From positions 620,001 through 684,000 of the forward strand of contig JAAOMT010000372.1 in NCBI GenBank assembly GCA_016748015.1: 64,000 nt of DNA, written 5' to 3'. This stretch comes from Geosiphon pyriformis uo1 (lineage: Eukaryota > Fungi > Glomeromycota). Made by a program: the position numbers and the translations under genes. Positions 1 through 64,000 of the stretch are shown piece by piece. The notes beneath the pieces were generated by a model. That model was not told the DNA's origin and made no database searches. It was given only the letters and a program-made list of their open reading frames with translations. The first letter of the stretch is position 1; every line of letters begins with the position of its first letter.

Positions 1-3000
1 CATATTTTGATATATTATAAACTAACTTTTAGATAATATTACTTTATCAAGTTATAAGCTTTGTGCATATTCTATAAAATCAACTAAAGCTCTTTATTTT
101 TTTCCAGAATATTTTTAATTATTAATTCAATAGTAAAAATAAAAAACTGAGTTGAAATATTTTTTAACACCAAAAAATTATTATTATAAAGAATACCAAA
201 TCTGTTACATGCCAAAAAAATTTGATCAAAAAGAATTTTAGACAAAATTTTTTTAGCTGTTTTAATTAATATAATAGATTAAATGTTTATTAAAATACCA
301 TTTTATTTATAAAACTTGAGAATCATCGAAACTTACATCTTTTAAAAAACCAGAACATTGTTTAAAAACAAACAAGAATTTAACAAAACCAAAAAGCACT
401 TTATAATAACTTTATTATAATGTTTTTAAAACTTATTTAATATTCTAAACAGTCTAATAGTTTTGTTATCAAGCAAATTATCAACTACCAAAACCAATTC
501 TTCTATGTTAATTTTTTTTATTATATTAAAAAAAATATTATTATTTATATAGTCTAAGAATATATATTGACAAGACCAAAGATCAAACATTTTTAAAAAC
601 ACAAATTGCTTCTTTGTTTATTTTTTCATAATTTTATTAACTTTAAGCTTTATTTTATTTGGTTTTACAATTAATTTTCTTCAATCACTAAATGATTCAA
701 AAAAATCTTATAAAAAAGCTGTTCCAAAATATTTTTAATCATATATTTCTTGTTAGAACAAAAATTTTTCATATGTTGTTTAATTATCTTTTTGATAGAT
801 TTATTTTTAAACATTTTTAATTTATAATACTTAGATTTTTTGTATTTTTTTCTAATTACTAATAAATGTTTAATAATATTTATTATTTTTATACTATCTT
901 TAATTATGTTGTTAATTTTAAAAATTTTAATATTATTAACAATTAACCAAGTTTTAACAAAATACTTAAATTTTAAAAAATTTCCTAAGTTTAACTTCTT
1001 AACAATCTTAGCAATAAGCAGTTTTAATTTGAAAAATTTTGATAATTGCTTGTTTTTTAAGCAATAATACTTATTATATCAATGTCTAAAAAATATTGTA
1101 TTAGCAAAATATACTAAAATTTGTCTTAATACCTTCTATATTGTATCTAAGTTATTAAAATTTTTTGTTTCTTCAAACATATTTGATACTATTAACAGTT
1201 TAATAAAAAAACATTTCTTAAAATATGTTTATTTGATTTTATTTGCATCTTTAATCTTAAATTTTTATTGATTTTTATTGGCTTATTTATAAATACTATT
1301 AAAACAAACATTTAAAAAACCATCCAAATTAATTACAACTAAATCTGTTTTGTAATTTGTATTAAAAAACTCAAATATAATATTAACTCTATAATTTGCA
1401 ATTGCAGATACAAGATTTTTGTTCATAAAAATATAATTTATGATTTTTTTAATGTCTCTAAAATTGCTTTAAATAAAAATCTTAATTATTAGATGCCTAT
1501 TAAATAAATTAATCAAACTCTAATCTAAACAAAACTTGAAACTTACACTCTTTTTGAATTTATTTTTATTAAAATCTGTATTTAAGATTATAAAAGTATT
1601 ATAATTAACAGATTTAGCAATAAAAAAATTAATTTTTAATGTTTGCTTAAATCTGGTCTTAATAAAAACACCAATATACAAACTTAAAACAATAACTAAG
1701 AGCCTATTCTTAAACAAAAAACAGATTAAAATAACTTTACCCAAAATTTTGTTAACTTTTAAAACCTAATAAGCCAAAAAACTATTCATAATAACTACTA
1801 CATTAGTATCAAAAAAACTTATATTCAAACTAAACATAAAAATTCAAATTTTATCAAACTTATTTATAATTTATAACTTGATATTAAAATTCAATTTAGT
1901 TTTTATGATAATAGAAATCATATTATCTAAACTTTTATGTCAATAAATAACATTTTTTTGTTTTATAAAAACATTAATATTTCTAATATTATATGTAGCA
2001 ATCTTTCAAACAAAATCAGTTATTAAGATAAAAGTTGAGTCAAAACACTTAAATTATTATACATTGATTTAATCTTATTAAAACTAAATCAATAAAAACT
2101 TTAAAAGCAAACAACTTTATTTCTAAACTGTTTACTTTAGTAATCAGAATTTTTGAGTTACTTAAACTCAAATCTAAAATCTTAGACACAACCAATAAAG
2201 ATAAAAAATAACATTTATAAATTATTTACTACCATATTTAAATTTAAACTTAACTCTAAAGACACTAAAACAGATAATAAAAAAAATTAAACTACTAAAA
2301 CCAAAAGCCCTAAATCTATATTACTTAGTTTTTAAATAAAATTAAATATTTGATTAGTTAAGAGTTTCAAAAAATATTTTAAATAGGCCAAGCAATTATT
2401 AATAAAAAAATTATTTTGCACAACTAAATCAATCTTGTCAAAGTCCAAAACTTAAGCCAAAGTGAATATTATCAGAACTAGAAGCAAACAAAACAACTTA
2501 AAGTTATAATTTGCTACCAAAAACAGCAGAATACAAAATAAAAATGCTTTTTTTAGCATACAATTTGGTTAACTAAAAGTAATTTTCATTTAATACACGC
2601 TTTTTATATATCTTTAAAAAAAATTAACACATCTGAGACATTACACTTCAAAAAAAATGTCCAAAATATTCACACTTTTTATATTAAACCAGACCAATCT
2701 AGTTCAAAAAAGCTTAATATTATTCAAAATTAGTTTTATACAAAAGACTAATTTTAAATTTTTTTTTAATTTAAAACTAATTACAATACAGCAAATTCTA
2801 TTATCTGTTTTAAATAATTAATTAATAATGTAAGTTTTTTTACCAGTTTTTTCTAATAAATTACTAAGATTATAAGCAGTTGTTTTTACAAAAAATGTAA
2901 ACAAAAATGTCTTAAAACAATTTCTTAATATTTATATATCATGATTTTCTATAATTTTGATTATATATATTGAGTTTTTTTTAATTAAAAATAATTACTT

Positions 3001-3950
3001 AGATACTAAGTAATTAGTTTAACTCAATATAATAAATTTTATTACAGTCTTCTATTATAATTTAATAAGTTGTAATTAGATTGATATTATTTAACTAAAT
3101 TTAAAAAAAGCCATAATAATTATTTTTTTGGTGTATTTATAAGAATTTTTTTTATAACTATAGTCTAATCTAAATAAAATTTTTGTTTCTTAAGATTATT
3201 TTTTATTTTAATTCTATTCTTTTTAACTAATAATATAGTTTTATTCAAGCTTTTTTTAAATATAAATATTAATCTGATAATTTTTTCAAATTTTAAAAGA
3301 ATAGTAGTTTTTTCAAAATTATTAACTGTTGAAAATTTTTTTTTAATAATCTAAATTTTTGTTATTATTAATTTACTATCTATTATTAAAAAATTAATAT
3401 TCAAAACAAAAGATTTTTTAATAGATATCACTATTTAAGTTTTAGTAATTTTTGAGTTAATCCATTTTTTGTTTAGAAAAATAAAAAAACAAAAAGTAAA
3501 AAACACTTTATTATTATCTATATTATAGTTAAAAAAACCAAAAACAGCATATATATTAACTTATTTAGCCTTAAAAGTATTTATTTTAGAATCAGACTGT
3601 TTTTTATTTTTACTGTTTGCCTTATAATCAGTATTATTATTTAAAAAAACCATTTTAAGAGTATTTTTATTCATATTTATCTTAAAAAATTAACCAATAA
3701 TACATTTTAACTTATTAAAACTCAAATTTGCTTTATTATCTAAATATTTTATTTTGCCAAAAGAAGCTTTTTGCTTCTAAGTCAATCTTTTACTAACTAA
3801 ATCTAAAGTCAAAACTTTGACTAGTTTTTTTTAGCCATAATATTACTTATAATAACAGTCAATTCAACAGCAAAAAAATTAATTTCTTGAAAAATTATAA
3901 AGTATAAAACAAAAAACTTTTTTTTTAAAATATGCTCTTTGAGGAATTTT
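1..3950 (-). mobile_element. Degenerate LINE (non-LTR retrotransposon): ORF1 plus 5' part of ORF2 (APE endonuclease, start of RT), truncated by window edge
   Basis: Minus strand near 2020 reads ITDFV*KIATYNIRN, a degenerate (W)KIATCNVRG APE start. ORF 1520-1744 (LFKNRLLVIVLSLYIG...IILNTDFN) is endonuclease-like. Colinear with the + strand LINE at 23676-30873. Many stops. 5' boundary approximate. Confidence 0.8.
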
Positions 3951-4790
3951 AGATATAGAAAAAAAAAGTTTTGTATTTTTTTAATAATTATTTATATACA
4001 AATTATATATTATAAAATTACAATAATTGTTAATATTTTTTAAATTTAAGAAATAATAATTATGTTTTTAATATAAAATACAAAAAAATTTTATAGTTAA
4101 AATGATTAAATATTAATTTTTAAACTAATAAATGTATTTTTAACAATAAAAATACATTTAAAAAATATTTTTATTTAATTTTAATTTAACCAAAAATATT
4201 ATTTAAATAAAATTTGTTATTATAAAATAAACAGAAAAAAAAGTCCAAACTAACAAAAAACTAATCTAATCTTATCAAAACCAAATTAATTAATATTTTC
4301 AGAACAATTAATTTTAATTTTAAACTGCCAATTTTAGCAATAAAAACTTTAAAATTGTTAAAATTTATAAACAAAAAACTATAAAAATTATTAATATAAA
4401 GTAAAAATAAAATTTTTACATTATTTATTATTATGTTTAAATTTATATTAAAATTTGAAATAATTAAAACAATTAAAAGCACAGAAAAAATTAAAACATT
4501 GAAAAAAAAATTCATTTAATAAAAAATATTTAATATTTAATTAAAAAAAATAACAAAAACTTTTTTTTTCTCTTTCATTCTAAATTTCCAAAAAAAAATC
4601 ATATAGTTTTTTAAAAAAAAGTTTTTAATCATTTAGTATGATAAATTTAAACTGTTTTTGCTTAAATATGAGATCACTATTGGCCTTAGTATTGCTATTT
4701 TAAAAAAGTCTGTTAAAAATTCTGGCCCAAATATGATTACCAAATCTGTGTTATTAAGAAAAAAAGAAGAGATAATGTTTTGGAGAATAT

Positions 4791-5620
4791 TATTACAAGT
4801 GATTATTTGAAGTGTTAAAACAGATAATAAACTTATAACTTGGTGTTCAATAGCTTTTATGATTGGTATTTTTTGAAGGTTTTGGTAATTTAAAGATTTT
4901 GGATTAAGTTCTTTGCATAATAAACAGAAATTTAATTAATGATTTCTTCCATGAATTTTTTTCTTCAGTATGATGACCAGTTTATTCTGACAGTTGTGCC
5001 TTTTTGATAAGCTATTCTTAAATTTCTACCTTTATTTTTAAGTCTTTTATTAGACTATTCTTAACATTAAAATACTCAATACTTAATTCCTTTAATTAGT
5101 TAGTAAAACAACAAAATAAAATAAAAAAAAATAAAAAAAAAATAAAAAATTAATATCTTATTAATAGCCATAATTAAGAGTTATTAGTTCAATGTAGTTA
5201 AATGTTAAGTTCTATTAACATTAAATATTAATAGAATAAAAGTGATTAATATTTCTTAATTAAACAATAATCACATAAATTTAAGTAATAATTAATATTT
5301 TATTAATATATAATTTGATTCTATTTCAAGTTGTAAAAAACTACTTTTTGAAAGGAAGAATATTGAATAATTAATGAGTTATTGGTATTGATTCTAAACT
5401 GAATTCTGTTTTTTTTGTTTCTAATATTCTTATTATATATATATAATTAATATTATATGAGATTTCTTGGATTTCTTTAATTTCTCTAACCAAAAATTCT
5501 GAAATTCCTAGAATCTTGTAATTTCTCAAGATAAATCCTGAAATTTTTTTTTTACTACATTTGTTTCTAATTGGCTATTTTCTATTCTTATTAAGAATTC
5601 CTAAATTTTTATAAATAATA
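4791..5620 (-). repeat. 3' LTR of Gypsy 1 (family A)
   Basis: Aligns to 22765-23671. Termini TATTACA...ATAATA are transition-mutated TG...CA. Followed by TTATTCTCTTCTTTT (PPT on - strand). Confidence 0.88.
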
Positions 5621-5629
5621 TTATTCTCT

Positions 5630-6400
5630 TCTTTTAATATTGAACTTTGTCAAAATTTCCTAAATTTTCTAATCTCTTTTCTTAAATTAACTCTTTAACT
5701 TTTTTTGAGAATTATTTAGGAAATTTTGATCTGTAATTCTTTGAATTGGGGATTGATAATTTTTCTTAATTGATTAATAATTACTGTATTTATTGTTAAA
5801 TAAAATAGTATTTCTAATTAGTCTTGAAATTTTACTTGTAATTAGTATATAGCTCATATCTATGTAAATAGGTTGTTTTTTTCTACAAATTATTCAAGTT
5901 GATACAATATTGTTGTATTAAACAATTGTTTTGTATTGTCAATATACAAGTTCTAAATATTGAAATTTTGTTTCAAGTAGTAATAGTAAAAGTTTCTTGG
6001 AAATTGTTGTGTTCATTATTTCTAGTTTTTTTCTGTTAATTTTTTATATAGTATTATTGTTTTTAGTGTTTTTACTAATAATTTTACTTTTACTAATATA
6101 TTATCTACTATGTTTTTTGATTTTTTGTGTACTTTATATTGGTGTTTTGGCTTTTTTTTTCTATTTTTGTACTGAATAGTTTGTTAATTAATTGTAATTT
6201 TTATGTTTAGTTGTTAATATTAGATTAGTTGGAACAATTGTTGTGCAATGAGTAAATGTTATTAGTAATTTCCATTTTTTTGTTTGTTTTTGTTATATGT
6301 GTTGGTTTTTTATATATTTTTCTGCTATATTAATTTGACATATTTGTGTTGATAATTATAATTGATTTTAGATCTCATAGAATTTTATTTGGTTAAACTA
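5630..6400 (-). pseudogene. Extra 3' ORF of Gypsy 1 (between integrase and PPT), unknown function
   Basis: Degenerate translation AIY*LQVKFQD*LEILFYLTINTVIINQLRKIINPQFKELQ matches the equivalent region of Gypsy 2. Confidence 0.55.
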
Positions 6401-6429
6401 CTATTTGTTGTATTCTTAGTTGTGAAATA

Positions 6430-9400
6430 TTACTAGTAAATAATAATACTATATTGTAATATGGTTTCAATCAATCTTTATGTGCTGTTTTAGTTAAAAT
6501 TTTGTTGTTTTATCTTAATTTTAAGCTCTATTTCTTAGAATTTTTTTAATGTAAAATGGTCTATCTTATTTGAAGTCAAATTTTTTACTTTATTGTTTTT
6601 TTGCTTTGATATAATGCAAAAATACTTTGTTTCCAATTCCAAATTCAACTGGTTTATCTAATAATTGGTTATTATGTTGTTTTTTTTGTAATTTTTAGAT
6701 ATTATTAGCTGCTTTTTGTTTTTTGTTTTTATTAAGTCATATGTTCTTTGGAAATTGGCTTCTGTTATTGGTTCTATTAAATATGTGTTAATATTTATTT
6801 CAACTGGTAATGTTGCTGTTCTACTATAAACAAGTTCAAATAAAATTACTTGTATGATATCTTGCTTCATTGTCCAATAAGTAAATAATACTAATGATAT
6901 AAATAAATTCCATTTATCTTGGTTTTTTTGGCTAATCTTGGTTATCACTTTACCCAATATTTTATTGAATTTTTTGATTAAACTATTTGTTTATGGATAA
7001 TATAATAATAATAATGGTCTCTTAATTCCAAATTTTTAATTTAATTTTGTTAGTGTTCTATTCACAAAGTAAGATCTTTGATCTAATAATAATTTTTTTA
7101 GGCATTTATGTTAAAAAATTAAATCTTAGTGGATAAATTTAGCTATGGATTCTGTATCTGCTTTTTAAATTGTTTTTGCTTTTGGCCATTTTGTGAAATA
7201 GTTCATAACTACTATTATATAACAATTGCTTTTGCTTATTATTGTTAATAATTTAACTAAGTTAATTCCAATTTGATTAAATAGTTGTCTCACTTTGATT
7301 GGTTTTACCAGTTTACTGGATCTTGTTTCTTTTATTTTCTAACAAACATTACAATTTTAGATAATGTTTGAATATATAGATGGCCAATAATATGTTTTTT
7401 TGGTTTTTTCCATGATTGTTTCTTTATGAAAGTGTCCTGCTGTTAGATTTAAATACATGTTAAATAATATTGTTTTTTTTTCTGGCTCTGTGATTACTCT
7501 GAATGGCTAATCTGAGTATTTTCTGTTTTTTAGTATAATATATTTTGATAAGTAATAAAATATTTTGTTTGTTGTTTTATGTTGTTTTGTTTCTTTTAAG
7601 ATAATTTTTTCTTAAATTATTAAGTATTAATATAATATTGGAGTTGTTGGTATTTTTGTGTATTCATTTTTTGTGATATTTTTGAGTTAAAATATTCTTA
7701 AATTTGTTTTATTTATGACAAACTATTAGCATTTTCATTTTTTTTTTTTTTTTATAATGTATTGTATAATTAAATAATAATAGTTCTATTTTTCATCTTG
7801 CATGGCAATTGTCTCCAAATTTTTGTTTTTGGATTGATGTCAATTCTTTGTAATCAGTATATACATCAAACTTTTAATTTAAATATTCCTTCCATTTAAT
7901 AATAGCTTAATAAATAGCCAAGTATTTTAATGCTGAAGTTCTATAGTTTTTTTTGGCTGAACTTAAACTTCTGTTAGTACTGTATATACTACTGGATGTT
8001 TTTGTCTATCTAATTTTTTTTAAGACAGTATGGCTCTCAATGTTTGACTTAATACATAAGTAGTAATAATGAATGGCTTGTTATAATCTGAATAAATTAG
8101 TATTGGTGCTTAAATAAGCTTTTTTCTTAAGATGTTGAAAGCTTAATATTGGGTTTCTGTCTATTTATATTTCACATTCTTTGCTTAAAGTTGGTAAAAT
8201 AGTTGAGCCAGTTTGGAGAAGTTTTGAATAAAACAGCAATAGTATTTTGCAAATTCCAAGAATGCTCTTAGTTCTGTCAAGTTAATTGGTACCAAAAAGT
8301 TCTTAATTATCTTAATTTTGTCTGAATCTGTGTTTATATCATCTTTGCTTACAACATTTCCCAAAAACTTGAGTTCAGTTTTGCCAAAAAAGCACTTGGT
8401 AACATTCAACTTTAGTTCAGCTCTTCTATGTTTTTTAAACATTTGTTATAGATAGTGGAGATAATCATCAAATGTTTTAAAAAACACATTGGTGTTATTC
8501 AAATAGATTATTAGTGATTTTTATAGTAATCTGGTGTAAACAATTTTTATGAGTTGTTAAAAAGTAGCTGGAGTATTAATTAAGTCAATAATATCAAATT
8601 CAAAGTTTTTTTTTCTGGTTGTAAATACTGTCTTTTCTTTGTTAACTGAATTTATAGCTACTTACTAGTAACTACTATCTAAGTCTAGTGTTAAAACCTA
8701 TTTTTTTTCTTCAAAAGCATCAAATAGTTTTTGGATTTATGGAGTTGTATAACTATTTTTATGAATAATACTGTTAAGTTTTCTATAATTTACACAAAAG
8801 TGGATTTTTCTATTTTTTTTATAAATTAATATCATTAGTAATAATTATAGACTCATTAATAGTTGAATTAACCTATTGTCTAATATTTTGTTGATTTCTT
8901 GTTAAATAATTTCATGGCTAGTTGATAGTACTTAGTATGCTTATTGTTTAATTGACATAGTATCTTTGGTCTTAATTTGATACTGGATAATATTAGTTTT
9001 GCCAAATTCATTTTTATTGGCAAAAATGTTAATAAAGTTGTTGAATAGCATTTTAAGCTATATCTGTTAAAATGGGTTTAGATTTCTTAAGTTTATTTGT
9101 TTCAATTGTTCTAGTTGTAACAAATAACATTCTTTTCATTTGTATATTGTTTATAATATGATGTTTATATATTTACAAAGCTATAAAAAGTCTGGAATGA
9201 TGGTAAGTGCTTAATTTTCAACTTCAGTGCTTAAGTATCTGATAGTAGTTCTACTTGGTATTTCTATGAAGTTTTCAATTGTGTTGTATATTGGAATTTT
9301 GATGTGTCTGTTGTTTTTGGCTAGTATATAGAGATTGGTAATGATAATCTTTTCTGATTCACAAATGTTTGTTTTAGCTTAAAAATTTGAAGTTGGTTTT

Positions 9401-11460
9401 TTACTTTCTTTTCTATAACTAACATGTATTGGTTATATAATAAAATAGAAATTAATTGATGAATAAAGATAATTTCTCTTTTATTAATGGTTTTTTTTTG
9501 TTATATTAACTGATATTTCTATTCTATCTATTAATCTGAATCTTTTTATCCTTTTTGCTATAATTCCTAACTTTTTTCTTGTTCTTACTAATATTAACTG
9601 AACTATTTTAACCAGAAACAAGAATATTGTCTGTGCTATCTTTTTATTTGGTTTAATTATATATTATTTTTCTAAGTTGTTTTATAGTATTGCAATAATA
9701 TTTTTTACATATTCTGCATTAATTATTCCTTCTCTAATGTTAATCCTTTTTTTTACTAATCTAGATCTAGAGATTATTTGGACCATTGTTGTTGCTAAAA
9801 TTTTTAGTGCTATTTTCAAATCTATACTAGTGTATGAATATAGTTTTAATCTGAATGCAGTTTTTTTTGAATATTTAAAATCAAACTCTGTATTAGTATT
9901 ATGTATGTATTCTGATATAATATTTTCATTATTATTGCTAAATTATTTTAGTTTTTATTCTATTAACAGATCTGGAAGTACAATATATTGTTTGAGATTA
10001 TAATTGAAGTTTGAATTATTGTTGTTATAATCATAATAAATAGAGTTAAGACTATTGTTGTTGTTATTATTGAAGTCTAAATTGTGATTGATTTTTGATT
10101 CTGATTTTAATGTGCACTCATTAATTGGTTTTTTTTCTTTAAAAATCAAATAAATCATGCATAATGATAAATTGTAAATAATATCACAATCATTATAATA
10201 TTTGAAGTCACTGGAAATTAGGCAATATTTACAGAATCTTGTATTTAATTGTTTTAAACACTGTTCTTACTCTTTTCTAATAAGTATTAAGTCTTGGTAG
10301 TATTTGTAGAATTGTTCTGGATTGCTTAAGATATCAAAAAATGTGTTTGGATTGGGAATAAAAATGGTTTCAACAGGTTCTGGTGAATTGTTTTTGATGA
10401 TAAGTATTTTGCTGAACAAAGCATTTTTGCCTATGGTATTTGTCATTTGCCAAATTTTGTTTTTGTTATATGAATAACCATCTAAGTATAAAAGTGCTCA
10501 GTTTTATGCAGCATTAAAATATATTTCTTAACTTACTTAGTTACTAATGAAAATCATGTATTAATATAATATGTTACATGTTTTTTTTTGCTCAAAAATG
10601 TTATTTTATATTTTTTTGTTAAGTAAAGTTTTTTTGCAAATAAGACATAGTTTGTTGTCTTATTTTTCTTGTTATTTTAGATAACTAAAATGTTTTGAGT
10701 AGCATGGTTTGCAATAATAATGGGTATGTATCTAGTAGTCCTCATTTGGCACTACTTAAGCTTTTATGAATAAAAGTTTTTTCTTGCAGTTAATATACTT
10801 GAAAAAAATATAGAGTAGTTTCTTTCTTATGTTTACTAAGTATAATGTATATCAACTGTTGACTGTTTTATTGATATTAGTGATAGCTTGTAATTTATTT
10901 TTCTTTTTTCTTTTTTCTTTGTTATTCTAAGATAAGATTAATGGTAGCTTATTGTGGTTTTTTTCAGTTCACAATATTTGATAGGCTTTTCAAGTAAGTT
11001 TTTTTTGCTTTTTTTCTAATTTAATTAGTAATGATTAAGTAGTAATAGTTGGCTTAAAGTGGCTGCAGATAGCAGATACTTAAGTTTATAGACTATCTTG
11101 ACTAAGCTGTAGCTCCTGGGTATTTCAATTAAGTATAGTGTTAATCTTAAACAGCCAGTCATTACTAACAAGAGCTTGATACTGTATGTCTTCTATCACA
11201 AAAATTTTAATAGTTATAACAATACTATTAACTTTGAAAAAAAAGTTGTTGATTTTGCCAATTGAAGTTTTGGTTGTTCTATTGATAATAATAATTTTAA
11301 TACTGGCAGCATAATCAACTTGACAACCTAATTGGTCCATAAGTTGTTATATAATAATACTGTCTGCTAAACCACTATTAAGAATTAACTTAATAGAGTA
11401 ATTATTAATTTTAACCTTGATATACATAGTGGTAATTAGTTTGATGTTAAGAACAATTTT
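6430..11460 (-). pseudogene. Gypsy 1 pol: protease (~11060-11450), Cys-rich region (~10150-10860), dUTPase (~9540-9920), RT (~8190-8960), RNase H (~7700-8180), integrase (~6430-7620)
   Basis: ORF 11125-11340 is protease-like. ORF 8185-8442 (KLNVTKCFFGKTELKFLGNVVS) is RT. Catalytic YLDD appears as YLNN. ORF 6658-6957 (WNLFISLVLFTY...FELVYSRTATLP) is integrase core. Confidence 0.88.
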
Positions 11461-11509
11461 ACTGAATAATAATGTTTCTAATAAGATTTTTAATCGAAAA
11501 AAAATATGG

Positions 11510-12531
11510 TGTTATGGGTAAATTGAGTAGAGTATAGTGGTAATGTTTAGTGCTCTATTTTTGGGTTATCTTTCAAGATTGTCTGCTTTTTCTGCCATGT
11601 CAGTGTTATCAGTCTCTGAAGATCAATTTCTGGATGTAATTTTTACCTGTTGAGTTTTTTGGTTATAAGACACAGAGTTTGTCTTTCATTGATTACAACA
11701 TTTTCCATAAATATGAGCTTTCTTCTCCACACTAATAAGCATAGTCATTAGGGTCCAATATTGTCTTTTCACTCTTTTAATAAGCTACCAAGATAATATT
11801 AATATCCAAAACTTAGGGGAAGCTTTTCTTTTTTACTAGGCTATTACAAAGTCTATTCCAAGACAGTTGATTTTTCTATGTTGCCACTCCAAACAAAAAA
11901 TAAAGAAAAAAAAATAAAGAAAAAAAAGAATTAGTTCTTATTAATTGTCATAATTAAGAGCAATTGGTCCAAATTGTTAAGGGTTCAATACATTTATGCT
12001 AATGACATCTGTCCCAGAACAAAAGTGGAAAATACTGATTTTAATTTCAATTAAAATCTGTAAAATTGGAGAACATGAATTGGTAAATTGGATTTTGTTT
12101 TTTGATAATTATTGTATTTTGGATTAGGGATATATGATAAGTAGAATACAAAGTAAATTAATTACTAACTAACTGTCTGTTTTTTCAACTTCTACAATTA
12201 CTTGCTTTTATATATTTTTTTGGTTGAACAGAATTGCTTTCAATTGCTTTACTATTGCTAGCTATTGTTTTGTTATTGTTAGCTATTGCTCATTATTGAT
12301 AGCTATTGCTCATTATTGCTATCTATTGTTTATTTATTGCTAGCTATTGTTTGTTATTACTATCTATTATTTGTTATTGCTAGCTATTGCTTGTTATTGC
12401 TATCTATTGCTCGTTATTGTTAGCTATTGATCATGTTTGTTTTATGTTACTTTAAGTTGTACCACATTTTTCTTATCATGTTTCTTTGTCACATTTTTCC
12501 ATAGCTTTTTGGTTTTTCTAATCAAGTAACA
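11510..12531 (-). repeat. 3' LTR of Gypsy 2 (family B)
   Basis: TGTTATGG...GTAACA, colinear with 20594-21657. Contains an A-rich tract (~11891-11930) and a 10-bp tandem repeat. Confidence 0.93.
12250..12430. repeat. 10-bp tandem repeat (TATTGCTAGC/TATTGCTCAT-type) inside LTR B; second copy ~21380-21560
   Basis: Directly visible units such as ctattgctag ctattgtttt gttattgtta gctattgctc attattg. Confidence 0.85.
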
Positions 12532-12545
12532 TTATTTCTCTCTTT

Positions 12546-13360
12546 TAGAATTAAGCTTCTGCAAAATTATATGTATCTGTTCCTATGTCTTCATTTGTGT
12601 AATGTTTAATGGTTGTGTTGAATATTGTTTTTCATAGGTCTTTGAACTGTTGATTAGTAATTTGTCCTATGTTATTAACTGTTATTGTTTTTATAGATCC
12701 ATACAACAGTATGTTTGAACAATGTTGGAAAGTAGTGTATAGTCAGTATACTGCTTTGTAATATAGGGTCAGGTTGTTTCTTTCTACAAATTTTTCTACT
12801 TGTTGTATTGCTTCTTTGTTGAAAGTTTTTTGGCTGAAGTCTTCATATAGCATTTTTAAGTCTAATTGTTTACCTACTTTGTAGAACCAATAAGCTGGAG
12901 AAAGTCTTTCTTTCTATTCTTTTGCATTGTCTAGTGTCTATTCCCCTGTTTTGGGAAGATTGATCTCACAAGCTAAAACTTCTTTGATTTCTTCCAGCTT
13001 GGGGACCAAGTATCTTTTTTTATAAACTTTTTTTCATTTCTTTATGCTTTTTTTAAGCCCCACCTGAGACAATTTAATTCCTTTTTGTAAAATTCTTTTT
13101 TCAAATGGAGTGTAGGAATGGGAATGGTTAGTTTTAGTTAAACTTGCACCCATTCCTTTCTTGCTCCTATTTTTATAGTGTATTTCTTTTTTATTAATTG
13201 TCACTTCTATTTAAGCAGAAAATTGTTGAATTGCATCAAATAGTTGTTTTGAAAGTTGTAGAATTTGATCTGATAAGTCCATGTTGAAAGTTCTATTATT
13301 TTTTGCTGTTTTTTAGATACTATATATATTTGAATTCCCTAAATTTAATTTGCTGCATGT
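12546..13360 (-). pseudogene. Extra 3' ORF of Gypsy 2 (between integrase and PPT), unknown function
   Basis: Frameshifted translation ...RLSPAYWFYKVGKQLDLKMLYEDF...AVY*LYTTFQHCSNILLYGSIKTITVNNIGQITNQQFKDL... runs up to the PPT. Confidence 0.6.
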
Positions 13361-13366
13361 TGTCTA

Positions 13367-16300
13367 TGTTTTGATGATAATAATTGGTTCCAGATCTCAT
13401 AATATATCTTCTGGTCTGATTAATAAAATTTGTGTTCCTAGCTGAGGTACTGATGATAATAATTTCTGTTTTACATGATAAATTTTTAACTGATTTTTAT
13501 GTGCTACTTTTTTTAAAATCCTGTCTTCCAATCATAATTTGTAAGCTCTATTTCCTAAAGCTTCATGTATGTGAAATGGACCATCTTACTTTAGGTCAAA
13601 CTTTTCACTTCACTGTTTTTCTGCTTTTGTACAATGTAATAGTACTTGGTTTTCAATCTTAAATTCTATTGGTTGTTCAAGTAGGCAATTATTATGACTT
13701 TTTTTTTGTCATTCTTGAGCATTACTAATATTGTCAGCTGCTATTCTATGATTGTTTTCTAATGTTTCTATTAGCTGGTACATTTTTTGGCATAAAGTAT
13801 CTTCAAAATTTTCTTCATTAATAGTTTCTGTTGAGTAGAACACTATTTTTTGTTCAATAGGTAATGTTGCTTTTCTTTTATAGACTAATTTGAATGATGT
13901 AAACTGTGTCATATTTTGCCTTAATGTTTAATATGCAAAGAGTACAGAAGATATAAATAAGTTCCATTCTTGTTTGTTTTCATAACTTATTTTTGTTAAT
14001 GCTTTATATAATGTCCTATTAAACTATTCCACTAGTTTATATGTTTGTAGATAATATAGTGATAATAAAGATTATTTTATACCAAAATGTTGACTTAATT
14101 CAGTTAATGTAGTATTGACAAAATGTGTTCCTTGGTCTGATAACAGTTCTTTTGGGCATTTATGTCTGTATACTAGATCTTGGTGTATGAATTTGGCTAC
14201 TTTTTAGTGTCAGTTACTTGGATTGCTTTGGCTTCTGGCCATTTTGTAAGGTAGTCTATGACTACCATAATATAATAATTTCTTTTGAATGTAATTGAAA
14301 GAAAACCAACCAAATTGATCCCAATTCTATCAAATAGATTTCCAACTGGAATGGGTCAAAGTGGTTCCATTATTTTGGCTCCTCTTTTTTGCTAGCATGA
14401 GTTACAATTGAGAACATATTCAAAGATATCCTTATATATCATAAGCCAATAATATAAATTTGTTATTCTTTCCAGAGTCGTATCTTTGTTAAAGTGTCTT
14501 GCAGTTGGATCAGAATGCATACTATATAATATAGCTTCTTTTTCACTGTCCTTGATCAATCATTGTGGGGTGGTGTGGTTTTGTTATTCTCGACAATAGA
14601 GTTGGTCATTTTGAATAAAGTAATTTCACATTTGTTTCCATATGGTATTTTGTTCCTGTTAAGATAATATCTTCTTGAAACGTAGTGTCAATAGGTACTG
14701 ATGTAATCACTAATAAGTAAGTGTGTTCATGGGTCTGAGATTAGGTTTGTGGCATTCTTGATAAACTGTTGGCATTGGTGTTCTTGGATCCTTTCTTGTA
14801 ATGAAATTTGAGTGGGAATTGTTACAAATAAGTACTTTATTTTGCATATTTTCCTTCCAGCTGTAAATTATTGAGTGGCCAGATTAATCCTTTATAATCA
14901 GTATATAGGTCAAATGGTTGGCTCAGGTAATGTTTCCAGGTTTGTACTGCCCAATAAATGGCAAGACATTCCAAGTTTGTTGCACTATATATCTTTTCCA
15001 CTGGACTTATGCTATAGCTAGCATATGCAATTGAATGTTCTCTTTTGTCTGGTCTGATCTGAGATAAGATGGCTCCTAGTGCATTTTTTGAGGCATCTAT
15101 AGCAACAATAAAATGTTTGGTGAAATCTAGATAGATCAATACTGGAGAAGTAATTAACTGCTGTTTGAGATAGTCAAATGCTTTCTGTTGTTCCTCTTTC
15201 CATTGGTATGGTATGTGCTTAAATAGCAAATAATGAAGTAATTTTGTGATGGTTGAGAAACCTTTGACAAACCATTGGTAATATCCTGCTAATTCTAAAA
15301 ATCCACGTAGTTCTCAAAGATTAATAAGAGCTGGGAAATCTTTGACTTTCTGAATCTTGTTTGAATCGAATTTGACTCCATTTTTGCCAATTACGTGTCC
15401 TAAGAATTTCAGTTCAGTTTTTCCAAAGAAGTATTTGTCAGAATTAAGTTTTAGTCCAGCATTTTGAAGACATTCAAAAACTTGTTGAAGGTGTAGCAAA
15501 TGTTTGTTAAATGTTTTTGAGAATATGTTTGTGTTGTTTAAGTAAACTATAACTGATTTCCAAAGGATTCTCTTATATATGACATCCATAAAACGCTGGA
15601 AGATGGCAGGAGCATTACAGAGTTCAAAGAGCATTACATTGAATTCAAAATTTCTGTCTTAAATAGTAAATGCTATTTTTTTTTTGTCTTTTAGGTCTAT
15701 TTCGACTTGCCAATATCTACTGGCTAGATCTAGTAATAAGAACCATTTCTTTTTTCCTAAGTTGTCCAGAATTTCTTGAATAAGAGGAGTGGGATAACTA
15801 TTTCCTCAGATAATGCTATTTAATTTTCGGTAATCCACGCAGAATCATATCTTTCCATTTTTCTTGGTAACTAAGACTACTGGAGAGGACCAAAGACTTA
15901 ATGATTCTTTAATCAGTTTATTGTCAAGCATTTGTTATATTTCTTGCTTAATCAGATTATTGCCAGATGGGAGTACTCGGTAAACTTGCTGCTTAATAGA
16001 TTGAGCATCTCTGTTGTCAATCTGATGTTTTATGATGTCGGTGTGTTTGAACTCATTTTTATTGGCAAAGACATTGGTTTATTGGTTCAATAGAATCTTA
16101 AGTTGTATTTGTTGTAAAGTGCTTAAGTTTTTTAAATTAAGTTTATTGATTTCTTTTGGTGTAAACAAGTAACTTTTCTTTGGCAGGTTCCATATGTGTA
16201 AGATAATATCACAGAACAAAAACAATTGAGCAAAATCTAGAATAGGCTGGGGTTTTTCTGGATTCTGAATATCTAAAAATATAAAACCAATAAGGATTTC

Positions 16301-19300
16301 CTCAAGAATTTTGATAATGTCTTTGGTTGGATTGTGGATGGGAATTTTGAAGTGTTTATGAGCTTTGGCTGGTAAGTACAAGTTAGTAATATTGGCTAAT
16401 GAGCAGATCTCAGGATCGGCCTTGAAAACTAGTGCTTGGTTCTGAATTCTTCAGTCAACTTTGAGAATGTACTGCCAATAAGAAGGGATGAAAATGATGG
16501 TGTCAGTGTAGATAAGTTCTACTTGGTCACTATCCTCCTCCATAAAATTGACCATTATGTTCTTTCTTCCACTTGAGCCAAACCTATTGATTCCTTGGAC
16601 AGTAAGGCTTAATTTTTTTCAGATGATAACTGGGGCTAGTTGGAGTATTTTGACTAAAAGTAGGAAGATGACTTGGGTGATCTTTTCATGGAATTCAATT
16701 TTGTAGGGCTTGTCTGAATTGTTTTGTAGCATTACGATGATGTTTCTCATATATCCAGCATTGATAATTCCTTCTTTTACGTCAATTTCTTTCTTTGCAA
16801 AGCTCAATCTAGACATTACTTGTACTATGGTGCTAATAGAAATTTCTAATACTATTTTGAGATCTATTTTTACCAGGAAATGTGGGGCTATAACTATGAG
16901 TAACTGTTCAGGATATCTTAAGTCAAAATCTGCATCAGTTTCATGTACTTTTCTGGAAATATTTCTTTATTGTTGTCACTATACCACTTTAATTCTAATT
17001 TTTTGGAAAGGTCAAGATATGTAAGATATTGTTCTATTTTGGTAGTCTGATTTGGCTCTTGAAATAACATATTCTTGACAAGTAATTCCTCTTTTTTCTT
17101 GGATTCAGGTAATTTGGTGATTGGATATAAGATTCTGGAAAGCAGATTGAATATGAGATCACACTTGTCACAGTATTGAAAGTAGCAAGAAATTAAGCAG
17201 TGATCACATAGTTTGGTATTTAGATTAGCTAGCCACTGTTCTTGCTCTTCTCAGATCAAGACCAATTCTTAATATCAATTCTAAAATGCATTAGGGTCAT
17301 TTGTAACAAAATCATCTACAAAGTAATTGGGTCTATTATATTCAGACATTTAAAAATTGTCCTTAATTTCTCATATTTCTTCAGACATGGTGTCTTTGGC
17401 TTTAGCACTTGCTATTCTCCAAATTTCGTGATCATTATATAGATAACTATCTAGCTTATTAAGTGCTTATTTCCAAGCATCTTCAATGGGAGTTTCCTTT
17501 TGTACCCAATTGTTGATTAATATGATGTATTAACAAATTTCATCATATGTTTCTTCTCTGTCAGGCACATTATTCTAGAGTTTTTTATTGAGCAGGATTT
17601 CACCACATGTAAGGCACAATGTGTTATCTTACTTGTCTTGTTATTTCAGTCATCCAAATCTTTCCAGTAAATAAGGTCTGTAGTAGTATTTGGTGGCAGT
17701 AGGTCATTTTTCATTGTTTCTGATACATGTGCCCATAATGGATAGCTTCTTTCCACAATTGACACATATTAGTCTTAAAGATTGGTAAAATAGGTTTTTT
17801 TGGTCTGAGGTTATGTATCCTAATGATGACAATTGAGGTTTTTCTTCAGCTCTGCCTTTTCTTTTTTTTTCTCAGGTTGGTGGTGAAGGTAGTTTAGTTT
17901 GATAATCATTTGCTCATGAAACCTGATAGGTCTTGATAGTTGGTGGTAGTGGTGTGTCTTTGAATTCAATAAGAGATTCCTTAGTATATTGGGTTTTAAA
18001 GTGTCCACATATAGCTGGAACTTAGGCATGCTGTCCATTGAACATGAGTTAAAGTTCTTGGGTGTTCTAGTTGAAAGTAGCATTGGCTTTTGACAACCAA
18101 TTATTTCCTACTAGAGCTTGATATTGAGTAGCTTCTATGATGAGTACTTTAGTAGAGATCTGAATTCCATTAATCTCGAAAAGGAAGTTGTCAATTTTTC
18201 CTATTGGGGTTTTTGTGTTTCTATCCACTGTAATAATCTAGGCAGTAGTGGCATGATTTACTCAGTGATCTAATTGGTCTATGAGCTGCTTTGTGATTAT
18301 GCTACTGGCTGATCCACTATCCAGAATTAATTTAATGTCTATTCCTCTGACTTTGGCATTGATGTATAAGGCCATTATTGGTTTATCCTGATTGATGGCT
18401 GCTCCACTAAAAAAACTATGGGTGTTTAAATTATTGATGTTAAAAAAAAATATGGCAGCTAAGGTGGTGTTCTCAGTAATAGTGGCTGGTAAGATATTGC
18501 TTTTTGTTTGCTTGGAAGATTGGGAGATTTGTTCTACATTTCTTCTTTCCATAGATGTAGATTTATCAAAATCCTGGTTTTCCATGAGACTGAAATAGGA
18601 AGCTTGATTTGGGTATTCAGTTGGTGCTAGTCAAAATTGGACAAGACCACAAGGGATTGGTCGAGATGGTCTGCTGTTGGTTTGTACCTGATTGTTGTTG
18701 GGATTCCTTCATTCCTAATTATAGTTTATGGCTCAAGATCTGGGTTGGTTGAAAGAGGAAGTTTGATAGTGAGAGATTGCTTGTGTCATTGGTGATAGTT
18801 AATAATAATTCCAGGACAGTAGTTGAGTGTATGGAACTAGTTGTATGTACTAGGGTGGTTGATTTTGAGGTATGAAATATTGAGATACCATGTTTTGCTG
18901 ATATCTTGGTTGCTGGTATTGGTTTTCTTGAGTTTGGTCTATTATCTTTTTTCTGCAGTCACAGACAATGTGTTCAGATTTCTGGCAGTAGTATCAGTTG
19001 TGGGGATTGGATCTCCAAGGTTGTTGTTGTTGCTGACAGTTTTGTTGCTATAAGTATCTACTGTTGTTGTTATTTTTTTTTTGTTGTGGTGGTTGGTAAG
19101 TTCCTGTGGTTCTGGCTAAGAATCCCTCAATTTTCTGAGTTAATTTCTCACTTAATTGGGTTATCTTTGTGTTGATGTTAGAGATTCCATTGATGGCTAA
19201 ATTTACAGCTTGAGTATAATTTGCTTCTTGTTCTGTAAATTCAAAATTGCGAGCAAAAGCAACTGCTTCTTGTAGGTTTGTTAGATGGCAAGATCATACA

Positions 19301-20560
19301 GATTTTAGGAGACTGCTCTTTAGTCTTTTAATGAATTGATTGAGGACTTGTATGGTGGTATAATAATTCTGCTTGATGGCTAGGATTTGTTGAAGGACTT
19401 AATTAAATCTTCTAAGATAAGTAGTTACTGCTTTATGGTCATTTTGTTTTATTATATTGAATTAATTTTGCAATTAGATAAGTGTATTAGGGTCACAGAA
19501 GTATTGCAGAAATGTGAGTTTAAACTCTGTAAAGGAGGTAGGTTTCTTTGCAAGGCTCTGATACCATAAAATGGCAGTTCTGGTCAGAAAAAATGGCAGT
19601 GCCTGAATTGTGTAGTCATTGTCCCAACTATTAGCAATAATTGCTTTCTCGGCATCCACAATCTAAAAATATGTATTATCTTTTTTACCAAAGAATTTCT
19701 CCAATTTAGTAATATTCTGGTAAGCTATGATTCAGTTAATGAGTAGAGTGTTACTAGTTATATTTAAGGGAATTGGTGTCTACATATTCGAGTGTTCTCC
19801 AAGTGCTAATGCTAGTTGTTTTTCTTTGTCGCTTGAACCAATAGGTTGTAAGATAGCTGTTTTTTCTGTCAGGGAAAATGCTAATTCTGCTGGGTTTTGT
19901 GCTGGTGGTTATTCTCAAGTTTACATGTTTTTTTCTGTTTGACTGGCTGTTGGGGTAAGATTTCCAAACAGCAATTTGTATTCTCTTAGTGATTTGGTCT
20001 AACTTTGTTAATCTCATGAGTGTGGATTTCTAGAAGTTTATGGTGTTTTCAACTGGATTTTTAGAAGTGGATTGAATACAATTCTACTTTAGGATGTCTG
20101 ATAATATGATGGAGTTGTTGAGAAGAGGAACATTGGTTTCTTGTTGACTGTGAACTTGTCTTGGACAGTTGTGAGATTATTGGGTTTGTATTTATATTCC
20201 TTCAGTTTGAATTCTACTGGTTGTTGTACTTGAGAGAATCATTTTGTCATGTAGTGTTTAATGTCTGTATTAACTATACATAGAGTTTCAGCAATTGCTT
20301 GAGTAGTGGTAGTTGTTAAGTACTCTAGTAAGCTTTAATGGATTTGTTCTCCAAGTCTTTTTGTATTAGTTGTGTAGTCTAACAAACAGTTGATTTTTGC
20401 ATTAATATAGTTGCAAAAATCACTCTCTGTTATGGTAGTTTCTGCTGGTATTTCTAGATCTTTTTGAAAGTATTGAAATAGTGTTCTTTCATATGAGGAG
20501 TGGTCTTTTCCTATTGTTTCAATAGTCACCACTTTTGTGTATCTCTGTGGTGCTCTGTCT
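13367..20560 (-). pseudogene. Gypsy 2 gag-pol: gag (core ~19200-19730), protease (~18030-18400), Cys-rich region (~17100-17800), dUTPase (~16565-16960), RT (~15250-16000), RNase H (~14760-15230), integrase (~13367-14700)
   Basis: Gag: QALPFFLTRTAILWYQSL. Protease: LILDSGSASS. RT: ELCNAPAIFQRFMD...VIVYLNNTNIFS. RNase H: IVAIDASKNALGAILSQ...LECLAIYWAV...LYTDY. Integrase: FKLVYKRKATLP. No chromodomain seen. Confidence 0.92.
16565..16960 (-). pseudogene. dUTPase domain within Gypsy 2 pol
   Basis: All five trimeric dUTPase motifs in degenerate form: TDADFDL, MSRLS, EGIINAGYMRNI, EKITQ, QGINRFGSSG. Confidence 0.88.
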
Positions 20561-20573
20561 CTGTGGATTTATA

Positions 20574-20591
20574 ACCTCACAGGGAGCACCA
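20574..20591 (-). promoter_or_regulatory. Primer binding site, complementary to a tRNA 3' end (likely elongator tRNA-Met)
   Basis: The - strand reads TGGTGCTCCCTGTGAGGT, 2 nt after the LTR end. Its complement ACCTCACAGGGAGCA-CCA fits a T-stem/acceptor arm like that of eukaryotic elongator Met tRNAs. Degenerate copy at 22745-22762. Confidence 0.75.
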
Positions 20592-20593
20592 AA

Positions 20594-21022
20594 TGTTATA
20601 GGTAAATTAGATAGGTTATGGTAATAACATTTGGTGCTCTATTTTTGGGTTATCTTTCAAAATTGTCTGCTTTTTCTGCCATGTTAGTGTTATTAGTCTT
20701 TAAAGGTCAATTTCTGGATGTAATTTTTATCCATTGAGTTCTTTGGTTATAAGGCACAGAGTTTGTTTTTTGTTGATTGCAATGTTTTCTGTAAATATGA
20801 GCTTTCTTCTCCACACTAATAAGTGTAGTCATTAGGGTCTGGCATTGTTTTTTCACTCTTCTGATAAGCTATTAAGATAACGTTAATATTCAAAACTTAG
20901 AGGGAGCTTTTTTCTTTTACCAGGCTATCATGAAGTCTATTTCAAGACAGTCAATTTTTTTATGTTGCCACTCCAAAAAAAAAAAAAAAAAAAAAAAAAA
21001 AANNNNNNNNNNNNNNNNNNNN

Positions 21023-21054
<32 letters not shown>

Positions 21055-21657
21055 ATTAGTTCTCATTAATCACCATGATCAAAAGCAATTGGTCCAAATT
21101 GTTAAGAGTTTAAAGCATTTATGCTAATGACATCTGTCCCAGAACAAAAATGGGAAATACTGATTTTAATTTCAATTAAAATCTGTAAGATTGGAGAACA
21201 TGAATTGGTAAATTGGATTTTGTTTTTTGATAATTATTGTATTTTAGACTAGAGATATATGATAAATAGAATACAAAGTAAAATTAATTACTAACTAACT
21301 GTCTGTCTTTTCAACTTCTACAACTACTTGCTTTTATACATTTTTTTGGTTTTACAGGATTGCTTTCAATTGCTTCATTATTACTAGCTATTGTTTTGTT
21401 ATTGTTAGCTATTGCTCATTATTATTAGCTATTGCTCATTATTGCTATTTATTGCTCGTTTATTGCTAGCTATTGCTTGTTATTGCTATCTATTGCTCAT
21501 TATTGTTAGCTATTGCTCATTATTGCTATCTATTGCTCATTATTCCTAACTATTGCTCATGTTTGTCCTATGTTATCTTGAGTTGTACTGCATTTTTCTT
21601 GTCATGTTTTTTTGTCATATTTTCCCATAGTTTTTTGGTTTTTCTATTCAGGTAACA
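20594..21657 (-). repeat. 5' LTR of Gypsy 2 (family B); contains assembly gap N 21003-21022 in its A-tract
   Basis: TGTTATAG...GTAACA, adjacent to the PBS. Confidence 0.93.
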
Positions 21658-22764
21658 ATGGCTACAAGTAATTTATCTTTAGTAATAATTGCTAGTAGAA
21701 TGTTGCTAGTAAGTAGTTGTTAATTAGTTTCCAAATTGTTGAATACATTGTCTTCTAAAATAATCAAGAAACTTAAATAGTTCTGAGAATTTGGATTTTG
21801 GGTGTGCTTACTTTCCAAATTTCTGAAATATGATCCTGATAGTTGGTTTGGTAAACTGAGAATCAGTTGGTATATAACCATTACTAATCTCCAATTTTGT
21901 TAAGTATAAGTAATTTTTGATCTTTGGTTTCCAATTGGTACCATATTTTGGAGCAGTGCTAAAATTTGTTGGAGTTGATAGATTACTTGTGGCTGTGAGA
22001 CTTGATAAATTACTGGTGTTGGAGTTTAATAGATTGAAAATAAATATATTGATTGTTGTATTATTGTTGTATAAGATAATAGATATTGTTCTAATAATAA
22101 GATGTTGATGTAGTTTAAAGTTTAAAATCTGCAATCAGAGTTTTGATATTGACTTTTCAATTATTGGTTATTTTTTTTTAAGTAACAATCTACTTTTAAA
22201 TAATTTTGCCTATCACAGTAATAACAATTACATGTTTTTTGTTGTTACAGTTAATATTATTTAGATAGTACTTTCTGGTATATAATAGTATAATGAGTAA
22301 ATGAGTGAAATTATTTTTGGTTTCTTTTATATAAGTAGTTATATTCTTTTTGGTATTCTTTTTGATATTTGTAATTTTTTTTTATTGTTTATAAAGATAA
22401 TAAAAAATTTTTGTCAGGTGTTATTTCCAATTTTTTTGTTTATTTTTATGATTATTAGTGTAAACAGATGGTTTTGTAAAAATGTAGTGTTTTGGAATAA
22501 TTTACTGTAGAAATTGTTGAGAATAGCTCTTGAATTTCCTTGGTTTTCTAAATAAGATTTAATTTTTTTATTGATGTAAAAATTAAAAGCTGATTCTGCT
22601 GGCCAATTATTACTTATTAATCCAAAGTAACTTTAATAATGTTGAAATAAGAATTTGAAAATTTTAAATAATTTTCTTCTATAATTTCTTGGTTTGTCAC
22701 TTTTCCAAATAATTAATGTTGGTGCTGGTTTTTTGTTAAATTATACTTTACAGAGAGCACCAAA

Positions 22765-23671
22765 TGTTATAGGTTATTATTTGGGATGTTAGAACAAATA
22801 ACAAATTCATAACTTAGTGCTTAATAGCTTTTATGATTGGTATTTTCTAAAGGTTTTAGTAATCTGAAGATTTTGGGTTAAGTCTTTTGCATAATAAACA
22901 GAGATTTAATTAATGGTTTCTTCTGTAAATTTCATTTTTTTGCATGGTGACCAATTTATTCTGGCAGTCATGTCTTTCTAATAAGCTATTCTTAAATTTT
23001 TACTCTTATTCTCAGGCTTTTTACCAAGCTATCCTTAATGTTAAAATACTCAGTGCTTAATTTCTTTAATCAGTTAATAAAACAACAAAATAAAATAAAA
23101 AAAAATAAAAAAAAATAAAAAAAATAAAAAAAAATAAAAAAAATAAAAAGAAAATAAGAAATTAATATCCTATTAATAGCTATAATTAAGAACTATTGGT
23201 TTAATATAGTTAAGTGTTGGGTTTTATTAACATTGAGTATTAATAGAGTAAAAATAATTAATATTTCTTAATCAAGTAATAACAATATAGATTTAGGTGA
23301 TAATTGATATTTTATTAATATGTAATTTAATTCTACTTCAAGTTATAGAAAACTACTTTTTGAAAGGAAAGATATTTAATAATTAATGAGTTGTTGGTAT
23401 TGATTCTGAATTAAATTCTGTCTTTTTTGTTTTTATTACTTTTACTATATATACATAATTAATATTATATAAAAATTTTTGAATTTTTTGAATTTTTCTA
23501 GCCAGAAAACTTGGAATTCTTAAAATTTTATAATTTCTTAAGAGAAATCTTAAAATTTCTAGAATCTTATAATTCCTTAAAAAAATTCTGAAATTTTTCT
23601 TTTTACTATATTTGTTTCTAATTGGCTATTTTTTATTCTTATTAAAAATTCTTAAATTTCTATAAATAACA
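22765..23671 (-). repeat. 5' LTR of Gypsy 1 (family A)
   Basis: TGTTATAG...ATAACA, adjacent to the PBS and followed by TSD ATAT. Confidence 0.9.
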
Positions 23672-26600
23672 ATATTGTTAGTGTTAAGAATATTTTCATT
23701 AAGAGATAAGATAGTTGTTTTTAGAGCTCAAAAGCTGGCAACACTGCTAAATTTAATAATATTAACATGAAAAAGGAGTGTTTGATTAAGAAGACTAGTA
23801 TTAACTATGGAAAAAAAAATGTTTTTAATGAAAAAAACACTAATCAAACTTTAAAAAGCTCATAAATTAAAACCAAAAAAGCTTTAGAGAAACTATTAGA
23901 AAAAATCAATTTCTTAAGTAATAATAATAATAATAATATTTTATTACATGCTCTACAGACTTTTTTTTTTTTCTGAAGAATTTATTTAATGTTTCTGTTA
24001 GAAAATTATTTACTTTAGATATTGGTTTAGATAAGATAATTAAAAATTTTTCTCAAGAAAAGCTTGTGATGGTAAAAAAAAATGTTTTTAAAAATCAATA
24101 GTTTTAGAAAGGCTTCTACTTTTTTAAAATTTGCTAGAATTATTAAAGCAACTTTTACTTTCAAATTTAGCTTGGTACAAACAACTAATATAGCAAAGAC
24201 TAAAAATGTTTCTGTAAATACTGATCTTAAAAAATCTGTAGTGTATTTAGATTAGACTGTGATAATAAAAAAAATACTAATTAATACATCAGCTAAAACT
24301 GTGTATATTGTATTATTTGAATTTGGAATAATTAAGTCAATTAAAATACAATTGGTAAGACTTTGGCAGAAGACTATAATCAAATTTAATTAAATAGATT
24401 ATGCTGATTTGGTCGTAACTAAGTGGTCTATCTTAATAGAGAAAGATATTATATGTGTTGTCAGAACTAATAAAGATAAAGAATCATAGAATACAAAAAA
24501 TATTAATAAAGTGCTGTTCTATACTTTGTTTTTGAGAACAAATACACATAATATTTGAGACTTTATTAGATTAGTGAGTGAAAAAATGTGTGTTATCAAC
24601 TATTATTCAGATATATATACTTAAATTAATATGTAATTGTTTGTTTTGATTCTGCTAAGTCATTAGATACTGTCATAAAAATTACACTAGTACTAAAGAA
24701 TGTTAATTTATGCTGGTCTTATTTAGATTTTGCAAAGTGTATTAAATATAAAAAATTGGGCTACACATTATTAAACTGTGTTATAAGTGGAAAAGTTTTT
24801 TCTGGTGGTTTATTTTATAAAGTTTTGTCAGAAGTAGATAAAAGCAAGCTGGCTATCATCTATGCCAAGCATTTAGCATTTGTTATTTACTTTGTTTTTT
24901 TTGGTAGTATTTCTTGAATTAAGATTGTTAGTGAGTTCTTCTTTTCTTTTCTTTTCATAAAAAATGATTTAGTAAATTCTGGCTTCTTTTTGAAAATAAA
25001 GTTTTTTTTGCTTGTGTTTAAAGAATTGAATAATAGGTTTGCTACTTTTGAGCACAGTTTTACTAATCTTATAAAGCAAGTTGGTGAGTTGGCTAAAAAG
25101 TTAAACACACTTGGACCAATAATTTTCCAGTATTGCCCTAAATATTAGTCATGAGTAACTCTTTTATTACAGAATCAAAGAGCAGATATAGTAATAAGTA
25201 AGAGTTTTAATGTAATTACTAATAATAAAATTGTTCTAAAAATGGTGGTTTTTAATTTGTCAATTGTTTCAAAGTTGGAAAAGAATATAAACAGTTTATC
25301 AGTTATGATTTTGAGTCTAATAACCAAAGTAGACAAAGTTAGTTTAAATTCAGATGTCTGCTTTTTCAAATGACCAGTTTAATTTGAAAGATAACTATAT
25401 GCAATGTTAATGGTATAAACAACTCTGCTAAGCAAGATAATATTATCTATTGGCACAGAAATATAAACAATTTAATTTTTATTGTAACTAAAACAAAATT
25501 AAAAAGAAGAGTCTATCCATGAATTGTTAACAAATTTGATAGTATTTGTGTATTTATTTCTGATTTGAACTCTGGTTACTTAAGTTTTGATGTTACAATT
25601 ATTATGAATATTGCTTTGGCAAAGCATGTATACAAAGTCTTTAAGATGGCTGACTGGCTTCTGTTTGTCAAATTGCTTTTTAAAAATAAGCTTTCTGTTT
25701 TAATTTTGGGACTATATATTAGTGCTATACTGGTAACACAGTTGGCTTAGGCTGACAAGGTTAACTTATTAATTGCAAAAACCATAAATAAGTCTTTTTT
25801 TATTATTTTAGGTGGAGATTTTAATGAAAATAATTTCAAAAAATGTGTAAATTTCAGGTTTTGTTTAAGCTTAAGTTGGTCAACTTATTTAATAGATATC
25901 TATTGGTTAAGATCTTCAATTAGAGTGATACAAAAAGAGTCAAAAAAGTTATAAATTATATTTTTATTAATAAGAGTTTGTTATTTGTGGTTGCTAATCA
26001 TAGTGTTAATCTTATTTATGACTTTTTTGATATAGATTACAAGACTGTTTTGGTTTCAATTAATTTAGGTGGTCTTTTAAATGTTTGTTTGAATAGCATA
26101 CACAAGTAAACTAACAAAGATTGGTAGAAATTTAAGATTACTAATACAGATAATACTAAATAAATTTGTTTTAAGAAGTGTTTATTTGTTAAGTTTTTGA
26201 CAATGATAAATAGATTTTTGAAAACAAAAATTAATGAAAACTTGAATACTATGTAAGATTTGCTAAAAGAAATAATAACAGATTCAATTAAAAAAACATT
26301 TTCTAAACATTAATATAATAAAGTCAAATGTGTTTCTAGCAAATAGTTATTTAGATTTTTTAAATTAGAATTGCTGATTGTCAAAGTTGTGAAATCTTTT
26401 AGGTCTGATAATATGTTTCAAACTAACTTTCTGCTTTGTACTTGGTTAATTGTTTATATAGATAAAACTTTTAAAATACAAAGCATAATTCAAGAAGATG
26501 TTAAATCTATGAATGTTTTAAACTATTTGTTTAAGTTTAACAAAAGTTACTGTAAATCCAAAATATATGAGTTCAAAGTTGTTGAAACTGCTACTATAAG

Positions 26601-27348
26601 GCATGCTATTAATAAAAAAATGGAAAATTTTTGCTCAAATAAAGATTACATAATTAGAAGTATATTGGATAAGCCATTTTATAAGATTGTGCTAAATTAT
26701 TTAATAGCTAATAATAAGCTGGTATTAGAACTTAATAATATTAAATCTAAGATTGATGCAGTTATAGAGAGTTGGACCAAAAAATAAATGATTCTTGAAG
26801 CTTTGTCTAAGCTTTGGACTAGTCAATATGCTCTTTTATATTATGTAAAAAACAATGCTTTTTTAAATATTATAAACATTATTAATTTTGAAAAGTTGCT
26901 TCAATTGATCAAAAATTTATTAAATAAGAAGACTGCTAATTTAAGTAACATTTTTAATGAATTATAGAAGCATTGTAACAATAATATTTTCAAATATCTT
27001 TTGGGTTTTTTGAATTCATGTTTAACTTTGAGTACTGTTTCAGTTCTGTAAAAGAAAATATGAGTTTCAATAATACTTAAGCCTTATAAATAGAATAGAA
27101 TTCTAACAAATACTTATTTTATTATACTAATTGAAACAGCTTGGAAGATTTTTTTAAATTAAATCTCTTTTATTTGCAGCAAGTTTGGTGTTTTTTGTAA
27201 GAACAACTTTTCAGTTTTAAGAGATATTTTAACACAATCTCCTATTTTTGCTGTTGGATTAGTGATTAAAAATGTCTTAAAAAAGAATAAAGAGATTTGG
27301 TTGGTTTTGTAAAACATATATAAAACATATAATTTGGTTGGTTAGTAC

Positions 27349-28035
27349 TGTTATGGGTTAAAGTAATAAGTTAATAGATAACAAGAAAAAACAGAATTGT
27401 AGAGTAATAAAAATAATCAAAGAAAGAATTACAATATAAGAGTAAATTGAATAAATAAGAATTCAATGTACATGATTAGTTTCATAAAAATTATAGTCAC
27501 AAATTTTTTCGGAAAATTTAAAAGTAAAAAAATAGTCCATAATTGTTAACAAGATAATACTGCTGCTATTATTTTATGCTTTAACTCAGTAATTTCTAGA
27601 ATTAATAACAAATATTGTTGTGTTTTTTAATTATTTCTTTATTTAATAAATTACAAAAGCAAGCAATTGCTTCTCAGACTAATTCTAACAATACAAATTA
27701 AAAAAGAGAAAAAATAAAGTATGTAAATATCAACAAGTAATCTTTTATTCCAAAATGTTTAGATACTTGAAAGTAAAAAAAAAAATAAGTGATATAAGAA
27801 GAAATAATTAATAGTAGATTTTATTTTATTACTTTAATTATGTCTTTTTACAGCTAAGAAACTTATCACTTATATAGCTATTAAAAGTGATCAACAATTA
27901 AATCAATAATTAAGTTAATAATCAGATTAATAATCAGATCATTAATTACTATCTAAAAATAAAGTGGCTAATTATATAACATTAGTGATTAATACATATA
28001 ATAATTAATAAAAAGTATGAGTTTCAATTATAATA
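27349..28035. mobile_element. Solo LTR (third family) inserted in the LINE RT
   Basis: TGTTATGG...ATAATA (mutated CA) flanked by TSD GTAC (27345-27348 / 28036-28039). The LINE RT frame resumes after it (YLRVSL*QIK). Confidence 0.8.
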
Positions 28036-30999
28036 GTACTATTTAAGAGTGAGTTTATAACAAATCAAGATATATAAAAGGTTTATTAGTTTTTTTGATA
28101 ACATTTATTAAGATAAACTAAATAAAATTATGACAAACTTTGACCTTACAGATGTTTATAAAATGTATGATGAACTTAATTAAAATAAAATATTCTCTTC
28201 TCTTTTTTGAAGAATCTTCTATGACTCTTTTTTGTGTAAAGTTAAAAAACAGGAATATTTGTGTGAATACTAAATTAATACCAAATTTGTGGTTAAGACA
28301 AATAAAATAAAAAACATGAAAGAAATAACTTCATTTTTTGCAGCTAATGTTTTTGTTGATAATACTATTTAGATTAGAAATAGCCAAGCTGCCACTCAGT
28401 ATATATTAAATATTGCCAGTAAATTTTTTTTAATTAATAATATTTCTATTAATAATAACAAAACAATGGCTATTTTTATTAATTAAAAGATCAAAGATGC
28501 TTTTTTAAAAATTAATAGCTTGTCTATTACAATTGCCAAAAATAATGTACTATACAAATATTTGAAAATTTTTTTGTCTACTAATAGAATGTCCAGATCT
28601 AGTTTGATCTGACATTAGATTTTTTTCTAATATGGTATTAAAAAAGGCTATTTTAGATAAGTAGTTTTTGTATTTGGTTTTAGTAGTTTTGCAATCCATT
28701 GTCAGCTATTGTTTATAATTTAACTTTATTTTTCTGGTGGTGTGTTGTTAATAAGATGTTTTGATCAAAAAGAGTCTTAAGCTAAAAGCTAAACTGTTTT
28801 GAGATTTTCCAAATAAGGCATTATATTATCTTTCTTTGTATGATCTAAAAACATTCAAACAAATACAGACAAAAGAAAAGGTTGTTTCTGCTGTAATTTT
28901 TGCAAATGTTTCTGGAATCTTTGGTTAGTTTTTTGAGCACAGGTTTTTGGATCTGCAGATTTTGAACTGGATCTTTTTGAATTCTTTGCAGCATTCTGTG
29001 AAATTGTATATTAATCTCTTTAACAATTTTTTGGCTGGCATAATCTGTATTTTTATGAACAATGGTTTTTTTTTGGCAAATAATTTATCTTGTGTATTCC
29101 ACAATTCTGGCAAGTTTTTTATATCAAGTGTCTTGGAAGTTTCATTGTATTATGAAAAAGTTGATTCCTTAAAAAAATTTGGTGTGATCTTTTGTAACAG
29201 ACTTTTGAATAAAAGAAGTGAAATTATAAATTAGAAAATGTTTTATTATTGAAAGCCATTGGATCCTAAAGAACCAGTGTCTTTTTAGTTTGTTTTGGCA
29301 TCTAAATTTTTGTACAATGCTAAGCTTGTATTAGTCTTTTTTAGTTTGAATTTTATTCTAGAAAACAGTAATGTTTTGTTGTTAAATTAGTTTTTAGTCT
29401 TAAGAGATTGTTTTCTTAAGATTTGGTCAAATAAGTTTAATGTTTACATAAATAGCTTCTTGAAAAGACTGGGTTTTTCTGAAGTAACTGGTAAAACTAC
29501 TGCATATTTTTTGGAAGTTAATTTGGGTTTTAATATTAAAGTTAATAAATTGCTGTTATCAATAATAGCTAAATTACAGACCATTGCTCTTGCTTTAGAA
29601 TGTGTACCATTTTTTTGTACAGTAGTTGTGTACTTGGATAGTTAAACAGCCATAAATGTATATATTTTATAATTAAGTATGTTAGATCTTAATTTTCGAA
29701 ACTGTTATTGTATAGAAAAGAAACATATTGCAAATTTGGTTAGTGGCAAAGATTTTTTAGTGGTTTAGTTAAAAGTTAAGAGACATTTAGGCATTTTGGG
29801 TAATGTATATGTAAATGTTTTGATAAGTAAGACTGCTTATTTTTTTTTGTTGTTGTACAGTAATGTAAATGAACACTTTATTGTGGCTAATAATTTGTTG
29901 ATGTCTGATAATATTCATTACTTTGTTCAAAACATATATAGGTCAATAAATTATGCCTATTGAGAACATAAATCTTGTTTTAGAATATTAGATGTTTTTT
30001 TATTTTACAAGACTAATTGAGTTCAGACTATTGTAGTTTGGTATTCAAATTTGTATATGCTATCAAATTCAAAAAGTAAGACTTTAGTGAATTTATGTAC
30101 ATATTTTATAAAAGCTGTTTATAAAAAGATGTTTGTTGTTATCAAGAAAAGGCTTTATAACAAAAGATATCCAGATGTTTTGTGTTTACAATACAAAAAG
30201 ATTGAATTTTCTAATTATGTATTTACCTGTTTTAAAGAGTCTGATTCTTATAAGATGATTTTAATTAAACAAATCTTGGTTTAGAAATTTTTGACTGGGT
30301 TTTGTATTTTGTTATCTTCTGTAATTATAAAATTTCTTTTCTTTTGTTTATTTAATATTGATCTGTATGTACTTTTTTGCAAAGACTTTATGTTTATGAA
30401 TTGGTATAATAAAACTTTACAAATATTTAAGGACCATAAGAAAACTGTTCAGATTTTAGTTGATTTTGTATACAATTTGGATAAATAACATTATTCTGAT
30501 TTGTGGAAGTTCAAATCTAAATACAAAACAGATATAAAAAAAAATGGTTTGATTAGCAATTTTAAGATGATGTCAGTCGTGTTTCATAATTTGGTGTCAA
30601 ATTTGTCAAATAGGGTGATTTATTTGCTTGGTATTAATGAGTTTTTTGGAATTAGTTTTGGTTTTCATAAACTCTGCTTGTTTTTTCTGGTCTAAATAGT
30701 AAATCAACAGTTTATATAGGAGTTTAGTATTATTTTGATTGGTTTGAATAACTGGTTACATATAATAAGAGTGTAAATTACATTTAGTTAAAGTTTTTAA
30801 TTTTGACTCTGTATATTAGATAGTAATTGGACTGCATTCATAAATAAAATAATAATAATAATAATAATAATAAATTCCAAAAACTATTTAAAAATAAACA
30901 AAAAAAAATTCACAAATAAAACAAAATAAAAGAAAAGTATTTTTGTATTATATATATTTAAATTAAGTAAAAAAAAATTTAAGTAAAACTTAAATTAAT

Positions 31000-31310
31000 T
31001 ATTATTAAAAGAATATTATTTAAACTTTTTCTGCTAAAAAATTAGCTTGATTTAATTTAACAAATTTTATTATAGTTTTCTATTACTATTTAATAAGTTG
31101 TAATTAAATTGACTAAAAATCTTGTTTTTTAAGATTATTATTTATGTTGATTTTTTTAACCAAAACTATAGTCTAATTTAAATTTTTCTCTAAAATAAGA
31201 GTAAATTTAATAATCTTTTTAAATTTTAAAAAAATAATAACTTTTTTAAATTTATTTACTAAAGAAAACAATTTTCTAATAATCTATATTTTTATTATTA
31301 TTAATTTGCT
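31000..31310 (-). mobile_element. LINE ORF1 fragment
   Basis: Aligns by eye to ~3000-3400 (aaattttattatagttttctattactatttaataagttgtaatta). Confidence 0.6.
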
Positions 31311-31928
31311 TTTTAAAATATATAAAAAAAAGAATTTTTTATATAATTTATATTTATGTTTAAATATTTATATATTATAACTTGTAAATAATAATTAAAT
31401 TATATTTAATAAAACATATTAAATAAAAAAATATAATTAATATATTTTTTTATCTGTTTAATTTTAAACAATTTTATAAATATAATTTAATTATTAACTA
31501 TTTTTAAATCTTACATTAAATATGAATTATACTATAAAAAATTGTAAGTAATTACTTAAGCCAATTAAAACTATTTTAAATTAAACAAAAAAAACAAACT
31601 ATGTTTTTATCTTGTTAATACAACACTTTAAATAATTAATATCCTTAATAAATTTACATATTTTTAATTTTACTGTTCTTAATTTTGGAATTTTGAAGAC
31701 TGTTAATCAAATATTTTTTTATTTGCAGAAAAAACCTGTTTTATTATTTATATTTTTCCTATTTGAAGTTTAATACCAAATTTGTTTCTTAGTCTTTAAC
31801 AAAATTCATGGATAAAATTCAAATATTCTCACTAATATGTGGTGGGATTTGAGTTATAGATTTTGGAAAAAATCAATTTCAACAAGCAAATAAAAGAGAA
31901 TATTCTTGGTCCATTGCTGTCTACTTGG

Positions 31929-34900
31929 CTATCTCGCAACAAAAATATCCGAGTAAAATCTAGAAATCAGGGCGATAAAATTAGCTTGAATAAGCTTGCA
32001 AGAGGAATAATTTTTAAGATAGTCTTTTATATATAAAGCGTTCCACTTACTCTGATATATCCATACTAGTTTTGTACCTACCATGCATCTCATCAATAAA
32101 GTTTCGTCGTGCCGCATACCTAAAATAAAAAAGAAATAAGATTATTATTAATCACTAAAAAATGTAATAATCAATAATGTGGTGCAGACATACGGTCTAA
32201 TATGGGATTCTATACATTCCCGACATGCGTGGTGAGCTGATATAGTTGTATTGCGGACCAACATTCCCAGCGCATGTCGGCTCACTATCATCCCGTCCAC
32301 CAGTGGACCAATATGCTAGATATTTTATAGATATTAAGAATGTGATTAAAAAACAGAATAATAAAAGATGTATGCTTAACTTACCAGCGGATTTTCTGTT
32401 AATTTGAATACCGTCCCCCAAGTACTCTTTATTTTTGTTGATTTCTTTTCATTGATATTATTTTGCTGAGGCCCCAAAATTATGATTCTTATCCAATATA
32501 AACCAGTGGCATTTTGCAAAGGATGTACAAATATATACACCATAGCTGACTTTATCTTTTGTAAAATGGTTGGGATCCCCTTTATCTCCTGGATCCATAC
32601 GATACATACATTATCATCCGCAGATATTCGTCGGAATATAGGTGATGTAATTTCTGCGCTATTGCCAGGAGATTTTTGGATAAGATAAGGTACATTGAAT
32701 ATGAGCTCGACATTCCTATCCGCGAAATAAGGTGCAGTTCTGCAAACAGATGGTGTTAATTTGCCTTTGAAGCCTTGATGGGCCTCTATAGCAACCTACG
32801 AAAATTGAGGATGTCAATTAATCAATCACAACCAACATTTGAGCCAAGAACAAAAATTAAAGACGAGAAATAAATTGTTACCGGCCATCCAAGACTATTC
32901 AAGAATTTTTCAAAATCTTCATTTACAGATTCAGGATTTATTATATGTTCATACGGTTCCTCGCCTGTTCGAGCATAAAACACGGAGGCGCTAATACATT
33001 CGCGCCTGGAAAGTTCAAATCGCTTAACTGGAGGTTTCAAAGGTTCATTTGGTAAGATGCAAGTTCTAATATCACTTTTGAGACAACACTTACTCATGCA
33101 ACCGATCAAGATGCTCTAAATCTCTAATAAACTTTTCTGAGATTCTCAATGGGACAACGCGATGGCGATTTTCTAAACTGAGCAGACCCATCTGGGACAT
33201 AAATAGCCGAAATGCCTGTGGACTGATCGCAACATAGAGATCATGTTTTTTTTATCTGGGAAGTAAAGGACTTCTAGCAAACCTTTATCATAAATTTACC
33301 TTTCTAAATTGGCGTTCAATCGAGCCGGTATAGCTTTAAAGCTTTTAAAAAAAAGTTGGATGAATTTGTTGTGGAATGAGATCGAACGAACCCATCAATA
33401 TCTCAAGCTAATTAATAACTCTCTACCTTTGACCACGTTGCCTTCCTGCGATCAAATTTTCTCCATTTTTCTGCTTCTGTGTCAATTTCCTTATAGCATT
33501 ATAAGCTCGCAAACTCTCGCTTCCATCCTTTAAGATCTTGTCCACACTAGGGATATAGACATTCTCGCTAAAAGCGAGCATGTTGGGAGCCATCACAGGG
33601 TCTTTCACTTCTTGGACATCGTGCAGTGAATCTAGAGGACTGTCAGCATGCAGAGATGGGGCTGAAGTATCGAAGTGTATGTTTAAATCAAATTGTTGAG
33701 CAGGACTAGGGACAGAAAGCAGTTGCGGCTGACTAGTATCCGGATTTTGAATATTATAACGCATATGCGATGTCCATGAATATTTTCCAGTGCTATCGCG
33801 GATCACGATGGTAACAGAAGGGGCTCTCACGGAATCATCAGGTTCAAATGAAGTATGGTCAAGTTCTTTGGCTGAAGTAGGTGTTCTCAGGTACTCATTC
33901 GAATTAATGCGTTGTAACTCTAACTTTTTTGGCATTTCAACAAAACCTAAGATTAATCGGCCGTCTATCAAGAAATATCGAACCAACTCGGGTATCGAAA
34001 CACCATCAAATTCGCGTTGATTCCTAATTTGATCCATGGCCAATTGCAAATCGTCCTTGAACAATGTCGATACCCGACTCGGACCAATGTGGTCAGCCCA
34101 TGCTGGAAAATTTCCTAGATGATTGATAATTTGAGTCATAGCAATCTCAGCCGCAATTTTGATGGCAACTTCTTCTCTTTTCCCTTGGTGTAAATTCAAA
34201 TGATTGTGCATAACATTTTCATTGCTCGAGGCAGCACCTCTATTGCCTCTCGGTAGAAATAATTTATTTGGTGTCGTTTCCTTGCGACTCTTTTTCTTGT
34301 CAGACGTTGATGGGGATAGTAATGTGTAATCATCTTCATATAAACCAATAGAAATACCACGACTAATCGTTGCAATCACTGCTTCATGACAATCACGATC
34401 TCCAACTATCCATTGTGCAATAAGAATCCAACGAATCATGCATTCATAAGCACGTTCGATAAGGGGATAATTTATCGTCTGTGTTTTATTGATGATGTTA
34501 GTATAATTGTATTTACTAATAGGAAATGTTTATTCAAACAAGCCTGAAGATAACCACGTACTAATCCTCCATAACCGCCAGCCAGCAAGGTGTCAATATA
34601 ACGCGAAAACGCCAATACCAATTCTCGGGCGCAGTTCTACTTTTAAAGAGACAAAAAACATGTCATTGACAAAAATATACACTAAGAAATGAAATCTAGT
34701 AATTTACTTGCCTTACTATCCCTTTGTATAAAATCGTATAACCCAACAAAATCTTTTAAAACATCGAATGCATACAATGTTACATCCGAAGGAAGCTGCA
34801 TAGTCAGCACCTGATCAAGATAAAATTGATTGGAATTTTCGCATTATAAGGTCATCACCTCTCCACTTGGATAATTGTATAAAGATAGATTTACCTTTTC

Positions 34901-37200
34901 TTGAATAGTTTTGACAACTACTCCAACTAATCCAGGGCAAAAGGCAACGTCTTCCACAACATAAACGTTGATCAAATGAAGCAGATAACGAAGATTGTAA
35001 GAAGATTTCTCAGTTTTCAGTGATGTGAGAAGCAGCTCAAGGATGTAGAATTTTAACTTTAAAAGAAATTTAAACATAATATGTAAATACTCTTTGTGGG
35101 TATAAAATCCACAGTGCTTAAAAAGAAAAGATAATACATACAGCAGTAAATGGTTCAGTGGATGGTTGATTTTGTTTATCATCTCTAAGATCTTCTTCAG
35201 AATATAATACACGGATCTTGAAGAAGAGGTATATTGCTTTAAAATTTTATATGAATTGAAAATATATTCACAAGAATTAGAAATACTATTTAATCGAATA
35301 AAAAGTAAAACTGACCAATTCATTAATAACAACTTCATCTGGGTCGTTAACTAAAGTCTTATCTCCGTTTTGATGTATTCCAAGTGTCCAATTCTCTTTC
35401 AAAGATACTCGCTCAAAATGGTTCGGCAAACACATTATAGTACTAGCTACTTTGATAGCAGCAAGTCGTAAATCTTCAAGAGGTACTACGGTATCAAAAT
35501 TTGATGCTAGCTTTGGTAATATTAATTTTATCCCGACCACAAAATCGGGTACCATCATTCTTACCCCCTCAAGTTCACTAGCGAAAAGGGAGTCAGTGTT
35601 CATAAGGATAGTAGGAAGGCAACTATGTACGCGCAAGCCTTCTGATAGAGCTCGATAGAATTGCGTAATATAAGTGCGTAAAAATTTTTCATGGCGCTGA
35701 GTTGAACAAAATATACGACAGAGAATACCATAGGCGATAGCTCTTCCTTTTTTAATTTCATCATCGTCCTGATTTAAAGCACATGCTTCAAAAAGCCAAG
35801 TGCCAAACATACGTAAAATCGTATTACCATCTGGCATCGTTAACAGAGCTGCCTGGCTGTCACGTGATGACATTTTTTGTTGGACTGGCTGACCTATTAA
35901 TTGAAATGAATCAATCACCCTCCCGATACCCGTTATTGCAAGGGCGAAATTTGAAGGCGGTAAGGCACAAGGATAATCTATGAGGTATATCATTCGATGC
36001 CATGCATAGTAGACAAATTCGGTGGGAAGATCCAGCCCAACATTGTAACCACCGACAGATATACTAACCATATCAGCACCTTCTTTCGGGCCATATAGTA
36101 ATCTAGCAACACGTTGTGCTAATGCTAATGTAGTAGCATTCCATTGATGGATAGCTTGTGAGCGATGAGTCCAGAGGTTGAAACATTTTTTCAAAATATT
36201 CCACATTTCAACATTCTGAATCTTGGATCTTAACCACAGTTCAAATAGCACCCTCAATAAATGTTCGCACAATTCATCTCCCATGCTAGTACCAGAAAAT
36301 CGTTTATCTAAATTACTATTATCTGTTGTTGTAATCGTTGATGGTTCTCTTAACAAACAATCAGTTATTCCCAAGACAACTTTCAAAAGCACTAGCCATG
36401 TATCCTCTGAAAATTGTGGCCCTAAAGTACGCCCAGCCATAGTGAGCACAATTAAAACCCCTTTGCATAATTCAATATGTCGCTGTATATGAGTATAGTT
36501 AGAGGTGGTCTGATTTACTGAGGCAGGAAATCCTGGAGTAGTCGGCGTAGGTACTTGAGCAGCATTGGTGTTAGGGGTACGTGGCTGAAATAGTAAGGAA
36601 TAATGATGAAATATCACCTGTATTTTCCATAAAAGTGTCAATGTTTAATTCAAACTTTAAATTAATTTCTCCAGCTGAGAGTTATATTTCATCTAACCTG
36701 CCAAAATTCCTGCTCTTCAGGTTTTCCCGTTAGATCACGAATTGCAGCAGGTCTGAAATTTGGCTCAAACAACCATTGTGAATATAATTCTTTTGAATTT
36801 GCAGTAATTGCCATTTCCTCTAGAGGTAAAGCAAAACCCTGACCAATAGCTTCCATAACCCACCGTACGTGAGTGGGAGATGATAAAAGATTTGGATCAT
36901 GTGCCTGCAAAAGTGTCTGTGTGATTTCAGAGATAAGGACTTTTCTAACAACCAGAGGAAATTTTCCAAGGACATCGCTTTCTATAAATCGCGGATTTTT
37001 ATGAATAACATTAAACTTTATTCTTCATTAATGATGATGATATTCTAACATTATTTACTTTTCAGCTTTGCTATTATCGGGACCTCCCACCGAATATTTT
37101 GAAAACTGTCCAAAAATAATCGTTTTCAGCTAAAAATATGGTCAAGCATACCAGAATCATGCTGAAGAAGCCCTAAATGAGAGATCCATTTCAAAAACAT
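31929..37200 (-). CDS. RALGAPB: Ral GTPase-activating protein subunit beta homologue (N-terminal RALGAPB region, C-terminal Rap/Ran-GAP domain), multi-exon
   Basis: Spliced N-terminus MFLKWISHL...ESDVLGNFPLVVRK...VRWVMEAIGQGFALPLE...YSQWL parallels animal RALGAPB (MYSEW...VKWTMEVICYGLTLPLD). VYYAWHRM, PDGNTILRMFGTWLFEA and the GAP-domain motif DFEKFLNSLGWPV also match. GT-AG introns. Confidence 0.88.
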
Positions 37201-37798
37201 CGGATAAAATAAATTTTGTAGGTTTTGAAAGTAGAAGGATTTAAGATTCTATAAACTAAAAGGAAAATTTTTAGAGTTCATACTATTGATAGGAAATACC
37301 TAGTTGAAGTTTAAAAATTGGATTCCCGTCTCGAAAAATAAAACATAGGCATTCTAACCACCAATTCGATAGTACGATTAATCGGTGACACCATTTTTAG
37401 GATTAACTATTACTGATTTGGTTCATAGAAACCTGAAGATTGCCACGAAATGTGGCTGCAAAATACCCTAATTACTAGGATAGCGATCGATGTCCATAAT
37501 TTTTGTGATTACCAGAAAATCAAAATTCATCCCCCTAACCCAGTTTGCAGCTCATCAAACGCGGAGCTGAGTGGCTTGCGCTCTGATTTGAGTTGTACGT
37601 AACTTTAATCAAGTTTTACCGTTAGCTGTTAGCGCAAAATCGCCATGAATCATGATGTCAATTTTTCGTAACACGCCCAAAAGGTCTGGCTAATGATTTA
37701 GAAGCTTCATCCCTTTATACACGGTTATACACCTGTCAAACCGTGAAAGTCGAATTTCTTGGGATAAGGCACGAACACTTTCAAGAAGCCTTAGTCAG
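37201..37798. promoter_or_regulatory. Putative bidirectional promoter between RALGAPB and RasGEF-1
   Basis: Divergent start codons ~600 bp apart; CpG-retaining intergenic DNA. Confidence 0.5.
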
Positions 37799-40700
37799 AT
37801 GATGGAAGAGATACAAAAGCTTGTTACGGAAGCAGCCACTCACCTGTCTTCGGGAAAGGTGAAGGTCGGTTCATTTGTTCTTTCTATTTCAAGAACCAAG
37901 CCAATCCCTTCTGCAGCTTAAAAATACGTACTCAAGTTGTTAATGGTCATAATTATAGGATGCATACTTTTCATATATAAGTGCACTCGACCTTGCTTCT
38001 AAAGAGTTGCAGAGGATTAAATTTATAAATAATGGTAAGCGCGCTTCCTGATAGAAAACCCTTCTTCAAAATCGAGTTCTTTCTAAAGATCTTAGTTACC
38101 TCAATTTTCGACTGATATTTTAAAATATGTTACCTAAACAAATTTACGATAGATATTCAAAACTGATGCATATGGGTAGTCGGGAACAAATATTAGTTTT
38201 CTCTTTGCTTTATGATTAACGAATAGTAATTTTATGTAGTGGTGGCCTCAAAACCATCTTCAATAGCTTCAGTCTTCAATGTGTCCCGAACTTGTCTGAC
38301 ATTTGCCGAAGATATTATTGTGAAGCATCAGCCACCTTCTACCTTGCGGAAAAACCAAAACCTCAATATTTCCATACATCTACCCACACCTTCACAAGAT
38401 GAACATTTCTTAGATCAAATACATTTAAAGGCGCCTCCAATACCACCAAAACCAGCTCGAAAGTCGGCAACAAAATTTGAAGAATCACAAATCTCGCCAA
38501 TAAAAGAAAGTCCAATATCTTTACCGTTAACTAAGCCACCACTACCACCCAAACCGACTCGCACTGGCAGTCTGAAGAAAAGTTTGAGGGATGTAGAAAT
38601 ATTAGGAATAGGCATGGGTGCTCTATTAGAAAGAAATGAGAAGATACACATAAATAAAGATAAAGCGGTTGAGGTCGAAGGAATTGAGGTTGAAGATGAC
38701 GCAGATGGAGATGAAGCCGATACCTCGGATGATGATGAGGAGGATGATGATGAATATCTTGGTAGCAGCAATGGAGGTATGTTAAAACAATTATTTGGAT
38801 ATATAAATCATGTGGATTTGCAATTGAAAATATTTTTCATCCTTTGAAATATCAATTAACTTCAACTCGATAGATTCCTATAGAAGAAAATCAGATGAAA
38901 CTTTAAATGTTTCTTTACCGACTCCAATACTACGTCGACGCTCGTCCTCTCCAAACATTTCAATTATTCCTACTAGGCGAAAACCCACATTGCCTGGATT
39001 TCTTACTGATTCTCCAACGGATGAAGAAGGTCCGTATCCTTCACACAATAAAACAGCGTCTCTGGGAGCACCCTTTTTCGGAACAATATCAAGTTTTTTT
39101 GAACGTAGGTCCAGCTCTAATAGGCCTAATATGATACATGTTGTTCCTGAAGGAGCTGTGGATCCCAACAATGTGGTTGCGGCAAATATATTTAAAGAAA
39201 TGGACAATTCACCTAACTCCCCATTTTTAACAAGTTATTCAGATCATGTTCCAGAAATCCCAGTATCACCTCTATTGACACAGCATTCACAATTGGAACA
39301 AAAAATTCGCAGCTTAGAAGCCAAATTACAGGAATACCGCACATTGTTAAGAGTGAAGCTAAATCCAGCAAGCGATTCGGGAAATATGAAAACACCTTAT
39401 TTGGATCTATCGGAGGAACAGATTAAGGAAGCCATTAAAGAATATGGAAACTTATTAGCAACTTCTAAGGAAGCTATTACTAGGAATAGAAACCTTGTAT
39501 TTAAAGCTACTGATCCCGAGATATTGGAATTCGCACCGCACATCATTGCTTATCAATTAACATTGATTGAATTTGCGATATTTCTGGAAATTGATCCCCA
39601 ATCACTGCTCGTGCATTCGCCCAAAAACCCTGACCCCAAGATAACAGCATCTACAGATCTTTTTAATTATCTTACTCGTGTTGTTGAATATTCCGTCCTT
39701 TTGCCGCTAGAAGCTTCTGGACGAGCATTGGTGATTCATTATTGGGTTAAAGTTGCTGTAAAGCTGCATGAATTACGCAATTATCAAACATTAAAAGCTG
39801 TGCTTGCTGCATTGGGGACACCTCCGATCAAAAGATTAAAAAGAACATGGGTGTGCATTCCCAAAAAAAGTATGGCGAGGTTAGAAGTCTTGAATGAAAT
39901 TATGAGCGAGACAAGAAATTACGGAAAATATCGAGAAACAATTCAGCAGGAAGGATTTTATCGCAAGCCAACTATTCCGTTTTTAGGCACATTCATCATG
40001 GATGCCACATATTTATTGGCAGCAGTCAAATCATCTGGTTTGACAATTAGTAGCAATGTGCCAAACCCCTCAGAGTTGAACAGTCTAGTGACATCAATTT
40101 CTTCACAATCAAATCAACAAGCTCAGGATGACATTAGAGTTCAAGATTTATTGCAAACAATGAAACGTTATCAAGATGGTCCAAAATATCAGGCTAAACC
40201 ACCTATCTCATATATCAAAGCATCAACAAAACATCATTTTCGAACAGCGAGTATTAGTGCTGCCTTATACCGTAGTGGAAACAAATATCATCACAGAAAC
40301 GAAGTACATGAGACAATTGATGAGCAGCAACAACTGATAACTCATTATTTATTGACACGAATCTGGCTTCCTGAAAAAAAAGTGGATGAATTGAGTTTGC
40401 TACGTGAGCCACCAAAACAAAAGAGTAGTGGATCTAACAGTCAACGCAATAGTGGTGGTAGAAACTCGGGAGGAACACTGAATGGGATGAGTTTAATATC
40501 GAATTCTAGTAGCATATTTCGCGAGAGTACGGGTAGCACCGTTGGTGGAAGTGGAACAAGTACAGGGGGAAGTGCTAGCACCAGTAGTGGGATGGGGAGG
40601 ACAAGTTCAATAAGCGGTAGTGGAGAGTCACGTCCAAATAGTATAGGGGATGGATTGGAGAGTATCTCAGTTTCACATGTGACAAAATTAGAGAAAGCAA

Positions 40701-41461
40701 CACCCATTAGTGAGAAAGAGTCAGGCAGCGGAAAAGAAAAGGAAAAAAGGAATATTACTGAAAAAGTCGGTAATTTTTTATTTCGACCACGAACCAGCTT
40801 AGATCGATCACGGGATGAGAAGGAAAAGCCAAAATATGAAGAGGTAGAAAAAGAAAACGTCGAAAAACCCGAGCATAGTCGTGACACAGAATCAACTGTT
40901 ACGTACGCAGAGGTATTATCCGGAAATAATCCACCATCGAGTAAAAGGACTAGCTGGCGAACAGGTGCAATGCGAGTAATGTTCGGTGGCTCAGAACCTA
41001 CCGAATTATCCAAAACTCCGGTACCCATAGGAAAGATAAGCAATATTGCCTCCGGAAACGAAGATCCCCTTAAAAGTCCTTCCGCTATGTTCAATAAATC
41101 GCCCGCACGTAATACATCTTCTATTTCAACGATAAGTAAAGCTTTCCCTTACTCCTCATATGCTTCCCGTCGTTCAATGGAAGAACCACGTTCGGCTACT
41201 CCCCCTCCGCTACTTCCAAAACCGGCCGCACTATTGCAGCGAAGCGCTAGTGCCTCATCAGCTAGTAGTCGTAGCTCAAACACCAGTATAACTAACACCT
41301 ATGCGGTTACTACGTCATTGGTCAGCAACAATAATTCTTTAAATGTTGTTACCGATCTTTCGGATGATGTGATAGAAGAAATGCATATTGCAATAGCCAG
41401 AAAGGTTGCCAACGAAGTGGTTGCCGCCGGAGGTGCAAGTGTGGAGAGAAGTCGACAATAG
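37799..41461 (+). CDS. RasGEF (CDC25-domain) protein with N-terminal MIT-like helical domain, Pro-rich linker and Ser-rich tail
   Basis: CDC25 motifs IAYQLTLIE, IHYWVKVAVKLHELRNYQTLKAVLAAL...PIKRLKRTW, NYGKYRE, PTIPFLG. Two small upstream exons found by hand give MMEEIQKLVTEAATHLSSGKVK|DAYFSYISALDL...; start codon inferred. Confidence 0.88.
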
Positions 41462-42621
41462 TCGGATTGCTGATTCATCTTGATTCTTTTGTGCACAGAT
41501 TGATGTGTATGTGTGTATATGTATTGTATATATGTGATGTCAAATTTATATATGCCTGTAAATATTAAAAACTTTGGCAAGAATCTTCTCAACTTCTTGA
41601 TACCCAACGAAACAATGTTATCATTGTTGTTGCTTGTACAAAAAGTTTATAGTAGAGAGAAGTTTTTGTATACAAATCAAATGGTGCAAGAAAATCGTGT
41701 GATTGTATTTTTTGTGACCATTAATATTTGTTTTTAATAAAAACAAATATCAATAAATAAACCAATTTGATATTCGAGAATGTTTATTTTAAAAATTGTC
41801 GATGGTTTCAGTATTATATAATTATCAGGTTAATAAAAAAAACAAAAAATCTGCAATTGTAGTTTATTAATACAAAAACATTTGAAATATAGTTATAGAA
41901 ACTAAAATAACATGATAATATTAATATTTTGTATATAAAATATAAAAATAAACAAAAATCTTGAATAAGAATCAAAATTAGTCAAAATAATTAATTAAAT
42001 TAAAATAATAATAATAATTAATAAATGACAATATAATATAAAAATTATATAAACTTCAATGTAATAAAAAAATATAATAATATATAACAAATAATAACAA
42101 TAATATTATATTAATATATGTTTAATTATTAATTAATATTGAGTAAAATAACAATTAAAAATTACAAATTATTTATAGTAAAACAGCAAAATAACTTTAA
42201 ACTGCTGATAAACTACCAAAAATTTTTAAATAATTTTTTCATATTGTTATTTATTAATGAAAATTTTATTTTTACGTTATGTTTAAAGAAATAATTTAAA
42301 AATTATAATTAAGAATTTCAAATTAAATTATAAAATATATTTATAACTAATATTATATGGTGTTGTCTTGACGAAAGTCCCGGGTGGCTGGTCACGTGTT
42401 AAAAACGCATGATCCACGTCTATAGTAGCTAGAGTAGACCTCACTTAGTTAAAGCATTTAAAAAAATATTATGTGGGGCGTGCTGCAACAAAACTAAAAT
42501 TCGGATATTTCCTTTAACTCACTTTCATCTTAACATAGTTTTCTGTGGCGGCATAAAACGCTTGTGACTTAGAGAATTTTTTTTTCACCGAACGCGCATC
42601 AATTGTTTGTTTATCATCGAA

Positions 42622-45310
42622 ATGGAATATCATTTACCAGAGAACGCGAAACAATACCTACGCTACTATGGTAAGAGACTGTTTTGACCTGGCTAAAAAT
42701 ACCGTTATTCACTCACATGTTCTGGTATATAGACTACTGGAGCCGACCTCGAAACGAATGGAATCTGCAGACCTTCAATACTTACTTGGCCCAACACGGA
42801 ACTGTCGACAAAGCCAAAATTCACAACGCCTTTGAGAGAGAGATTACTGCACTCAAGAAATTGTTCGCGCGCGGACATCCCATCAGGATGCGTCTGAACG
42901 AACTCGTGGGGCAACTAAAGGTGAGATGTAAGATGGCGGTACAGATAATGGCGAGACGCTACGAGAGTCAGTGCAAAGTGTTTCCTTGTCGTTTAGGGTG
43001 CTTCCCTGGCGTTTTCTGCTTCAATGCAAGGTATTTCCTTGTCGTTTAGGGTGCGACCCTGGCGTAGCAAGCAGCTGAGCCTCCGGGCGTTTTGTCTTCC
43101 AAATTCACTCCCGAAATTTTTTAGGGGCGAAATTTTTCCTAGTAACAATCTCAATTTGCTTCTTAGACCCGGCGCGCTCAGCACGAATATGAAACGATAT
43201 CGATGAAGAACAAAATGTTAGAAAAAAAGATCGACTTTGCAAAGGTTTGTGCTTATCGATTTGTCGTATCTGTAATCGCGAGTAAAAAACTCATTTCTTC
43301 TGAACGTTTAAGAATTCTGTATCTCTAAGCGGATATCGTCGGATCAACGAACACTACGAGAATTTTCATGCGAAACTGTTGAATGTCAAACGTTCTACAA
43401 ACAAAGAGGATGATGAAAGTGATGAAGGCCAGGACGAGAACGGAGATGCTGAAGAAGATGAAGACAACAATCCTTTTCTAGTCCAATTAGAGGTCTGCTT
43501 TAAACCACGCTGCTTCCACTATTGTAATATGGTGCTTCATTGATTTTAGTTTTTTCTTATCGTCTGTACCTAGGGAAAAGAGCAGGAGGATGACAATTTC
43601 GTTGATGATGGGAACAAGCCGGAGCATGAGAAGGAGGATGCTCACCTGACTTGCAAAAGAAAATTGGAAGATGGTTCAATGTCGGCGTCCATAGAAGAAT
43701 TTACCAACACTTTCAGAGCCATGCTGAACGAGCGAAAATGGCGGCTTTCGACGGGCAAATTGGTTGAGGATGCCCTGTATGAGTTTGGATCAAAATGCAT
43801 GGAAGAGCAGTATGTGTCAAGCTTGACTTGATTTCTGATACTTCATTCCAATTTTTCACGTTACCCTGTTTTGCCATCGTATTAGCCTGTCTCATAGTTT
43901 CGTGCTAGACCCGGATGACATCTCCTATGCCAATGAAGGTATTTTTACAATGGCCGAGTTGAACGAGATCCGTGCACATAAGGAGCGTAACCTCCCTGAA
44001 ATGCCGCAAAACCTTTTGAATTACCTAATGACCTATGCAAAGGTATATGAGAATCCAAGCGACATGATATTATTACTGAATGTACTGTTGTCCTCATCTT
44101 ATACAACATGGTTCGTGCATAGAGCACAGTCCGAGAACTTCGGTGTGCTCTTCGGCAGCCTATTGGTCTCGTGGATGACAACTTTCTTCGTGAAATCTAT
44201 CATGACTTCGATTGGTTACAACTGGCAATGCACTCCCTGTGAGTAATGATTTTTGGTGTCCTCGACCTATACGGCATGCACAACTAATGCTAGATATCCG
44301 CTACTACCTCAAAGCGTGCGAGAGTATGAAATTGGCAGTCTGAAAGAAGACCACCATGAACAATGGTACAATCTTCATCTCTGGGGTCCAATCGTGGACC
44401 AATGCTTTGCTGATGTAATGAACATGGAGGCAGTCAGGTGAGTTATTAAGAATGTATTTTTTCATCCCTGAGAAATGATTTAACATTCGGAACTTTTGCC
44501 AAACGATCTATAAGAGGGGAATCCTGTAGTGTAGCATCAGGTCTACGAAAGAACGCGAATCGCACGGTGCCGGGAAAGCATATCTTGAAGAAATTGAAGA
44601 TCGGGCGGAAAGGAGACCTGGTACTGCGAACGACCGCGAATCTTGAGTTTGGGGGAGCCGAGGCGGGAAGATTCTACAAGTCTAAGTGCGGGACGAAGTG
44701 GATAACGGAGAGTGGGCTCAAACTTCCGAAAATGCTCAAGGACATGCTCTTACAACTGGCAAACGAAGTTGGCTGGTCGGTACATGTGTTGCGAGAGTTG
44801 AGAACGTTCGGGTTTATGCAGGGTGGTAAGAAAAAACTCAATGGTTAATGTTACTCCTCTTTTCCTCTTTTTTCTTTGGATCAACAGTAAGACTTACACC
44901 TTGTTCTCTTTGAGCCCGTCACCAGATGATCATTGAGCTAGACTGTCCAGAGGGGTACGTCTGTCGTATGCGCAGAGGGGAAACCTTCAAAGTTGCCAGT
45001 GATGCGATCACGCATATGAAAGAGACGTTGCCCCTCATGGCAGTTACATGGAAGGTCAAGGCAAGTGGATGGGCTCGTTGAACTTTTTAGTAAGCAAAAT
45101 GGCCGCTACTGTCTAATATTTGCTTGTCACTGATAGACCGCTGTGAAAGAATGCCTTGAAAGGGTGTTGACGCACATCAGTAACGACAGCTCTACGGAGG
45201 AAGTGTTCGAGTTGGTCAAACATGCTGGTTCAAGCCGTAAGGATGCGGAAAACATCATGCAAATTCATGGTTGTTTACAAACACCTCATAAACGTTCGAA
45301 GAAGCTCTAA
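42622..45310 (+). CDS. Multi-exon, GC-rich gene encoding a putative PD-(D/E)xK restriction-endonuclease-fold protein of a family common in Mucoromycota
   Basis: ATG at 42622, stop at 45308-45310. Motifs WRLSTGKLVEDAL, HSFVLDPDD, EQWYNLHLWGPIVD, RGESCSVAS.LRKN, GRKGDLVLR...EFGGAEAG, KLPKMLKDML, LDCPEGYVCR, C-terminal TPHKRSKK. Fold assignment is inference from motif spacing. Confidence 0.7.
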
Positions 45311-45399
45311 ATCTGAAGTATTGTTTGCATTGTATTTTTTTTCCTGTATCACCTTTTCGCTTGTCATTTTTTCTTGTGTCTTCTTACATCAAGTCCACA

Positions 45400-46190
45400 A
45401 TGGAACCCAAAAATTATAGTACTATTAGAAGTATTTTGAAAAGAGAACAAGGCGAAAAAATTGCTCTTACCAAAAACTATCTGAGAATATTTAGATAAGG
45501 GAATCATTGCCTATGAGATTTATCAAGAAAGGTTATCAAATGTGCATCGGAAGATTCAAAAGTCAAAGAAAAAAAGAGTGAAAAATTCCACGAGTATACA
45601 TATTATGGAGTATTTTTTAATACACAATACACTATGTAGAAGAAATTTAACAAAACCAAACAAACTGCATAAAATATAAATATGATGAATGACAAAAACT
45701 TAACTGAATATGAAAAGGCATTTTATATTTTAAAAGTTGGATGCAGTTGTGGTTGTTTTTTCAAAGTTTTCAAGAAAGCATTTGTTGAGATTTAAAACTT
45801 TTCAAGTGTTTTTTAAGCCTGAACAAATCATTTTTTTAATGATTTAACTTAAAATTATAAGTAATAAATTTATAAATATTAATTACCTTTTAAAAAAAAG
45901 CTTTTATTAATGAAAAAAATTATACTGTTGAAACTGTAATTTATTTTTTTGCCAGAAAACTTACTTGAATATGTTAAAGATTAATTGAGCTTATTTTAAA
46001 ATATAAAAAGTAATTTAATAAAAAGTAATTTTATATTATAATACTATAATAATATAAAATAAAACCAATATAAAGATGGCTATTATAATAAAAATTTATT
46101 CTTAAATTACATTAAAATTTACAACTTACTTAGTTTAATAAAAAGTATTAATTAAATTATTTAATAAATTATTTTTTATTTATAAAAATG
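45400..46190 (+). pseudogene. Degenerate N-terminal fragment of a Cys-motif DNA transposase-like protein (possibly Sola-type)
   Basis: Reads MEPKNYSTIRS...EYEKAFYILKVGCSCGC...FCQKTYLNMLKI with increasing stops and frameshifts. Family call is from recollection only. Confidence 0.4.
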
Positions 46191-47021
46191 GATGAATCTA
46201 GTTGTAACAATCTGTTACATAAAACAACCTCGAAAATAGCTTTAATTAAGATCGAAAATTTTATTAAATTTTAAAAAAATAATATGTAATAATAATGTGT
46301 ATTAATTATTTTTATTGGACAAATTAAAGTTGAATTATTAATTTTACTAGAAATAAATACAATGTTTAGTTATTACAAAGTAAGAAATAAACAAATAATT
46401 AACTAAATTTTACTTAATTTTAATATTTTGTACTATTGTGTCTTAAAAGATCATATTTACAACAAGTGTATTTTGTGTATAGTTTTTTTTTTTTAGCAGA
46501 CTTATAACATTTGGTTTTTGGGTGTTATTTACATTATAATACTAATAGATTTTCAACTTGCTCAAGCTTATTTTCTTTATTGGCATTATTAATTTAATTG
46601 TTCTTTAGGACTTGGTCTTAATTTTGAAATATAAGCACTACTTTTTTATGTTGGCCAATAAATTGTCTTAATTATATTATTATTTACTATAATTGTTATA
46701 TACAATAGTAAATTGAACAGTCTGTTATGTAAATTTTTACATTTTATCATATTTTTGTTTTTTTTGTATTACAAGACATAAAACATTAGTAATAATTTTA
46801 AATACAGTTAAAAAATTTGGAATTACTATTTTGTTAAAAGAATTTTTTGCAGTTTTTTGATTTGTAAAGCAAAAAGCTTTAGTAACTAAATTATTGTCTT
46901 TTTTTTATTAGTATACTATTATGAAAGTATTATTTAAATATAAAATTCCACGATTTTTGATTATAATATTACTTAAAAATAATAGTAATAAACAATATTA
47001 TGAGATATACTAAACAAATAT

Positions 47022-47838
47022 TGTTATTCATAAAAAGTAGAAATTATAATAATAAGTAAAATAACTAATTAGAAATAAGCATAATAAAAGAAAAAATTTC
47101 AGAATTTCTCTTAAGAAATTACAAAATTTTAGAATTTCTCTCAAAAAATTGCAGAATTTCAAGGAATCTTGTATAACATAAATTATATATATATAGTAAA
47201 AGTATTAAAAGCAAAAAAAGTAATTCCAAAAAAATTTAATAAAATAGATAAAATTTATTAAAGTTCAAAACAACAATACTCTTTTCTTTAAAAAATAGTT
47301 TTTTATAACTTAAAATATAATTATTTTCATATTAATAAAATTATCTATTATTATCCTATCTATGTTTTTATTACTTAATTAAAGAAATATTAATTTATTT
47401 CATTCTATCAATACTTTATGTTGATAAAATTCAATACTTAATTATATTAAACCAATAGCTCTTAATTATGACTATTGATAGAATACTAATTTCTTATTTT
47501 TTTATTTTTTTATTATTTTTTTTTGTTTTGTTTCTTTGTTATTTACTAATTAAATTAAAAAAATTAAGTACTGAATATTTAATATCAAGAATAGCTTGAT
47601 AAAAGACCTAAAAACAAAAGTAAAAATTTAAGAATAACTTAACAAAAGAATATAACTGCCAAAATAAACCAGCCATTATATTAAAAAAAAATTCACAGAA
47701 GAAACTATCAATTAAGTCTCTGTTTATTATATAAAAAACTTAATCAAAACCTTCAAAAATTACCATTATTTTCAGCTATTAAGTACCAAGTTACAGGTTT
47801 GTTATTTGTTCTAATATTCCAAATAATTACTTATAACA
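47022..47838 (+). mobile_element. Solo LTR, family A
   Basis: Reverse complement of LTR A, TGTTATT...ATAACA. Flanks ATAT/GCAT are compatible with a GCAT TSD mutated by two transitions. Confidence 0.82.
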
Positions 47839-49724
47839 GCATAAACAAAAGTAAGAAACAGAATCAATAATTATAATAAAATGTGAATGTTTGCTGTTTT
47901 TTAGTTATAAATTTGTGATTTTTTATACTTTTTTAATGTTTTTTTCATCAATTTTAGCAACCATTAATTTCAATAAAATTTGTTTTATGTCATACAAATT
48001 TTTAATAAAATTATCTATTATATTAGGACTAAAATTTTAAATATCAAAATGTTGTTAAATAAATAATTTAAAAAAGTATATTAGGAAATAAATTTTTTTA
48101 TCTTATCATAAACATTAATATTTAATAATAATTAACTTACAATAAAGTATAAACATTGTGTTATTTTTAAATGTTTTATAGATAAAATATGAGACATAAG
48201 ATATTAAGTTATTTGTTTGTTAACTTCAGAAAAGAGATTATAGCCAACTAATATGATTTCTATACAAGATAAAAATGTATAATATTTAAAAAACAATTCT
48301 ATTCTGTCTTATTTTCAAGTTTTGTGTTTATTATATTAACAAAATTACATAAATTGTCATTTGCTGAAAGTATATATTTAATAATATTGTTAAACCTTTT
48401 AATATAAGAAATAGTTTGGGTTTTTACAGTAAATATTTTTGATATAAATACACAAATTCATGTTTGTTAGCTGAAATAAAAAGTTTTCATTAAGTAATCT
48501 TTAATATTAATATATGTTTCAATAAGTTGTAATTATCATTTATAGAAATTTTTTTCACATAAATTATTGTAATATAGAAAAAAATTATGAACAAAGCTTT
48601 TATATTGATTATAAAATTTTGATTTAAGATTTTTTAATAAGTTTTTATTAATGTAAAAAATACAATAAATTTAGTAAGTTATTTTATATATTTGAGCAAT
48701 TGCTGTATCTGCTATAAAATTAACATTAGTAATAAACATTAATAGTTCTGTTATTGTTGCTTTTTTATATATTCTAGAATTTATTTATATGATTCAGCAG
48801 TTTTATTTAATACAAAGACCTATGTGATAAAATAAGATCTTGTGTTATTGTTTATAATAAAAAAAAGAAAAAATAACATCTAATAATAGTTGGTTTTTGT
48901 TGTATTGTTATTTAAAACAACATTATAGTACTCTAACCAAAAAACAACTTGTGCAGAAGACATTCAAAATACACAAGTAAGCCAATTTTTATTAATTTCA
49001 CACTTTATAATTCATTTATAATTATTTGATTTGTAATTTATAAGAGTTGTCAACAAGTAGAATGTATTGTATTTTTCATTGTTATAAACTTTAAATCTTT
49101 GTATTGTATTTGTAAGATTACAATTAAAAATAGATGTTATTGAAAATTTTACTTTTAATAATTTTTTTTAAGTAGTAATTAATAGATTTGCATATTTTAT
49201 AAAAAATCAGATCTTTTAAAAAATATTATTTGAAATTTTTCAATATATTAAAGCATATTTTCTAATATTAAAATATAATAAATAATTGTATGTATTATTA
49301 AAAGTAATAAAAGTTATTTTACATGAGTTTTTGGTACAGTTGACATTGATATATTAACTACATCTTTAATGTTTTAATTTAGTGTTCTGATAATTTTGAA
49401 TGATAATTTTTTTTTGGTTCATATTAATTACTAAATTTGTATTTAAAAATATAATGTTTAATATTGCCATTTAGATATTATTCTAATTTTTTTTAGATAA
49501 CTCCAAATCTTTGTTGTTTATTATAAGTTTTTATAATTATATTAATATTTTTTTATGTTTTAAAAACATAATTAGTACAAAGTTTTATAGTTAAATAAAT
49601 GTAAAAAAATCTGATACTAAATATAACTGAAATTATAATCAAAAATTTTATCTCTATTTATAGATATTTGGTTACTTAATTAGAATAAGTTTTTATTAAT
49701 GTAATTTTATAGTTAATTGGCCAG

Positions 49725-50749
49725 TATTATCTGAGTAAAAAAACTGATCCAAAGTTATAAAAAAATGTAACCAGAACATGATATAATACAGAATAATGTG
49801 CAATAATATTGGATAATACATTATAACTTAAAATAGTGCAGGATAATACAGAATAACACTAGATAATATGTTATAACATAGGATAACTAGTAATAACATA
49901 AAAGAATGAAACAATAACAAAAATGACAAAAGCAATAGTTAGCAATAACAAAACAATCAGAAGCAATCCTGTAAAATCAAAAGAATATATAAAAGCAAGT
50001 AGTTGTAGAAAGTAGAAATAAACAGATAGATAAATATGAACTATTAGACAAAAATTAATTCCTGCTCTTTACCTATTCTCTTAAATTACATTAAATAAAC
50101 TCAAAATAAACTCAAAATAAACTTATCAACAGAAATTCAAAAAAAAACATGAATACATGTTTTTTAAACTTCTATGTTTTAATTGAATTAAATTTTGTTT
50201 CATACTCTCATTTTAGGCCCAATGCTCTTAGCATAAATGCCTTAAATCATTAATAACTTGGACCAATCACTCTTGATCATGGTGATTGATGATATTAATT
50301 TCTCTTTTTTTTCGTTTTTTTCTTTTTTTTTCTTTTTTTTCTTTTTTTCTTTATTTTCTTTGATAGAACAGCAACATAGAAAAATCAACTGTCTGAGAAT
50401 AGACTTTGTGATAGCCTGGTAAAAGAAAGAAGCTTTCTCTAAGTTTTTGGATATTAATATTATCTTGATAGCTTATCAAAAAAGTGAAAAAACAATGCCA
50501 GATTCTAATAACTGTGCTTGTTAGCTTAGAAAAGAAAGCTTATCTTTATAAAAAGTTGTAATTAGCAAGAACCAAAACTCTGTGTCTTATAACCAAAAAA
50601 CTTAATAAATAAATTCACAATCAGTAAATAAGACTTTCAGAGACTGATAATCAAAATTAAGCCAGCAGAATTACATGAAAAACACATCACCAATAATTAA
50701 GAGCACCAAATGTTATCATTTCTCTATCCTACTAAGTTTATTTATAATA
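49725..50749 (+). mobile_element. Solo LTR related to family B
   Basis: Colinear with the reverse complement of LTR B. Termini TATTATC...ATAATA (mutated TG...CA). TSD CCAG (49721-49724 / 50750-50753). Confidence 0.85.
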
Positions 50750-51235
50750 CCAGTTTTATATTAAAAATAGGTTCTAAATTAGGATAAAAATAACTTTAGT
50801 TTTTTAACACATAGTTTTTTACTAAACATATATATATACTCTTCTTTAAAAACAAACTGGTTATTTTATTTTATTTTGTATTTATATTAAAATATTAATC
50901 TTAATATAATACATAATATATAGAGTATTATATTTAAAATTGTCAATATACTATTAATCACAATACTAATTAATACATTTAAGTAAATATTATCTAAAAT
51001 AATTTGAAGAGTCAGACTTTGTGTAATCTGTTGCTTTTAACACTTTAAAATTTATAGCTTATATTTGATACATAAATTTCTATGATTACTTTTATAATAT
51101 ATAAGTTTTCTTGTGATTTAAGCACTGTTTGAAACAAAAAAAACTTCTTGTTGTGCGTCAAATTTAAAAACCATGTAATATAATATATGTGATTTATTTT
51201 TAATTAATTATTACATAATTTAAAACAGATTAAGA

Positions 51236-51273
51236 CGTCGATCACTGTGCCATATATGGCACAGTGATCGACG
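51236..51273. repeat. Perfect 38-bp palindrome
   Basis: CGTCGATCACTGTGCCATA|TATGGCACAGTGATCGACG equals its own reverse complement. Confidence 0.97.
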
Positions 51274-51319
51274 AAACAAATAAACTCACGTGGCACAATA
51301 TCAAATCACGTGATTTTCT

Positions 51320-52378
51320 GAGGTTGTTACAAATCTATTAATTCTAAAAAAATTACAGAATTACTTTGTTTTTATTAACAAAAAAAATTATCCTTACTTT
51401 TACTTAAAAATTGTGAATCCCTAAAAATCTTAGACTGCAGAAAATTTTCTTGTTTTATTGATTGTTGCAGATAAACCAAATCTAAAAACTATTTCTTGAA
51501 AAGAAAATAATTTCCAAGAGTTAATAATAGAAGATTGCTCTAATTTAGAACAATTAGATTTTAGTAATCAAAGTATTTATTTTGAAGAAAGTGGTTATAA
51601 AATCGAATGTGAATTGTTAATTGATACTATTAACAATAGCAATCTGAAAAATGTTTTTTATTCCAAGTATAGTAAAAATATTCCTGATTACAAACCTTTT
51701 CCAAACTAGAAAAAGTAAAGATTGGTAAAAGAATTATAATAGGTAATGAACAAGCTTACTTTGTTGAAAGGATTGATATTCTCGGAATTCGCAATACTGA
51801 AAAAATAGAAACAATACTAGCTAATCCTAATAATTACTCTTGAGAAGACTTGATGAAACTAGAGAAAAAAGATTTATACGAAGTATTAGTCGAATTAAGA
51901 TTAAAACTAATCAACTTAGAGAGAAAGAAACTCAGAGAAGAATTAACAAAAGAAAAAACCAAAGCTGATTTACCACTGGTTGAAAAAAAAATACCAATTC
52001 CTCTCTTAGAAAAAGACAATTTACCAATAGAAGATAATCCGAAAATACCAACACCCCAAGAAGAACCAGTTCCGGAACCTGATTATAAAAAAGTATACTC
52101 CGAATTACAAGCAGAAATAGAAAATCTGAAAAAACAGCTACCAAAAAAGGAAGAAATAGCAGTAATATGAAATAAAATTACTAGTTCTGCCCTTAGTCAA
52201 GAAAAAAAGCAATAATTAGATAATTTACTAAATGCTAAAGAAAGAGGTATTAGTGAAAAGTAATAAGCCAACTAATTATTTTCCTTATCTCTTGGGAATA
52301 GGAATAATGATAATATCAGTAATGTTATTGGTTTACTTAGTAGGAAAAACAAGAAGAGAAATCAACTTGAAAAAATAA
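51320..52378 (+). pseudogene. Frameshifted LRR + coiled-coil + C-terminal TM protein, readable in genetic code 4; probable Mollicutes-related endobacterium (Ca. Moeniiplasma) origin
   Basis: LRR units KLSLLLLKNCESLKILDC and DKPNLKTISwKENNFQELIIEDCSNLEQLDFSN. In-frame TGA at 51497, 51841 and 52168 all read through sensibly as Trp. C-terminal anchor NKPTNYFPYLLGIGIMIISVMLLVYLVGKTRR. No introns needed. Confidence 0.72.
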
Positions 52379-54121
52379 TTATGGTTAATGCTCAAACATG
52401 ATTATAAACAATAAGTTTCCTAACCAAAGAGATTGAGAAATAATTAACAAAAAAATTGTAATTACTTTGGAAGATTATTTCCAGACCTTTTCCATATACC
52501 ACTGAGATTTTTTTGGTGAGCTTTTATAGTTTTCACTCCCACATGATTACGTTCACATTCCTTTCTATTCTCCCGAATATTTCATTCATTATATTTAACC
52601 AATTGATAAAAAAGAAAAAAAAAACACAGGAGAAATAATTAATCGCTAGCATAGAAGTTAAAAGTAAATAGTTCTTATATATGAAAGAATTAAAAAATAA
52701 GGATTTTGATCAGGTTTACTTTGTCTGGTTTTGTTTCAGCACGCCTCATATAATAATATACATCTAAATAAATGTTTGAATTAAATATTTCTTAAAATTA
52801 TTTTTTATTTATATAAAATTTTTCATGATTTAATTAATTTTTGTAATTAATATTATATATATTTTGATTATTAGAATTATCGGGTGGTCAAAATAATTAG
52901 AATCATATATTTTTGGAGTGAGATCTTGCTTTACGTTCTCTTGTTATTCTTCTTCTTCTTCTTCATTTCATATTCTTCCATTAATATGTTTTCTTTCCTC
53001 TTTTTTTTACTAGTCTGATTCTTATAATATTCATATAACATTCGAAAAGCGAATCCATTTCTATAGCTCTTATGTGCCATTTCGGGGAAAACTCCCCTCC
53101 TGTATTCTTTTTGATACTATATCCTTCTTGCCAGAAGAAAACAATTCAATCTAGATAAACTTTACTAATTTCAAAGTGGTCAAAGAATCCCAATTTTTAT
53201 AATTGTTCTTAAGAAATGGCCAGTCGGGTTTATTTGATCAAAAAAAATTTCTTTAGTAGTCGTTCTAAAAGGAAGATCTTACCTAAAAAAGTGATTATGC
53301 AAGAATGATTGTCATATTTAAGAAAATCTCCGCATTGTAAATCGGAGATATCCGTTCTAGTCTGTAACTTCTAATAATAAGACCAGCAAAAAATGGGAAG
53401 AACAATGGATAAAGTTAAAATAATTTATGTTTGTAAGAACATATTATTTCAGAGAGACTATCAAGGGAAAAAAGTGTTTGATAAAATTCGTTGAACAAAT
53501 GTTAAAGTGGTAAATTTCGAAACTCAAAATGTCGACCTGACTTTTCGGGTGGAAGCCACTCTAAAATTTGGTTTAGAAATATATATATGGTAAATTAAAC
53601 ATATTAATTGTATCCATATGCTTTACCCATTTTTTAAATTTTGTTAATCACTAGAATAGTAATCTTAGTTTCGGCTAGTTGACCCTCATTCAAAATGATA
53701 AACAGGCGAAGTTCTTGCGGCTAACGCTAAATTCTTCACCCTATCTCTGGATTTTATTTAAGGAATATTTGTTCAAGTGGTGGCCAAGTAATTAGCTGAG
53801 CAACCAATATCATAGGACTATCAAAAACAGCCCCTTTTTTTTTTAAATCTCCAAGCCTTGTGATACTCGCAAAATAAATCTGACACTTTTCTCCATCCTC
53901 ACAGCCTTCTTGGCGTTTGAATTAGAAATTTTTTGGGTCGCCTTTTCATAAAATAAAGTATAAAAAAAGCCACTAAACAAAATAAAAGACGCGCAAAAAT
54001 TTTAACACTTTATATAAATAGCATTATTGGCTTTAACCATTAAATAGAAAAAAGAAATCAATTCTACATTGATTGGTCGCGTTTTTGCTTTTTTTTAAAA
54101 CACGTGTTAGTTTTTTTCACA

Positions 54122-57110
54122 ATGACTTACTATCAAGGAGGGGGAGGAAGACCAGGTAGTCCAAGGGACCAAGAGCAGCAGCAGCAACAGCAACAACCTT
54201 ACCCAACATATCCAGCGTATACACCACAAATCTCAGACCCATATGCAGAAAATCAACCACCTCAAATATATCCACCTACACAACCCGGAATTTATCCACC
54301 AGTTCCTCACTCAGATTCCTTTGTTGACCTTAGTGCACAACAACCTTTATTACCACAACCTGGCCAGTCTCCTGTTTATCCTACTACTGGTCCTGGTGTT
54401 TCTTTTGAACTCGAAGATAAACCTCCATTACATTATGGTCAAGCACCAGCGCGTCAACCTCGTCGATATAAGACCACAAAACGGGTCGAATTGTTTCAAG
54501 GTAACTTGGTCCTCGATGTCCCAGTCCCCTCGAAATTATTAGAATTATGTCCAAGAAAAGACGAGAGGGAATTCACTCACATGCGCTATACTGCTGCCAC
54601 TTGTGACCCAAATGACTTTGGGCGTGACCGTTATACTCTACGTCAAAAGATTTATGAACCAGCACGAGCAACCGAATTATTTATTGTCTTAACCATGTAC
54701 AATGTAAGTCAATTGACTTTTCTAGTCATGAAGTTGATTGGCCGTTCTATGGCGATCATCAATTCAAATTGCTACTAAAAATCACGTGATTCCCTTCTAA
54801 TCCCTCTTGCATCATTATTTTCATCATCAGGAAGATGAAATTCTGTTTGCACGTACTTTCCACGGTGTCGTTAAAAATATTTCACATCTTTGTTCGCGTG
54901 ATCGTTCTCGAGTTTGGAGCAAAGAAGGATGGAAAAAAGTAACTGTATGTATTGTTTCGGATGGTCGAACAAAGATCAATCAACGTACTTTATCTTATCT
55001 TGCGGCTATCGGTGTGTATCAAGATGGCGTCGCCAAAAATAAAGTCAATGGAAAAGATGTTACAGCACATATTTACGAGTACACCACTCAAGTTTCAATC
55101 GATCCTGACATGAAGTTCAAGGGTGCTGATCGTGGCATTGTTCCAATTCAGGTTCTCTTCTGTCTCAAAGAAAAGAATGCAAAAAAAATCAATTCACATC
55201 GTTGGTTTTTTAATGCATTTGGATCTATTCTCACTCCAAATGTTTGTATCCTTCTTGATGTCGGCACAAAACCGGGAGGTACATCAATTTATCATTTGTG
55301 GAAAGCTTTCGATATAAACTCAAATGTGGCTGGTGCTTGTGGTGAAATTGTGGCAATGAAAGGTACCGCTGGTGTCAATTTATTGAACCCAATTGTCGCT
55401 GCTCAAAACTTCGAGTACAAGATGTCAAATATTTTGGATAAACCACTCGAATCTGTATTTGGTTATATCACTGTGTTACCGGGTGCTTTCTCCGCTTATC
55501 GTTATTTTGCTCTCGGAAACGATGAAAATGGAAACGGCCCTTTGAAGTCTTATTTCATGGGTGAATCGCAACACGGTGCAGATGCTGATATTTTCACGGC
55601 TAATATGTATCTCGCCGAAGATCGTATTCTTTGTTTTGAATTAGTCGCCAAGCGAAAGAGTGCATGGGTGTTACATTATGTAAAATCAGCATATGCTGAA
55701 ACTGATGTTCCTGATCAAGTTCCTGAATTGATTTCTCAACGAAGGCGTTGGTTGAATGGTTCATTCTTTGCTGGTGTTTATGCAATCTGGAACATGTCCA
55801 GCATATGGAGAAGTGATCACAGTCTCATAAGAAAAATTTTATTGAACGTAGAAATGTATTATCAAGCCTATAATTTGTTATTTTCGTGGTTTGGAATAGT
55901 AAGTATTCAATAATATTCAATACTAGAAATTACATATCAGAATTTATTAAATATTTCTCGTGCCGTTTTCTTTTCAGGGGAACTTTTATTTGACATTCTA
56001 CATCTTAGGAAATTCTCTGACAGACCAGGACGTAGTTAAGGGTCTCTGGAGTACCACGACTGGCGAAATTATATTTGCTATACTACGATATATATATTTG
56101 ACCTTGCTGATAACTCAATTTATTCTTGCTATGGGCAATCGACCTCAAGGGTATTTCATTATATTTAAGATATTTGTTAATCGATTTCAAAATCTTAATC
56201 AACCTTTCCAATTAAAATATAAATCCTGCTTTCCTTTGACCTATCAGATCAAAATGGGCCTATATTGTTTCAATCGTGTTCTTTGCCTTTCTTATGGGTT
56301 ACATGTTGTTTGCGGCCGGTTGGCTTACTGCCAAAGGTATCGATTTCGCCTTGGAAACTAACAAGAATAAATTAACCGGAGCAAACGTTTCCACCGCAGC
56401 TGCAATTTTTAACGACCCTACTTTCCGCAACGTCATCTTGTCGCTGGCTTCCACCTATGGTCTTTACTTTGTCGCAAGCTTCCTATTCTTTGAACCCTGG
56501 CACATGTTCAGCAGTCTGATACAATATCTTTTTTTGGTTCCATTCTACATCAATATTTTGAATGTTTATGCTTTTTGTAATGTTCACGATGTCAGGTATG
56601 TTAAATATGTGATTTTAAAGAACTTTTTTGACAATAGCGTTTTTAATTTCGAAAAAAAATTAAGTAATCCTTCCTTTTCATAGCTGGGGTACGAAAGGAG
56701 ATAACGCTGTAAAGCAAGATCTCGGTTCCGTAACTACAGGACCTGGAAAGAGCACTGTAGAAGTCGAAATTCCTGTCGAGCAAAAAGACATCAATGCTGC
56801 TTACCAAGAGGCATGTGCTGAACTTGCAAAACCATTTGAGCCCCAAGAGGAACATCGTGATTCAAGCACCAAACAAGAAGATTATTATAAATCCTTCCGT
56901 ACCCGTGTTGTATTATGCTGGATTTTGTCAAACGCAGCATTGGTTGCTGGTATCACAAATTCGAATGTCTCAAGTTTGAACAATGTTTTGGCGGCGGACC
57001 AAAGAAGCAATGTTTATATGGCCTTTGTACTATGGTCCGTGGCAGGATTGGCAGCATTTCGATTCGTAGGCAGCTGTACATATCTGTTATTCAGACTTTT
57101 CACTGGTTAA
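54122..57110 (+). CDS. CHS: Chitin synthase, division 1 (class I/II-like, no myosin motor or cytochrome b5 domain); exons ~54122-54703, 54831-55898, 55978-56150, 56248-56595, 56684-57110
   Basis: Motifs [94 protein letters not shown]. Canonical GT-AG introns. Confidence 0.97.
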
Positions 57111-58081
57111 GAAATACAAAATATTAGGGTTTTGTTTTCGTCACGTTAGAAAAACTCAGTTCTGATTTCTTCGGTTACAGATTTTCTTTTTTTTGTAACG
57201 AAATGGGTATTGTAAGGAGGTTTGTGGTTGTTTACTATTATAATTCAAAATGAACTTATTTCCTTTTGAAAAGTCCCCGTTGCTCCGTTTTACAATATCG
57301 ATTTCACCCTCCCTGCCTTGTCATCAGAACATTTTTGTAAAAATTACAATTTTCATTATTTCTCCGCAAGACAAGATTTCCTCTTAGACCTAATAATTGT
57401 ACTGTAATATTTTATCTTTTTTTACATGCTCATATCCTTTAACTGTCAAACTTTTCTCGTCTTGAAAACAATCAATCGATGCATCGAAATTTTTTAAAAT
57501 ATGAAACCTTTCCTGTTTTTCGATAAATGTATTATAATATATCTTTTCCACTTTAGCTAGTGAAAACCATTTTTTCCAATCGACGAAAATTTCAATAATT
57601 CAGTATTTATTCCAATAGGTTTACTAAATACTGATTCAGTATTCATAAATTCTGATTCTCCAACTTATTTTTAGGATAAATCTTTTGGAACATGGGCCCA
57701 TTTTATTTAAATTGTCCCCTTCTCACTGGGAGATAATAAAGCAAAGGCTTTACACTCCTAAGAACATCAATATGATAAAGTTTGAAATAAATATAACTCA
57801 AAATATGCCTGTTTTTCGGATTTTCAGAATTTGTTATCATTATATGAAAAATTTTTGTATCAAGTTGCAATTCTTCCTACAATTGCTTCGAAGCAAAATT
57901 GTGTATTTGAGTGTATCCATGAATAAGTAAAAACGGTGGTTGTTCTTTGTTGATTCTTTTGAAATATGTTTGCCTCTTATTTCGACCAAGTTCAATGGTC
58001 ATGTTTTTTACTTCACAGGGCCTTATATAAAGTTTATTGATGATCCGAAACCACCATCCCCCAATATTTCCTATTTCCCAA

Positions 58082-60739
58082 CTAAACCTTAGAGGTTTCT
58101 GCGTTGATTTTGTAATTGACGATAGGCTGGCCATCTTTTGACTGAGTTTCCGAACTTTTTATAAAGACACCCGCGCCACCCGGCACCGGTAGATCTTCTT
58201 TTTTGAACGATGGAGCACCGTTTATTCCTGGAGTTAAAGCTTCTATTTCTTCCTTTCTATCGCTTTCTTGAATCGCTTGATATACAAATACTGATTCTTC
58301 AGTTTCTTCAGTACCTGCAGTTCGTTCGGGAACACTTATCGGATCAACTATGATCACGTCTTCTTGAGGATTCTCTTCAGAAGCAGTGGTCAAATCATCC
58401 ATGACGAATGGGTGATATACAAACCCATTTTCTTCCCCTTCATTTCTTTCTTCAGATCGAGAAGGGATAGGGTCGTTAGCAAGAGAATAATTATCATTTT
58501 CGTCTTCAGCTGGTTTGGTGTCATAAGGCAAAATGTCGGATTTTCCAGTTTTGGTCATTTCCACCAGTTTGGATAAATCAAAATTTCTTGGGGAGCTGAA
58601 ATTCTTATCTGTCATATCTTGAACTGGACTGGGATTAGAGAAGCTTTGAGAGCGAGGAATAAATGCGGGTGCATGTGGATTCAGAGAAGGGGCTGCGAGT
58701 GTTGGTAGTGATTGAGCCGAAGGGTGGTTTATACTGGGGTTTGAGGGATTCACAGATGAGGATTTGATAGGAATGGCTGGAGTTGATGAATGTTGGTGCA
58801 TAGGTATTAAAGACGTGGTAAATATCCCTTCCTTTGGCTGTAACGCAACTTTTTTCGATGTATCTGCAAAATCATTCTCGTCTAATTTTGTTACAAAGAG
58901 AGATTCTTGGGAAACCGAGGATGATTTGCTAGATGATTCTAAAGAGAATTTATTAAACTTATCATGCAAAGTCTCTGGGGATTTATGCGTCATAGATAGA
59001 TTAAATGGAGCAATGTTATCTCCACTATCCAAACTTCGAAGATCATCTCGGCCTATGCTAGCGTGATCATCGTCTTCCTCTTCCTCCTCATAATCATTCA
59101 CAACTAAAGGAAGAGACTCTCCTTCCATCAGCGGTTCAATTTCGATACTTTCGTCCAATAATTGTTGTTTTGTTAAATATACTCGTGAAACAAGCCAATG
59201 ATGTAATTCTAAATCTCCAGAATCCAAAGAGGAAAGATCTGGAGGTATTTTAATTTGATTCCCATCAATAGTAATGCTATTATTCATGCGTGCTACGATA
59301 CTCGTTTTTTTGCGTATGTCCCATTCTTCGTCTTCCTGCGAAGCAGGATTCGATTTGCACTGCTCCAAAAGAGCAAATATTGATTCTAATTTTCTAGCAC
59401 CCGGGGCAGACAAAAACATTTCGGAATAGTCCCCATGATTCCCAGTTGTATAAGTTTGCATGATTGCTTTGACCTCTTCGTAATGGGTTTGCATCCAAGG
59501 TATCGCAATCATTCCATTTTGAGCATTACGATGCAAGTCTAGTTTCTGGGTAATTAACTCTCTGTAGGCTTGATAGTCGTTCTCGGGATTGACATATCCT
59601 GCCAATTCTTTGAATCTTTGATTGGTACGTGTTGATAAATTAGTCCATAATCTTCGTATTCTACGCACTTCTGGCGACTTTAAGGCCTTAACTAAAGCAG
59701 CGAAACTATTGAAATTACGATGCACATTAAGTAAGATATAGGCAATTTTCAGGCCATGGGCAATGATGTTTTCTCGAGCCTGATGAGAAGTTCTAAGAGA
59801 ATTACCCGAAGTTCGAGTGTTATCGGCATAAATCATGAATTGATGGGTAAAGCTATTGGTTAAATAACGATGAAAATCCAGACACGCTTGTGCTTTAGAG
59901 TTTTTTCTATCTTTCGTTATCAGATCCTTTCGAAAATCAACTTTTCCAAACAATTGACTGTCAATGTACGTTAATTGTTTTGCCACAGCATCTGTATCCC
60001 AGTAAAGCAGCGTAAGCGTAGAAACGTTTTGTATCTGAACATTCACGGCATCCATTTTTAAACGGTAAACACGAACATCTTCATGCAAACCACGAATAGT
60101 TTGTATATTACTACTATTGCTTCCAGATCCTTCAGAAATCTTATTGTTAGCAGCGGTGACTTTATTAGAGGCAGTTGCAAGTGCATGCACGCACTCAATA
60201 GATAGTCGTGTAAGAGGGGAAAAAGGTACAAGTGGTAAGTGGGTTGGTGTCGCATTGATAGGAAGTATTGAGGGCTCTGTATCGGATATATCAGATAGTT
60301 GTGGAGAAGGAAGAGAGCCGTTGATAGTTTGTTTATGAAGGATCTTTTCAGCACGTTGCACACACCAATTAAGATGTTGAAACATAAGGAGACTATTGGT
60401 TGGTCTGTTCTTCACAGTGTCTAAAGCAACATATTCTTGAGTCGCGTTAACTGTGTTATAAATGCAAACTTCATCTCCCGTTGAAGATCACCAATACAGG
60501 TTACCTCGAGTTGCAAAAGTAACCTCCTTTGTGAGTTTTTGAATCAGGGCATCTGCTGTTTTCAAATAATTAGAGTAGGATCCCTACAGATTTATAAGAA
60601 ACTTTAGAATCTAACAGAGATGTAAAAATAATTCGGAGTGACAATAAAAACAAGTAAAGTTGGAAATTAAAAAAACCTTTAAATTTTGTTGATCCTGGTC
60701 CTCTACCGCCGTTTGGAACAAGCTTTCCCATGAGTTCAT
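58082..60739 (-). CDS. Second RasGEF (CDC25-domain) protein with N-terminal MIT-like domain and long disordered tail
   Basis: CDC25 motifs VAKQLTYIDSQLF, RNFNSFAALVKALKSPEVRRIRRLW, DYQAYRE, IAIPW. Upstream exons give MNSWESLFQTAVEDQDQQNLK|GSYSNYLKTADALIQKL...|...WCVQRAEKIL. Confidence 0.85.
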
Positions 60740-61087
60740 CTTTAACAATTAACTGAACTGATTGAAAGCAATTGACTCCAAAAGGGTTTAAAGTAAAGAA
60801 CAGTGTCTCTAAATGTATTTTCTACATATTTATTGTGCAGAAAATCAGGTTTTAACTCGGAAGTTGGTACCTAGGGGCTTTGTGTTATGTGACACCACAA
60901 TCAAGAACCCGACGGATAGCTATTATTGATGAGATTGCATATTTAGAAGATTGGTAGTTTTCCATACTAATATTCGTGTACTCCATCGAAAATATTTATT
61001 TTAGAAAAAATTTCGGAGTTGAGAAAACTTAAAATGTATCTAAAAAATTAGAAGATATCACATCTCAAATTATAGGTAAAAAAACTT

Positions 61088-63616
61088 CTAAGAGTCTTTG
61101 AGATAGTCGCATACGTTGGGACATTCTTCCGGGCGTATTTTAAAGATACCTGAGAAGGGTCTTCCCGATTTCAAAAAAAGATCAAAATACATTTGCCTTA
61201 GATTTTCCTCGTGCTATTATGCAGTTAATGTAGATATTGTGATTTAACAAAGCCATAATGATTGAGGCAATATTAAAATTACATATGGGTTGAAATAAAA
61301 TTACCGCTGGTTCTTTCGCCCCAATATTAAAGGTCTTTTCGGTCCAAGATCTTACAGCTTTGATTTTTTCGGATATATTTTTTTTGTCTAAATATGCAGC
61401 TATGTCTTCTGTATAAAGTTCTACTAATAACTTTAGCATCAACTCATGTGCAGTTTGCTTCCACGCACACATCGGGATCAGTATGTCCTCCATTACTTTC
61501 CCCCATTGCGGAAAAACAAGTAGTTTTAGTCTACAGTTCTTTATAAGCAAAGTTATGAGAGACTGCCAGAGAGACTCATATACTTCATTGTGGGTTATGT
61601 TGGAGAGATCTCTTGGAAGCGAAGCTGACATATAGGGTACAGCGCGCTTTAGTGCTATTGCATCACCCTTGAGGCAGGAATCCATTATATAATGAGCAAA
61701 AACCTTCGTCATAAAAGGAGATCAGTTGGTGATAAGTTAACAAACTCAAATTATTTTTTAGTAGTGCGACATACCTTTCTAGCCAAATCACTTTCTTTTA
61801 ACATCTCAATTTCCCGCTCGGTAAATTTTGACATGTTTTTCTCATTTAAAGTTAAATTCTGCCGATCTTCCTGACGATCTGGAAAAGGCCCGGTACTATT
61901 TTGACGTCTTTGGGCTTCACGTGCAGCGAATCGAGTTTTATCGTCCAACATTAAGGATAACAAGCGAAAATAAAAATCTTCGTAAATTGCAGGATCGACC
62001 TGAGGAATTGCATAGGTTTTGGTAACAAGCATATCGCGAGATTCACTGCCAAGATTAATCAACGTGGAGCACCAAGTGACCGTACCATCATTCTGATAAA
62101 TTTGTGTAAGGAATAAATTCAAAATTTTCATTTGATCTTTAATCTAGAAATTATTTGCACCTTTGGTTCAGTTGGATTCCTTTCTTGGTTTGCAATTTTC
62201 CTTAAAGCAGACAACAAACGTGCACCCAAGACATTAGACACGATTGGGTCTTTGAAAATCAATGCCATGTCGCTAAGTGTAAAGTATTATTAAAAGGATA
62301 TTAGCCTATTAGTCAAAACTCAAATTAAAATTTTTGAAAATCAATACCCAAAATCAGTGGTTCCCTTGTATTTGCTACAGTAGTTGTTAATGTTAATAAG
62401 CCTATCTTGATTGAATCCTTTTCTGATGCCTTCATTAACATGCCAAATCAATTCAAAGGAAGGATCTGTTTTGCAAATCTACTTTAAATTGATATTAAAA
62501 ATTGATATTTGAAGAGGCTTACTATAACCCCGAAATTCAATTAGAGCTTACCAAGATCTTATTGGCTTTCTGCATTGCCATAAATAAATCAAATCGAAAG
62601 GAACAAATACTTGCCCAGCCAAATTGTATATATAGTTCCCGTAAAATAGGTTGTACTGCTTTAAACAGAACGGTACTGTCACCAATTACGTTCACAATTT
62701 GTTGGACATTTCTTTGATTGACTCTGAGAAGAAGAAATTTCTTATTTTGATATCAAAAAATGTATATCTAAAATTTTATACAAATCTAACCGGGCATCCA
62801 GGTACTCATTCACATTTGTTCCGCGCATCTCCCTTGACCATACACGCAAAATTGGGTCGCTCACATATCCCGTTAATTGGTAGACCAAGATTGAAGCAAA
62901 CATGCGTGAATCTCTCTCAAAGAAACCTCTTTTTAATTCCAAAGGTGATTCCTTGTGAATTTGAAAATAGAAAAGAATTATACAATTGCGAGAAAGATTA
63001 AACTCAGAAAGAATAAGTAATGCAGTATAAAAGTACTTCACTTCTATGAACTGCTTATCGGGAAGTAATTCACGGAAGAGACCCTCAGTTTGGAGTGCGG
63101 GATACTTTTGAAGTAGAGCCATGATCAAACCGCGTATAGCCTTGATTTCACGAAGCTTCAAGGCTTTTTTCAGAAAAATATTGCTCCTAGTTTATTATGG
63201 ATAAGAGGAAATTATTAATGATTAAAATCCAAGTGCAAAATATACCAAACTTCGTAATGATAGACCTCACTTCTCATCATTCCAACTGTCGCTATGCATG
63301 TAAACTATGAGTCTTTTTTGTAACGCGGCAAGAATTCCAGTGTGAATTTCGTATCTAGACAAACCCGAAACTTCAAGAACAGGATATAAAGCCTAAAGTT
63401 TGCTCCTTGAGTTAAAAAAAGAATAAGATCAAAGGGCAAAGAAAGAAAAGATGGACTGACATTGATGTTGAAGTTTGGGAATTGAAGCCCTAGCTGTTCT
63501 TGGAACTCGCTTATAACAGAATGTGGATCATTTTCGGAAAGCTTATTCCTGATCTTATCAACGCCTTTTTGTCCAATTGTATATTTGTCAAGAAGATCCT
63601 CATGTGGAGAAGACAT
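61088..63616 (-). CDS. NELFB: Negative elongation factor B (COBRA1) homologue, multi-exon
   Basis: Colinear matches to animal NELF-B: DPHSVISEFQEQLGL (EPLKAIEQFQTENGV), PLELKRGFF (AVEVKRQIW), QIVNVIGDSTVLF...ICSFRFDLFMAM (RLTRMVGKNVKLY...YCTLRAELLMSL), ICKTDPSFELIW (ICTVDPCHKFTW), DMALIFKDP (DLSMILCDP). Stop at 61088-61090. Confidence 0.88.
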
Positions 63617-64000
63617 TATAAAATAGGACAATTCGTTAGACTTGTATCTTTAAAGAGAAGAAATAATACCGATAATGGAATTATTACGCCACGCGAAATT
63701 AAATGTGTCTCTTCCAAGTAGATGTATTGAATTGATTCACATATAGTAGATTTTCATAAAAACGATAATAAATATATTTTTTTAATTCGCAGTTTGAAAA
63801 TAATTAATTATATACTTTATTTATCATTTTATATTTTACAAAATTATTAACTAATCTGTTATATTAATTAAGTAATAATATATTATTAATAAAATCCCTA
63901 TTTAACCAACTTGAATATTGATAATTAAAATATTTTCAATTACATTAAATCTATCAATATTAATATTATAAAGGAATGAAATACTATTAAACAATTTGAA

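What the first reader, a model, noticed from the sequence alone, without database searches (positions are those of the whole stretch)
51317..52750. Endobacterium-to-fungus DNA transfer: Mollicutes-type LRR gene in genetic code 4 embedded in the nuclear scaffold
Seen: intronless, Lys/Glu/Asn-rich coding sequence with LRR units (LKNCESLKILDC; IIEDCSNLEQLDFSN), a coiled coil and a C-terminal TNYFPYLLGIGI...LVGKTRR membrane anchor. Three in-frame TGA codons (51497, 51841, 52168) sit mid-domain and read as Trp (TISwKEN, NYSwEDL, AVIwNKI). A convergent - strand remnant (~52460-52600) also reads through a TGA (KYNEwNIRENRKEC). CpGs are retained here, so TGG>TGA hypermutation is an unlikely source of these TGAs. 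A few frameshifts show decay after transfer. Established: AM fungi host Mollicutes-related endobacteria (Ca. Moeniiplasma) that use TGA=Trp and are rich in LRR proteins. Inference: a nuclear insertion of endosymbiont DNA, dead on arrival because of the code difference, lying ~1.4 kb upstream of a chitin synthase.
Basis: partly seen in the sequence, partly recalled or inferred. Interest (0 to 1): 0.82.

Follow-up and report, generated by a model that had tools for sequence, protein, structure and literature searches.

The report
Dead endobacterial LRR gene on transposon
This stretch is a broken, silent copy of a surface-protein gene from the fungus's Mycoplasma-like endobacteria, sitting in the fungal chromosome as cargo of a jumping element, but its three TGA codons cannot be shown to have spelled tryptophan.

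Summary
The coding-like track is real. Window 51352-52378 is colinear with the C-terminal ~370 residues of intact, code-4 "internalin-related" LRR membrane proteins of Mollicutes-related endobacteria (MRE). These include a named protein of DhMRE (tblastn E 8e-38 to 2e-24). The copy lacks its 5' part and carries three frameshifts, three TGA and one TAA. No RNA-like contig covers it. Its DNA depth equals that of the neighbouring chitin synthase, and fungal repeats flank it. It is therefore nuclear and not a chimera.

The claim "TGA = Trp" is not upheld.
- TGA 51497 sits at the invariant cysteine of the LRR.
- TGA 51841 aligns with Trp in one MRE homologue and Leu in three.
- TGA 52168 aligns with Arg/Lys.

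Code-4 ancestry is only suggested, by an excess of TGA among in-frame stops and by the absence of TGG.

The insertion is not naked. It is cargo near the right end of a ~10.3-kb TIR transposon (42470-52752). Full copies of that transposon's transposase stay open only if TGA is read as sense. At least five other loci carry the same cargo. The fungal copies fall into two MRE paralogue clades.

This scan has already reported the same code-4 transposon family on other DNA of this genome. Verdict: partly supported, and a new variant of a known kind.

The parts
42470..42494 (.). Left terminal inverted repeat of the host transposon copy
   Evidence: It is the reverse complement of the right-end motif. 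It is 93% identical over 30 nt to the end of element L048. It is the only other copy of the motif in the window.
45384..45560 (+). Start of the transposon's small first ORF (MEPKNY...), decayed
   Evidence: There are at least 30 copies in the genome at 78-88% identity, usually about 220 nt inside a left TIR. A homologue lies in endobacterial contig L034, upstream of PemK and the LRR gene.
45700..46176 (+). N-terminal remnant of the transposon's ~610-aa transposase
   Evidence: tblastn of the L050 transposase matches residues 15-184. The core of the full copies matches Pfam DUF7869, E 4e-17.
46200..50748 (.). Unrecognisable AT-rich interior of the element
   Evidence: GC is 19% and CpG observed/expected is 0.10. 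There is no similarity to the transposase, to full elements or to the N-terminal part of the LRR gene.
50749..51351 (.). Unrelated multi-copy repeat abutting the gene fragment, with a 36-nt perfect palindrome at 51237-51272
   Evidence: It is 80-88% identical to copies on C621 and C434. The palindrome occurs at 7 places with up to 3 mismatches.
51352..52378 (+). 5'-truncated pseudogene of an endobacterial internalin-like LRR membrane protein. It holds the last LRR units (to ~51570), a family-specific domain (~51571-51960), a coiled-coil/Pro-rich linker (~51960-52260) and a membrane anchor (52262-52375).
   Evidence: It is colinear by tblastn with P0001, P0006 (DhMRE) and P0007. phmmer with 51500-51706 against 1.84 billion proteins gave P0001 as the only homologous hit (E 1.9e-8); the four weaker hits include low-complexity repeat proteins. 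Depth is 82 and no RNA-like contig covers it.
51497..51499 (+). In-frame TGA at the invariant cysteine of the LRR unit
   Evidence: Cys is present in all four endobacterial homologues and in fungal copies C702, C788 and C411.
51841..51843 (+). In-frame TGA at a position that is Trp in one homologue and Leu in the others
   Evidence: P0007 has Trp (codon TGG). P0001, P0006 and the DhMRE paralogue on L053 have Leu in the anchored alignment, and by eye fungal copy C430 does too.
52168..52170 (+). In-frame TGA at a position that is Arg/Lys in homologues
   Evidence: P0007 has Arg. Reading the translations by eye, P0006 has Lys, fungal copy C386 has Arg or Lys, and C653 has a TAA or TAG stop. A further in-frame TAA lies at 52213-52215.
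52379..52687 (.). Tail that travels with the LRR cargo. Its origin is unknown.
   Evidence: It is 89%, 84% and 69% identical to C430, C343 and C386. It is absent from transposon copies without the LRR cargo. It has no match in the endobacterial loci or in Pfam.
52688..52752 (.). Subterminal sequence and right terminal inverted repeat of the transposon
   Evidence: The motif has 65 hits at up to 3 mismatches in the genome and 0 in the reversed control. Inverted pairs lie 0.4-8.6 kb apart.

Best explanation
Window 51352-52378 is a dead, 5'-truncated copy of a gene for an internalin-like, cysteine-ladder LRR surface protein with a C-terminal membrane anchor. This family lives intact, in several paralogues, in the Mollicutes-related endobacteria (MRE) of Glomeromycotina fungi. 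The copy lies in the fungal nuclear chromosome. It is not a naked insertion. It is cargo between the transposase and the right terminal repeat of a ~10.3-kb TIR transposon copy (42470-52752).

The most likely history is inferred, not shown:
1. The LRR gene was linked to this element in, or on the way from, an endobacterium that reads TGA as Trp.
2. The element entered nuclear DNA, where its cargo cannot be expressed.
3. The LRR-bearing subfamily was copied to at least five other loci.
4. All copies then decayed through frameshifts, nonsense codons, deletions, insertion of other repeats and AT-biased mutation.

Today the stretch does nothing. It has no open frame, and no RNA-like contig covers it in the one run that behaves as RNA.

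The three TGA codons are best read as changes away from Cys, from Leu or Trp, and from Arg/Lys. They may have arisen while TGA was still a sense codon, but they do not mark conserved tryptophans.
For: Homology:
- phmmer of 51500-51706 against 1.84 billion proteins gave P0001 as the only homologous hit.
- P0001 lies on a 23-kb bacterial contig with 52 in-frame TGA against 9 TGG and no other internal stops.
- P0001's C-terminal half finds P0006, 'Putative Internalin-related protein [endosymbiont DhMRE of Dentiscutata heterogama]', and P0007, which lies on a bacterial contig.
- The window is colinear with all three through the LRR end, the family-specific domain, the linker and the anchor.

Bacterial character of the family:
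- The best NCBIfam match is Listeria InlJ.
- All other database relatives listed are proteins with bacterial-type LRR domains; those that carry a name are bacterial, and no fungal name appears.
- DhMRE holds at least two paralogues with the specific domain.

Nuclear and silent: unitigs chain across both junctions at depth 82, against 80 in the flank. Run X2 splices the chitin synthase intron, so it behaves as RNA, and it gives no cover on 51288-52575.

All fungal relatives are broken.

Transposon context:
- Inverted ends lie at 42470-42494 and 52713-52752.
- The small ORF and the transposase N-terminus lie inside in the canonical order.
- The same cargo, tail and TIR recur on C430, C386, C702, C653 and C646.
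- The transposase is open over ~550 codons only with TGA as sense. TGA and TGG alternate at 5 conserved Trp columns.

Hints of code-4 ancestry for the cargo:
- After removing stops caused by frameshifts, 6 of 8 in-frame stops in the three mildly decayed copies are TGA. The expected share is 13-33%.
- There is no TGG in 735 codons.
- CpG observed/expected equals that of live MRE genes.
Against: - No TGA in this copy sits at a conserved Trp. The conserved Trp positions of the family (PDW, NYW) are TAC and TTT here.
- The DUF7869-type transposase was not found in DhMRE or in four other genomes of its GTDB family. The terminal repeat is absent from the endobacterial loci I hold. The element has therefore not been seen whole in a bacterium by me.
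- The endobacteria of this fungus itself were not available.
- The left end of the element matches over only ~30 nt. The target-site duplication is not resolved, and 4.5 kb of the interior is unrecognisable.
- Published work reads LRR genes shared by MRE and Glomeromycotina as fungus-to-MRE transfers (PMC10507103).
- The DNA run that supports the junctions may be the one the assembly was made from.
Confidence: 0.78

Rival explanations
1. Direct, transposon-independent insertion of a piece of endobacterial chromosome into the nucleus. The terminal repeat at 52713-52752 and the transposon parts upstream would then be neighbours by chance or later arrivals.
For: The family-specific homology to MRE genes holds whatever the vehicle was. 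The 309-nt tail after the gene is not part of cargo-free transposon copies and could be co-transferred bacterial flank. The fungal copies fall into two MRE paralogue clades, which fits repeated independent arrivals.
Against: The same order recurs at several loci: LRR cargo, tail and terminal repeat on C430, C386, C653 and C646, with transposase sequence upstream on C430 and C386, and LRR cargo directly followed by the terminal repeat on C702. Independent naked insertions would not reproduce that order. In C386 a nearly full-length LRR gene follows the transposase.
Confidence: 0.12
2. Reverse direction. The LRR gene family is native to the fungus or to its transposons, and the endobacteria acquired it from their hosts. 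The window then holds an ordinary decayed fungal paralogue.
For: The literature interprets LRR and kinase genes shared by MRE and Glomeromycotina as host-to-endobacterium transfers (PMC10507103). MRE genomes hold many host-derived genes.
Against: No intact fungal member was found. All 10 matches in this genome are short fragments, and 9 of them carry stops. No fungal protein appeared among 1.84 billion representatives or in the word search. The LRR type is the bacterial InlJ cysteine-ladder type. There is no TGG codon in 735 fungal codons, where a standard-code gene should have about 8. The accompanying transposase itself needs TGA as sense.
Confidence: 0.07
3. Assembly artefact. An endobacterial contig or read was wrongly joined into a nuclear scaffold.
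For: Several Glomeromycotina assemblies are known to be contaminated with MRE contigs (PMC10507103, PMC11423566).
Against: Depth over the fragment is 82, equal to the flanking single-copy gene at 80. Unitigs overlap in a chain from 50949 to beyond 55500. The fragment is broken by frameshifts and bounded by fungal multi-copy repeats. Paralogous copies lie in megabase-scale contigs.
Confidence: 0.02
4. Nuclear copy of mitochondrial DNA. Fungal mitochondria also read TGA as Trp.
For: Only the shared genetic code.
Against: All homologues lie on bacterial contigs next to bacterial genes: SodFe, HU, TruB, a pseudouridine synthase and PemK. There is no mitochondrial gene similarity, and no tRNA in 44.5-53 kb.
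Confidence: 0.01

Closest known systems
'Putative Internalin-related protein' of endosymbiont DhMRE of Dentiscutata heterogama (P0006, record LN828718.1), with its relatives P0001 and P0007
   Same: The order of parts is the same over the last ~370 residues: final cysteine-ladder LRR units, a family-specific domain (...ILGIRNTEKIE.ILANP...), a Pro/Glu-rich coiled linker, and a PTNY(W/F)P... membrane anchor. Amino-acid identity is 40-48% in the specific domain.
   Different: The window copy lacks the N-terminal ~260 residues and is broken by three frameshifts and four stops. It sits in a fungal chromosome inside a transposon and is not transcribed. The bacterial genes are intact and use TGA for most Trp codons.
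Listeria class 1 internalin InlJ (NCBIfam NF033187), the cysteine-ladder LRR type
   Same: The repeat pattern is LxxLxCxxN... with a conserved cysteine. It is the best curated-family match of the intact endobacterial relatives (E 1e-26 and 2e-15).
   Different: The scores are far below the family cut-off (93 and 57 bits against 1700). This is a resemblance of repeat type only. The C-terminal domain and the plain membrane anchor are not those of InlJ, which from my own knowledge is wall-anchored by LPXTG.
Endosymbiont-to-host nuclear DNA transfers. Examples are Wolbachia fragments in insect and nematode chromosomes (own knowledge) and MRE-to-Diversispora epigaea gene transfers (Sun et al. 2019, as summarised in PMC8227670).
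   Same: DNA of a heritable intracellular bacterium ends up in the host's chromosome. Most such pieces are non-functional.
   Different: Here the piece rides inside a multi-copy TIR transposon whose own transposase carries the symbiont's genetic code. The cargo has been copied to several loci. The D. epigaea cases were reported as functional defence genes, not as dead code-4 cargo.
The code-4 cut-and-paste transposon family that this scan reported elsewhere in the same genome (notes s1-495586, s1-505793, s1-556550 and others)
   Same: It has the same kind of element: terminal repeats, a transposase readable only with TGA as sense, and bacterial passenger genes near one end with standard-code segments at the other. 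I re-derived these features here from L047-L050.
   Different: This copy carries a different passenger, the LRR surface-protein gene. That passenger has a named homologue in a sequenced endobacterium. I could not confirm those notes' statement that complete relatives of the transposon sit in endobacterial chromosomes.

Membership tests
MRE internalin-related LRR membrane protein family (P0001/P0006/P0007) | Cysteine-ladder LRR units (LxxLxC...) | tested here: met
   Units LKILDC, LKTIS[TGA] and LEQLDF align with the last repeats of all homologues. Pfam itself finds nothing in the short pieces.
MRE internalin-related LRR membrane protein family (P0001/P0006/P0007) | Family-specific post-LRR domain | tested here: met
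   51571-51960 aligns at 40-48% identity. Combined tblastn E-values are 8e-38, 6e-30 and 2e-24. This domain occurs only in MRE proteins and in the fungal fragments.
MRE internalin-related LRR membrane protein family (P0001/P0006/P0007) | C-terminal hydrophobic anchor preceded by PTNY(W/F)P | tested here: met
   SNKPTNYFPYLLGIGIMIISVMLLVYLVGKTRR aligns with NNPPTNYWPYLLVLGTAIILTAVIISYLLSRRKK of P0001.
MRE internalin-related LRR membrane protein family (P0001/P0006/P0007) | Complete open reading frame with the N-terminal LRR half | tested here: not met
   The copy starts at about residue 260 of 631. It has three frameshifts, three TGA and one TAA. No N-terminal part lies upstream. It is a pseudogene of the family, not a working member.
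Genetic code 4 reading of this copy (TGA = Trp) | In-frame TGA at positions that are Trp in homologues | tested here: not met
   51497 aligns with an invariant Cys. 51841 aligns with Trp in 1 of 4 MRE homologues and Leu in 3. 52168 aligns with Arg/Lys. The conserved Trp positions are TAC and TTT here.
Genetic code 4 reading of this copy (TGA = Trp) | Excess of TGA over TAA/TAG among in-frame stops and lack of TGG | tested here: inconclusive
   In this copy 3 of 4 in-frame stops are TGA, and 6 of 8 in the three mildly decayed copies. The expected share is 13-33%, giving P of roughly 0.004-0.03. There are 0 TGG in 735 codons. The numbers are small.
Nuclear insertion of endosymbiont DNA | Physically continuous with host chromosomal DNA at host single-copy depth | tested here: met
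   Overlapping unitigs run from 50949 to beyond 55500. Depth is 82 against 80. The run may be the assembly's own data, so this is not independent.
Nuclear insertion of endosymbiont DNA | Donor lineage identified in the host's own endobacteria | not testable with these tools
   No genome of this fungus's own endobacteria was at hand. The closest relatives come from another host's MRE and from metagenomes.
TIR (cut-and-paste) DNA transposon cargo | Terminal inverted repeats bracketing the cargo | tested here: met
   The ends lie at 42470-42494 and 52713-52752 in inverted orientation, and no other copy of the motif lies between them. The motif has 65 genomic hits against 0 in the control.
TIR (cut-and-paste) DNA transposon cargo | Element-encoded transposase inside | tested here: met
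   An N-terminal remnant lies at 45700-46176. Full copies hold a ~610-aa ORF whose core matches Pfam DUF7869. No catalytic activity is shown.
TIR (cut-and-paste) DNA transposon cargo | Target-site duplication | tested here: inconclusive
   TA on both sides is possible, and 6 of 8 ends inspected fit it. However, the similarity of the ends runs into ATA, so the exact terminus is not fixed.

The most novel reading that the evidence does not exclude
A transposon family shuttles between the Mycoplasma-like endobacteria and the nucleus of their fungal host. Its transposase is kept open under the bacterial code (TGA = Trp), yet dozens of copies and miniature derivatives lie in nuclear DNA. It carries endobacterial surface-protein genes such as this LRR gene into the chromosome, repeatedly and from different paralogues. 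That would make it a dedicated vehicle for symbiont-to-host DNA traffic. It would also reverse the published direction of transfer for LRR genes shared by MRE and Glomeromycotina.
Probability: 0.3. Interest if true: 0.9.

Novelty: new variant of a known kind. Interest (0 to 1): 0.62.

Why it matters
[quoted passage not shown] LRR genes are the standard example of that reading.

This locus gives a clean, alignable case pointing the other way:
- The bacterial genes are intact, use code 4 and belong to a bacterial internalin type.
- Every fungal copy is dead.

The locus also ties the transfer to a concrete vehicle: a TIR transposon whose transposase itself needs TGA as a sense codon. If the vehicle reading holds, it offers a testable mechanism for how symbiont DNA reaches a host nucleus. 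It would also explain why fungal assemblies show scattered hits that look like MRE contamination.

For annotation, the practical point is that this stretch is not a gene and should not be modelled as one.

Tried and rejected
- Pfam on the five stop-free pieces gave nothing usable.
- The word-index protein search with the 69-aa piece found no candidate.
- I looked for an intron to bridge the break near 51700. No GT..AG pair restores the frame, and the paralogue on C702 shows an indel instead.
- I considered a mitochondrial origin. No tRNA was found, and all homologues lie in bacterial context.
- I tested whether stops at conserved Trp positions of the very decayed copy on C692 (TAA three times, TTA once) prove a TGA ancestry. 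The G-to-A loss there is about 0.6, so the likelihood ratio is only about 5. I set this aside as weak.
- I searched for the N-terminal part of the gene, and for more transposase, in 46.0-51.4 kb. Nothing was found.
- I searched for the tail (52379-52687) in endobacterial loci and in cargo-free transposon copies. Nothing was found.
- I searched for the terminal repeat in 11 endobacterial loci, allowing up to 9 mismatches. Nothing was found.
- I searched for the DUF7869 transposase piece in DhMRE and in its four family genomes. It was not found with this query.
- A DDE_3 scan of the fungal genome gave 147 hits. None lies at the LRR-bearing loci, so the DDE_3 gene next to P0006 in DhMRE is not the vehicle here.

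Method notes:
- No tool was given a protein read through a stop. Pieces were searched apart.
- In my own scripts, stops in the LRR pseudogene were shown as * or X.
- Only the intact bacterial genes and the transposase copies were translated with table 4, for alignment.
Full report
**What is in the sequence.**

Between 51352 and 52378 the plus strand carries a coding-like track. It jumps frame three times, near 51437, 51691 and 52252.

In order it reads:
- two to three LRR units of the LxxLxC type;
- a non-repetitive domain;
- a Lys/Glu/Pro-rich coiled stretch;
- a hydrophobic tail, SNKPTNYFPYLLGIGIMIISVMLLVYLVGKTRR.

No TGG occurs in the track.

Positions 50749-51351 belong to an unrelated repeat found on C621, C434 and elsewhere. 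That repeat includes a 36-nt perfect palindrome present at 7 places.

A chitin synthase starts about 1.35 kb to the right.

**Outside relatives.**

Pfam and the word-index search were blank for the pieces.

A full phmmer scan of 1.84 billion representatives with 51500-51706 gave P0001 (631 aa, E 1.9e-8) as the only homologous hit. The four weaker hits include low-complexity repeat proteins.

P0001 lies on a 23-kb soil-metagenome contig with bacterial genes (Fe-SOD, HU, TruB). That contig has 29.5% GC, 52 in-frame TGA against 9 TGG, and no other internal stop. It is therefore a code-4 Mollicutes-type genome.

Searching with P0001's C-terminal half found two further relatives:
- P0006, which NCBI names 'Putative Internalin-related protein [endosymbiont DhMRE of Dentiscutata heterogama]'.
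- P0007, on bacterial contigs next to a pseudouridine synthase and a PemK toxin gene.

The window is colinear with the last ~370 residues of all three, at E 8e-38, 6e-30 and 2e-24.

The intact proteins score best against the Listeria InlJ cysteine-ladder internalin model. The remaining database relatives all carry bacterial-type LRR domains, the named ones are bacterial, and none has a fungal name. DhMRE holds at least two paralogues with the specific domain and several more with the C-terminal anchor.

**Nuclear, single copy, silent.**

Unitigs of DNA run X1 overlap in a chain across 50949-51189, 51161-51265, 51251-52395, 52367-52597 and 52570 to beyond 55500. Depth over the fragment is 82, against 80.3 over the chitin synthase.

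Run X2 of the same sample contains a contig that skips a 127-nt GT..AG intron of the chitin synthase, so it behaves as RNA. It gives no cover on 51288-52575.

X1 may be the assembly's own data. This shows internal consistency, not independent proof.

**The TGA codons.**

Aligned to four endobacterial homologues and to the fungal paralogues:
- 51497 is the invariant ladder cysteine. Cys is also kept in fungal copies C702, C788 and C411.
- 51841 is Trp (codon TGG) in P0007 but Leu in P0001, P0006 and the second DhMRE paralogue. By eye, fungal copy C430 also has Leu there.
- 52168 is Arg in P0007. By eye it is Lys in P0006, Arg or Lys in C386, and a TAA or TAG stop in C653.
- The conserved tryptophans of the family (PDW, NYW) are TAC and TTT here.

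The reading 'TISwKEN, NYSwEDL, AVIwNKI' as Trp is therefore not supported.

What remains is statistical:
- Stops that are mere consequences of the frameshifts were removed by hand from the counts. After that, 3 of 4 in-frame stops in this copy are TGA, and 6 of 8 in the three mildly decayed copies.
- A neutral model on these codons expects a TGA share of 13-33%. My binomial estimate is P of about 0.004-0.03.
- No TGG occurs in 735 codons. A standard-code gene would have about 8, and the live MRE genes would predict about 3.
- CpG observed/expected is 0.45. That is the same as the live MRE genes (0.32-0.53), and far from both the hypermutated interior of the element (0.10) and the fungal gene next door (0.90).

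These facts fit an ancestry in a TGA-sense genome. They do not prove it.

**The fragment is transposon cargo.**

Parts of the stretch recur on other contigs.

The last 40 bases (52713-52752) are a motif with 65 genomic hits at up to 3 mismatches and none in the reversed control. Inverted pairs lie 0.4 to 8.6 kb apart. Its only other copy in the window is inverted, at 42470-42494.

Inside this pair, in the order seen in full elements, lie:
- the start of a small ORF (MEPKNY..., 45384-45560). It has at least 30 genomic copies, usually about 220 nt from a left end.
- the N-terminus of a ~610-aa transposase (45700-46176).

Full copies (L047, L049, L050) keep that transposase open over about 550 codons only if TGA is sense. 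TGA and TGG alternate at five conserved Trp columns, and there is no TAG or TAA. Its core matches Pfam DUF7869.

The same arrangement recurs on other contigs. LRR cargo, tail and terminal repeat are on C430, C386, C653 and C646, with transposase sequence upstream on C430 and C386. On C702 the LRR fragment is followed directly by the terminal repeat. C386 still holds the gene from about residue 105 onward.

This agrees with earlier notes of this scan on other DNA of the same genome. Those notes also name the organism as Geosiphon pyriformis. I did not verify that name.

**Direction and number of transfers.**

All 10 matches to P0001 in this genome are short fragments, and 9 of them carry stops.

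In a tree of the LRR part, one split with 97/94 support separates two groups:
- fungal copy C692 with P0001 and P0006;
- fungal copies C788, C386 and C411 with P0007 and the second DhMRE paralogue.

The fungal copies are therefore not one clade. At least two paralogues crossed between the partners.

I read the direction as endobacterium to nucleus, because:
- the bacterial genes are intact;
- the repeat type is bacterial;
- the hints of code-4 ancestry point that way;
- the transposase needs code 4.

The published view that shared LRR genes moved from fungus to MRE (PMC10507103) is the main rival. MRE-to-fungus transfers have been reported for other genes (Sun et al. 2019, via PMC8227670).

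**Open points.**

- I did not find the transposase in DhMRE or in four related genomes. I did not find the terminal repeat in any endobacterial locus.
- An endobacterial contig does carry a homologue of the element's small ORF. It lies directly upstream of PemK and the LRR gene P0007.
- The element's exact termini and target duplication are unresolved.
- 46.2-50.7 kb is unreadable.

Noticed in passing
L034:6050-6330 (endobacterial contig) and window 45384-45560: The transposon's small first ORF (MEPKNY...EQGEKIA...YEIYQQ) has a homologue in an endobacterial contig, at 74% and 65% amino-acid identity and with a frameshift. It sits exactly where an antitoxin would sit, upstream of a PemK toxin gene, and about 0.9 kb upstream of the LRR gene P0007.
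   Followed up: partly
L048:3944-5251 (minus strand; G000 C669, inside a 5.2-kb element): Another cargo ORF of the same transposon family is open for 436 codons with 15 in-frame TGA, no TGG and no other stop.
   Followed up: no
window 51237-51272 and six other genomic places: A 36-nt perfect palindrome (consensus GTCGATCACTGCGCCATATATGGCGCAGTGATCGAC) lies inside a ~600-bp repeat. The window copy has CpG changed to TpG symmetrically on both arms.
   Followed up: partly
window 46200-50700: The interior of the element has 19% GC and CpG observed/expected of 0.10. The LRR cargo 1 kb away keeps 0.45. Decay has been very uneven within one element. Another LRR copy (C692, L024) is down to 12.7% GC, with about 60% of first-position G changed to A.
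   Followed up: partly
window 42500-45380: A 2.9-kb segment with 42-48% GC lies between the left terminal repeat and the small ORF. It has standard-code ORFs with no Pfam match. Element L047 has a different GC-rich segment in the same position. Cargo seems to vary at both ends of the family.
   Followed up: no
L036:1174-3658 (DhMRE, next to P0006): The DhMRE LRR gene lies beside a Peptidase_C48 (SUMO protease-like) gene, a protein kinase gene, a DDE_3 transposase and an IS1595 transposase. This is a cluster of eukaryote-like and mobile genes.
   Followed up: no
window 54703-54831: A 127-nt GT..AG intron of the chitin synthase is confirmed by a spliced contig of run X2, which is labelled 'DNA?' but behaves as RNA.
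   Followed up: no
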